Source of the DNA: an uncultured Methanosarcinales archaeon
Lineage (GTDB): Archaea > Nanobdellota > Nanobdellia > Woesearchaeales > JAGVZT01
Length of the DNA stretch: 35,175 nucleotides
Direction: 5' to 3'
Assembly (NCBI GenBank): GCA_964419615.1
Contig: CAYQPU010000016.1
Location: forward strand, 1 to 35,175
The translations under genes and the position numbers were made by a program. The notes beneath the pieces were generated by a model, which searched no databases, had not been told where the DNA came from, and saw only the letters and a program-made list of their open reading frames with translations. Numbering within the stretch: the first letter of the stretch is position 1; the number at the start of each line of letters is the position of its first letter. Below are positions 1 through 35,175 of the stretch, piece after piece.

Positions 1-2
1 CT

Positions 3-731
3 GAAGATGCATTAGTAACTGTAAGTGGTATTGCAGCTTCTGACTTTGGTCTTGTAGCAGATAATCTTAAGAAGAATCCTGAAGAAGATCTTAAAAGAAC
101 TTATCTTGATTCTGAAGGAAATACAGTTGAAGGAACCACAACATATGTAAGTTTTTCAGGATTAAATTATATTGGAACTACAAGTACTAACTTACCTCCT
201 TTCCCATTAAGAGCAGATGTATGCTATTTATATGGAACCAAGGCGATGTCACAACTTTGTTTTAAAGAAGATTTATATGACTCAAGTGAAGAGAGTTTAT
301 GTGTTGTAAGTGAAGATAAAGAAATTTTCAGTTCAAATGCACCTCTTCAAGTTATCAGTTTAAAAGAAAGTGCACGAGGAAATGAAAAAATAGGTTTTAC
401 CTTTAAAATATCTCATATGGGAAATGGTGGAATTTTCCAAAAAGGGTCTGAATGTAATACACAAGGAATCACCTTTGAGAATAAAGTATGGGTTGAAGTA
501 AATCTTGTTGGTGGAACTGAGGGAACAGAAGGATTAGAATGTACTGGCCTACAAGATGGAACTGCTGGAAATAATGGATTTGTAACAATGTATAGTGGAG
601 AGAGAGCTGTTACATGTACCATGCCTACATCTGAAAGTGGAGACTTTACAAAACCTGTAGAAATAACACTTGAGTATGATTACAAAGAAGATATTACAAC
701 TCAATTATTGTTAAAACATACTGTTGGTTAA
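3..731 (+). CDS. Surface/secreted protein, 5'-truncated by the window edge (DPANN-type Ig-like family)
   Basis: The frame is open from base 3 (EDALVTV...PLRADVCYLYGTKA) into the tracked ORF at 246. It has spaced Cys residues and a C-terminal PVEITLEYDY resembling 26479..27357. Confidence 0.7.
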   Translation, partial: EDALVTVSGIAASDFGLVADNLKKNPEEDLKRTYLDSEGNTVEGTTTYVSFSGLNYIGTTSTNLPPFPLRADVCYLYGTKAMSQLCFKEDLYDSSEESLCVVSEDKEIFSSNAPLQVISLKESARGNEKIGFTFKISHMGNGGIFQKGSECNTQGITFENKVWVEVNLVGGTEGTEGLECTGLQDGTAGNNGFVTMYSGERAVTCTMPTSESGDFTKPVEITLEYDYKEDITTQLLLKHTVG

Positions 732-760
732 ATCTAATATTTTTTTATTTTTGTTATAAT

Positions 761-1726
761 CTATTTAGATCCAACTAAAGCAAAATAAGCCAATAAAGAT
801 TCCAATTGAATAAACTCATCAGAACCTTCAACTATTCTGAACTCAACTTCCCCGCATTTTGTTATAAGTTCCATCTTTTTTGGATCTTCAATCTCAAGGT
901 TATATATTTCACGAAGAATTTGTTTAATAACATCTAATCCAGAAAGACCATAATTAAGAATAGTATCAAGAAGTTTATCTCTAGCTTTTATAAAATTATT
1001 ATTAATAGCCAAATCTAATATCTCCAGAATCTCTTTTGGTTTAGCAAGTGCAGCAAGTGAAAAAACAACATCTTCTGTAATCTCTTTGCTTAGAGCTGTA
1101 CTACTTTGTAAAATGTTTTCAAGTCTTCTACAATCACCATTACTAATCTGGAACAATGCTTGTTTTGCTTTTTCATTAATCTTAAGATCTTCAGCTTTTG
1201 CTATTTTGTCAATTAATTTAAATATATCCTCTTTTGAAAGTTGTCTAAACCTAAAAATAGCACATCTACTTTGAATAGGATCAATTATTTTTGAAGAATA
1301 ATTACAGCTTAGAATAAATCTACAGGTCTTTGTGTAATTTTCCATAGTTCTTCTCAAAGCCTGCTGTGCTTCTTTAGTCAGAGCATCACTTTCATCTAAG
1401 TAAATTATCTTAAAAGGAACATCTCCAATAGCTTTTGTTCTGGCAAAATCCTTGACCTTATTTCTAATAACATCAATTCCTCTTTCATCAGAGGCATTTA
1501 ATTCAAGCAAATTTGAATGCCATGCGTCTTTGAATAGTTTTTTTGAAACTATTATTGCTAAGCTTGTCTTACCTGTTCCAGCTGGACCAGAAAATAACAT
1601 ATGTGGCATGTTTTTTTGCTTTACAAATGCTTTAACTCTATAAGTAACATGATCCTGGCCAAGTACATCTGAAAAATCATTAGGCCTATACTTTTCAGTC
1701 CAAATTATGTTATTTTCCATAGACAT
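761..1726 (-). CDS. rfcS: Replication factor C small subunit (clamp loader)
   Basis: WTEKYRP, Walker A GPAGTGKT, LELNASDERG, Walker B LDESD, QSRC motif; no intein. Confidence 0.97.
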   Translation of the reverse strand: MSMENNIIWTEKYRPNDFSDVLGQDHVTYRVKAFVKQKNMPHMLFSGPAGTGKTSLAIIVSKKLFKDAWHSNLLELNASDERGIDVIRNKVKDFARTKAIGDVPFKIIYLDESDALTKEAQQALRRTMENYTKTCRFILSCNYSSKIIDPIQSRCAIFRFRQLSKEDIFKLIDKIAKAEDLKINEKAKQALFQISNGDCRRLENILQSSTALSKEITEDVVFSLAALAKPKEILEILDLAINNNFIKARDKLLDTILNYGLSGLDVIKQILREIYNLEIEDPKKMELITKCGEVEFRIVEGSDEFIQLESLLAYFALVGSK

Positions 1727-1763
1727 ATATAATTAAGGTTTAAATAAAAATCTTTGCATAGAA

Positions 1764-2027
1764 CTAAATAATATCTTCTTCAGCTACAACCATAAAGTCT
1801 CCAATAGCAATTACTGCACTAAATGGAATCATGGCATTTCCTTTCTTATCTCTTTCTAACTCAAGTTTTTCAGTGTAGCCTGTTGGACTCTTCAAAACCA
1901 TGTGAATTAATTCACCTGATTTGGTTTCAAAAATAATATCTCCAACTTCCCCAAATCTTTTTCCTGTCTTACTTACTACAGTCTTTCCAAGAAGATCTTT
2001 TGAAAACTTTTTATCCTCTTCTTCCAT
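1764..2027 (-). CDS. PRC-barrel protein, CdpB2-like
   Basis: 87 aa; LLGKTVVSKTGKRFGEVGDI and IPFSAVIAIGDFMVV are PRC-barrel hallmarks; GGTGA Shine-Dalgarno upstream. Confidence 0.85.
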   Translation of the reverse strand: MEEEDKKFSKDLLGKTVVSKTGKRFGEVGDIIFETKSGELIHMVLKSPTGYTEKLELERDKKGNAMIPFSAVIAIGDFMVVAEEDII

Positions 2028-2147
2028 TTATTCACCTACTTTTTATTTATGGTATGTAATATATAAATCTTTTGAATGCCATATATATCTCATATTTTTT
2101 AATAAATTGTCAAAACTATTATAAACCAATAACTAACCCCTCTTATA

Positions 2148-2480
2148 ATGGTAAGAGGATTTATTGATCAAGCTCAGACTGAGTACTGGATTACTAAGGT
2201 ATTTATGACAGATACAGAGATACCAATAACAAAAGAAAATAGAAGGCAATTTATGATAAAAGCACCTATTTTCATGTTTTTAGTATTCTTACTCAGATTC
2301 TTTGTAATGGATAAATTTCCAAACATATTATATTTTGGAGCAATTATCATATTTTTATATATAATAACATATATTGTAACCAAGTTTATCTGGTTTGTTA
2401 ATGAGAAGATAAGTTCTATTAGCTTATTAGCTCTATTTTTGGGATCAATTCCTTTATTTTTATTAATATTGATACTGTAA
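2148..2480 (+). CDS. Small membrane protein, unknown function
   Basis: 110 aa with about 3 hydrophobic segments; 1-nt gap to the next gene. Confidence 0.6.
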   Translation: MVRGFIDQAQTEYWITKVFMTDTEIPITKENRRQFMIKAPIFMFLVFLLRFFVMDKFPNILYFGAIIIFLYIITYIVTKFIWFVNEKISSISLLALFLGSIPLFLLILIL

Positions 2481-2481
2481 A

Positions 2482-2763
2482 ATGATTGTTAAATTATTAG
2501 GGATAGGTGATATGATAGCAGCTTTAGCTGTTTTTATAGTATCCTTAAACCCCAGTTTAATTCCAGGGAAAACCATATTTTATATCGTGTCCTATCTAAT
2601 AATTAAAGGAGGTTTATTTGCTCTTATGGGCAATTTTATTAGTTATATGGATATAATCAGCGGGATTTACATAATTGCCTTGTCAAAAGGCTTTTCAGTG
2701 CCTTTGCTGACATTTATAGTTGTGTTGTTTCTTGTTCAAAAGAATATATTTGCTTTCATCTAA
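2482..2763 (+). CDS. Small integral membrane protein, unknown function
   Basis: 93 aa, almost entirely hydrophobic with a repeated G-x-x-D pattern (GIGDMIA, SYMDIISG). Confidence 0.7.
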   Translation: MIVKLLGIGDMIAALAVFIVSLNPSLIPGKTIFYIVSYLIIKGGLFALMGNFISYMDIISGIYIIALSKGFSVPLLTFIVVLFLVQKNIFAFI

Positions 2764-2814
2764 AAAATCTCAGTTCATTAGGATAGTTGTATGTTTAAGC
2801 TGGATTTTCTCTAT

Positions 2815-3048
2815 CTAGTACGTTTGAAGACTAGAAAGGCTGAAATCATCATCATTTTTAGTTTCATCCTGATTATCAGAATTGTCATTATCACTCATAT
2901 CTGCATCAAACATCCCAAATACATTATCTCCACTAGAAGGAAAGTCAGGTTCAATTGATGGGTTTTCTCCAATAAACTTTTTTAAGAATTCAATAGCCCT
3001 TCTTATTTCAGCACTAGAATCAGTTTTAGTATCTATTGTTATTTTCAT
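2815..3048 (-). CDS. Small hypothetical protein with acidic tail
   Basis: MKITIDTKTDS beta-alpha N-terminus and D/N-rich tail; ATG start with TATA-like sequence upstream. Confidence 0.7.
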   Translation of the reverse strand: MKITIDTKTDSSAEIRRAIEFLKKFIGENPSIEPDFPSSGDNVFGMFDADMSDNDNSDNQDETKNDDDFSLSSLQTY

Positions 3049-3252
3049 AAATCCTATTTTCTGTTTATTATATTTATATCTTTTTATAGTTTATTAAATT
3101 AATCATTATTAAGTAGTAAAAATACGCAAGATTTATAAACTTGAACAACAAATTATATCTTGATGGATAAGTAAAATAAACCTTTTGGACAATCCGGACT
3201 TCAATTAAAATATAAGTTAGGTTTTTACTTATTTGAGACGTTTGGGTTTAGT

Positions 3253-3642
3253 ATGTTGAGTATCTATGGGGATAACTTACAGATAAAGGTCGAACAAAAC
3301 CTTAGAGAATATGATGTCTGGTCTGAATCTCTTGGTAATTTTGGTATGTCAGCAATGATTGGATCTACTGTGGGTTTTTTCATATCTGCTTTTAGTGATT
3401 TTGATCATAAGTATAATCTTGCAGCACTTTTAGCAGTTGGTGTGGGGATGGCTACTAGTTCAGAAATAATCCCTCCTTTTTTTGAATACCTAAATAATCC
3501 TAAAACAGTTGATTTTTTATCAAATTTTTGTCTCAGTGACTTTGTAACAATATCTTCTGCACCATTAGTTCCTTATTTAATTAATGAAGGATTAGATTAT
3601 GTTTTAGGTTATTTTTCAAGAAAAAAAGATATTTCTGTTTGA
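3253..3642 (+). CDS. Hypothetical membrane protein
   Basis: 129 aa ORF with 2-3 hydrophobic segments; no family recognised. Confidence 0.55.
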   Translation: MLSIYGDNLQIKVEQNLREYDVWSESLGNFGMSAMIGSTVGFFISAFSDFDHKYNLAALLAVGVGMATSSEIIPPFFEYLNNPKTVDFLSNFCLSDFVTISSAPLVPYLINEGLDYVLGYFSRKKDISV

Positions 3643-3669
3643 GTATTATATTCGTAGTAATATAAATAA

Positions 3670-3957
3670 TCAGAGCACATAATCCTGTTCTGCACGCCAA
3701 TAATTAATACGATCAGTGCTAAACGCTCTTGCTTCAACCATTGATTGTAAATATCCATATAATCCTCTGATTCCACCAACTTCTTGGCATTCTCTATGAT
3801 TTACAGCTTCCAAATAAGCATCATGTAAATCAGAGAAAGTAAACTTTCTGTCTCTAACAGATAGACTATACATTAAGGTCATAGCTGTTACTCTATTTTG
3901 TTGTTGTGCTTCACTTACTTTAATATCTAAATTTTGTGTATCTGAGGCTGCATCCAT
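3670..3957 (-). CDS. Hypothetical protein
   Basis: ORF track 3670..4011; the first ATG (MDAASD) at 3957 is the more plausible start. Confidence 0.55.
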   Translation of the reverse strand: MDAASDTQNLDIKVSEAQQQNRVTAMTLMYSLSVRDRKFTFSDLHDAYLEAVNHRECQEVGGIRGLYGYLQSMVEARAFSTDRINYWRAEQDYVL

Positions 3958-4023
3958 TTTATAGATTAATTGAGATTTTATTTTACAATAAGATTTGTTT
4001 AATAAAAACAAAACAAAGTTACA

Positions 4024-4290
4024 TTATTTTGCTTTTTGTTGTAATTTTTCTCTTGCACTTTCATACAGATTAATTACAGCTTGTTTAATTCCTCCAGAAT
4101 TATCAATGTATTCCTTAACATCATCTATAAACATTCTTAAAAGAGGGAAATCTTGATCATATACCATCATCTTTTTTATGGGACTACCAAATCCATAACG
4201 TGGACTCATAGCACAATACAATCCATCCCCCATTGGAACAAAACCTGTTGGTTTATTTACTTCTTCTTCTAAAGTTTTTTTGTCACTCAT
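4024..4290 (-). CDS. Hypothetical protein
   Basis: 88 aa ATG ORF, co-oriented with its neighbours. Confidence 0.6.
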   Translation of the reverse strand: MSDKKTLEEEVNKPTGFVPMGDGLYCAMSPRYGFGSPIKKMMVYDQDFPLLRMFIDDVKEYIDNSGGIKQAVINLYESAREKLQQKAK

Positions 4291-4358
4291 TTTAATTATT
4301 AAAAAATAATTGAAGAATAAATATGTTTTGGAAACTCTTAATAAAAAATAGGTAATAA

Positions 4359-4697
4359 TTAACTTTGAGCAATTTCTCTGTATTTAATCATGTTTTGATA
4401 TAATATTTTTACGTGTAGAGGAGCACTCCATTTAGGTGTTCTTGTTTGTTTACCAAAAATACTCATACAATGTGCTTGATTTGCAGGGACATCTAGAGTT
4501 CTAGCAAAATATTCTTGAAGTTTATTGGCCATGAGTTTCTTGGATACAATATCAGAATTTGAATCTGCTATAGTTTGTGCTTTCATATATTCACTTCTTG
4601 TAAATGCATTCTCAAAATATTCAATTGCAATTCCAGGATCAGCAACTATATCTACAAGATTTTTGTGTGGTAGGGCTGCTGGAATTGGTAATACCAT
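4359..4697 (-). CDS. Hypothetical protein
   Basis: 112 aa ATG ORF; no family recognised. Confidence 0.6.
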   Translation of the reverse strand: MVLPIPAALPHKNLVDIVADPGIAIEYFENAFTRSEYMKAQTIADSNSDIVSKKLMANKLQEYFARTLDVPANQAHCMSIFGKQTRTPKWSAPLHVKILYQNMIKYREIAQS

Positions 4698-4856
4698 CTT
4701 TAGTTTTCACCTTTTGCAACTTTTATTAAATCATCCATATTATATTTTAGACAAATCAACTGATATATAAATATTTGGATATAGGATCACTATTAAGTGA
4801 ATAATATATAAAAGGCAGAAATTTTTTCTTTTAAGCCTTTCCATAATAATTTATAC

Positions 4857-6236
4857 TTGTTTATCTCATTAAATGTAATGAGATCTCCTAATTATTCAAG
4901 TAATCCTTTAACTTTTATTAGACTCAAACATCATCAAATGGTAAGAGTAGCTCTTATTAATGGATTATCTGATAAAAATGCATTTAGTAGAGAATATCAT
5001 AAAATAGTCAATTCATTATTAGAACCCTCAGATAGAGTTAGGGGATTTCAACCATTAAAAGATACAAGGGCTTGTGGATCAATACTTAGTACAACACAAA
5101 GAACTAAAAAACAAGATGATTACTTGAAGGGATTGCTCACTAGATTGGGATTTTTAAGTGAATTATGGAAAGATATGCCTTATGATATTCTTGAGCAATA
5201 TAATATAATTCAAGATGTAGATAACTTAGATGATCTTGTTGAAAAAGCAATGACACTAACTCCTTTTGGAGTACTTAAAGTGCCAGAAGATATATTTCCA
5301 GAAGGTGATTGGTTAAAACATATTCCATTGGCTAATAAATTATCCTTAACATCAAAACCAAATTTGACAGCATTTGCATATAAACATGGAATAGAACTAC
5401 CTGAAGCTTTTATTGAAAATGGTTATGTATCAAATGAATTGTGGGATACCATTGAAAGTTATGGATATACCTTAAGAACAGCATTATCTAATGCAATAGG
5501 AGAATTAAGAATCAAACCTGATAATCTAATATCTACAGTCTCTTTTAAGAATCGTTCTAGAAAAGAAGAAACTAGGTTAAAACTACATGATGTAATTGAA
5601 GCACTTGAAAGATTTGTTCACCGGCATATGAATGGAGAAGAAATTATTTTTAGATTAGAAGAAGGAAAATATTCTGGTACTGACTCTGCTCGTGTTCCAA
5701 AAAGACTTCCAATTAAACGTACTAAAGATCCAATACAAGCAGAGTATTTTAATCTAGTTGAGGTTCATTATATGCCTGATTTTTTTGAGTCAGGTGATCA
5801 AGCTGGTTGGTTACATACTCTACCTCACTGTTCTTGTCCTTATAGTGTTAATCTGAGGAATTTTGAAGAAAAGAACCAAGATTCAAGAAAAGTGGTTTGG
5901 AATTGGGATCCACATTCAATGGATATGGTTTTAGAAGTATTGTATAGAGAAGATGGTACTAATGCATGGAGACTGCCAAAAAATCCTGTACCAATTGTAA
6001 CTCCCAAATTTATCCAATTTAGTGATGTTTTAAGATATAATACATATGTTGAGACAAAAGGAGGAAGAAGACCTTTACATGAAACAGAAATAGAAATCAC
6101 TTTGTTTGAGTATGCAAAAAAATATGTATTTAATGCAATGTTTTGCAAACCAAATGAAATTCCAAATGATATAATTGATATGGATTATGTACTGGATCCA
6201 ATGTATTTTACAGCTGACAAATTAGATATGTTGTAA
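4857..6236 (+). CDS. Large hypothetical protein with a SWIM-like metal-binding motif
   Basis: 459 aa ORF (true start may be ATG 4878 or 4938); HCSCP at about 5826-5840 followed by WDPH at 5904-5915. Confidence 0.7.
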   Translation: MFISLNVMRSPNYSSNPLTFIRLKHHQMVRVALINGLSDKNAFSREYHKIVNSLLEPSDRVRGFQPLKDTRACGSILSTTQRTKKQDDYLKGLLTRLGFLSELWKDMPYDILEQYNIIQDVDNLDDLVEKAMTLTPFGVLKVPEDIFPEGDWLKHIPLANKLSLTSKPNLTAFAYKHGIELPEAFIENGYVSNELWDTIESYGYTLRTALSNAIGELRIKPDNLISTVSFKNRSRKEETRLKLHDVIEALERFVHRHMNGEEIIFRLEEGKYSGTDSARVPKRLPIKRTKDPIQAEYFNLVEVHYMPDFFESGDQAGWLHTLPHCSCPYSVNLRNFEEKNQDSRKVVWNWDPHSMDMVLEVLYREDGTNAWRLPKNPVPIVTPKFIQFSDVLRYNTYVETKGGRRPLHETEIEITLFEYAKKYVFNAMFCKPNEIPNDIIDMDYVLDPMYFTADKLDML

Positions 6237-6258
6237 TAATAAATAAACAAATTAAAAA

Positions 6259-6540
6259 TTAAGCAGCAAAATCTTCATCATCATCAGGGCCATAGCTTGG
6301 AATAGCTGCTTTGCTGATTATCATCACATCACCAATGCTTTTTACAAGCTGGTGTGGAACAATAACTCCTTTTGCACTTCCTAGTATTTTACTTAGAAAA
6401 GAATTTCTTGAAGCTTTAACTCTCCACCCAAAAACCTTGTTTTTGGTCAGAATTGCTTCTTCAACATCACCAAAATAATCACCACCATCAGTAAAAACCT
6501 TCATATCATAACTTTCTGACACTTTTTTCATCTTTAACAT
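6259..6540 (-). CDS. PRC-barrel protein, CdpB1-like
   Basis: MKVFTDGGDYFGDVEE and GVIVPHQLVKSIGDVMII; GGAGGG Shine-Dalgarno upstream. Confidence 0.85.
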   Translation of the reverse strand: MLKMKKVSESYDMKVFTDGGDYFGDVEEAILTKNKVFGWRVKASRNSFLSKILGSAKGVIVPHQLVKSIGDVMIISKAAIPSYGPDDDEDFAA

Positions 6541-6633
6541 GCGAATCCCTCCATGAGTATAATATACAAATAATATGCTAAGGCCATATATAAATTTTTC
6601 CTAATATTTGAAAAATGATCATTTTTCTATTTT

Positions 6634-8079
6634 TCAATAACTCTTGGCAAAATAAGCTTTATATTTAGCAGGTTTTCCACAATGGACACATTTTCCTTTA
6701 ACATTTTTCTGCCCAAAAGGAATATTCAAGCTCTTTGCACCACCAGACTTGTCTTTAATCAAGTCTTCACACTCAACATCACCACACCATAATCCAAAAG
6801 CAATTTTATTATCTTTAATTATTTCTTTAAACTGCTTAAAATCATCAGTTTCAACAATGCTATCATTTAAGAAATTCTTGGCTTTTTTAAACATAGTATC
6901 TTGGATATCATCAAGCATTTGATCAACTTCTTTTTTTATTGAGTTGATTTTAACACTCTTTTTTTCACCTGTATCTCTTCTAACCAAAACAACCTGCTTT
7001 TTTTCCAGATCTTTAGGACCTATTTCAATTCTTATTGGAATTCCTTTAAGTTCCCACTCATTAAATTTCCAGCCAGGAGAATAACCATCTCTATCATCCA
7101 GAATTGAATTAAACTTCTTAAGAGTTTTATTTATCTCATTTGCTTTTGATAAAACCTTTTCTTTTGTACTCTTGAAAATAATTGGGACAATTACAACTTT
7201 ATGCACCGCTGCTTTTGGAGGGATAACAAGACCTTTATCATCTCCATGAGTCATAATCATCATCCCAATTGATCTCATGGAAAGTCCCCAAGAATTCTGC
7301 CATACATACTGTTTTTTCTCATTCTCATCTGTAAATGAGATATCAAATGCTTTTGCAAAATTCTGACCTAAAAGATGGGATGTCCCAGCTTGAGCAGCTT
7401 TTCCAACTGGTAAAAATACTTCAACACTTGTTGTGAAATCAGCTCCTGCAAATTTTTCTTTTTCAGACTTGTCTCCTTTTAAAACAGGGATAGCTAAAAG
7501 ATCAGTATATATTTGTTCATAATAATCCAAAATCTGTAAAACTTCTTTTACAGCTTCTTTTCTTGTAGCAAATATTGTATGTCCTTCTTGCCAGAGAATT
7601 TCTCTACCTCTAACAAAAGGCATAGGATCTTTAAACTCCCATCTTACAATATTATTCCATTGATTAAGTCTTATTGGTAAGTCTCTATGACTCTTAACCC
7701 ATTGTCTGTAAGAATCAGACATTATAGTCTCAGAGGTAGGTCTAACTGCAAGTCTTTCATTAAGTTTATTACTCCCACCATGAGTAACCCATGCTACTTC
7801 TGGAGCAAATCCTTCAACATGTTCTGCTTCTTTGTTGAGCAAAGACTCAGGAATAAGCAAAGGAAAATAAGCATTTTTTATACCAATTGCTTTTATTTTC
7901 TTATTAAAAAACTCTTGAATCTTTTCCCAAATCTCATATGCTGTGGGTCTATAAACCATACAACCTGAAACTTTTGTATAATCAGCTAGTTCTGCTTTGA
8001 GTATAACTTGTTGGTACCACTCACTAAAATTCTCTGATTTTTTAACAGTAATTCCTACTTCTGTTTGTTTTTCTTTCAT
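6634..8079 (-). CDS. proS: Prolyl-tRNA synthetase (archaeal/eukaryote type)
   Basis: RPTSET, LNQWNNIVRWE, FVRGREILWQEGH, QAGTSHLLGQNF, KGIPIRIEIGP, C-terminal Cys4 site and AKSY end. Confidence 0.98.
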   Translation of the reverse strand: MKEKQTEVGITVKKSENFSEWYQQVILKAELADYTKVSGCMVYRPTAYEIWEKIQEFFNKKIKAIGIKNAYFPLLIPESLLNKEAEHVEGFAPEVAWVTHGGSNKLNERLAVRPTSETIMSDSYRQWVKSHRDLPIRLNQWNNIVRWEFKDPMPFVRGREILWQEGHTIFATRKEAVKEVLQILDYYEQIYTDLLAIPVLKGDKSEKEKFAGADFTTSVEVFLPVGKAAQAGTSHLLGQNFAKAFDISFTDENEKKQYVWQNSWGLSMRSIGMMIMTHGDDKGLVIPPKAAVHKVVIVPIIFKSTKEKVLSKANEINKTLKKFNSILDDRDGYSPGWKFNEWELKGIPIRIEIGPKDLEKKQVVLVRRDTGEKKSVKINSIKKEVDQMLDDIQDTMFKKAKNFLNDSIVETDDFKQFKEIIKDNKIAFGLWCGDVECEDLIKDKSGGAKSLNIPFGQKNVKGKCVHCGKPAKYKAYFAKSY

Positions 8080-8106
8080 CTTAACCTCATCAATCCTTGG
8101 TTTTAT

Positions 8107-8964
8107 TTAAAGTTTTTGCGAATCTAACCTCCTTTTCAAGTAACTCTTGTTAAAACCAAAAGGTACATAGACTGCAACATTAAGCCTATTTGAGTTCTCC
8201 ATTAATAACTTTTGACCATCTAAATTATCATATCCCATGAGTCCTTGAAGCTCAAGATCCCTATAGGCTGCATGATAAAGTCTTTTTATTACAAAAGTTC
8301 CAACAGCAGATTTTAATCCTCCTTGTTTCCAATGTTCATGAGTTATTTCAATTAATTCATGAAATGTTTCATCTGTATCAGATTCAGATTGTTCAAGTGT
8401 TGTTTTATAACCATTTCCATTTTTCTCATAACAACTCCCTGTTACAATTCTAAAACCAATGTTTCCAGTATGTTCAGCAATTTGGATTAGTTGTTTAACA
8501 TCTTGCTTTGTTCTTCTCAAACCAGTTTGTACTGCTAGTCTGAACACTTGATTAGTACTCAATAATTCTTTAGCAATTTCAATTGTTCCGTCAACATAAT
8601 CTTTACTTTCCATGTCAATCTCTAATAATTGTCCGTGTTCAGTGCAATACCCGCAAAGTTCAATTATGTTGGAAAATGCAAGATTCCAATCCGAAGTAAG
8701 TCCCATGCTAGTTGGTTTGATTGATATTCCAGTTAGTATTCCTTTTAGGAATAACATATCACTCAACTGCTTGTACATATATAGGTTGGAAGATTGATAA
8801 GAGTCTTCACCAAGACAATTAATCAAAGCCTTAATTCCATATGATTCCATCTCTTCTGCTACTCTTACAACTTCTTCTAATTTTACTCCGCCTGTAAATC
8901 TCTGTTGTGCTCTTTCATAATCTCCTTTTGTGTAATCTGTTGTTCCTAGGAACACAACCAGCAT
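8107..8964 (-). CDS. Proline dehydrogenase-family flavoprotein (divergent)
   Basis: RFTGG, LGED, SIKPTSMGL, IDME, AVQ, ELQGLMG and VYVPFG...YLKRRL align with monofunctional ProDH motifs. Confidence 0.8.
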   Translation of the reverse strand: MLVVFLGTTDYTKGDYERAQQRFTGGVKLEEVVRVAEEMESYGIKALINCLGEDSYQSSNLYMYKQLSDMLFLKGILTGISIKPTSMGLTSDWNLAFSNIIELCGYCTEHGQLLEIDMESKDYVDGTIEIAKELLSTNQVFRLAVQTGLRRTKQDVKQLIQIAEHTGNIGFRIVTGSCYEKNGNGYKTTLEQSESDTDETFHELIEITHEHWKQGGLKSAVGTFVIKRLYHAAYRDLELQGLMGYDNLDGQKLLMENSNRLNVAVYVPFGFNKSYLKRRLDSQKL

Positions 8965-9269
8965 CTAGCGTGCTTTTGTCCTCATTTTTAATTGTTAGTT
9001 TCATTTTATTTTTTCCTCCATTTAATATGCAGATGTCTATATCTTCATTATAACACTGCCCCTAATAATAACATTAATAACTATAAAACAGGCTGCAGCG
9101 TGGGTATAGCTAAAGAATTTGATTTAATAGTGTAATAACTAAAGCAAAGAATACTACCTAGGAACACAATCACTTTTGTTCATCTTAACATATGGTAATC
9201 CAACTGAATTTATATTTATTTTGTTTTTGACCAAAACTTTTAAATAATCCTAATGTAAAAAATGGTCTT

Positions 9270-9863
9270 ATGGAGCAAAAGTGGGTAAATAGCATTATCT
9301 TTATTTGTATCATTCTGGTTGTTTTCCAAGTATTATCAACATATGTACATTATGCAAATCAACCTAAACCTGATCCTTTGTTAGAGAAGCCAGAAGAAGT
9401 ACAAATACAAAATGAAGAAGTTAAGGATTTAGCAGATCCTGTAGTCCATTTACCAGAAACACATCAGATTTTACTCTATGAACAATCAGTTGATCCTGAA
9501 AATGTCATAATCAAAAAAGGAGATACTGTTAAATGGACAAATATGGGGAAAAATAGAAGAAGATTCTGGATTAATGAAGAAATTTATTCAGATCTATTGG
9601 AACCAGAACAAAGTTATGAATACACATTTGAAAAATCAGGAGATAACATCTATAGAGATGTGTTTAATGGTTTGGTTAGGGGTAACATAACTGTTGAGAA
9701 AAAAGAGATTGATCAATTAACAGGAAATTTAATGAAAAACATACCTCCCAAATACAAAAACATTGTTGGTGCACAACTATTGCTTCTTTTGTTAGGTCTT
9801 GCGTTATTTGTTTATCCTTATAAAACAAAGAAAACTAAAAAGACGAAATCAAAAAAGAAATAA
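9270..9863 (+). CDS. Membrane-anchored cupredoxin-fold protein lacking copper ligands
   Basis: N- and C-terminal TM segments; PENVIIKKGDTVKWTN and LEPEQSYEYTFEKSG are plastocyanin-like; Lys-rich tail. Confidence 0.75.
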   Translation: MEQKWVNSIIFICIILVVFQVLSTYVHYANQPKPDPLLEKPEEVQIQNEEVKDLADPVVHLPETHQILLYEQSVDPENVIIKKGDTVKWTNMGKNRRRFWINEEIYSDLLEPEQSYEYTFEKSGDNIYRDVFNGLVRGNITVEKKEIDQLTGNLMKNIPPKYKNIVGAQLLLLLLGLALFVYPYKTKKTKKTKSKKK

Positions 9864-9865
9864 AT

Positions 9866-9964
9866 TTACACCTTCTTTTTTACCGTTCTTCTTGGACCTC
9901 CTGTTTTGTAAACTTTTTTGTATCTCTTCTTCTTTCTATCAATAGGGTAACTGTCATCTACCAT
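9866..9964 (-). CDS. 32-aa basic small protein, below the ORF-track cutoff
   Basis: ATG..TAA encoding MVDDSYPIDRKKKRYKKVYKTGGPRRTVKKKV; AT-rich TATA-like sequence about 20-30 nt upstream. Confidence 0.55.
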   Translation of the reverse strand: MVDDSYPIDRKKKRYKKVYKTGGPRRTVKKKV

Positions 9965-10020
9965 TAATATACTCAATATTATAAAACTTTAAATATTCTT
10001 TTATTTAATATTTATATGAC

Positions 10021-10488
10021 ATGGCAAGATTATTCTTTGGAATAATGTATTCAGATCAGACTGTTCTTTTGAAAGTATTAACCAAACTAAAAGTCCAGCA
10101 TGGGATTACATTAAAGGAAAACAAAGAATTTGATTTTGATTTCACAAATTACTACTTAAAAGAATTTGGGGAAAACCTAAAAAAAATATTTGTTGTATTT
10201 GACAAGCAAATAAAGTTAAAGGATTTGGTTAAAATAAAAAAAGATTCAATCCAACTTGAAGCTGAATTCAAAACTAATAAAAAAAGAGTAATCAACATTG
10301 ATCCTGGTTGTATTGGAAACAAAGTGTTGGTTGCAACAACAAAAAATCTTTCACATAGAATTCATATTGGTGATAACATTTATTATGATAAACAATTAGA
10401 ATTAAAAAATAAACCAATCACATTTAAGACAACTTTTGCAGACTACAAAAAATCAAAAGAATTCTTTTTTAAGATTTCTTCTTTGTAG
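10021..10488 (+). CDS. DUF4416-family protein
   Basis: RVINIDPG, VATTKNLSHRIHIG and TFADY match my recollection of the DUF4416 consensus. Confidence 0.7.
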   Translation: MARLFFGIMYSDQTVLLKVLTKLKVQHGITLKENKEFDFDFTNYYLKEFGENLKKIFVVFDKQIKLKDLVKIKKDSIQLEAEFKTNKKRVINIDPGCIGNKVLVATTKNLSHRIHIGDNIYYDKQLELKNKPITFKTTFADYKKSKEFFFKISSL

Positions 10489-10810
10489 TCTTTTTCTTAG
10501 TAGATTTCTTTTTTGTGGTTTTTTTCTTTTTACCAGGTCTTTTTCTTGTTTTCTGTTTCAGCTGATTTATTTCTTGTTTTGTTAAGATTCCTGTTTCTTC
10601 AACAAGTTCATAAAAATGACCTTCGACCATCCCCGCGACTTTTTTATGAGATTTGACAGAATGCCTCACAATATCCTTAGCCATTTTTTTTGCTGCTTTC
10701 TCATTTAATCCATAATGCTTTTTCAAATCTTTTGTAAGAAGTTCTACTCTGTCCTTTCCAATATGTGCCAACCCAAATCCCGCTTTTATTATTGTTCCAA
10801 AGATATCCAT
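10469..10810 (-). CDS. Phasin-like (COG3937-type) protein with Lys-rich tail
   Basis: AGFGLAHIGKDRVE...LNEKAAKKMAKD helical pattern; ATG at 10810 follows GAGGTGA; lies directly downstream of the ABC1 kinase. Confidence 0.6.
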   Translation of the reverse strand: MDIFGTIIKAGFGLAHIGKDRVELLTKDLKKHYGLNEKAAKKMAKDIVRHSVKSHKKVAGMVEGHFYELVEETGILTKQEINQLKQKTRKRPGKKKKTTKKKSTKKKTTKKKS

Positions 10811-10858
10811 TTTTATCACCTCTTATTATCCCTTACACAATATAAATAACTTTCTCTT

Positions 10859-12517
10859 TCAATTAACCCTATGTTTCAAAATGTACAAAAGGATTATTAA
10901 AGCTAGCCCCAGTTCAATATAACCAATATGAATGCCTCTAACCATAATTTCTTTTTCGTTTACTAATAAATAAGTTGAAGACACAATTAGTACTGCTGCA
11001 ATAATAGCCAAAGCTTTTACCAAATCACTATAATAATTAGCCATTCCCATTCTCTTAACAGAAGATTCATCAAACTTCACATTAAATCCTCCTGATTCTA
11101 CTTTTTCAATAACTTTCATCAAGTGATTAGGAAGATGTTCATAATATTCTCTATTCTTCTTTAAATCAATTAATGTTTTTTCAGCTAATTTGACTGGGTC
11201 ATATCTTGAAACAATCATCTTCTCAAACCAAGGCTTAAATAATTCCTCTGCATTAAATTCAGGATAAATCTGTAAACCAATACCTTCAAAGTCAAGCAAA
11301 GCTTTACCTACTAATACAAATTCTGATGGAAAAACAACTCCCTCTCGTGAACCAATTTTAATTAAGTCATACAAAGACCTTACAAAACTTGCTTCATTTA
11401 CTGACTTTCCATACCAATTTTCAATAATTTTTTTGCCTTGTTCTCTGAACTGTTCTTCATTAGAATTGTCTGTTTGTTCACATATTTTAACAGCTCGATC
11501 TAAAACTGATTTAGTATTATGTTCAATAATATCAATAAAAAATTCACATATTTCCTTTCTTAAGTCAGATTCCAAAATTCCAACAATTCCAAAATCAAAT
11601 AATAATGGCACTTCTTTTTTTAAAACATAAATATTCCCTGGGTGAGGATCCCCATGAAAGAACCCATCCTCAAAGATCATTTTTCCAAGTGCATTAGCCA
11701 AATTTTCAGCAAATCGCTTCTTTTTAGTTATTGTATTAAATTTGTAATCTTTAATGTGGGATCCCTTAACATACTCCATTACCAATAATTTATCTGTTGT
11801 AAATTCATCATATACTTTAGGTATCCTTACATTTTCCCCAGTCATATTTTTTCTAAAACGTCTCATGTATTTTGCTTCTTGACAAAAATCTAACTCTCTA
11901 AAAGTCCAATCTGCAAATTCTCTTACAATATCAACTGGTCTAATATTTTTCAATGATTTATTATGTTTCTCAAGAATTTTGGCAATAAAAAAGAAGATAT
12001 GAATATCCTTTGTCATTAGTTCTCTAATCAGCGGTTTTTGAACTTTGATTACAACCTTTTTGTTTGGTTTTAAGGTGGCCAGATGAACTTGAGCAATAGA
12101 GGCAGAAGCAATTGGTTTTTCATTGATGTCAACAAAAGTGTCCTTTATCTTTTTACCTAATTCTTTTTCAATTACACTTTTGATCTTGCTAAATTCTATT
12201 TCAGTGGTATGTTCCTGTAATTTCTCAAACTCTTTAATATATTCAGGTGGGACCAGATCTGGTCTAACACTTAATATTTGACCAAGTTTAATAAAAGTTG
12301 GGCCAAGCCTTTCAAAAGCTTGTCTTAATCTAGTAGCTTTAGACCTTCTTATTGATCTTTTAGCTCTATTTGCTTTATTAGTCTCTTTTACTCGAGAATG
12401 AAACTTAAGATCCTTAATCAAGTAATCAAAACCTTCTTCAAAAAAGACTCCTAATATCTCATCAAATCTTTTTATTTCTTTAATATCCCTAATTAGGTGA
12501 GACATAATCTCATTCAT
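10859..12517 (-). CDS. ABC1/AarF/UbiB-family atypical kinase
   Basis: FIKLGQ (KxGQ), IASASIAQVH, VIKVQKP, FFHGDPHPGN, DFG; two C-terminal TM helices. Confidence 0.95.
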   Translation of the reverse strand: MNEIMSHLIRDIKEIKRFDEILGVFFEEGFDYLIKDLKFHSRVKETNKANRAKRSIRRSKATRLRQAFERLGPTFIKLGQILSVRPDLVPPEYIKEFEKLQEHTTEIEFSKIKSVIEKELGKKIKDTFVDINEKPIASASIAQVHLATLKPNKKVVIKVQKPLIRELMTKDIHIFFFIAKILEKHNKSLKNIRPVDIVREFADWTFRELDFCQEAKYMRRFRKNMTGENVRIPKVYDEFTTDKLLVMEYVKGSHIKDYKFNTITKKKRFAENLANALGKMIFEDGFFHGDPHPGNIYVLKKEVPLLFDFGIVGILESDLRKEICEFFIDIIEHNTKSVLDRAVKICEQTDNSNEEQFREQGKKIIENWYGKSVNEASFVRSLYDLIKIGSREGVVFPSEFVLVGKALLDFEGIGLQIYPEFNAEELFKPWFEKMIVSRYDPVKLAEKTLIDLKKNREYYEHLPNHLMKVIEKVESGGFNVKFDESSVKRMGMANYYSDLVKALAIIAAVLIVSSTYLLVNEKEIMVRGIHIGYIELGLALIILLYILKHRVN

Positions 12518-12652
12518 AAAATATGTGTATAAAAAGGTTGTGGAATACTATGTGTATTCCAAACATCTGGAAATTGTCAAGAATCAAATATTCTTGATCA
12601 TGAAGATAATTCTTTGAATTCTGACACTTAGTTTTCCATTTGGTTTTGAAAG

Positions 12653-12741
12653 TGAGCCTGCAGGGATTCGAACCCCGACTAAGTGGTTTCCTCAGTAAAA
12701 ACTACCGAAGCCACTCGTGCTTTCCATTACACTACAGGCTC
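12653..12741 (-). tRNA. tRNA-Arg(UCG) with a 17-nt canonical intron (12688..12704)
   Basis: Acceptor GAGCCTG/CAGGCTC, anticodon stem AGTGG/CCACT, loop CT-TCG-G|A, T-arm CGGGG-TTCGAAT-CCCTG, A20 in the D-loop. Bulge-helix-bulge: CTTC/GAGG helix and AGT/ACT outer helix. No encoded CCA. Confidence 0.95.
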
Positions 12742-13503
12742 ATAAGCTGATTTAGGATCAAATTTTCCACTTAATATATCTTTTCTGTTTTGGTAATTTG
12801 TATTAGGTGGACAATGTCCAAATCTTTTCCATATTAAATATCTTGAATATTTGTAGTGGTTACTTGAACCAATTAAACTCATCCATTTGTTGATTGCATT
12901 GATACCAGTTATTTGGAGTTTATATTTTAAGCTTTCTGTTTCTTTTTTTGGTGTGCAATTATATAACTTGCATTTCAGACTTATTCTTTCTGACAAAACT
13001 TGAATTCCTTTTGCTAATGGTTTGGAACATGTAGTAAACATAATTCGAGGATAATAATTAAATTTCTGCTGAAATCTGCTTTTATTTTTAACCTTTCTAT
13101 CAAATGTAAAGCACCCATCTGTATCACAGTAACCTCTTAGAAACGCACACCAAATCTTAGAATAATTACTATTTACAACTTGTTTGGGAATTTCAACAAT
13201 AGAACTTTTTTTCCCAGAGGGAAATCCAAATTCAATTAGATTCTTTATTAATTCTCCACTACTTGTCCTAAACCCATAAGTGTTCCTGGGAAGATAATAT
13301 CTTCCTTTTAATTTCAAGTTGAAAGTTCTATTAAATAAAGGGATTACATGATTATCATAATATTGTTTCTCATCAATGTGACCACTTAAATCAAATTCTT
13401 TATGTTTATTTTTATACCTCAAATAACCATCTCCTGCATGAATTCCACAAATCTCTGACAGTTCAGGACTTATTGTATATTTCATACTTGTCATTTTAAT
13501 CAC
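12727..13503 (-). CDS. Free-standing two-motif LAGLIDADG endonuclease-family protein
   Basis: ICGIHAGDG and FLRGYCDTDG motifs about 100 aa apart; the stop codon lies inside the tRNA-Arg gene. Confidence 0.85.
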   Translation of the reverse strand: MIKMTSMKYTISPELSEICGIHAGDGYLRYKNKHKEFDLSGHIDEKQYYDNHVIPLFNRTFNLKLKGRYYLPRNTYGFRTSSGELIKNLIEFGFPSGKKSSIVEIPKQVVNSNYSKIWCAFLRGYCDTDGCFTFDRKVKNKSRFQQKFNYYPRIMFTTCSKPLAKGIQVLSERISLKCKLYNCTPKKETESLKYKLQITGINAINKWMSLIGSSNHYKYSRYLIWKRFGHCPPNTNYQNRKDILSGKFDPKSAYEPVV

Positions 13504-13745
13504 ACATTCAACTTTGATTGAACTTTAATAAATGATTTTCTAATGGTTCGAAAATTATAATTTTAACATTCAATTTTTTTGTAAGATTAAACATAAGATC
13601 AAGTTATGAGAAATAAGTTAATAAGTCCCACGTCTTAATGTCCAGTGGATTACCTTATCTATATATATATAATTATCTTACTGGCTCAAAAACAGAATTG
13701 AGAATTATCTATATAAATTTAATTGAAATAATAAAGTAAAAAAAA

Positions 13746-14027
13746 TTATTTCTTAATTAGGGTGATCTCAATTGTAGAAACCCTAACATCTTTACCTTCT
13801 TTGTTTTCAAATTCTTCTGAATTTATTTCTATGTTAGTAATCTCAGATTGTCCCAGTAAAAACCTCTTAGTTGCAACTTCAGCCACATCAACTGCCCTTG
13901 AAATAAATTTACCTCTGGCCTTGATAGTAACTTCTTTTGCATTTTGCACAGTGAACTGCATAACTACAGCAGTTACATAGTTCATAAAAGGCTTGTTGCC
14001 AACAAAAATAGAGTTGTCTGCAGCCAT
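13746..14027 (-). CDS. albA: DNA/RNA-binding protein Alba
   Basis: IFVGNKPFMNYV, IKARGKFISRAVDVAE, VSTIEI. Confidence 0.96.
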   Translation of the reverse strand: MAADNSIFVGNKPFMNYVTAVVMQFTVQNAKEVTIKARGKFISRAVDVAEVATKRFLLGQSEITNIEINSEEFENKEGKDVRVSTIEITLIKK

Positions 14028-14040
14028 TTCTCATCCCTCC

Positions 14041-14229
14041 TTAGCTCTTTGTTTTTACTAATCTAGTAACATAACCTGCAATAACGTTTCTGAGCTTTTT
14101 CGATTCTACATCTGTAAACTTTGTAACTATTTGTTTATTTTCTTCAAAATCTTTCTTAAACTCGCTTCCGTGCTCATTTACGAGCTCATTAGAGATTCTC
14201 TTTGTCAACTTTGTTTTTATTCTTCCCAT
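14041..14229 (-). CDS. rps17e: 30S ribosomal protein S17e
   Basis: MGRIKTK, DFEENK, SKKLRNVIAGYVTR. Confidence 0.97.
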   Translation of the reverse strand: MGRIKTKLTKRISNELVNEHGSEFKKDFEENKQIVTKFTDVESKKLRNVIAGYVTRLVKTKS

Positions 14230-14257
14230 GTTTCTATATGTAAGGAGTCAAATTTTG

Positions 14258-14273
14258 TTTATAAACCTTTCGG
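14258..14273 (-). promoter_or_regulatory. BRE + TATA promoter of rps17e-alba
   Basis: The minus strand reads CCGAAAG-G-TTTATAAA, ending 28 nt before the rps17e ATG. Confidence 0.7.
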
Positions 14274-14350
14274 CGTTTCGGCTGAAAATATTGTTTTTAC
14301 AGGCTCAAAACCTTAAATCTGAAGAGTAAACGTTCTTAAACTAAAAAATA

Positions 14351-14377
14351 CCGAAAGATATATATATATATATATAT
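14351..14377 (+). promoter_or_regulatory. BRE followed by an (AT)10 microsatellite acting as TATA region
   Basis: CCGAAAG then ATATATATATATATATATAT (14358..14377), 39 nt before the ATG at 14417. Confidence 0.6.
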
Positions 14378-14416
14378 GAAATCATTACACAGTAGTAAAA
14401 ACAATGGTGTTTAATA

Positions 14417-15610
14417 ATGAAATTTAGATTAATTATATTTTTGGTATTAATACTCCTAATTAGCACAACTGTGCAAGCATTAAGTTCATATACTGTTTTA
14501 GATAATTCACTTTCTTCATGTTCTTGTATAATAATCTCAAACCCTATTTTTATTGAGAATATGGGTTTATCTATGGAATTTTATTCTGTAACTCAAGAAG
14601 GAACTGCTGCGGATTGGGCAAAGGTATTTCCAGCAACATTAAGCCTAAAACCTGGAGAAACCATTGAAATCACCAATTTAATTAATCCACCTTGTGGTGT
14701 TTTTGGAAATTATGAATTAATAACAAATATTGTGTCCACAAATGATCAGAGATCATTTAAACAAGATATTGAATTAAATAACTGTGCAAATTATAAAATC
14801 TCAGCTGGCACACTTTCAAAACAGGGATGTAGCTGTGTTTCTTATGAATTTGATTTTTGGATAACAAATACTGGAAATTATGATGAAACATTTGATCTTA
14901 GTACATCCAAACTGTCCCAATATTCAACAGTAACATCTCCAATCATGTTAGCACCAGGAGAGTCTGAACAAGTAGTAATTTACATAAGTCCCTGTGAGGA
15001 ATATGGGAAACAGGATTTAACTGTTAATATTGTTTCAGATATATCAAAATTTAAAGCAGAAGTTCCAATAAGTTTAGAATTAGAAAACTGCCAAGATACA
15101 CAAGATACAAATTCAACTCAAATTAATAAGAAAGATATAATCTCAAATGGGAAAAAAGTTTTGTTAGGGATGATTGCGTTCTTTGGGCTGATTCTTTTGA
15201 TATTAGTCTTAATATTCATTATCAAACCAAAGGCAAAAACTTACTACAAAAAAATTAAAATAAAACCATCTAAAAGAAAAAAGAAGTTTCCTTGGAAAAA
15301 AATTCTATTAATACTTCTTATTTTACTAGCAATAAGTGTATTTGCATTAACTATGTTTAAGCTAATTAAATACTTACTAAATACTCTTTCACCAATAACA
15401 CCAATTATTCCAACAAATTTTACAAACAAAACATCTCCAGTAAAATCCATTAAACCAAAAATATCTGGTTTTCCAGTAATCTTTTTGAAAAGTGTTTTTA
15501 ACTTTGTAAAAAACTTGTTAATTAAATATTACCCATACATGCTTTTAGGATTAATAGTTCTTGCAGTCATAATTTTGGTTTTAACTCTAATTAAGAAAAA
15601 GAGAAAATAG
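14417..15610 (+). CDS. Cell-surface protein with two Cys-patterned Ig-like repeats and C-terminal TM anchors
   Basis: N-terminal signal peptide; two roughly 90-aa repeats (CSC..I.N.G..L.PGE..PC..G..NC); hydrophobic segments separated by Lys-rich linkers. Confidence 0.8.
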   Translation: MKFRLIIFLVLILLISTTVQALSSYTVLDNSLSSCSCIIISNPIFIENMGLSMEFYSVTQEGTAADWAKVFPATLSLKPGETIEITNLINPPCGVFGNYELITNIVSTNDQRSFKQDIELNNCANYKISAGTLSKQGCSCVSYEFDFWITNTGNYDETFDLSTSKLSQYSTVTSPIMLAPGESEQVVIYISPCEEYGKQDLTVNIVSDISKFKAEVPISLELENCQDTQDTNSTQINKKDIISNGKKVLLGMIAFFGLILLILVLIFIIKPKAKTYYKKIKIKPSKRKKKFPWKKILLILLILLAISVFALTMFKLIKYLLNTLSPITPIIPTNFTNKTSPVKSIKPKISGFPVIFLKSVFNFVKNLLIKYYPYMLLGLIVLAVIILVLTLIKKKRK

Positions 15611-16738
15611 TTTGTGGATTATTCCCACCATAAATAAGATAATAACAACCGTTCTTAATAATAATCCTGCTTTGATTGAGTACTCCGGTTTTCTATCTCC
15701 CTTTGTTTGAGCCTTCTTGTGCATAAGGACAATTAAAGTTCCATTAATTCCACCAATTATAACTCCTGAAATACCTATCACTTGTATAAAACTTGTTAAA
15801 TTAGTTACAGATATGATAAAAGGAATAATGAGTGTAAATAAAAAAGCCTGATTTTTGGTTTTCTTAAGATCATACTCAAACATTTCCATTAATGCTACAG
15901 CAGACACAATAAAAGAAGCAATCATTCCACAAAGTGCAAATAGATTACCAAAAATAAACATATGCTTACCAACATATTGTCCTATTGCAATTGTGGCTAT
16001 CCTTTGATTTGAATCAAGTGAATTAAATCCGGATGTTCCAACAATTCCTACAACAATTATTGTAAATGCAATATACACAATAACTGGAATGAGCATTCCC
16101 ATAAAAATTGATTTTTTCAGTGATTTCTTGTTTTTTATGAGTTCTTCTCTCATTTCAGGAATAGCTGAAGTTCCCATGTAAGCAAATAAAATCACACCAT
16201 AGGGAACTAATAATTTTGTTAAATCAAAACTCTTTAAATTTGCTGGATCAACTTTACTTATTCCAAAACCACATATCAATACAACACAGATTATGATTAA
16301 TGTTGTAAGAATAACCTCTGATTTTTCCAGGCCCTTAATCCCAGAATAAACAATAAGTGATCCTATCACAAAGAAACCAATACTAAATCCTAAGCTTGAG
16401 CCTCCAAATATGGCTTGCATAGATATTCCAATTCCTATAATATATGCAATCAAAGCGCCATAAGCTCCAATTATCATTGAAACTGAGGCTATAGTCTTTC
16501 CAATCTTCCCAAGGTATTTTTCAGCATATCCTGTAAGTTGATGAATTCCTTTTGTTCTAAGAGTAACTTCACCATAGAGCATGTAAATTATCAACACTAA
16601 AGCTCCAATCAATAATAAATCAAAAATTCCAGTAAGTAATCCTGCTTGAGAAACAACATAAGGAATACCAAGCACACCAGCTCCTATTACTGCTCCTGCT
16701 AGAGTTGATATTGCCTGCAAAACCTCTTTTTTTCCCAT
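15587..16738 (-). CDS. Aromatic amino acid (Trp/Tyr permease-like, APC superfamily) transporter
   Basis: STLAGAVIGAGVLGIPY, YGEVTLRT, PYGVILFAY...IPE; about 11 TM segments. Start set at ATG 16738 because the longer ORF runs through the tRNA-Trp gene. Confidence 0.85.
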   Translation of the reverse strand: MGKKEVLQAISTLAGAVIGAGVLGIPYVVSQAGLLTGIFDLLLIGALVLIIYMLYGEVTLRTKGIHQLTGYAEKYLGKIGKTIASVSMIIGAYGALIAYIIGIGISMQAIFGGSSLGFSIGFFVIGSLIVYSGIKGLEKSEVILTTLIIICVVLICGFGISKVDPANLKSFDLTKLLVPYGVILFAYMGTSAIPEMREELIKNKKSLKKSIFMGMLIPVIVYIAFTIIVVGIVGTSGFNSLDSNQRIATIAIGQYVGKHMFIFGNLFALCGMIASFIVSAVALMEMFEYDLKKTKNQAFLFTLIIPFIISVTNLTSFIQVIGISGVIIGGINGTLIVLMHKKAQTKGDRKPEYSIKAGLLLRTVVIILFMVGIIHKLFSLFLN

Positions 16739-16746
16739 AGTAAAAA

Positions 16747-17027
16747 TGGGGACGCAGGGACTTTCAAAACCTTTTAATGGCTTGAGTCGTGGCCATCTTG
16801 TGTTTATAAACGCCACGTCATGGGATTTTAATCCCATTACTTTTGGTCAAGCTTTTGCTTGCGTAGCAAGGAAAAGGTTGATTTGAACCCCGATCCATTG
16901 GTGTCTTCATCCGCTGATACACCAGTAGTTCTTCACAGCTTTACGCTCAGCGCTCCTCTGGAGCCAATGATGATAGTATCCCCAAGATCAATATTATTTG
17001 ACCTTGACCAGGTTACACCACGTCCCC
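16747..17027 (-). tRNA. tRNA-Trp(CCA) interrupted by three introns (about 16977..17007, 16903..16957, 16761..16881)
   Basis: Removing the introns gives a 74-nt cloverleaf GGGGACG TG GTGT AACCTGGCTA TCAT C ATTGG CTCCAGA CCAAT GGAT CGGGG TTCAAAT CCCTG CGTCCCC A, closely resembling euryarchaeal tRNA-Trp. The D-loop intron junction is uncertain by 1-2 nt. Confidence 0.88.
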
Positions 17028-17051
17028 CTGCAGACAAAAAATCTTTGGATA

Positions 17052-17059
17052 TATATAAA
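17052..17059 (-). promoter_or_regulatory. TATA box of tRNA-Trp
   Basis: TTTATATA on the minus strand, 24 nt before G1 of the tRNA. Confidence 0.6.
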
Positions 17060-17141
17060 TCTTATTGGTTAGTAGCGTATTATTTATATTCACAGATCAA
17101 TTATTAATAATCTGGGTAATCAAAATAAATTGGTGAAATAA

Positions 17142-18092
17142 TTGTTTGCAAGATCAAAACAAGACATAGACACAAGCATAATTGATGTTTACAATAAGCT
17201 AATCTCCAAAGAAATACCTAATAAGGTAATCTCAGGTCTTCCGCAAGATACGCAGAGTACGGCAATTTTACTTTTGGCCAGAATTAAACCCAATTTTTTA
17301 CTTCAATTTGTTAACCCTAGTGATATATCAAACTTAGAAGAAATTTACAAAGACATTGATATAGTCATAAAAACATTTGAACATGAGGGCTTATCTTTTC
17401 AGATAATAGGCACCAAAGAAAAAGAAGTTAATAAGCTTTATGATCTACATATAATGCAAAGCAGTAATAATACAAAAATTCAAGTTAAAGCCACTGAGCA
17501 GATAGGTAGATTATTAGGTTATCCTGTCTGTTGTACTTACAAGTCAGATATACCTGATTTTCATTTTCACAAATATTCTGATCTTTTAGATCCTAATGGA
17601 TATTTTTTCAAAATAAACAGTCCTTGGCCATTTTACACTAATAACTTTACACCATTTAAAACAACTCATCATTGTCCATGCTCACCAAGGTGTCAAAAAA
17701 CAAGATTATTAAGCTCAAGATCACTAAAGGTTGAGCAGCTTGTTAATAAAATGTTTACAGAAGACAAGATAAAACAATATATCTTATCAAAATCAGGCTT
17801 TGTATTAAAGTTTCAAGATTATTTATTCACTCATTTTTATGCAGCAAAAAAACAAGACAAACTTAGAATAAAATCTGTGAAAATGTCAGTAACAAGACCT
17901 GACAAAAACAAAACCCATTGTAAGGATAATTATTATTCACGTATTAATCTTATTAAATCATTATCAATAAACAGTATAATTAATGTAACAGATCAACAGA
18001 TCATTCTTGAAAAAGGAGATAAACAAATCATATATAACAAAAAGGACAAATCTGACGGAGTTTTAATTGAATACACTCCTCATGTTAAATGA
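17142..18092 (+). CDS. Hypothetical protein with a DUF483-like Cys cluster
   Basis: IGRLLGYPVCC and HHCPCSPRC motifs; TTG start after GGTGA. Confidence 0.6.
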   Translation: MFARSKQDIDTSIIDVYNKLISKEIPNKVISGLPQDTQSTAILLLARIKPNFLLQFVNPSDISNLEEIYKDIDIVIKTFEHEGLSFQIIGTKEKEVNKLYDLHIMQSSNNTKIQVKATEQIGRLLGYPVCCTYKSDIPDFHFHKYSDLLDPNGYFFKINSPWPFYTNNFTPFKTTHHCPCSPRCQKTRLLSSRSLKVEQLVNKMFTEDKIKQYILSKSGFVLKFQDYLFTHFYAAKKQDKLRIKSVKMSVTRPDKNKTHCKDNYYSRINLIKSLSINSIINVTDQQIILEKGDKQIIYNKKDKSDGVLIEYTPHVK

Positions 18093-18114
18093 ATTAAGAT
18101 CTACTTAGTAAAAT

Positions 18115-18825
18115 TTAGCCTGCAACGCTAAACACATAATCAATCTTTGGATCATTTAGATACTTGTAAACAAACTCTTCTAGTTCTTTTTTATGACCTG
18201 CTCCAACCACAGCAAGAATTTTTTTGTTTGGTTCTTTCATTACAATCTTAGCAAGTTTTTTTGCCATGTACCTATTTCTATCATCAACTAAAACTTTATA
18301 TATTTTTGGATACCTCTTTTTAAGTTCAAGCATCAGTTTTTCAATAAGTTTTGCATCTGGCACTTTTGTTAAATCAAACTTATTAATACTCTCTGTAAGA
18401 TCATCTCTTCCTAACAGACCCTTAACAATATCTCTGAATATTCTCCATTTTTCTCTCCAGTCCATTGCTTTTGAGAATCTTTTAAGAGTGACTTCAATAT
18501 CTTGATCAATAAGGGCTATCTTAATTTTATTTTTCTGTGCTAATTTTGCTGCAGTAAGCATTTCTTCACCTGGTCTAATCCCAACTCGCCTTCCTAGTTT
18601 CTTTTGAACATAACTTCCAATAATAGAAAACAAAAAACCATTTAAACCAACTCTTGGAAGAGCTGCTAAGCTTATACCTCTCTGTTTTTGAAAAAGAGCA
18701 ACAAACCTTTGTTTGTCAAGCTCAAGAGCAATAATATCTGGTTCTAGCTCATTTACAGCATTTTTAATCTCCTTAATACTTTGAGCTGCAATATGTGATG
18801 TACCTATGATAGTTAAATTATCCAT
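18115..18825 (-). CDS. TraB/PrgY-domain protein
   Basis: IGTSH, ALELD, PGEEM, LIDQDI, DDRNRYMA, VVGAGH. Confidence 0.92.
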   Translation of the reverse strand: MDNLTIIGTSHIAAQSIKEIKNAVNELEPDIIALELDKQRFVALFQKQRGISLAALPRVGLNGFLFSIIGSYVQKKLGRRVGIRPGEEMLTAAKLAQKNKIKIALIDQDIEVTLKRFSKAMDWREKWRIFRDIVKGLLGRDDLTESINKFDLTKVPDAKLIEKLMLELKKRYPKIYKVLVDDRNRYMAKKLAKIVMKEPNKKILAVVGAGHKKELEEFVYKYLNDPKIDYVFSVAG

Positions 18826-18876
18826 AAAATATGGGCAACCTAAATACTAATATAAATCTTGGGATAATCTTCATAT

Positions 18877-19800
18877 TTAACTTTCCTTAAAATATTCTAT
18901 TGTCTTTTTTAGACCTTCTTTAAGAGAAATTTCTGGTTCCCAACCAAGATTTTCTTTTGCTAGAGTAATATCTGGTCTTCTTCTTAATGGATCATCTTTT
19001 GGTAAAGGCTCAAACACAAATTCTGATTTTGACCCAATTAAATCTTTTATAGCCTGTGCTAGTTCAAGCACAGTGACTTCAGAAGGGTTCCCCAAATTAA
19101 TTGGTCCCATGTGTTCAGAATTAATAAACATATTAAGTCCTCTAATCAAATCTCCAACATAACAAAAAGACCTAGTCTGCTTTCCATCACCATAAATAGT
19201 AATTGGTTTACCCTGCAAAGCTTGATTGATAAAATTTGAAACAACTCTGCCATCGTTCTTTTGCATATTTGGTCCATATGTGTTAAATATTCTTACAATC
19301 TTAATCTTAGTAGTATGTTGTCTATAGTAAGACATACACAGTGCTTCACCAAATCTTTTGCTTTCATCATAACAACTCCTAACTCCAGTTGGGTTAACAT
19401 TTCCCCAATAACTCTCTTTTTGAGGATGAACTTCAGGATCCCCATAAACTTCAGAAGTGCTGGAAAAGAAAAAAACAGCATTCTTTTCCATTGCAAGCTT
19501 TAACAAATTATTAGTTCCAAGTGAATTTGTGAGCATAGTATGAATAGGTGCTGATTGATAATCAGGTGGACTTGCTCTTGAAGCCAAATGGAAAATCTGA
19601 TCAATCTCCCCTTTAATTTTAAAGGGTTTAATCACATTCTGATTAATAAACTCAAAATTATCATTATCATTTTTTACATTAGCTTTGCTTCCAGAACTAA
19701 AATCATCAGTGCAGATAACATAATTTCCTTTGTCAAGTAAATATTTACACAAATTACTCCCTAGAAAACCAGCTCCACCTGTAACTAAAATCCTTTTCAT
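18877..19800 (-). CDS. uxs: UDP-glucuronate decarboxylase (UDP-xylose synthase), extended SDR
   Basis: GGAGFLG, HLASRASP, STSEVYGDPEVHPQKESYWGNVNP, SCYDESKR, RIFNTYGP, DDPLRRRPDI. Confidence 0.88.
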   Translation of the reverse strand: MKRILVTGGAGFLGSNLCKYLLDKGNYVICTDDFSSGSKANVKNDNDNFEFINQNVIKPFKIKGEIDQIFHLASRASPPDYQSAPIHTMLTNSLGTNNLLKLAMEKNAVFFFSSTSEVYGDPEVHPQKESYWGNVNPTGVRSCYDESKRFGEALCMSYYRQHTTKIKIVRIFNTYGPNMQKNDGRVVSNFINQALQGKPITIYGDGKQTRSFCYVGDLIRGLNMFINSEHMGPINLGNPSEVTVLELAQAIKDLIGSKSEFVFEPLPKDDPLRRRPDITLAKENLGWEPEISLKEGLKKTIEYFKES

Positions 19801-20708
19801 TTAAACCACTCCACTGTCCTTTTTAATCCTTCATCCAACTTAATACTCGGCTCCCAACCTATCATCTCTTTAGCCAGGTTATTACTTAAAAATATCCTCT
19901 CAACTTCTCCTTTTATCTCAGGTCCAAATTCACATTCAATATCTGAGCCAATAATACTTTGAATTTTTTTAAATAATTCAATAATACTGATCTGCTCTCC
20001 TTTTCCAACATTAATTATTAGGTTATTGTTAGTGGAATTTAGGGCAAGCAAATTTGCTTTAGCAATATCCTCAACATAAATAAAATCTCTTGTCTGTTCT
20101 CCTTTTCCATTAATAATACAATTTTTCCCATTTAGCATATTGTTGATAAATATAGATACTACTCCTGCTTCACCACCTTCTTGCCTTGGACCATACACAT
20201 TTGCATATCGCAGTGATGTGTATCTAATCTTACAAGCAGTAAAATAATAATGCAACAAGAGCTCAACAGCGTACTTTGAGGCGCCATATGGACTTAGTGG
20301 TTTAATTGAGTGATTTTCATCACAAGGTAATTGTTCAGGTTCACCATAAATCGCACCGCCTGAACTAGCATAGATAAAGTGTTTAACATTATGCTCTTTA
20401 CAGCACTCTAACAAATTGATACTTCCCAATATATTAATCTTTGAATCTAAAACAGGATCCTTTATTGAATCTCTAACATTAATCTGAGCAGCGTGATGAC
20501 AAACAACATCGGGTTTTTCTTGCTTAAAAATCTCACTTAATCCCTTAGAACAAATATCTCTTAGGTACAACTTTGCTTTTTCATTAACATTTTTCCTTTT
20601 CCCTGTACACAGATTATCAATAACAACTACTTTGTGACCTTCTTTAATGAAAATATCAACTACATGACTACCAATAAAACCAGCTCCTCCTGTAACTAAT
20701 ATTTTCAT
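19797..20708 (-). CDS. NAD-dependent UDP-hexose 4-epimerase (GalE-like)
   Basis: GGAGFIG, HHAAQINV, SSGGAIYG, SPYGASK, LRYANVYGPRQ; 4-nt overlaps with both neighbours. Confidence 0.9.
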   Translation of the reverse strand: MKILVTGGAGFIGSHVVDIFIKEGHKVVVIDNLCTGKRKNVNEKAKLYLRDICSKGLSEIFKQEKPDVVCHHAAQINVRDSIKDPVLDSKINILGSINLLECCKEHNVKHFIYASSGGAIYGEPEQLPCDENHSIKPLSPYGASKYAVELLLHYYFTACKIRYTSLRYANVYGPRQEGGEAGVVSIFINNMLNGKNCIINGKGEQTRDFIYVEDIAKANLLALNSTNNNLIINVGKGEQISIIELFKKIQSIIGSDIECEFGPEIKGEVERIFLSNNLAKEMIGWEPSIKLDEGLKRTVEWFK

Positions 20709-21442
20709 TTTTTGTTAAATTCTTCTCTAGCTTTTTCTAATGCAGAATGATAGCCTATATCAAACCAATTTCCTTTATACACAAAACCACTAAGATCTTC
20801 ATTAACAAGTAGCCATTCCATAAAATATCCCATCTTGTCTGGCTTGTTACCTTGCTCAAGGTACTTTGAAATCATCCCAACTTTATTTTTTGGCAACAAG
20901 TAAATCCCCATTGAAGCCAAAGTTGATTTAGGAGATTCTGGTTTTTCTTCAAATTCAATAATCTTATTATTATCATCTAATGTAACCACTCCAAGCTGTT
21001 TTGCATCTTCTTTGCAGCCAACATCATATAATGCATTTATTATACTTCCATTTTCAATAAAAAAACTATGTACATCTTCTAATTGGAAATCAAAAAGATT
21101 ATCTCCTGCAATAACAATCAAATCATCATCTACCCTAGCTTTGTCAATCACAAATTGAATATCTCCAATTTGACCTAATCTATCCTCATTAGATATTGTA
21201 CCATCATTAAACACCTTTACCGGAACAGAACAAGAAAAATTTTTAACCCAATTCATAAAATTTGCATAGAACTTATTGTTGGTAACTATTAAAATTTCAT
21301 CTACCCCCTCCAGATTCAATGTTTTGTCAATAACATGTTCAATAATTGGTTTTCCTTGCACATCTAATAGATGTTTAGGATTATCTTTTGTTAATGGGTA
21401 TAACCTAGTAGCATAGCCTGCTGCTGGAATTAAAACTTTCAT
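20705..21442 (-). CDS. Sugar-1-phosphate nucleotidyltransferase
   Basis: AAGYATRLYPLT..PKHLL, NDGT.SNEDRLG, IAGDNLF, FEEKP, WFDIG. Confidence 0.92.
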   Translation of the reverse strand: MKVLIPAAGYATRLYPLTKDNPKHLLDVQGKPIIEHVIDKTLNLEGVDEILIVTNNKFYANFMNWVKNFSCSVPVKVFNDGTISNEDRLGQIGDIQFVIDKARVDDDLIVIAGDNLFDFQLEDVHSFFIENGSIINALYDVGCKEDAKQLGVVTLDDNNKIIEFEEKPESPKSTLASMGIYLLPKNKVGMISKYLEQGNKPDKMGYFMEWLLVNEDLSGFVYKGNWFDIGYHSALEKAREEFNKK

Positions 21443-21446
21443 ACTG

Positions 21447-22736
21447 TCACCTCCCTACACTATGGTATTCAAATCCTAGTTTTTTCATCTCTTCAGGTTT
21501 AAAAACATTTCTACCATCAATTAAAATCGGTGAATTCATTAAATTCTTGACTTTGGCCAAATCAGCATTCTTGAAATGATCCCATTCTGTCACAAGAATC
21601 AAAGCTTCGCAATCTTTACTTGTTTCATAAAGATCCTCACAAAACTCTACATTACTCAACATGGCTTGAGCATTCTTCATTCCACCAGGACAATGAGCCT
21701 TAATTTGTGCACCTTCTTTTTGTAATGCACTAATAATATCAATAGATGGAGCTTCTCTCATATCATCTGTATTAGGTTTAAATGATAATCCCCAGATCCC
21801 AATCTTTTTGTCTTTTAAAATCCACATAACATCTTGGATCTTTTTTACAAACATTTCTTTTTTGTGTTTGTTAACTTTCTGAACTTCTTTTAGAAGTTTA
21901 AAATCATAACCTAACTTGTTTGAGATATGGACAAATGCATCTACATCCTTTGGAAAACAACTTCCACCATAACCAATCCCTGCATTTAGAAATCTTGGTC
22001 CTATTCTTGAATCTAATCCCATTCCTTTTGCAACCAAGTTAACATCAGCTCCAGTTTTCTCACAAATCTCAGCGACAGCATTAATAAAACTAATCTTAGT
22101 TGCCAAAAATGAATTTGATGCATGTTTAATAATCTCAGCGCTTTTAATATCTGTAACAACAATTGGTGCCTTTATGGGATCATACAATTTCTTCATTAAT
22201 AATTCAGCTTTCTTGCTCTCAACACCTATTACAATTCTATCTGGATTTAGAAAATCTCCAATTGCAGAACCTTCTCTTAAAAACTCAGGATTTGATACAA
22301 CATCAAACTCCACTCCCTTTTTGCTATACTTTTCAAGAGTTCTTTTAACCCACTCTCCTGTTTCAACAGGAACTGTACTCTTCTCAACAATTACTCTATA
22401 TTCATCAAGGTGTTTTGCTATCTCTCTTGAAACATTCTCTACATAACATAAATCAGCACTTCCATCTTCTCTTGAAGGAGTTCCTACAGCAATAAAAATA
22501 ACTTCAGAGTTATCAACTCCTTCTTTGATATCAGTACTAAAATTTAACCTGCCTTCTTTTGCATTCTTGGCAACTTTTTCTTTTAAGCCAGGTTCATAAA
22601 TAGGAATCTTTCCTTGCTTTAGTGTTTTAATCTTTTCTGCATTATTATCAATGCAAGTCACATTATGACCTATCTCAGCTAAACAAGTACCTGTAACCAA
22701 ACCCACATAACCAGAACCTACAATTGCAACTTTCAT
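21447..22736 (-). CDS. ugd: UDP-glucose 6-dehydrogenase
   Basis: GSGYVG, IAVGTP, EKSTVP, SNPEFLREG, GYGGSCFPKD (catalytic Cys), FKPNTDDMRE, DGRN. Confidence 0.96.
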   Translation of the reverse strand: MKVAIVGSGYVGLVTGTCLAEIGHNVTCIDNNAEKIKTLKQGKIPIYEPGLKEKVAKNAKEGRLNFSTDIKEGVDNSEVIFIAVGTPSREDGSADLCYVENVSREIAKHLDEYRVIVEKSTVPVETGEWVKRTLEKYSKKGVEFDVVSNPEFLREGSAIGDFLNPDRIVIGVESKKAELLMKKLYDPIKAPIVVTDIKSAEIIKHASNSFLATKISFINAVAEICEKTGADVNLVAKGMGLDSRIGPRFLNAGIGYGGSCFPKDVDAFVHISNKLGYDFKLLKEVQKVNKHKKEMFVKKIQDVMWILKDKKIGIWGLSFKPNTDDMREAPSIDIISALQKEGAQIKAHCPGGMKNAQAMLSNVEFCEDLYETSKDCEALILVTEWDHFKNADLAKVKNLMNSPILIDGRNVFKPEEMKKLGFEYHSVGR

Positions 22737-22845
22737 TGTAAATCATCACCTCACTGAACAATACAAATTCTAAATTATATAAATATCTTACCAATATCCT
22801 ACTTTATCCGATAGATATAAATAGTGGCTTAATTTGAATTCTAGT

Positions 22846-23643
22846 ATGAAAAGAAAAATATCCATAACAATAGACAATTCAATCTTAAAAGAAATAGATC
22901 ATACGGTGGATAATGTTTATATTAGAAATAGAAGTCAGGCAGTTGAATCTTTAGTTAGAAAATCATTGGGTGGTCAGAAAACAGCTGTGATATTAGCAGG
23001 AGGTCCAGAGCAAAGACTTGTTCGAAATAAGGATTTTATGATTGGTGTTAAAATTGCAGGAACAACACTTCTTGAACATACAGTCAACAAACTAAGACGA
23101 GCAGGATTTAGGAATTTACTGATAGTAGGAAGAAACAAAATCCTTACAAGAGCATTTGAGATTCTTCGAGATGGAACTTCTTTTGGAGTTAGTGTGACTT
23201 ATATTGAAGAAAAAGTATCTAAAGGAACAGCAACCACTTTAAAACTAGTAAAGGGAAAAATCCATTCCAGTTTCTTAGTTGTTTATGGAGATCTTTATTT
23301 TTCAAAAGTTAATATTGATAGTTTATGGGATTCTCACATAAAATATAAACCAGTATCCACCTTAATGATCACAACATCTGCCAAACCTTCTGAAAAAGGA
23401 ACAGTAACAATGGAAGGTAACAAAATCCTTCATTTTGTACAAAAACCAAAAAAATCAGAAGTTTACTTAGTATTCTCACCAATATTTGTTGCAGAACCAG
23501 AGTTATTAGATTATACTGGAGAAAGTTTAGAAAATACAATCTTTCCAAAACTTGCTGAAAAAGGATTATTAGAAGGTTTTGTAAGCGCAGAAAAAGAAAT
23601 ACATATTCATCAAATGGAAGATACTAAAAAAATAAAAAATTAA
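22846..23643 (+). CDS. Ribbon-helix-helix domain fused to a degenerate nucleotidyltransferase domain (putative regulator)
   Basis: KRKISITIDNSILKEID...RNRSQAVESLV (RHH), then VILAGGPEQRL and VVYGDL; ATG at 22846 with a TATA box about 25 nt upstream. Confidence 0.8.
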   Translation: MKRKISITIDNSILKEIDHTVDNVYIRNRSQAVESLVRKSLGGQKTAVILAGGPEQRLVRNKDFMIGVKIAGTTLLEHTVNKLRRAGFRNLLIVGRNKILTRAFEILRDGTSFGVSVTYIEEKVSKGTATTLKLVKGKIHSSFLVVYGDLYFSKVNIDSLWDSHIKYKPVSTLMITTSAKPSEKGTVTMEGNKILHFVQKPKKSEVYLVFSPIFVAEPELLDYTGESLENTIFPKLAEKGLLEGFVSAEKEIHIHQMEDTKKIKN

Positions 23644-23644
23644 A

Positions 23645-24682
23645 CTAATACTCTTGCCATGGGACTTCCATTGGTTCAGGTAATTCAGCTATTTTTGCAT
23701 TAATTTTATCCATAACTGCATCTGCCCACAAAGATCCATACTTTTGCCATCCAAATAACAGGATATCTGCAGAAAAGGCAGAACTTGGTTTACCAATCCA
23801 GGCTTGATTTGCATGATCAAGTGAATGAACATAACTATCAACAAGATAATTTGCCAGATCATCTTCCCTTACTGAATGAATATTAATGTTTGCAACATCA
23901 GGTAGTAATCTATCTCCCTTTTTGATATTATTTGGACCTTCTCTGTATGTGGCATGAACAACCAGATCATGTTTATGAAGGACTTCATCAAAAATAATAC
24001 CTACAGTTTCATAAGTAGCTTCTCCTTTTTTAGAGTGTAGTTCTTGTCTTTTTTCTACAAAAACTAAGTGCTCTCCAATATTTTTTGAAGGATTGTCAAC
24101 ATCTCCTCCAAAACCCCATTCTGAACCTGGAAATTTGTTGGTATCAGTACTTCTTTCAGAAGCTAAAAGCCATCCATTAAATGTTGTAATCAATAAAACT
24201 GGTGCAATTGGACCATAAGGTACAGGTAATCCTTGCTCTCTAAATATGTCTCTATAATCTTTAAATTTTAAAGCTTCAACTTCAGAATACAAAGTTTGTT
24301 CTAAAGAAAGTACTCCTTCCAAAGGATTTATATCAACAAATCTATATTGGACTCCTGGAGTCATTACTCTCTCAAATTTGGTTTGACCAGGTTTTTTGTA
24401 AAGCAGTGATTTTCTACCGTCTTCTTCCTTTAGTTGGATTTCAAATCCTTCATCAAGTAGTTGCTTAACTTTTTTATCAACACCATAATTCCAAATCTCT
24501 CTTTCCAAATCTTGAGCAGAACCATCTTCTGGATATTTTGTTTGTCCTTTTTCCAGTACTTCACATGTGATATTAAATGGACTCATCTCAAGAGGCATAA
24601 CAATCTTCCAAATAGGAGTTTTGTAATCTTGTACTTTAAGATGGGTTGTTGCAGTTTTAACAATAGTTTGTATATTATCCAT
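23645..24682 (-). CDS. Hypothetical protein with a divergent Nudix-like (NUDT22-like) domain
   Basis: LSLEQTLY...LLITTFNGWLLASERS...FPGSEWGFGGDVD pattern; the Nudix box is not canonical. Confidence 0.55.
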   Translation of the reverse strand: MDNIQTIVKTATTHLKVQDYKTPIWKIVMPLEMSPFNITCEVLEKGQTKYPEDGSAQDLEREIWNYGVDKKVKQLLDEGFEIQLKEEDGRKSLLYKKPGQTKFERVMTPGVQYRFVDINPLEGVLSLEQTLYSEVEALKFKDYRDIFREQGLPVPYGPIAPVLLITTFNGWLLASERSTDTNKFPGSEWGFGGDVDNPSKNIGEHLVFVEKRQELHSKKGEATYETVGIIFDEVLHKHDLVVHATYREGPNNIKKGDRLLPDVANINIHSVREDDLANYLVDSYVHSLDHANQAWIGKPSSAFSADILLFGWQKYGSLWADAVMDKINAKIAELPEPMEVPWQEY

Positions 24683-24759
24683 TTTAAGAAAAAAGTAAAT
24701 TGGGATTTATAAATCTTATTTTTAATTTTCAGTAGTTAAATCTGACCTTAGTAGTAACA

Positions 24760-24767
24760 TTTATAAA
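24760..24767 (+). promoter_or_regulatory. TATA box of 5S rRNA
   Basis: TTTATAAA 22 nt before the predicted 5S 5' end. Confidence 0.6.
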
Positions 24768-24789
24768 TCATCTGATTTTACCCTTTACT

Positions 24790-24909
24790 TGATGAACGGC
24801 CACAGTGGCTTGGTCCTACCCGATCTCATCCCGAACTCGGAAGTAAAACAGGCCAACGTTCAGGACATTACTGTACTTTTGTACGGGAAATCCAGAAAGC
24901 TGTTCATCA
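24790..24909 (+). rRNA. rrf: 5S rRNA (stand-alone)
   Basis: 120 nt; terminal helix TGATGAACGGC/GCTGTTCATCA; conserved CCCGATCTCATCCCGAACTCGGAAGTAAA and GGGAAA segments; T-run immediately after. Confidence 0.93.
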
Positions 24910-25986
24910 CTTTTTAAATTCTATAATAACTTCTTTTGTCTTTGGATCAACTGATTTGACCTTTGACCCAAACTTTTCTTGGATGGTTTTTGGAGATTTC
25001 TTAAACTCATCTTTTAATTGATTTAAAACCTTATCAACTTCAGTATAATTATTATAGATAAATTCTGCTTTTTGTGTATTCTCAACTATTGACTTTTTCA
25101 ACCCTTCAGCCCTTTCTGTCTGAATCCTAATAATCTCTTGAACCTTATTTATTTTCTCTTGATGCTTATCAACAACTTTAGCTTCTTTAACTGTTTTTTC
25201 TGTTATTATTTCATCAAGAGCTTGATTAAAACTATTAAACTTTTCAGGTTTTGGGTCTTTTAAACTTTTGATTTCAAAAGGAGCAACAACCTTTTCATAT
25301 GCTTTTGCCTTAATATCTTTTTTAAACAATCCCTTTGTGTTCTTTAAAACAAGTTTAATTTGTTTTTCATCAAGTGTTTCTGTCATCTTATCTATTTTAC
25401 TCAAAAAACAAACTTCCTCAGCATAAATACTCCCAAGGCCTAAATCAGCTGCCAGAAACTTCACAATTGCTTTTTTACTCTCTTTAACATCTTTAGGCTT
25501 AACTTTGAAAATACTCAGATCTTTTTTTGGAAATTTGTAAACTGTATTTGGTGTAATACTTCGATCTTTCCACTTCTCAATCTGAAGTGGAGAAATTATT
25601 TTATATTCTTCATCACATAAGATAAGATTTCCTTTACTAAATAATTCAAATATAAGTTTGTAATTCTTATCTTTTTCAAGAACAAATTCAACCACTCTTT
25701 CAAAACCATTTTGTTTTATTTCTTTAACCCAAGAATTTTCTAGTCTTTTTCTTAGAAAAATACAAAAGTTAAAAGGGTTTTCAGGGTGCAGCTGTTTATA
25801 CTCAGACAGATACATAAAATCAGGAAGTTTGATTAAAAGAACTTTCTTGCCTTTATTTGGAACATAAAACCTAAACTCAAGCTCTCTTTTGCTAACTTGA
25901 TAAATCTTATCAACCTTTCCTCCAACCAATTCCTGGAGCTCTTTAACTAAGTAAAATATATCCAAGGCAGTCATTGAGCTTTTCAT
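24907..25986 (-). CDS. NFACT/aRqc2 N-terminal half (NFACT-N, HhH, first coil)
   Basis: GGKVDKIYQ, FCIFLRKRL, QNGFERVVEF, LIFELFSKGNLILCD, LGLGSIYAEEVC; ends at 359 aa. Confidence 0.85.
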   Translation of the reverse strand: MKSSMTALDIFYLVKELQELVGGKVDKIYQVSKRELEFRFYVPNKGKKVLLIKLPDFMYLSEYKQLHPENPFNFCIFLRKRLENSWVKEIKQNGFERVVEFVLEKDKNYKLIFELFSKGNLILCDEEYKIISPLQIEKWKDRSITPNTVYKFPKKDLSIFKVKPKDVKESKKAIVKFLAADLGLGSIYAEEVCFLSKIDKMTETLDEKQIKLVLKNTKGLFKKDIKAKAYEKVVAPFEIKSLKDPKPEKFNSFNQALDEIITEKTVKEAKVVDKHQEKINKVQEIIRIQTERAEGLKKSIVENTQKAEFIYNNYTEVDKVLNQLKDEFKKSPKTIQEKFGSKVKSVDPKTKEVIIEFKK

Positions 25987-26453
25987 TTTATTTCCTCTAT
26001 TATTTTATTAATATCATAATCTTTAGTTGTATCAATTATCTTGATCTTGTGCCCTCTTTCTTGGGCTTCTGTAAGACAGTTATCAAAAATCTCCACATCT
26101 AGATTCTCTCTAACTTTCCTTTCATCATAATTTCTTTTCTCAAGCCTCTTTTTTAAAACACTTAATTCACATTTGGTTACAATACACAAATCAACAATCT
26201 CACTTGGTAAATAATGACTTAGGTGTGAATCTATTATTAGTTTACTGTGTTTGTTAATAAGTCCTATTAATACTTGATTTAACCTTTCAGTATCAATTAT
26301 TTCACATTTTCTATCTTTATCATATCCATCAGATAGATTATTCTCCTCAATTAGCTTATTAACATTAACATAAGTATAACCAAGCTTATCTGCTAATTTT
26401 TTTACAAGAGTTGTTTTTCCAGTTCCAGGTGAGCCAGTTACAATTATTATCAT
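25983..26453 (-). CDS. AK6/Fap7-type adenylate kinase
   Basis: VTGSPGTGKTT, IIDSHLSH, LEKRNYDERKVRENLDVEI. Confidence 0.9.
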   Translation of the reverse strand: MIIIVTGSPGTGKTTLVKKLADKLGYTYVNVNKLIEENNLSDGYDKDRKCEIIDTERLNQVLIGLINKHSKLIIDSHLSHYLPSEIVDLCIVTKCELSVLKKRLEKRNYDERKVRENLDVEIFDNCLTEAQERGHKIKIIDTTKDYDINKIIEEIK

Positions 26454-26478
26454 AATGAATCAAAAACAAAGAGATTAT

Positions 26479-27357
26479 TTAATTATTTTGGGGTTTTTCA
26501 ATGGTAAATTCAGCATCTGGGATCTCTTGTTGGTAAACATAGTCCACAATTATATGAAGTGGTTTGATTTCTTCAACATCCTTGTTATAAGTTGTATAAC
26601 ACTTAGTTTCCGCAGATCCTTCTTCAAATACAAGATCTGGATCACAATTAATAGAATTACCAGATATTGATGCTTGCAAGCTAGCTGTATTAATTGGTCC
26701 TAGACTTGATACACTAGATCCCCCATAAATCTCCCCATCTTTAAGGTTACTTACGGTGATCTCTAGTTCAATCTCACCAGTTGTATCAGTAAGTGGGAAA
26801 TAAGTAGATGTTATTTGAGAAACACCAACAGGAGCTCCTTGACCACTTAAGCTAAGACTATCTGGTGAATCACAGGACTTATCTCCAACCTGCTGCTCGA
26901 ACCTATCAGGATCAATACAATAATCAACAAATGCATTAGTCTGATATTTGTATGTGATAATATATCCTACTTGTGAGGTAATGTCTTCCGAAGTATCTGT
27001 TACATCTGCCTCCCAAAAAAAGGTATCTGTTTCTCCAACTTTCATAAACCTTGATTTTCCAAGCAAATTAATAGTCTGCATGATATTACCAACACTAAGA
27101 TCATCTCTATTGTGAGTCATCACAATCTTTGCACCAGAAACATCATAAGCACCTACGTTTTCAATCATAACTCCAGATCTAAAATGACCACCTGATTTCA
27201 CTCTATCTGGAGGAGAATTTGGTAATAAATCTATTTGTAGGCCTGCAGAACCTTGGTAAGGATCAAAAACATCCATTCCCCCGCTGCCACCTCCTCCAAA
27301 ACCATCACAACCAGCAATAATCATTACAAGCAATGTGAGTATAAGTAATCGCTTCAT
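26479..27357 (-). CDS. Surface protein with a lipoprotein-like signal
   Basis: MKR, hydrophobic core, IAGC, then a Gly-rich linker; beta-rich body with Cys pairs. Confidence 0.75.
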   Translation of the reverse strand: MKRLLILTLLVMIIAGCDGFGGGGSGGMDVFDPYQGSAGLQIDLLPNSPPDRVKSGGHFRSGVMIENVGAYDVSGAKIVMTHNRDDLSVGNIMQTINLLGKSRFMKVGETDTFFWEADVTDTSEDITSQVGYIITYKYQTNAFVDYCIDPDRFEQQVGDKSCDSPDSLSLSGQGAPVGVSQITSTYFPLTDTTGEIELEITVSNLKDGEIYGGSSVSSLGPINTASLQASISGNSINCDPDLVFEEGSAETKCYTTYNKDVEEIKPLHIIVDYVYQQEIPDAEFTIEKPQNN

Positions 27358-29042
27358 ACAACACCACCAGTATTAGATCCATAATTCTCAGCCTCAGGTG
27401 AATCAACATAGTTAGTCTCTTCCTCTGTTTCGGTCTGAGCTGCTTGTTCATCAGTACTCTCTGCTTCAGCATCCTCTCCATAAGTACCATACTTTTCATC
27501 TTCAGGAGAATCAGAATAATCTCTCTTAACTTCTCCAGTTGTTAGGTCAATATATTCGCTACATTCCTCTGGAATTGAGTCAAGAATCTCTTGTTTATCC
27601 TCGGGGGGCAGTCTATTTAAGAGGTCTGGATCAATATCAAGATAATCATCACAGGTTTGTAAATGGACAAGCACTAACTTTTCAGTAACATACAAATACT
27701 TTGCATAAATATTAATTCTACTTGTTGTAATATAATTATCACTTGAAGCTAAGTTTCCATCAGTTGTGATTGGTATTGAAAATATCTCATTTTCGGTATC
27801 TATTTTATACCCATTGTATACTTTGTGTCGGTAACCTTCTTTAACAGCTTCTAGTCTTTGTATCATAATACCTCTATCAATTCTGCTTTTTATGTAATTA
27901 TTATCAACTGTAATCCCAGCAGGTGCCTCAATAATAATATCTGTAAGATATGCGACACCATCTCCGCTATTTTCAATAGTAACAAATAAATGGTAATTAT
28001 CATACCCTACTTTCAGAGGTTGGACTCCCGATATCTCTGCCTTGGTTCTAATTGGGGTATTTTTTGAAATTGCATAAAGCCTATGATCTATTCCTGTTTC
28101 ACTTACAAAATGTGCCTGCAAGTCATCCTCATCTCTAATCAATAATTTTGTATTAATACTTGTGTATAAATCATCATAATCCTCGGGCTTTAGTGCACTA
28201 ACCTGTAAAGTTGAATATGAATTAAATGGGTATTCCAATCTGGCAATAACTCTATCAGTTGGTTTGTTACTTATGGTATGAGGTAGAGTACAGCCAGCAA
28301 CAAGAGTAACATCATTTTGCATTACAAACATACTGTTTTTATATTCAACTTCAATAAGTTCTCCTTCCTGATCTTCATATTCACAAAAAATAATTGCTTC
28401 CTGGTTTTCCACTGAATGACCTATACCTAGCATATCTCTACCAAGCATTTTAGGAATTACAAAAATCTCAATGTCAATTGGATCATTTCCATATACTTTT
28501 GAAGGACCAAATGCAGTTAATTTTAAACCATACTCCGTTGTATCAGTCGTTTCTGTTGGTGTGTATGTACCTTCCACTCTTGAAGTTAATCCTTCTGATA
28601 TCTTAAGTAATTTTTTGTCCCAATTTTCTTTGTTTTGTTTTATTAAAACTTGGGCAACTTTTCCGTAATCAACTTTACCTTGTGAGTTAATTAAAACTTC
28701 TTGTCCAGCATATTCCTCTGCCATAGCATATGCTGGATTTTTAAAGACAGTTAATAATAAATATATGATTAAGCAGAACATGGATAATTTAAAAATCAAC
28801 TTAAATGATGGTCCAATCAAATGAGTAAAAAAATTAGCAAACAAAGCATGAACATTTTTTGCTTTGTTATTAATCGCAACAGCAATATGTTCTTTTTTCT
28901 TTTCCTTTATCACTGTGTCTTGTGTTGGTGAGGTATCCTCTTTACTAGCTATGGCCTTTGCAAGCCCCCCTATGGTTCCAACAATTTTTTCAGTCTCAGC
29001 TGAATAAGGTTTAGGTATTTTTGGTTCAGTTTCATCAACCAT
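27354..29042 (-). CDS. Large membrane-anchored surface protein with acidic tail
   Basis: TM segment near aa 80-100, beta-rich ectodomain, D/E-rich C-terminus; 4-nt overlap with the next gene. Confidence 0.75.
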   Translation of the reverse strand: MVDETEPKIPKPYSAETEKIVGTIGGLAKAIASKEDTSPTQDTVIKEKKKEHIAVAINNKAKNVHALFANFFTHLIGPSFKLIFKLSMFCLIIYLLLTVFKNPAYAMAEEYAGQEVLINSQGKVDYGKVAQVLIKQNKENWDKKLLKISEGLTSRVEGTYTPTETTDTTEYGLKLTAFGPSKVYGNDPIDIEIFVIPKMLGRDMLGIGHSVENQEAIIFCEYEDQEGELIEVEYKNSMFVMQNDVTLVAGCTLPHTISNKPTDRVIARLEYPFNSYSTLQVSALKPEDYDDLYTSINTKLLIRDEDDLQAHFVSETGIDHRLYAISKNTPIRTKAEISGVQPLKVGYDNYHLFVTIENSGDGVAYLTDIIIEAPAGITVDNNYIKSRIDRGIMIQRLEAVKEGYRHKVYNGYKIDTENEIFSIPITTDGNLASSDNYITTSRINIYAKYLYVTEKLVLVHLQTCDDYLDIDPDLLNRLPPEDKQEILDSIPEECSEYIDLTTGEVKRDYSDSPEDEKYGTYGEDAEAESTDEQAAQTETEEETNYVDSPEAENYGSNTGGVV

Positions 29043-29051
29043 ATTTTTCTC

Positions 29052-30251
29052 CTAATCTAACTTAATCAGAACTTGCACAATCTCCAATGTTGATTTTGGA
29101 ATAATTTTGAGTGCATTGTTATCTGGCTGCATAAAGTAATCAATATTTTTAGAATAAATCCTCTCTTTTGTATACAAGCCAGTCTCTTTACCATTAACAA
29201 CAAATCTTGCTTCCTTAAGATTACCTTTCTCAACAAACTCTACTGTCAAGTTCACATTATAAGTATCATCTTCAATAGTCTCCCATTGATCCGCATCAAC
29301 ATTAAAATAATAAACTAACTCTGGTGAGGATTTAAGTTTAGTCTTCACCATAATCATGTCAATCAAGTAATTGCCATCTTCTGCTTTGAATATCACTCTG
29401 TTGCTTCCCTTTTCCAGAAGATCTGGACTAAACTCGTAAACATTTAGAATTCCACAATCAGGTATTCCTCTAAAAACTTCTTGATAATTGACTAAAACCT
29501 GTAAATTACCCACCCTTGAAGGAACACACTCAGGTAAAAACTTAAGCTGGACTCTATCAAGATTAATATATTCAATTTCAGTCAAATAAAAAACATTTTT
29601 AGATTCCTGCCTGCTAACATCTGTTACATCAGCAATCAATCTAATATTCTCAAAATTGTACTCATTTGTTTTCCAAAACTGCCAACCCACACTTTCAACA
29701 GAAAACTCAAGTACATTTATTTCTTGTAACAATTCTTGTGGAAGTGAAACAGGTTCTGGATTATAAACTCTGATATTGTCAACCAAGATTTCATAGCCAT
29801 TTAATTTAATAGTTAACAAACCTTCATGTGTTTTTGCTTGTAATGATAACATAACATTATCAGTATATTCTAAATTTTCTATTTTAAAGGTAATGTTCTT
29901 ACTCTTTGTATCAAAAGCACCATTATTAATGTAAAACGGATTAATCTTTTTAAGTTCTGTAGAATCTGTTGTTTTATACAAATAAAATGATGGAATAGTA
30001 TGTTCGTATTCTTTTTCACTTAAATAATCTAGTCTCCCTGGTTCTTCTTTAAGCAATATTTTTTCAATCTCATTGCCATTATCATTACCATTCTCATCAT
30101 CATCGGTTTCATTACCGTCATTTAAGATATCTTCTCTAACATCAGGAGGTACTAATAATACATAAAGAAGAATTGCACCAATTAAGATAAGTATAAGTAG
30201 TGATGCATCACCTGCATTCACAGATGTTTGGGCCCTCTTTTTCCTTAACAT
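29052..30251 (-). CDS. Surface protein with a class III-like signal peptide
   Basis: MLRKKRAQ followed by a hydrophobic helix; beta-rich repeats (N-x-L-x-F/I). Confidence 0.75.
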   Translation of the reverse strand: MLRKKRAQTSVNAGDASLLILILIGAILLYVLLVPPDVREDILNDGNETDDDENGNDNGNEIEKILLKEEPGRLDYLSEKEYEHTIPSFYLYKTTDSTELKKINPFYINNGAFDTKSKNITFKIENLEYTDNVMLSLQAKTHEGLLTIKLNGYEILVDNIRVYNPEPVSLPQELLQEINVLEFSVESVGWQFWKTNEYNFENIRLIADVTDVSRQESKNVFYLTEIEYINLDRVQLKFLPECVPSRVGNLQVLVNYQEVFRGIPDCGILNVYEFSPDLLEKGSNRVIFKAEDGNYLIDMIMVKTKLKSSPELVYYFNVDADQWETIEDDTYNVNLTVEFVEKGNLKEARFVVNGKETGLYTKERIYSKNIDYFMQPDNNALKIIPKSTLEIVQVLIKLD

Positions 30252-30341
30252 TAAATCAAATTTAAATAACCTAATATATAAATGTTTTTCTATATACTAA
30301 GAAAATATTATATATACTAAGTAACTAATTACATTACCACA

Positions 30342-31403
30342 ATGCAAATAATAAACAAGCAGCTTAAACAAGGAAAAATTAAGTTAGGAGTTGACTCTTT
30401 AGATGATCTTTGGTATCTAAGTCAAATTATCGAACCAGGAGATCATGTTGAAGGAAAAACAGAAAGAAAAATTAAGATTAAGGGAAAAGATGATCAAACA
30501 AAAGCTGTAACAAAAAAAACATTTTGGCTTAAACTAAAAGTTGAAAAAGTACACATTCATGAATACTCAGATCTTTTGAAGATTCAAGGAGTTGTGGCAG
30601 AAGGTCATGAAAAAATACCAATTGGAAGTCATCACAGTTTTAATGTTGAAGTTGGAACTAAAATTACAATAATCAAAGAATCTTGGCTTAACTATCAACT
30701 CAAACAATTAAAGGAATCAGCAGAAAACAAACTAGCAAATATATTAATCTGCGTGCTTGATAGAGAGAGTGCTTTTTTTGCCATTTTGAGAAACAAAGGT
30801 TATGAAATATTATCTGAATTAAAAGGTAGTGTTTCAAAAAAAATAGATCAGGAAATTAGTACAAGTAATTTTTACAAAGAAATAATTACATCATTAAAAG
30901 AATATCAAAATAGATTTGAATTAAAGTCAATAATTGTTGCCAGTCCAGCGTTTTGGAAAGAAGACCTATTAAAACAAATTAACGATGACCATCTAAAGAA
31001 AAAAATTGTACTTGCAACCTGCAATACCGCTGAAAAACCTGCAATACAAGAAATACTAAATAGAGATGAAATAAAAAAAGTACTGGAAGATCAAAGATTT
31101 TCAAAAGAGGTACAATTAGTTGAACAATTGCTTTCTGAAATCTCAAAAAATCAAAAAGCAGTTTATGGATTTAGTCAGACAAAAACAGCAGTAGATTCTG
31201 GTGCAGTTGAAAATTTATTAATTACCACAGATATTATTCATGCAAAAAAACAAGAGGATTCTTTTGAGGAAATCAACAAATTAATGCAACAGACTGAGAA
31301 AATGCAAGGTCAAATCTCAATCATAAATTCAAAAAACCAAGCAGGAAGAAAATTGGATTCTTTAGGAGGAATTGCAGGTTTATTAAGATATAAAATCAAT
31401 TAA
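30342..31403 (+). CDS. pelA: Pelota/Dom34 ribosome rescue factor
   Basis: SLDDLWYLSQIIEPGD, GSHHSFNV, ASPAFWK, GAVENLLIT, LDSLGGIAGLLRY. Confidence 0.95.
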   Translation: MQIINKQLKQGKIKLGVDSLDDLWYLSQIIEPGDHVEGKTERKIKIKGKDDQTKAVTKKTFWLKLKVEKVHIHEYSDLLKIQGVVAEGHEKIPIGSHHSFNVEVGTKITIIKESWLNYQLKQLKESAENKLANILICVLDRESAFFAILRNKGYEILSELKGSVSKKIDQEISTSNFYKEIITSLKEYQNRFELKSIIVASPAFWKEDLLKQINDDHLKKKIVLATCNTAEKPAIQEILNRDEIKKVLEDQRFSKEVQLVEQLLSEISKNQKAVYGFSQTKTAVDSGAVENLLITTDIIHAKKQEDSFEEINKLMQQTEKMQGQISIINSKNQAGRKLDSLGGIAGLLRYKIN

Positions 31404-31580
31404 CAACATTTATATATGATTACTACTTTATAGAAATACAGTGCTTATATTATTTGTTGTCATTGTTTGGTTATGTTTTTGAACCTTATATAATGTACAC
31501 TGAGAGATGACACAAAAAACCGCAACATATTAATATAAGTTACATTTATTATTGAATGTTAATTAGTTGGAGGGGAACAA

Positions 31581-32399
31581 ATGATTGTCAAAGAAGAATT
31601 TTTAAGTAAGCTACGTCTGTATTTCTCTCTAAATCTTTATGAAGTTAAGATTTGGACGGCTTTACTTTCAAGAGGTGTTTCAACCGCAGGTGAGTTGAGT
31701 GATATTGCAAATGTACCAAGATCACGAAGTTATGATGTTCTTGAAAGTCTAGAGAAAAAAGGATTTGTTGTAATGAAGTTTGGAAAGCCAATAAAATACT
31801 TGGCAGTGCCACCTACTGAAGTAGTAGAGCGTGTTAAAAAGAACATGAAATTAGAGGCAGATAAGAAAGTAAAGAGGCTTGATGAACTGAAAAAAACAGA
31901 GGTGCTCACAGAACTAAAGCAGCTTCACTCTCAAGGTATTGAGTTAGTAGAACCATCAGATCTTTCTGGTTCCTTAAGAGGAAGACATAATCTTTATAAT
32001 CATTTTGAGCTAACAATAAAAGGTGCAGAAGAGTCAGTAACAATAATGACAACTTCTCAAGGTTTTATTAGGAAAATCGAAGGATTAAAACCTGTATTGG
32101 AAAAAGTCAAGAAAAGAGGAGTTAAAGTAAAGATTGCAGCTCCACTCACAAAAGATTGTGCAAATGCAGTAAAAGATATTTCAGAAGTAGCTGAAATAAA
32201 GCACACAGACGCAAAAGCAAGATTTGTGATTATTGATGGTAAAGAACTTACATTTATGGTTTTGGAAGACAAAGAAGTTCACCCAACTTATGATGTAGGT
32301 ATCTGGGTAAACACACCATTCTTTGCATCAGCACTTGAAGAGCTATTTGATCTAGCTTGGAAAGATATGAAGCCTGCAAAGAAAATGCTGAAAATTTAA
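31581..32399 (+). CDS. TrmB-family transcriptional regulator
   Basis: LNLYEVKIW...TAGELSDIANVPRSRSYDVLESLEKKGFV winged HTH plus a C-terminal effector domain (RFVIIDG); GGAGGGG SD. Confidence 0.92.
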   Translation: MIVKEEFLSKLRLYFSLNLYEVKIWTALLSRGVSTAGELSDIANVPRSRSYDVLESLEKKGFVVMKFGKPIKYLAVPPTEVVERVKKNMKLEADKKVKRLDELKKTEVLTELKQLHSQGIELVEPSDLSGSLRGRHNLYNHFELTIKGAEESVTIMTTSQGFIRKIEGLKPVLEKVKKRGVKVKIAAPLTKDCANAVKDISEVAEIKHTDAKARFVIIDGKELTFMVLEDKEVHPTYDVGIWVNTPFFASALEELFDLAWKDMKPAKKMLKI

Positions 32400-32400
32400 T

Positions 32401-32423
32401 TCTTTTTTTTAATTTATTTTTTT
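32401..32423 (+). terminator. Putative oligo-T terminator after trmB
   Basis: T8 and T7 runs immediately after the stop codon. Confidence 0.35.
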
Positions 32424-33283
32424 GTTGAATAATAAGTTTTAAATCTAAAAATACCCATAATTAATCCTACACACATGTTCACAACAGTCTGAACTAAACT
32501 AAATATTATGCTAAGTATTGAGGTAAAAATAATCATAACTGGAATTCCACTAACATCCCCAACTGAATCAATAATATTTATTGGCATTCCAATAACTGAT
32601 AAGATTATACTAACTCCCATAGAAACAGCCATTATTAATGCCCAAGCAATAATTGTGTGTAATAAATTACTTTTAACGTAAGCAAACGCTTTTTTAATAA
32701 GAGTAAATAATTTACCTCTTTCACTGGCAATTATTGGATCAATAAAAAACAAACCAAAGCCAAGTAAAAATGCATAAATTATGTAGATAACTCCAAACAA
32801 TATTCCAAACACAATTGCCACTATATCCGAAAATTGATAATATAATAAAACAATTCCAGCCATAAGAAGTAATGGAATCATAAAAAGTGCAGTGCTCACA
32901 AAAATGTATCCTAAATATGTTTTGAAATATTTTTTTCCATAAACAATCATATCCTTTGTTCTGGTCTTGCCCTTCTTAGCCACATCTTTATACATTCCAA
33001 TTAGCATTGCTCTGGTGAATGCTCCAATCAGTGTTAAAATAATAAAATCAACAATTCCAAATATCACAAGTAAAACAAGGGAGCCTGGATTACTCCAGAC
33101 CTGAGCAAAATCATCAGTCAGTCCAATATCTGCCACTCCAGTCACAACAACCATCTGCAGCAAAAAAAATATCATGAAAAACATAATTACACCAAAATTA
33201 ATAAGAAGTGGAAAAAATAAATTCTTATTTTTCCGAAATCCATCCCAACTTTCTTTGAGTAAATCAAGGTATTTAACTTTCAT
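32414..33283 (-). CDS. Polytopic membrane protein, unknown function
   Basis: 289 aa with about 6 TM segments. Confidence 0.8.
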   Translation of the reverse strand: MKVKYLDLLKESWDGFRKNKNLFFPLLINFGVIMFFMIFFLLQMVVVTGVADIGLTDDFAQVWSNPGSLVLLVIFGIVDFIILTLIGAFTRAMLIGMYKDVAKKGKTRTKDMIVYGKKYFKTYLGYIFVSTALFMIPLLLMAGIVLLYYQFSDIVAIVFGILFGVIYIIYAFLLGFGLFFIDPIIASERGKLFTLIKKAFAYVKSNLLHTIIAWALIMAVSMGVSIILSVIGMPINIIDSVGDVSGIPVMIIFTSILSIIFSLVQTVVNMCVGLIMGIFRFKTYYSTKK

Positions 33284-33310
33284 ATAAATAAAACCTATAA
33301 CAAGAGATAT

Positions 33311-33607
33311 TTATTTCTTTTTATTTTTAGAATCTGTACTTGGTGCTTTTTTTGTTTTTACTCTTTTTTTGTGAGCTTTTACAATAATATCTATCTTTTT
33401 TAGTTCACTTACAATTGAGGCGTGTGGTGCATCTTGAGTAATCTTTACCTTTTGATCAAGAGGCTCTAAATGTTTAATATTGCACTTTTTTCTTCTTGTT
33501 TGTCCATCAATCATAACAAAATTAGAATCAATTTTTTTTACAATAACTCCATATTTACCTGCATCTCTTCCTGCAATCTTCAAGCACACTCTTCCAACAT
33601 CAATCAT
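33311..33607 (-). CDS. rpl14e: 50S ribosomal protein L14e
   Basis: DVGRVCLKIAGRDAGK, IDG..RRKKCNIKHLEP; Lys-rich extension. Confidence 0.96.
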   Translation of the reverse strand: MIDVGRVCLKIAGRDAGKYGVIVKKIDSNFVMIDGQTRRKKCNIKHLEPLDQKVKITQDAPHASIVSELKKIDIIVKAHKKRVKTKKAPSTDSKNKKK

Positions 33608-33867
33608 TTTCTCACCCTTTGCTTGATTTTTTCTCTAGTACATTTTGTGCATAAAACTCCACCATAAGGTCTAGATGGTCTTTTTTTAGTTTTTGCTAGT
33701 CTACCTATTTTAAACCTTCTTTGCGCAGGTACACCTGCTAAAACTGCTCCACAATTCCCACATTTAGCCTTACCAGGTTTTCTTCTAACAAAGTGTAATA
33801 CTGTATTGCCACCAGGTGTTTTTTTAAACACTCTTCTTTGACTTCTTGACTTTTTACTGCCTTGCAT
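33604..33867 (-). CDS. rpl34e: 50S ribosomal protein L34e
   Basis: KTPGG, AKCGNCG, KRPSRPYGGVLCTKC. Confidence 0.97.
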   Translation of the reverse strand: MQGSKKSRSQRRVFKKTPGGNTVLHFVRRKPGKAKCGNCGAVLAGVPAQRRFKIGRLAKTKKRPSRPYGGVLCTKCTREKIKQRVRK

Positions 33868-33890
33868 ATATATTGGGAACCCCCTATGAT

Positions 33891-34346
33891 TTAAATAGCT
33901 TTTGAAAAAATCTCTTTTATCAACTTGATGGCATTTTCCTTGTTTTTTGGAAAAACTGCTAAGGAAATCCTAATGTGATAGCAGTCTCCGCTTTTAATTA
34001 ACAATAATTTGTTTTCTTTGATTAGCATTTTTTTATCAAATCTCATAAAAAAATCAAGATTGTCATCAATTTGCTTACTAGCATTTTTGATAATAAGGTC
34101 TCTTTGATCTCTACTGAGTTTATCAACTATGTTATCTAAAAATTCATTCATAAGCTTTTTTTTAGTTAAAGAAACTGAAAATATTGTAATTTCTCTGTTA
34201 TTAAACCCAACTGCATTTTTCTTATTGATATTAATCTTATTTTCATATAAATCAAAAGGTAAGAAATAAACTAATTTTTCATAAACATCTTCTAACTTAT
34301 CTTCGGGTGTACTGAAAACTCTTATCTGAACCAGATGAGCGATCAT
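33891..34346 (-). CDS. Archaeal RNA-binding protein (DUF54-like)
   Basis: RVFSTPED, GFNNREI, FFMRFDK pattern; directly upstream of rpl34e. Confidence 0.7.
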   Translation of the reverse strand: MIAHLVQIRVFSTPEDKLEDVYEKLVYFLPFDLYENKININKKNAVGFNNREITIFSVSLTKKKLMNEFLDNIVDKLSRDQRDLIIKNASKQIDDNLDFFMRFDKKMLIKENKLLLIKSGDCYHIRISLAVFPKNKENAIKLIKEIFSKAI

Positions 34347-34399
34347 AAATTAGTAGTCAAACAAATAAATTTAAAAAACCTGGTTTTTTAACACTGGTC

Positions 34400-35175
34400 A
34401 TGAAACATCCTCTTCAGCCAACAATCTTAATAATTATAATGTTCCTAGCAGCCCAGCTAATTGGTTTGGCAATAATTAACCAGTACATAGACATTCCTTT
34501 AAGTCAATCAACCGGGAAAACAGTAACAAAGGATGAAACATTTAGTATGGTTGGTGTAGAACCTCCAACTGAGTTAACTTGGTGGGAAATTTTTATTGTA
34601 ATACCTGGTGCAATATTTATTGGGACTTCTGTTGTACTCTTACTTATTAAATTTAAAAAAACTAATGTTTGGAAAGTTTGGTATTTATTCGCAGTTCTAT
34701 TTGGTTTGTCTTACGCTTTAAATCCATGGTTATCAAGAATAATTTCTTTTGCAGGCCTTGCTAGTTTTACTTCCTTTATTATCTATTTTGTTTCAGCAGT
34801 TCTAAGTTACCTAAAAGTATACAAACCAAATCCTGTGCTTCACAATATGACTGAAGTTTTACTCTACGGTGGGATAGCCGCTATACTTGTTCCAATGATC
34901 CCTTCAATAGCAGCAGTTAGTGCAATTTTAATACTAATTTCAATTTATGATGCATATGCTGTATGGAAAAGCAAGCATATGATTAAGCTAGCAGAATTTC
35001 AAAAGTCCACAAAAGTATTTGCAGGATTATCACTTCCCTACAAGCAGCAATCAAAAGTAAAATCAAAAAATACAAAAACAATAAAAGTAAAAGCAGCTAT
35101 ACTTGGTGGAGGAGACCTGGCATTTCCTTTAATTTTTTCAGGAGTTGTTTTGGATTATTTGGTAAAATTAGGTTA
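34400..35175 (+). CDS. Presenilin/SPP-like GxGD intramembrane aspartyl protease, 3'-truncated by the window edge
   Basis: Not in the ORF track because it has no stop in the window. Translation from ATG 34400 (MKHPLQPTILII...) gives many TM segments, ISIYDAYAVW (YD) and LGGGDLAFP (GxGD). Confidence 0.9.
   Translation, partial: MKHPLQPTILIIIMFLAAQLIGLAIINQYIDIPLSQSTGKTVTKDETFSMVGVEPPTELTWWEIFIVIPGAIFIGTSVVLLLIKFKKTNVWKVWYLFAVLFGLSYALNPWLSRIISFAGLASFTSFIIYFVSAVLSYLKVYKPNPVLHNMTEVLLYGGIAAILVPMIPSIAAVSAILILISIYDAYAVWKSKHMIKLAEFQKSTKVFAGLSLPYKQQSKVKSKNTKTIKVKAAILGGGDLAFPLIFSGVVLDYLVKLG

What the first reader, a model, noticed from the sequence alone, without database searches (positions are those of the whole stretch)
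12653..13503. Free-standing LAGLIDADG gene whose last codons are the 5' end of an intron-containing tRNA-Arg
The ORF ends ...YEPVV*, encoded by GAG CCT GTA GTG TAA, which are nucleotides 1-15 of the tRNA. A BRE/TATA-like AGAAAAGATATATTAA lies inside the ORF about 30-45 nt before the tRNA, so the tRNA promoter is also coding sequence. The gene is in neither an intein nor the intron (only 17 nt), and both acidic catalytic positions (GDG, TDG) are present. This suggests a minimal tRNA-anchored selfish element, or a domesticated DNA-binding protein whose mRNA is trimmed by tRNA processing.
Basis: partly seen in the sequence, partly recalled or inferred. Interest (0 to 1): 0.75.

Follow-up and report, generated by a model that had tools for sequence, protein, structure and literature searches.

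The report
Selfish endonuclease gene fused to tRNA-Arg
A homing-endonuclease gene has lodged itself in front of an essential tRNA gene of a tiny DPANN archaeon, bringing a replacement promoter and tRNA start inside its own coding sequence; it belongs to an undescribed, DPANN-wide family of endonuclease genes that live beside tRNA genes.

Summary
A 252-258 aa two-motif LAGLIDADG ORF (12727-13503, minus) ends on TAA at nucleotides 13-15 of tRNA-Arg(UCG) (12653-12741, 17-nt BHB intron). The tRNA's TATA box lies inside the ORF.

This is family-wide. In about 73 of 80 homologous loci from DPANN genomes, tRNA-Arg(UCG) sits directly 3' of the gene, with the stop codon often inside the tRNA.

The gene is patchy. 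Only 7 of 301 genomes of the same order carry this clade. A same-genus genome and two same-family genomes have alba followed by tRNA-Arg with no endonuclease gene, and 20 more empty sites were checked.

In the window, the old tRNA promoter and the first 16 nt of a displaced tRNA copy survive between alba and the endonuclease gene. Paralogues sit beside other tRNAs, and a second cassette in this genome ends 10 nt inside a tRNA-Leu.

Best reading (0.75): a selfish free-standing homing-endonuclease cassette that carries replacement tRNA parts. Cleavage and target are inferred, not shown.

An earlier follow-up in this scan (e1-4793070) reached the same reading on another genome. No paper describing it was found in the library searched.

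New leads here:
- a shared CACTGGACA promoter element, also upstream of uvrA and nre;
- a possible link between these genes and tRNA introns.

The parts
13746..14027 (-). alba gene, the conserved left neighbour of tRNA-Arg(UCG) in this family of genomes
   Evidence: Pfam Alba 2.5e-18. The alba-rps17e block is syntenic at 71-83% identity in G020, G148, G275 and G218.
13691..13728 (-). Relic of the original tRNA-Arg promoter (TTCAATTAAATTTATATAG...)
   Evidence: 31 of 38 positions identical to the promoter that directly precedes tRNA-Arg in the same-genus genome G020. G148 carries a similar promoter.
13672..13687 (-). Relic of the first 16 nt of the displaced tRNA-Arg copy (GAGCCAGTAAGATAAT). 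It is degenerate: A6 would mispair in the acceptor stem.
   Evidence: 13 of 16 positions match G020 tRNA positions 1-16, and it sits at the same distance from the relic promoter. Comparable 10-12-nt relics lie upstream of the gene in L015 and L054, against none in control regions.
13617..13647 (-). Putative promoter module of the endonuclease gene: CACTGGACA, then about 13 nt, then the TATA-like TTATTAAC
   Evidence: CACTGGACA is the most enriched word upstream of these genes, found in at least 27 of 94 loci. In this genome it occurs 13 times against about 3 expected, nearly always 13-17 nt before a TATA box and a gene start.
12727..13503 (-). Free-standing two-motif LAGLIDADG endonuclease ORF (likely start ATG 13494 or 13485; stop TAA 12727-12729)
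   Evidence: AlphaFold2 model pLDDT 93.9. Best fold matches are the TliVMA intein endonuclease domain (7qsu), I-Tsp061I (2dch) and I-DmoI.
12771..12786 (-). tRNA promoter inside the ORF: BRE-like AGAAAAG plus TATATTAA at -37..-30, which also encodes part of the conserved C-terminal peptide R-K-D-I-L
   Evidence: Sequence. A TATA-like box sits at -38..-25 inside or at the end of the ORF in the 70 homologous loci aligned on tRNA +1.
12727..12741 (-). 15-nt overlap: the last four codons and the stop codon are tRNA nucleotides 1-15
   Evidence: In homologues the recurring overlaps of 10, 15 and 22 nt use tRNA U8-A9-G10, nt 13-15 or nt 20-22 as the stop codon.
12653..12741 (-). tRNA-Arg(UCG) gene, the only clear tRNA-Arg(UCG) candidate found in this genome
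   Evidence: Rfam 55.3 bits. Own tRNA-Arg model 73 bits. A heuristic genome scan for UCG anticodon arms found no other convincing candidate.
12688..12704 (-). 17-nt bulge-helix-bulge intron after tRNA position 37
   Evidence: Read from the sequence; fold.

Best explanation
This is a selfish, free-standing LAGLIDADG homing-endonuclease cassette specialised on the tRNA-Arg(UCG) gene.

The cassette holds its own promoter module and one endonuclease ORF. The last ~20 codons of that ORF double as a replacement BRE/TATA promoter and as the first 15 nt of the tRNA.

The cassette entered the resident alba-tRNA-Arg locus and cut the old promoter and the first 16 nt of the old tRNA copy off from the gene. 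Both are still visible upstream. The essential tRNA stays expressed from parts that the cassette supplies.

Spread is inferred to work as in other homing endonucleases. The enzyme cuts tRNA-Arg(UCG) alleles that lack the cassette, and recombinational repair copies the endonuclease gene together with the adjoining tRNA sequence. The occupied allele may be protected by its intron or by sequence differences in the D and anticodon arms.

Shown here: the anatomy, the family-wide linkage to the tRNA, empty sites, the relic, the patchy distribution, decayed copies, the fold and the retained catalytic residues.

Inferred: endonuclease activity of this copy, the target site, how self-cleavage is avoided, and the direction and date of the gain.
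For: 1. Linkage. 69 of 80 homologous loci from DPANN genomes have a tRNA directly 3' on the same strand: tRNA-Arg(UCG) in nearly all, and other tRNAs beside the two distant paralogues L079 and L081. Four more loci have multi-intron tRNA-Arg genes seen by eye. The remaining seven are cut by contig ends or have a truncated gene.

2. Patchiness. 131 of 301 genomes of the same order have any family member, and only 7 have the Arg(UCG)-linked clade at 350 bits or more. The same-genus genome G020 (99% complete) and same-family G148 (100%) have none.

3. Empty sites. G020, G148 and G275 have alba followed within about 60-110 nt by tRNA-Arg(UCG) with no endonuclease gene. In 20 further genomes, no family match lies in the sequence held upstream of tRNA-Arg(UCG): 1 kb for 18 of them, less where a contig ends.

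4. Relic. The old promoter and tRNA nt 1-16 lie at 13672-13728. Similar relics occur in L015 and L054.

5. Decay. Reading frames are disrupted in L057, L075 and L078, and many family copies carry internal stops.

6. Enzyme. The model has pLDDT 94 and matches archaeal intron- and intein-encoded LAGLIDADG endonucleases. D25 and D129 are invariant in 36 homologues.

7. Generality. Paralogues abut other tRNAs (Gln, Thr, Arg-UCU, Ile, Glu and long-variable-arm tRNAs) at their 3' ends. This genome has a second cassette ending on the TAG formed by nt 8-10 of a multi-intron tRNA-Leu-like gene.
Against: - No cleavage, target site or homing event has been observed.
- The protein tree follows the large DPANN lineages better than shuffled labels do, so long-term inheritance is mainly within lineages. 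Vertical descent with frequent loss cannot be fully excluded.
- The nearest homologue is only 60% identical, so no donor is known.
- The functional tRNA next to the gene resembles that of the same-family genome G275 rather than looking foreign.
- The relic matches G020's tRNA 5' end (13 of 16) hardly better than it matches the window's own functional copy (12 of 16). It proves a displaced copy, not its source.
- No homologue was found in viral contigs, so no transfer vehicle is known.
Confidence: 0.75

Rival explanations
1. A domesticated LAGLIDADG protein with a host function tied to tRNA-Arg(UCG), such as a WhiA-like transcription factor or an RNA-binding maturase. It would be inherited vertically as a conserved gene pair and often lost in reduced genomes.
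For: - The gene-tRNA pair is conserved across several DPANN phyla, and the protein tree clusters by lineage.
- There is a single copy of this clade per genome.
- A conserved ~55-residue helical C-terminal extension is present.
- WhiA and the bI3 maturase are among the fold matches.
- The promoter carries an element shared with host repair genes.
Against: - Both catalytic aspartates are invariant, which I recall is not the case in WhiA.
- The gene is missing from same-genus and same-family genomes that keep the same tRNA at the same place.
- Only 7 of 301 genomes of the order carry this clade.
- Copies with broken frames exist.
- The gene occurs beside both intron-less and intron-bearing tRNAs, so a splicing role is unlikely.
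- A displaced tRNA 5' relic points to an insertion.
Confidence: 0.13
2. Remnant of a larger integrated element (an integrase-type plasmid or virus that targets tRNA genes) of which only the endonuclease gene and a tRNA fragment remain.
For: - The layout of a tRNA 5' fragment, an insert and then a complete tRNA is that described for a recombinase-encoding insert at tRNA-Thr in Caldiarchaeum (PMC3293823).
- Synteny downstream of the tRNA differs between G000 and G020.
Against: - The insert holds a single ORF and no recombinase.
- The same minimal gene-tRNA unit recurs in about 73 loci with different flanks.
- No viral homologues were found.
Confidence: 0.05
3. Plain genome compaction: an ordinary gene happens to run into the next tRNA gene, with no functional or evolutionary link.
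For: DPANN genomes are compact, and conserved tRNA nucleotides (U8-A9-G10, nt 13-15) readily supply stop codons.
Against: - Adjacency to the same isoacceptor recurs across phyla.
- Paralogues also sit beside tRNAs.
- tRNA density around paralogues was about one per 3 kb, against a rough genome-wide figure of one per ~27 kb if each genome holds about 45 tRNA genes (my estimate, not measured).
Confidence: 0.02

Closest known systems
Phage T4 SegB, a free-standing GIY-YIG homing endonuclease in the T4 tRNA gene cluster (PMC2330249)
   Same: A free-standing endonuclease gene sits among tRNA genes. SegB recognises tRNA gene sequence and drives inheritance of its own gene together with the neighbouring tRNA genes (abstract).
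   Different: The enzyme family differs (LAGLIDADG, not GIY-YIG), as does the host (cellular archaeal chromosomes, not phage). Here the ORF physically overlaps the tRNA and encodes its promoter. A displaced tRNA 5' fragment marks the insertion. Activity is not shown here.
Archaeal intron- and intein-encoded LAGLIDADG endonucleases (I-Tsp061I 2dch, I-DmoI 2vs7, TliVMA and PI-PfuI intein domains)
   Same: Same fold and both catalytic acidic residues. These are the closest solved structures.
   Different: Those genes sit inside a BHB or group I intron of rRNA, or inside an intein, so splicing hides the insertion. This gene is free-standing: the only intron nearby is 17 nt. It avoids harm by supplying a replacement promoter and tRNA 5' end. 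It also has an extra ~55-residue C-terminal helical extension.
Collaborative or trans homing of free-standing endonucleases with introns in T-even phages (mobE and I-TevIII, PMC2790892)
   Same: A free-standing endonuclease gene sits next to a gene whose intron could interrupt the recognition site and protect the carrier allele. All 7 carriers of this clade in the order have an intron in tRNA-Arg(UCG).
   Different: The introns here are protein-spliced BHB introns, not group I introns. Protection by the intron is only a hypothesis here, and many carriers in other DPANN lineages have intron-less tRNAs.
Mobile elements that integrate into archaeal tRNA genes and leave tRNA fragments (Caldiarchaeum tRNA-Thr locus, PMC3293823)
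   Same: The layout of a tRNA 5' fragment, an insert and then a complete tRNA gene. Both link mobile DNA to tRNA gene disruption.
   Different: That insert is 1.8 kb and encodes a recombinase. Here the only gene is a homing endonuclease, and the insert itself carries the new tRNA promoter and 5' end in its coding sequence.
WhiA (bacterial transcription factor derived from a LAGLIDADG endonuclease, 8dy9)
   Same: Two LAGLIDADG-type domains plus a C-terminal helical extension; among the fold matches with TM 0.59.
   Different: By my recollection WhiA has lost the catalytic residues and is conserved throughout its lineage. This protein keeps both aspartates and is sporadic.

Membership tests
LAGLIDADG homing endonucleases (single-chain, two-motif type) | Two LAGLIDADG motifs, each ending in a conserved acidic residue | tested here: met
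   GIHAGDG (D25) and CDTDGC (D129), invariant in 36 homologues. Pfam LAGLIDADG_3.
LAGLIDADG homing endonucleases (single-chain, two-motif type) | Pseudo-dimeric alpha-beta-beta-alpha-beta-beta-alpha fold | tested here: met
   AlphaFold2 pLDDT 93.9, pTM 0.90. Foldseek probability 1.00 to 7qsu, 2dch and I-DmoI.
LAGLIDADG homing endonucleases (single-chain, two-motif type) | Site-specific double-strand cleavage of a long target in alleles that lack the gene | not testable with these tools
   Needs an in vitro cleavage assay.
LAGLIDADG homing endonucleases (single-chain, two-motif type) | Signs of a homing life cycle: sporadic distribution, empty target sites, decayed copies | tested here: met
   Patchy in 301 genomes of the order. 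Empty sites in G020, G148, G275 and 20 further genomes. Broken frames.
Intron- or intein-encoded homing endonucleases | ORF lies inside a self-splicing or BHB intron, or in frame inside an intein | tested here: not met
   The ORF is bounded by its own start and stop. The only intron is 17 nt. No group I intron was found by Rfam.
Free-standing homing endonucleases that mobilise flanking genes (SegB type) | Gene lies between host genes, and its target lies in a neighbouring conserved gene of the endonuclease-free allele | tested here: inconclusive
   The free-standing position next to a conserved tRNA is shown. That the target lies in tRNA-Arg(UCG) is inferred only from the strict linkage to this isoacceptor.
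WhiA-like domesticated LAGLIDADG regulators | Catalytic acidic residues lost; gene conserved throughout the lineage | tested here: not met
   Both aspartates are invariant. The gene is absent from same-genus and same-family genomes.
Integrase-type elements that target tRNA genes | A tyrosine or serine recombinase gene, with direct repeats of a tRNA segment at both ends | tested here: not met
   No recombinase lies between alba and the tRNA. A 5' tRNA repeat is present, but the insert has a single LAGLIDADG ORF.

The most novel reading that the evidence does not exclude
DPANN archaea host a radiation of LAGLIDADG endonucleases, each clade targeting one tRNA gene. Conflict between these enzymes and their target genes would be a driver of the extreme disruption of DPANN tRNA genes, through introns at many positions and through fragments. 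Introns and sequence changes would serve as protection against cleavage.

The cassettes also appear to be switched on with host DNA-repair genes through a shared CACTGGACA promoter element.

Hints found here:
- All 7 carriers of the Arg(UCG) clade in this order have an intron in the tRNA. At least 43 of 87 family-free genomes have an intron-less copy, giving a one-sided p of about 0.01, not corrected for kinship.
- Genomes with family members have fewer tRNAs detectable by a covariance model (median 10.5 against 16; Mann-Whitney p = 1.5e-4, uncorrected).
- The D-loop intron of the empty G020 allele resembles the cassette's promoter module.
Probability: 0.22. Interest if true: 0.9.

Novelty: new variant of a known kind. 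Interest (0 to 1): 0.72.

Why it matters
Free-standing homing endonucleases are known mainly from phages and organelles. Archaeal LAGLIDADG genes are known from rRNA introns and inteins.

Here an endonuclease gene survives in cellular chromosomes in a different way. It attaches to the 5' end of an essential tRNA gene and encodes that gene's promoter and first nucleotides within its own reading frame. This is an extreme case of dual coding, and a way to insert without harming the host.

The family is widespread in DPANN and has paralogues at many tRNAs. That makes an old question directly testable: why are archaeal tRNA genes so often interrupted or fragmented? One long-discussed idea, as I recall it, is that interruption protects tRNA genes from mobile elements.

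The enzymes would also be a natural set of long-target nucleases with a predictable target, the tRNA gene next door.

Tried and rejected
- ARAGORN's identity calls (Pro-cgg, SeC-tca) were rejected. The canonical intron position and the bulge-helix-bulge geometry give Arg(UCG).
- ARAGORN and the Rfam tRNA model miss most tRNAs of these genomes (10 and 11 hits in a 99%-complete genome). I therefore wrote a T-arm and acceptor-stem finder and read the remaining cases by eye.
- No homologue was found in viral contigs.
- I considered that the ORF might sit in a giant D-loop intron whose 5' exon is the upstream fragment. I rejected this because the downstream tRNA is complete, with a perfect acceptor stem, while the upstream fragment is degenerate.
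- I considered that G020's empty allele arose by deletion of a G000-like cassette. This is unlikely, because its D arm, anticodon stem and intron pattern differ from the cassette-borne tRNA.
- I looked for the idea that tRNA introns are footprints of the cassette's left end. Only the G020 tRNA contains the CTGGACA word among 126 tRNA calls, so there is no general support.
- The first 16 nt of the relic do not tell whether it derives from a G020-like copy or from a copy like the present one (13 against 12 matches).
- uvrA was found in only one of five relatives searched, so the promoter element could be compared at uvrA in one other genus only.
- Literature searches for LAGLIDADG with tRNA and DPANN or Woesearchaeota found only group I intron and unrelated papers.

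Full report
**What is there**

The window is AT-rich (about 30% G+C). It comes from a 1.48-Mb, 99%-complete DPANN genome; its closest protein relatives are labelled Woesearchaeota or Nanoarchaeota.

On the minus strand lie rps17e, alba (13746-14027), a 242-nt spacer, an ORF at 12727-13503, a tRNA at 12653-12741, and an ABC1 kinase gene.

The ORF is 258 aa from GTG, or 255 or 252 aa from the ATGs at 13494 and 13485. It matches Pfam LAGLIDADG_3 and has two motifs with their acidic residues, GIHAGDG and CDTDGC.

Its last codons, GAG CCT GTA GTG TAA, are tRNA nucleotides 1-15.

The tRNA is Arg(UCG). After position 37 there is a 17-nt intron (12688-12704). A central 4-bp helix CUUC/GAGG is flanked by the 3-nt bulges GGU and AAA, which is the canonical archaeal splice motif. 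Splicing restores the loop CUUCGGA. ARAGORN's Pro and SeC calls are mis-parses. The precursor folds as a cloverleaf, z = -4.7.

TATATTAA lies 30-37 nt before tRNA +1, inside the ORF.

**The protein**

An AlphaFold2 model built on 36 homologues has pLDDT 93.9 and pTM 0.90. It shows two alpha-beta-beta-alpha-beta-beta-alpha halves and a helical C-terminal extension of about 55 residues.

The best solved matches are the endonuclease domain of the TliVMA intein (7qsu), the archaeal rRNA-intron enzyme I-Tsp061I (2dch), I-DmoI, PI-PfuI and PI-SceI. The bI3 maturase and WhiA rank lower.

D25 and D129 are invariant in the family alignment.

**The linkage to tRNA-Arg(UCG) is a property of the whole family**

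More than 140 homologues of about 250 aa exist, at 42-60% identity. Many end in GPVV, GPVM, YKGL or SSFNG, which are translated tRNA 5' ends.

I fetched 80 loci from species-representative genomes labelled Woese-, Pace-, Nano-, Iain-, Micr- and Aenigmatarchaeota.

- ARAGORN and my own T-arm and acceptor-stem finder place a tRNA directly 3' on the same strand in 69 loci. It is tRNA-Arg(UCG) in nearly all; the two distant paralogues L079 and L081 sit beside other tRNAs.
- Four more loci have multi-intron tRNA-Arg genes visible by eye.
- The remaining seven loci are cut by contig ends or have a truncated gene.

In 40 loci the stop codon lies inside the tRNA, mostly 10, 15 or 22 nt in. It uses the conserved U8-A9-G10 (TAG), nt 13-15 or nt 20-22. 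In the Iainarchaeota clade a C-terminal tail ends about 25 nt before the tRNA.

Aligned on tRNA +1, all groups show a TATA-like box at about -38 to -25. It lies inside the ORF, or spans its stop codon. In the first group it is ATATTTTAAA, the codons for the nearly invariant I-L-(K/N) of the motif QRxxILxG. In the second group it is GATTAAAAA.

The tRNA promoter and tRNA start are thus carried by the coding sequence throughout the family.

**Patchy distribution and empty sites**

Among 301 genomes of the same order, 131 have some family member at E <= 1e-10. Only 7, including this genome, have the Arg(UCG)-linked clade at 350 bits or more. Several copies have internal stops. The same-genus genome G020 (99% complete) and same-family G148 (100%) have no match. 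This tally includes five unpublished genomes (G121, G132, G183, G208, G245); no other claim depends on them.

In G020, G148 and G275 the alba-rps17e block is syntenic (71-83% identity) and is followed within about 60-110 nt by tRNA-Arg(UCG), with no endonuclease gene.

I built a covariance model from intron-less tRNA-Arg(UCG) genes and searched 151 genomes with it. From 20 family-negative genomes I fetched the tRNA with the sequence upstream of it, 1 kb for 18 of them. All 20 are tRNA-Arg(UCG) with ordinary intergenic promoters, and none has a family match upstream.

**A relic of the insertion**

The spacer after alba in the window aligns with the alba-tRNA spacer of G020. It includes the old promoter (31 of 38 identical, 13691-13728) and GAGCCAGTAAGATAAT, which corresponds to G020's tRNA nt 1-16 (13 of 16, 13672-13687). 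Homology then stops.

The relic has a mismatch in the acceptor strand and is followed by a TA-repeat insertion.

Comparable fragments lie upstream of the gene in L015 (an exact 12-mer of the tRNA start, 201 nt upstream) and in L054 (a 10-mer). No such match occurred in control regions.

The layout is therefore: old promoter, old tRNA 5' fragment, cassette, functional tRNA. The first 16 nt do not reveal the relic's source (13 matches to G020, 12 to the present copy). The functional tRNA resembles that of G275. The direction and date of the event are inferred from parsimony only: one gain against two or three losses within the family.

**Paralogues and a second cassette**

Lower-scoring family members in other genomes abut other tRNAs at their 3' ends. 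Some are co-oriented (Gln, Thr, Arg-UCU or Arg-CCU). Others are convergent (Arg-UCU, Ile). Some lie just downstream of tRNAs with long variable arms.

In a further sample of 20 paralogues, 12 had an Rfam-detectable tRNA within about 300 nt. That is 13 tRNA hits in 42 kb, against a rough genome-wide expectation of one per ~27 kb.

This genome has a second, distant LAGLIDADG gene (contig 7, 13340-13948, 202 aa, Pfam 1.8e-14). Its stop codon TAG is nt 8-10 of a multi-intron tRNA-Leu(UAA)-like gene.

**Inheritance**

The protein tree groups Iainarchaeota, Aenigmatarchaeota with Micrarchaeota, and Pacearchaeota-type sequences far better than shuffled labels do. Spread is therefore mostly within lineages, or the association is old, with many losses.

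No homologue was found in viral contigs.

**Promoter element**

CACTGGACA, often doubled, is the most enriched word upstream of these genes, occurring in at least 27 of 94 loci.

In this genome it occurs 13 times against about 3 expected, usually 13-17 nt before a TATA box and about 50 nt before a start codon. The genes behind it are:

- uvrA;
- an archaeal Nre gene;
- two Bro-N genes;
- both LAGLIDADG genes;
- a few others.

It also precedes uvrA in G275, a genome of a different genus. A shared, possibly repair-related control of the cassettes is a lead, not a result.

**Introns**

- Of 73 linked tRNA-Arg genes, 43 have at least one intron.
- All 7 carriers in this order have one, whereas at least 43 of 87 family-free genomes have an intron-less copy. 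This gives a one-sided p of about 0.01, uncorrected for kinship and for detection bias.
- Genomes with family members have fewer detectable tRNAs (median 10.5 against 16, p = 1.5e-4, uncorrected).

**Comparison with known systems**

The closest functional parallel is T4 SegB (PMC2330249). The closest structural relatives are the archaeal intron and intein LAGLIDADG enzymes. The layout of fragment, insert and tRNA recalls the Caldiarchaeum tRNA-Thr locus (PMC3293823).

None of these combines a free-standing LAGLIDADG gene with a promoter and tRNA 5' end encoded in its own frame. The literature searches found no description of this arrangement.

An earlier follow-up in this scan (e1-4793070) reached the same reading on another genome. 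I re-derived it independently here. New in this report are the same-genus empty site, the relic, the in-ORF promoter across the family, the paralogue census, the second cassette and the promoter element.

**Verdict**

Activity and target remain to be shown. It is a new variant of a known kind.

Noticed in passing
window 13639-13647 (minus); also G000 contigs C1:13690, C1:42415, C3:51835, C7:13999, C10:9620, C11:17512, C13:37242, C15:5402, C21:6763: CACTGGACA, followed after about 13 nt by a TATA box, forms a recurring promoter class. It precedes uvrA, an archaeal Nre gene, two Bro-N genes, both LAGLIDADG genes and a few others. It also precedes uvrA in G275. This may be a repair-related regulon into which the endonuclease genes are wired.
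   Followed up: partly
G000 contig C7:13340-13948 (minus) and the tRNA starting at about C7:13349: A second, distant LAGLIDADG gene (202 aa). Its stop codon TAG is nt 8-10 of a multi-intron tRNA-Leu(UAA)-like gene, and it has the same promoter element upstream.
   Followed up: partly
whole genome G000: Only 10-11 tRNAs are detectable by ARAGORN or Rfam in a 99%-complete genome, so most tRNA genes must be interrupted by several or non-canonical introns. Across 149 genomes of the order, those with LAGLIDADG family members have fewer detectable tRNAs (uncorrected for kinship).
   Followed up: partly
L089:1509-1601 (minus), G020 tRNA-Arg(UCG): The empty same-genus allele has an 18-nt bulge-helix-bulge-like intron in the D loop and none at 37/38. 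The stretch running from the D loop into this intron (CTGGACATTTAATCTGGGAC) resembles the promoter module upstream of the endonuclease gene in the window (CTGGACATTAAGACGTGGGAC). It may be a footprint of a lost cassette, shared ancestry, or chance helped by the D-loop consensus.
   Followed up: partly
L024:3722-3930: In one Woesearchaeota locus the endonuclease gene lies between an intron-bearing tRNA-Arg(ACG) and tRNA-Arg(UCG). The two tRNAs share their 5' sequence, and a duplicated tRNA 3' end lies between them.
   Followed up: no
L010, L013, L030, L074 (3' of the endonuclease gene): These tRNA-Arg(UCG) genes carry up to three introns each, in the D loop or D stem, the anticodon arm and the T loop. 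Standard tRNA finders miss them.
   Followed up: no
window 13648-13671: A TA-rich run (TATATATATATAG...) of about 24 nt is inserted between the relic tRNA fragment and the promoter module. It is absent from G020.
   Followed up: no
window 24792-24908: A 5S rRNA gene (Rfam 71 bits) lies apart from any other rRNA gene in the window.
   Followed up: no

Follow-up and report, generated by a model that had tools for sequence, protein, structure and literature searches.

The window analyzed here is a 35,175 nt stretch of DNA from the genome designated G000, and within it a G+C-rich spacer was proposed, from the letters alone, to hide a cryptic tRNA-Trp(CCA) gene interrupted by introns in the D loop, at 37/38, and at 59/60 (hereafter the original prediction). 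This raises the questions of whether the region is a genuine tRNA gene, whether it still functions as one, and what the introns, amounting to 207 of its 281 nt, represent. The locus is a real, functional-looking, and conserved tRNA-Trp gene in four pieces, carrying three protein-spliced introns of different ages. We consider it very probable that this tRNA-Trp(CCA) gene is functional and was inherited vertically in a Woesearchaeota archaeon, that its three introns, each with its own history, are removed by EndA/RtcB splicing, and that the 37/38 intron guides the methylation of C34 and C39. As such, it adds a clear new case to a phenomenon already known and does not represent a novel type of gene. 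The gene lies on the minus strand at 17027-16747, with four exons and three introns; window positions are used throughout, and its parts are as follows.

17051..17060, minus strand: TATA-like box ATTTATATAT, about 25-33 nt upstream of G1, read from sequence
17008..17027, minus strand: exon 1, 20 nt; acceptor 5′ strand, U8 G9, D stem 5′ strand, D loop to G18 G19; identical or nearly so in six orthologues
16977..17007, minus strand: intron 1 (I1), 31 nt, in the D loop at G19/C20; 10-bp hairpin
16958..16976, minus strand: exon 2, 19 nt; C20 U A21, D stem 3′ strand, C26, anticodon stem 5′ strand, C32 U33 C34 C35 A36 G37
16903..16957, minus strand: intron 2 (I2), 55 nt, site 37/38; putative box C/D-type guide intron
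16882..16902, minus strand: exon 3, 21 nt; A38, anticodon stem 3′ strand, variable loop GGAU, T stem 5′ strand, T loop to A59
16761..16881, minus strand: intron 3 (I3), 121 nt, site 59/60; member of a multi-copy structured T-loop intron family
16747..16760, minus strand: exon 4, 14 nt; U60, T stem 3′ strand, acceptor 3′ strand, discriminator A73; CCA not encoded
16742..16746, minus strand: T5 run directly after A73, resembling an archaeal terminator

When the four exons were joined, the 74-nt product was identified by ARAGORN as tRNA-Trp(cca). It consists of a 7-bp acceptor stem (GGGGACG/CGTCCCC plus A73), the D arm GTGT-AACCTGGCTA-TCAT, the anticodon arm ATTGG-CTCCAGA-CCAAT, the variable loop GGAT, and the T arm CGGGG-TTCAAAT-CCCTG, and U8, A14, G18G19, U33, and T54-C56 are all present. 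The D stem contains a single U13.U22 mismatch, which is common to all orthologues. An alternative D arm, GTGT/ATAC, would be perfectly paired, but it was rejected as it leaves six surplus bases before the anticodon stem, and the orthologues lacking the D-loop intron read AACCTGGCTA-TCAT. The anticodon CCA is placed in the 7-nt loop CUCCAGA, and the product carries G1-C72 and A73; G1-C72 and the discriminator A73 are the archaeal/eukaryal tryptophan identity elements. A TATA-like TTTATATA also precedes the orthologues in G001, G003, and G014, and T-runs follow those in G001, G004, and G007.

In the unspliced locus, no tRNA was detected by ARAGORN (default, with the -i intron option, or relaxed), nor by Rfam RF00005 at the gathering threshold or at E<=10. 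Since three introns interrupt the gene, the standard tRNA models are blind to its unspliced form, and these negative results are no evidence against its membership in the tRNA-Trp family. The fold of the 281-nt precursor had an energy of -96 kcal/mol, versus -73 +/- 4.9 kcal/mol in shuffled sequences, being more stable than all of 200 shuffles (z -4.8).

The three splice sites were scored on a layout of an outer helix, a 4-bp central helix, and a 3-nt bulge that straddles the cut, with two exon bases before it and one intron base after it, the 3′ strand being mirrored. The 59/60 site is a strict bulge-helix-bulge, in which TTCA/TGAA forms four of four pairs, the bulges are AA|U and AG|U, the T stem serves as the outer helix, and an 8-bp inner helix follows. 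At the D-loop site, three of the four central pairs are formed (U.G, C-G, and C-G, with an A.A mismatch adjoining the 3′ bulge), the bulges are GG|U and UA|C, and the inner helix has 9 bp. The 37/38 site, with the anticodon stem as the outer helix, likewise forms three of four pairs in CUCC/GAAG (a C34.A mismatch) and has bulges AG|A and AC|A; in G000, no inner helix adjoins its 5′ bulge, and a 6-bp CGCUGA/UCAGCG helix lies deeper inside. A perfect central helix at 37/38 (GGAG) was found only in G003. Splice registers shifted by +1 or +2 give an identical product with worse motif scores and were rejected. The original prediction had given intron lengths of 31, 55, and 121 nt, which proved exact by ARAGORN on the joined exons and by the orthologues described below; the I1 hairpin CAAGGTCAA/TTGATCTTG and the TTCA/TGAA helix with 3-nt bulges are also as it described. 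The site scores agree with its grading of the 59/60 motif as good and the other two as relaxed, with one mismatch each in I1 and I2, and default scans do miss the gene, as it had anticipated.

A DNA search of 40 related genomes retrieved orthologues in which the whole gene could be read in six (G001, G002, G003, G004, G007, and G014). The genomes searched in this work included the unpublished G006, from which no conclusion is drawn. All seven spliced products, from the window and the six orthologues, are 74 nt long and were called tRNA-Trp(cca) by ARAGORN. All three introns are present in G001, a member of the same genus. The genes of G002 and G004 carry the D-loop and 37/38 introns with an uninterrupted T loop (GGTTCAAATCCCTG), those of G003 and G007 carry the 37/38 and T-loop introns with an uninterrupted D loop (AACCTGGCTA), and that of G014, from another family, carries the 37/38 intron alone, its D loop again reading AACCTGGCTA. 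Because relatives display the intron-free states, the exon joins are fixed independently of the folding rules.

Substitutions among the orthologues were compensatory. In the acceptor stem of G014, A5-U68, C6-G67, and G7-C66 are replaced by G-C, U-A, and A-U, respectively; in the anticodon stem, A27-U43 is changed to G-C and U29-A41 to A-U (27:43 and 29:41); and in the T stem, G50.U64 is changed to A-U or U-A (50:64). In an alignment of 24 sequences, the anticodon stem was 100% paired, with three covarying pairs. Such changes indicate purifying selection on the tRNA-Trp structure across species. The mature tRNA-Trp of G000 and G001 is identical at 73 of 74 positions, yet the intron found at the I3 site in G001 is an unrelated one of 91 nt. 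Among 20 orthologues from across the order, ARAGORN with the intron option recognized nine as single-intron tRNA-Trp and the other 11 carried extra inserts in the D or T arm; extra introns in the tRNA-Trp gene are thus common in the order. Three introns were also present in the orthologues of G078, G141, and G050.

The 37/38 intron shows a conserved internal layout: a guide GGAGC(G), CUGA, a GC hairpin of 2-3 bp, a 3-nt N-R-U bulge, GAAGA, a 12-nt spacer containing UGGUGU, a variable stretch, and a 3′-terminal (G)AUGAAGA. In the window these elements are placed as follows, the names being those of the box C/D-type reading.

16952..16956, minus strand: guide 1 (GGAGC); pairs with G31-C35, the fifth base upstream of the D box falling on C34
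16947..16950, minus strand: box D (CUGA); position 1 covaries with C-box position 6
16938-16946, minus strand: short GC hairpin joining box D to box C; the stem covaries
16930..16937, minus strand: box C variant UGUGAAGA; kink-turn layout of a 2-3 bp stem, a 3-nt N-R-U bulge, and GA
16918..16929, minus strand: guide 2, 12 nt; its core UGGUGU pairs with the last two intron bases and A38-A41, the fifth base falling on C39
16904..16910, minus strand: 3′-terminal AUGAAGA box; its GAAG doubles as the 3′ strand of the central splice helix

R1, a covariance model spanning the anticodon arm and the 37/38 intron, was searched in 151 genomes sampled across the order. Exactly one match per genome was obtained in 89 of the 151 genomes, and in 70 of the 116 high-quality ones; one weak match falls in the unpublished genome G138, on which none of the conclusions rely. 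Covariation of the guides and the kink-turn was evaluated on an alignment of 24 R1-matched sequences. Guide 1 retains the pairing GGAG:CUCC (C32-C35) in all 24; the duplex amounts to 5 bp in G000, is extended by an A36-U pair in 21 of the 24, and in a few by a further pair with G37. The first D-box position and the sixth C-box position form AU in 12, CG in nine, and UA in two of the 24 sequences, and the next position is a U-A pair in 10 and a non-standard pair in 14, as expected of a kink-turn. In G000 the kink-turn is made of CUGA, the GC hairpin, a UGU bulge, and GAAGA, and in the relatives GAUGAUUA pairs with AUGA. The consensus of guide 2 is UGGUNU, and it covaries with the intron end: GC in seven, AU in four, CG in four, and UA in one for the last intron base, and UA in 15 and AU in two for the penultimate one. 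Counted back from where the 12-nt spacer ends, the fifth base of guide 2 falls on C39. The genes of fibrillarin, Nop5, and L7Ae are all present in G000. These features suggest that I2 is a conserved box C/D-type methylation guide of archaeal tRNA-Trp that targets positions 34 and 39; the intron is old in the order.

The four bases following guide 2 are unlike CUGA and give no D′ box, and a second kink-turn was not evident. The 3′-terminal box is kept as (U)GAUGAAG in most orthologues and may represent a second C box. The Rfam box C/D families gave no significant match to the intron, the best being snoU61 with 14.7 bits and E = 3.2, and we know of no Rfam family for the tRNA-Trp guide intron. 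A strict regular expression for C/D sRNAs found no hits over the genome, and the equally empty control makes this search uninformative. By itself I2 is not unusually stable (z -0.6), which fits a guide RNA. I2 could be a circularly permuted box C/D guide: in the linear precursor guide 1 opens it and a UGAUGA-like box closes it, and the canonical order of elements (C, 12-nt guide, D′, C′, 8-12-nt guide, D) would arise only across the splice junction, after excision and circularization by RtcB. The three-intron gene would in this case be kept beside its intronless paralogue as the sole source of the circular guide, and an ordinary alpha4-type EndA that has no known specificity loop would carry out the processing; we hold this extended proposal to be rather doubtful.

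The two other introns show different distributions. I1 consists of the hairpin CAAGGTCAA/TTGATCTTG, with a folding energy of -10.1 kcal/mol (z -4.5), and is single-copy in G000. It occurs at the same site with similar ends in G001, G002, and G004, and in the more distant G082, and is absent from the orthologues of G003, G007, and G014. I3 had 12 further BLAST matches in G000 with 70-89% identity, most of them at GGTTCAAA|...GAAAG|TCC of other tRNA genes, and a crude pattern found about 22 T-loop 59/60 introns of the I3 type in this genome. Some of the pattern-found introns span 150-185 nt, beyond the range of 11-129 nt quoted for archaeal tRNA introns (PMC4090602). The I3 fold has conserved hairpins (z -4.1). 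I3 is absent in G002, G004, and G014, and the unrelated 91-nt intron that occupies 59/60 in the same-genus G001 indicates intron turnover at this site. Both I1 and I3 appear to be later additions than I2. Extra introns at still other places were seen in the tRNA-Trp orthologues of G078, G141, G050, G145, and G143, namely in the D stem/26 region, the D loop, the 5′ strand of the T stem, and at 59/60, which shows that this single gene gained introns repeatedly and independently.

The splicing enzymes encoded in G000 were then inspected. A single EndA gene is present (G000:C3:32058-32714; L022:1474-2133, minus strand), coding for a protein of 219 aa with PF02778 and PF01974, and a tblastn search of the genome with this EndA found no paralogue or beta subunit below E = 0.7. 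Its residues 55-219 align to the M. jannaschii EndA (1A79) with two 1-residue gaps and no insert; the insert present in the N. equitans alpha subunit is missing from it. Beyond this core, the protein has just a Lys-rich tail of about 50 residues at its N terminus (MPRKKKAVEKKITKKK...), the length of which varies in relatives. The G000 enzyme is thus a single, plain alpha-type EndA whose sequence shows no known broad-specificity loop, and an RtcB ligase is encoded as well. The original prediction had taken the relaxed motifs to imply a broad-specificity endonuclease; the sole EndA being of the alpha type, this was not supported. The motifs at the non-canonical sites being strict or nearly so, such breadth of specificity may be unnecessary here.

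Genome G000 comprises 1.48 Mb with 33% G+C and is 99.4% complete; standard tools found about 10 tRNA genes, several of them with introns of at least 80 nt. The host is a Woesearchaeota (DPANN) archaeon; its splicing endonuclease gene has its closest relatives in MAGs that bear the label Candidatus Woesearchaeota or Nanoarchaeota. Besides the three-intron gene, this genome holds two tRNA(CCA) genes.

G000:C5:56835-56906: intronless tRNA-Trp(CCA), 58 bits with Rfam
G000:C5:56835-57097 (L013:6836-7098): tandem tRNA(CCA) pair, the two genes 2 nt apart

Contrary to the concern of the original prediction that the genome may be reported as lacking tRNA-Trp, the intronless copy is easily found, and there is a third tRNA(CCA). 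Because of these two other tRNA(CCA) genes, the three-intron copy is not strictly required in G000. Orthologues of the intronless gene are present in G001, in the same gene context, and in G002, with a compensatory T-stem change; by ARAGORN, among 21 relatives, the intronless type was found only in G000, G001, G002, and G013. In G003, G004, G007, and G014, the type of the three-intron gene is the sole tRNA-Trp found. Between G000 and G001, the intronless paralogue is identical at about 65 of 73 positions, versus 73 of 74 for the three-intron tRNA-Trp. A pattern search for intronless copies (GGCTCCAGACC) gave matches about as frequent as its reversed control and was uninformative. The second tRNA(CCA) of the tandem has low-G+C stems, one T-loop intron of the family type, and no counterpart in G001. 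The pair is flanked by ORFs of 142, 206, and >109 aa, none with a Pfam match, and the contig ends just beyond.

Two TrpRS genes lie about 1 kb apart in G000 (G000:C3:67464-69257 and 70215-71378; L107:965-2758 and 3716-4879, minus strand), coding for 597 aa, including a 225-aa N-terminal extension, and 387 aa. Identity between the two is only about 30%, and just as low to the one TrpRS that G001 and G002 each encode; the G001 and G002 enzymes share 69% identity. No close orthologue of the G001/G002 TrpRS was found in the 99%-complete G000 assembly, which suggests TrpRS replacement within the genus. In G001, the TrpRS gene is located about 1.3 kb from the intronless tRNA-Trp. A pairing of the extra tRNA-Trp genes with the two TrpRSs was considered and rejected, as G001 and G002 have both tRNA-Trp types and a single TrpRS.

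Beside the observed exon map, conservation, covariation, splice motifs, and enzyme genes, we infer the following transcription, splicing, and methylation, and their order. The gene would be transcribed from its own TATA box into a precursor of about 281 nt. EndA would cut the three bulge-helix-bulge sites and RtcB would join the four exons into the 74-nt tRNA, to which CCA would be added afterwards. The 37/38 intron, together with L7Ae, Nop5, and fibrillarin, would direct 2′-O-methylation of C34 and C39. As guide 2 pairs across the intron-exon junction, at least the guide 2 step, on C39, would take place before the 37/38 intron is removed. As to their origin, the D-loop intron would be a short hairpin acquired in an ancestor of part of the order, and the 121-nt T-loop intron a recent copy of a structured family that fills 59/60 in many tRNA genes of G000. 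The role of I2 as a guide, the membership of I3 in a repeated family, and a DPANN host in which extra tRNA-Trp introns are common were all missed by the original prediction.

Three other explanations were weighed against this reading. That the cloverleaf arose by chance in a G+C-rich spacer, or that the plus-strand ORFs (16746-16886 and 16859-17107) are the real genes, is hardly conceivable and is already refuted by the orthologue map, the R1 matches, and the covariation: both ORFs are open and a weak plus-strand SNORD50-like match exists (E = 0.58, not significant), but neither ORF matches a Pfam family or is conserved, no coding frame would survive the whole-intron indels between relatives, and the ATGATGA under the SNORD50-like match is the antisense of the conserved exon 2. 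It is also very improbable that the gene is a decaying pseudogene, redundant beside the other tRNA-Trp genes and gathering insertions. The original prediction held that another intact copy would make this gene a pseudogene; in form such a copy exists, while in substance it is the three-intron gene that family and order have conserved, with compensatory changes, a TATA box, and a T-run. The other tRNA(CCA) genes, the three insertions, and the two imperfect splice motifs would agree with decay. Against it, the cloverleaf is unbroken at every exon position, the orthologue changes are compensatory and not random, promoter and terminator are retained, and the insertions sit within well-formed splice motifs; moreover, T-loop introns of the same type interrupt about 20 further tRNA genes in this 99%-complete genome, and these cannot all be dead.

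The remaining explanation, that the gene is now mainly a guide-RNA host, is improbable, but less so than decay. In this case, the intronless tRNA-Trp on C5 would serve translation, the 37/38 intron would be the sole source of the C34/C39 guide, and the tRNA body would be mostly a processing scaffold. In its favor, G000 does have an intronless tRNA-Trp(CCA) whose orthologues occur in G001 and G002, guide 1 fits the anticodon loop of this copy equally well, and the excised H. volcanii intron works in trans (PMC4090602, PMC11408192). However, the exons of the three-intron gene are better conserved between G000 and G001 than the intronless paralogue, pairing is maintained in all four stems via compensatory changes, no second tRNA-Trp was found in G003, G004, G007, and G014, and guide 2 requires the intron-exon junction of the three-intron precursor. 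A functional tRNA-Trp(CCA) gene that also carries the guide remains the preferred reading.

This gene combines two known things, multi-intron archaeal tRNAs and the tRNA-Trp guide intron, in a DPANN host. In archaeal tRNA-Trp, the intron harbors a box C/D RNA directed at positions 34 and 39 (PMC4090602, PMC11408192); box C/D introns of Haloferax volcanii, Pyrococcus, and other Euryarchaeota are described by Clouet d'Orval (2001) and Singh (2004), as cited in PMC4090602 and PMC11408192, and the Sulfolobus solfataricus tRNA-Trp intron is a 65-nt circular RNA with the same two complementarities and without consensus boxes (PMC3326292). The G000 intron resembles these in interrupting tRNA-Trp CCA at 37/38, in its targets 34 and 39, in following the fifth-base rule, in its junction-spanning duplex, and in the presence of the fibrillarin, Nop5, and L7Ae genes. 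It is also of similar size, 55 nt versus a median of 65 nt. Unlike in the known tRNA-Trp intron, its box C is a UGAAGA variant and position 39 is a C, not a U. It has one evident, hairpin-closed kink-turn, guide 1 at the extreme 5′ end, and a C-like box at the 3′ end, and its box order may differ from the known one. The host is a DPANN archaeon here, while the cited reviews name only Euryarchaeota, plus Sulfolobus without consensus boxes. The tRNA-Trp methylation-guide intron would thereby be extended to DPANN, which supports its great age in Archaea.

Multi-intron tRNA genes with "transposed" paralogous introns are described in Thermoproteales (Sugahara 2008 and Fujishima 2010, as cited in PMC4090602). 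As in these, up to three protein-spliced introns per tRNA gene occur at canonical and non-canonical sites, and near-identical introns are found in unrelated tRNA genes of one genome. Unlike Thermoproteales, G000 belongs to the DPANN superphylum and has a small, low-G+C genome, its family intron is long and structured (121 nt; cited range 11-129 nt, PMC4090602) and concentrated at 59/60, and its EndA is a single alpha-type subunit, in contrast to the (alpha-beta)2 EndA with a specificity loop. In DPANN, incomplete tRNA sets point to undetected disrupted genes, and tRNA disruption was linked to an "L3" insert in EndA (Kaneta et al., 2018, PMC5829648), with ARMAN-2 having an epsilon2 EndA as cited therein. 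The tRNA-Trp of G000 is such an easily missed disrupted gene, but its EndA lacks the insert and has only the Lys-rich N-terminal tail. A single alpha-type EndA without known specificity insert thus appears to serve three intron positions, which bears on the accepted connection of EndA type with intron diversity. The gene sets of Woesearchaeota and similar DPANN will be wrongly judged incomplete if searches do not allow for multi-intron tRNAs, a concern raised by Kaneta et al. (2018, PMC5829648). One locus combines three histories, that is, an order-wide constrained guide intron, a clade-level hairpin intron, and a young copy of a spreading family, and the relatives hold every intermediate state, providing a natural series for gain, loss, and replacement of protein-spliced introns.

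Several other features surround the gene in the window. A gene of the Trp/Tyr permease family (PF03222, E = 6e-33) lies at 15587-16738 on the minus strand and starts 8 nt after the tRNA-Trp discriminator base. Because this gap is so short, the permease would either be co-transcribed with tRNA-Trp or start from a promoter located within the T-loop intron, where CCATTAAAAGG precedes the ATG by about 25-35 nt. The adjacency of tRNA-Trp and permease is also seen in G001, G002, and G003; in the more distant G143 it was recognized from the beginning of the reading frame that follows the tRNA. A short-intron tRNA of ambiguous identity is located at 12652-12741 on the minus strand, called Pro(CGG) by ARAGORN without the intron option and SeC(TCA) with it, and a 5S rRNA gene (71 bits) is present at 24792-24908 on the plus strand.

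Follow-up and report, generated by a model that had tools for sequence, protein, structure and literature searches.

Within the window, that is, the whole 35,175-nt stretch of DNA analysed, a gene for a putative transcription regulator is read divergently from an operon of UDP-sugar genes (Table 1). Its reading frame begins with the ATG at 22846. An equivalent ATG opens all orthologues, which share the N-terminus M-K-x-K-I-S-I-T, and for this reason the upstream TTG at 22834 finds no support as a start. The spacer to the divergent gene is therefore 109 nt long (22737..22845), and it carries two TATA boxes; the original prediction had described both the divergent arrangement over this distance and the pair of TATA boxes correctly.

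The operon is headed by ugd, whose product scores 587 bits against TuaD and 387 bits against AglM in NCBIfam. Behind uxs there is a gene for a TraB/PrgY/GumN-family protein (18115-18825, minus strand), here and in the closest relative (L026); in a second close relative (L027) the gene of this family lies about 2.4 kb beyond uxs. On the other side, a minus-strand open reading frame of 345 aa (23645-24682) converges on the regulator gene. It has no match in Pfam or NCBIfam, and was rejected as a member of the system on finding it absent from all 20 orthologous loci compared, including that of a relative 86% identical. It is a lineage-specific insertion outside the conserved system.

Table 1. Features of the locus, with positions in the window
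Feature	Position	Strand	Basis or remark
UDP-glucuronate decarboxylase (UDP-xylose synthase, uxs)	18877..19800	-	Human UXS1 structures 4gll and 2b69, E about 4e-110, full length
GalE-like NDP-sugar 4-epimerase	19797..20708	-	Profile matches
Canonical sugar-1-phosphate nucleotidyltransferase	20705..21442	-	Intact G-x-A-T-R-L-x-P-L-T-x-x-x-P-K loop
UDP-glucose 6-dehydrogenase (ugd), first gene of the divergent operon	21447..22736	-	Pfam three-domain match, N-terminal domain E 1e-72
Shine-Dalgarno-like GGTGATGA in the ugd leader	22743..22750	-	Comparison of promoter geometry across loci
TATA box 1 (TATA1), TATATAAATA	22776..22785	-	Assigned to the ugd operon promoter through gap and Shine-Dalgarno classes
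Candidate operator, three direct repeats	22784..22812	+	Conserved across loci; spacing 11 and 10 bp
Box 1, TATCTTAC	22784-22791	+	Intergenic alignment
Box 2, TATCCTAC	22795-22802	+	Intergenic alignment
Box 3, TATCCGAT	22805-22812	+	Intergenic alignment
TATA box 2 (TATA2), ATATAAATA	22815..22823	+	22 nt before the regulator ATG
Putative regulator gene	22846..23643	+	Open reading frame, 265 codons (265 aa)
Ribbon-helix-helix (RHH) DNA-binding domain, aa 1-45	22846-22980	+	Profile matches, AlphaFold2 model, family alignments
Degenerate sugar-1-phosphate nucleotidyltransferase domain (proposed sensor), aa 46-265		+	Pfam, Foldseek, family alignments
Catalytic loop of the regulator, GGPEQRLVRNKDF		+	Translation; as quoted in the original prediction
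Signature segment of the regulator, GGPEQRLVRNKDFMIGVK			Translation; compare G-x-G-T-R-(L/M)-x-P-x-T-x-x-x-P-K

The product of the regulator gene consists of two domains. The larger, C-terminal one is matched over aa 47-229 by NTP_transferase PF00483 (Pfam, E 4e-19) and has the Rossmann-like nucleotidyltransferase fold of that family; its best Foldseek matches are GDP-mannose, dTDP-glucose and UDP-glucose pyrophosphorylases (7x8j, 3hl3 and 8x7s, TM 0.71-0.76). The N-terminus gives a weak, marginal match to Pfam RHH_1 alone (E 0.12). NCBIfam models of the NikR RHH match aa 4-44 at E 5e-4, and a family profile of 68 sequences matches residues 3-45 to the solved NikR chains 1q5v (E 5.8e-6) and 2bj1 (E 1.3e-5). 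The AlphaFold2 model, built on the same 68-sequence family alignment with a mean pLDDT of 89.8, has an extended N-terminal segment and helices at 11-20 and 29-40, followed by the alpha/beta nucleotidyltransferase fold. With these helices and the NikR matches, the head answers to a beta-alpha-alpha RHH unit of about 45 aa. RHH domains bind DNA as dimers, and the residues with which they read it are those at alternating strand positions together with the N-R-S motif that starts helix 2. An alignment of 20 orthologues shows no variation at K4, S6 and T8 of the beta-strand or at R27-N28-R29-S30, where helix 2 begins, which satisfies both the alternating polar base-reading residues of strand 1 and the phosphate-contact motif at the N-terminus of helix 2. 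Profiles, structural model and Foldseek thus confirm the fusion of an N-terminal RHH to a sugar-phosphate nucleotidyltransferase fold, as first predicted. The protein belongs to no curated family, all NCBIfam matches being far under their cut-offs (best 75 bits, cut-off 292), and no description of an RHH-nucleotidyltransferase fusion was found in the literature; the family-library and literature searches agree with the earlier statement that such a protein was not known to be characterised in archaea.

Homologues are numerous. Among the matches listed, the closest database proteins without exception carry the label Woesearchaeota or Nanoarchaeota. Clusters (90% identity) that match the regulator at E 0.001 or better number more than 600, and the best 120 of them nearly all show full-length coverage that includes the RHH. 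Among all cluster representatives 627 have E < 1e-10, and nearly every one of the best 150 is a full-length fusion. A fusion homologue at E < 1e-20 was present in 82 of 200 other genomes of the same phylum, and with the source genome itself (1.48 Mb, 99% complete) counted, about 30 genomes carry an orthologue of the regulator. A scan of species-representative genomes yielded 75 distinct loci with an orthologue, in MAGs from groundwater, marine and brine sources. For many MAG records with this Woesearchaeales-type locus (L047, L049, L056, L057 and others) the title given is 'uncultured Methanosarcinales archaeon', and for one it is 'Micrarchaeota'; these submissions probably bear the wrong label.

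Gene order around the regulator

For the comparison of gene order, 15 kb around each of 20 orthologues from many GTDB families was taken, and the proteins of the present stretch were located therein. The regulator gene is divergent from a homologue of UDP-glucose 6-dehydrogenase in 20 of 20 loci. Eighteen have the two genes directly adjacent, with a gap of 55-280 nt, and the remaining two (L029, L037) have an insert of 1-1.2 kb on the dehydrogenase side. Despite this insert before the dehydrogenase gene, the candidate operator of both loci remains beside the regulator gene.

In 12 of the 20 loci an intact nucleotidyltransferase and an SDR, clearly a UDP-glucuronate decarboxylase, come after the dehydrogenase gene. 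In a genome from another order (G092) the regulator gene is divergent from uxs itself. Only the closest relatives (L026, L027) have the GalE-like epimerase within the operon. Based on the conserved operon genes, the regulated pathway would therefore lead from Glc-1-P through UDP-Glc and UDP-GlcA to UDP-Xyl. The pathway does not need the regulator, since 29 of the 53 genomes with UXS, out of 201 sampled, are without an orthologue of it.

Three-box element and promoter geometry

The aligned intergenic regions of the orthologous loci have a single block in common, in the order TATA1, boxes 1 to 3, TATA2. The starts of the boxes are 11 and 10 bp apart, which places the boxes on one face of the helix. 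The element is present in 21 of 21 aligned loci. In 67 of 75 species-level loci the PWM places it upstream of the regulator gene and in one and the same orientation; two of the eight loci without a match have no upstream DNA on the contig, and in three of the 75 the PWM found no operator within 1.5 kb. Mean pairwise identity over 69 loci is 0.91 for boxes 1 and 2, 0.60 for box 3 and 0.29-0.32 for the flanks. Many lineages have a plain direct repeat as box 3 (TATACTAC or TATCCTAC) and lack TATA2. The two checks that the original prediction had proposed, of neighbourhood conservation and of motifs in orthologous intergenic regions, thus both came out strongly positive, the one with a divergent dehydrogenase homologue at every locus of the synteny sample and the other with this near-invariant element.

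The element is also unique within its genome. The PWM finds a single site at 49.6 bits in the 1.48 Mb, with the next best at 9.3 bits. The only other genomic site with two boxes at one mismatch or fewer (C59:639) is within a long open reading frame and was judged a chance occurrence. Across 201 genomes a 17-base pattern, allowing one mismatch, occurs directly upstream of the orthologue in 27 genomes and elsewhere at about 10 places, compared with 9 for the reversed-pattern control, i.e. at chance level. Element and gene have thus been inherited together, one copy per genome. An Rfam search of 22000-24800 with E up to 1 gave no match, so that the element does not correspond to any known RNA motif.

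Loci divide into two classes by the distance from the dehydrogenase ATG to TATA1, 20-25 nt without a Shine-Dalgarno motif (seven loci) and 30-47 nt with a GGTG or GAGG motif (ten loci). The shorter gap without Shine-Dalgarno implies leaderless dehydrogenase transcripts; the present locus, with a 40-nt gap between TATA1 and the ugd ATG, belongs to the Shine-Dalgarno class. This dichotomy fits TATA1 as the minus-strand promoter of the operon, with box 1 occupying its BRE position. Box 3 is at the BRE position of TATA2. The closeness of TATA2 to the regulator ATG suggests a leaderless transcript, and the regulator mRNA is probably of this kind. In most loci with TATA2, box 1 begins 62 nt before the regulator ATG.

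Two relatives (L031, L032) have intergenic regions of only 57 and 55 nt, with a single TATA box and a Shine-Dalgarno motif on neither side. From the TATA box it is 20-22 nt to the dehydrogenase ATG on one side and, on the other, 26-27 nt to the regulator ATG, which directly follows box 3; this looks like one shared, bidirectional TATA box serving two leaderless genes. Single-TATA loci of this type, with leaderless genes 20-26 nt to either side, offer a compact model for bidirectional archaeal promoters. Three loci from one genome family (L034:7796-7940(-), L035:6856-7000(+) and L036:7796-7940(-)) have an insert of roughly 110 nt between TATA2 and the regulator ATG. The inserts differ in sequence and are similar in architecture, each forming a strong fold of several hairpins (z -3.5, -6.4 and -5.9, respectively). 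None matched an Rfam family, and the insert could represent either a structured leader or the insertion of a miniature element.

The placement of the boxes bears on the direction of control. Were the protein an activator, it would stand upstream of both TATA boxes and recruit TFB/TBP to promoters with a weak BRE, in the manner of the Ptr2-type archaeal activators. The boxes are indeed upstream of TATA as seen from both the ugd and the TATA2 promoters, and the corresponding repeats of paralogous subfamilies lie just 5' of a consensus BRE/TATA; however, box 1 abuts TATA1 without a gap, occupying the BRE itself, and in the single-TATA relatives (L031, L032, L041, L053, L059) the boxes are between TATA and the regulator ATG, a repressing position. 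Activation can be kept as a possibility, though an unlikely one.

Repression is the reading favoured here. The RHH domain would recognise the three helically phased TATC(C/T)TAC-type repeats, presumably as dimers, in the space that separates two back-to-back promoters, of which TATA1 would drive ugd, the nucleotidyltransferase gene, galE where present and uxs, and TATA2 the regulator gene itself. Protein bound there would cover the BRE of both promoters or, in the single-TATA relatives, the stretch from TATA to the regulator's own start. Because in every arrangement it would thus clash with TFB or RNA polymerase at either promoter, the regulator most likely represses both transcription units. 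That it represses rather than activates is inferred, and we consider it reasonably probable.

Catalytic site and family history

Catalytic positions were mapped via a profile alignment to GDP-mannose pyrophosphorylase, and the residues at each were counted over 40 orthologues. The signature loop of active enzymes is lost from the regulator, G-G-x-G-T-R-L having become G-G-x-E-x-(K/R/H/S)-L in the orthologues. Position 55, Gly in active enzymes, is Glu in 38 of 40. The catalytic-Arg position is occupied by K (15), R (8), H (4) or S (3), and that of the P-K lysine by R (21), M (9), S (5) or C (3). The present regulator has Glu55 for Gly, Gln56 for Thr and Met65 for the P-K lysine, and R57 at the catalytic-Arg position. 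The degraded signature of the original prediction holds good for the loop as quoted and for the missing P-K lysine, with the correction that the catalytic-Arg position keeps its arginine; the YGD site was rightly said to be kept, as VVYGD is seen in the translation. Outside the loop, E-K-P has become Q-K-P and the Asp of W-x-D-x-G has become His253, each in 40 of 40, and of the two metal-binding aspartates only the first is retained (D149, 38 of 40).

Variability is highest at residues 54-75, the protein being otherwise very conserved, and the loop is degenerate in all 116 close RHH-bearing homologues examined. E121, E122, G127, K184, G185 and K200 are present in 40 of 40 orthologues, the remainder of the base-binding G-T-A motif is nearly invariant, and a further 40-odd positions are invariant in the alignment of 20 orthologues. 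A degenerate loop beside invariant pocket residues is what one would expect where a pocket has been preserved to bind and no longer to catalyse. The best explanation is that the domain has ceased to catalyse and keeps a conserved pocket, the loss of catalysis being inferred.

A bifunctional enzyme-regulator in the manner of BirA, PutA or NadR, in which the domain would still make an NDP-sugar and the RHH would couple catalysis or substrate load to transcription, has in its favour that some RHH-nucleotidyltransferase fusions (five proteins, six loci) keep a fully intact signature loop and that the present regulator retains R57, D149 and K200. Yet within the orthologous group the loop is the most variable segment, and a conserved Glu stands where the glycine would be; conservation is lacking at the P-K lysine, and the second metal Asp is His throughout; and the regulated operon encodes an intact nucleotidyltransferase of its own. 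Such a double role is thus quite improbable for this protein, even if weak catalysis cannot be excluded from the sequence alone, given the three retained residues. The preferred reading is of a domain that binds without catalysing.

The fully intact G-x-G-T-R-L-x-P-x-T-x-x-x-P-K loop is found in five of 85 representative clusters that have an RHH and a readable loop (P0154, P0156, P0161, P0168, P0256) and in six of 20 paralogous fusion loci (L127, L129, L133, L135, L137, L140). These fusions are candidates for true enzyme-regulators within the same lineage. In a quick tree they lie near a canonical unfused enzyme. The clade of the present regulator has an SH-aLRT support of 97, and the deeper, all-degenerate group that encloses it only 86, with an outgroup that is not monophyletic. 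The tree is too weakly resolved to prove the order of events, which is only consistent with fusion first and a later loss of catalysis, possibly more than once. The coexistence of intact-loop and degenerate-loop fusions in one lineage would make the family a natural example of the passage from enzyme to ligand sensor.

A second RHH-nucleotidyltransferase fusion is encoded on another contig of the same genome (G000:C7:4168-4953; L002:1501-2331; L121:3001-3786). This paralogue of 276 aa is 31% identical to the regulator, and its loop, GGKSKPL...TPH, is likewise degenerate. Its gene is followed by those for an intact nucleotidyltransferase and a phosphomannomutase/phosphoglucomutase, and is preceded by phased direct repeats, TCATAC-TTCA-TCATAC, just 5' of BRE/TATA. 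Repeats of the TCATAC type are likewise found at L123, L124, L136, L137 and L140.

Among the paralogous fusions, the strand triad R-T-T pairs with (A)TCATAC repeats, that of the own-genome paralogue included, and R-S-S with GTAATAC-type repeats. This covariation, from 20 paralogous loci inspected by eye, is anecdotal; it points toward direct recognition of the repeats by the RHH. For the regulator itself, the match between invariant DNA-reading residues and near-invariant boxes likewise makes direct recognition likely.

Proposed regulation and known systems compared

Taken together, the data make it probable that the gene encodes a one-component local transcription regulator of the UDP-xylose operon with an enzyme-derived sensor, although no binding, ligand or expression data are available. 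Domain architecture, loop degeneration, conserved synteny and a conserved, unique operator are observed directly; actual binding of the regulator to DNA is inferred only. The role of local regulator for the adjacent operon, as originally put forward, gains strong support from the synteny (20 of 20) and from the conserved, genome-unique element (67 of 75). Most likely the regulator is a hitherto undescribed transcriptional switch of the UDP-xylose synthesis pathway.

The C-terminal domain would probably sense a metabolite of the pathway and so tune DNA binding to the nucleotide-sugar pool. The residues lost from the loop are those that hold the beta and gamma phosphates of an NTP, and an acidic residue has become fixed there. 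Still in place are the G-T-A motif that binds the base, the lysine that contacts phosphate (K200) and the first aspartate. An NDP-sugar or a sugar phosphate suits this combination better than an NTP does, and the content of the operon makes UDP-Xyl, UDP-GlcA and UDP-Glc the obvious candidates. A UDP-sugar such as one of these three is accordingly the likeliest ligand by inference, an assignment toward which we lean by a small measure.

Parts of boxes 1 and 3 coincide with BREs, and promoter function could explain some of their conservation; that of box 2 cannot be explained in this way. That the whole element is merely a pair of strong core promoters (BRE plus TATA), with the RHH acting elsewhere, e.g. 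antitoxin-like or in protein-protein interaction, can hardly be upheld: boxes 1 and 3 do sit at the expected BRE places, but box 2 touches no TATA and yet equals box 1 in invariance, the BRE-plus-TATA string GTAAGATATTTATA is found once in the genome, the element travels with the regulator gene and is at chance level elsewhere, the repeats of paralogous subfamilies change along with the beta-strand residues of the RHH, and there is no toxin partner or toxin fold. A toxin-antitoxin pair of RHH antitoxin and nucleotidyltransferase toxin was rejected, the fused domain having the sugar-nucleotide fold of PF00483 and not one of Pol-beta type, with no partner gene conserved.

With their tiny genomes, a scarcity of recognisable regulators and the lack of a genetic system, DPANN archaea are organisms of which almost nothing is known as to the control of gene expression. 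Here a triplet of regulator, operator and target has been defined purely by comparative genomics, and its 29-bp, genome-unique site is directly testable in vitro. The triplet points to control of the supply of UDP-glucuronate and UDP-xylose for the cell envelope, which matters for host-attached organisms. As a tentative proposal, in which we place slightly less than even confidence, this may be the first described family of nucleotide-sugar-responsive transcription factors in archaea, and one apparently special to Woesearchaeales/DPANN. Having lost catalysis after the fusion, it would read the pool of UDP-xylose or UDP-glucuronate and feed back on a shared TATA promoter, single and bidirectional in some lineages; paralogues would have co-evolved strands and repeats for other sugar-activation operons.

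Of the known systems, NikR, the nickel-responsive RHH repressor (1q5v, 2bj1), provides the best sequence match for the head of the regulator. The two heads are N-terminal RHH domains of about 45 aa that agree in their beta-strand pattern and open helix 2 with the N-R-S-x-A-I motif; in both proteins the RHH is fused to a C-terminal ligand-sensing domain to give a one-component regulator that acts at promoters. The sensor of NikR, however, is an ACT-like nickel-binding tetramerisation domain, whereas the C-terminal 220 aa of the regulator are PF00483. The NikR operator consists of two inverted half-sites about 16 bp apart; that of the regulator has three direct repeats in a phase of about 10.5 bp. 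In the latter respect the regulator resembles proteins of the MetJ, omega and ParG type, which use short direct-repeat arrays phased by one helical turn, presumably with one RHH dimer per repeat. These proteins are without an enzyme-fold sensor, and MetJ uses S-adenosylmethionine bound to the RHH itself.

The regulator agrees with the active PF00483 enzymes (RmlA, GalU/AglF, the N-domain of archaeal GlmU) in the fold and length of their catalytic domain, in the G-T-A motif that binds the base, in the aspartate of Y-G-D and in the lysine of E-K-P; it departs from them by having other residues in place of the G-x-G-T-R loop, of the P-K lysine, of Glu in E-K-P and of Asp in W-x-D-x-G. GMPPA (7d72) has the same nucleotidyltransferase fold by profile and Foldseek. 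It is a non-catalytic paralogue of GDP-mannose pyrophosphorylase that binds the NDP-sugar product of its pathway, GDP-mannose, and restrains GMPPB, a feedback on the pathway (PMC11228364). GMPPA is the closest functional precedent for an inactive, NDP-sugar-sensing nucleotidyltransferase paralogue, the analogy being functional only. GMPPA acts by protein-protein inhibition of GMPPB, whereas the regulator would act on transcription; GMPPA carries a C-terminal left-handed beta-helix that docks on its catalytic paralogue, which the regulator, ending at aa 265, does not have, bearing instead a DNA-binding head. Failing the defining features of NikR, of GMPPA and of active nucleotidyltransferases, and combining a NikR-like design with a GMPPA-like origin of the sensor, the regulator is classed as a one-component regulator of the RHH type whose sensor domain is new and derived from an enzyme.
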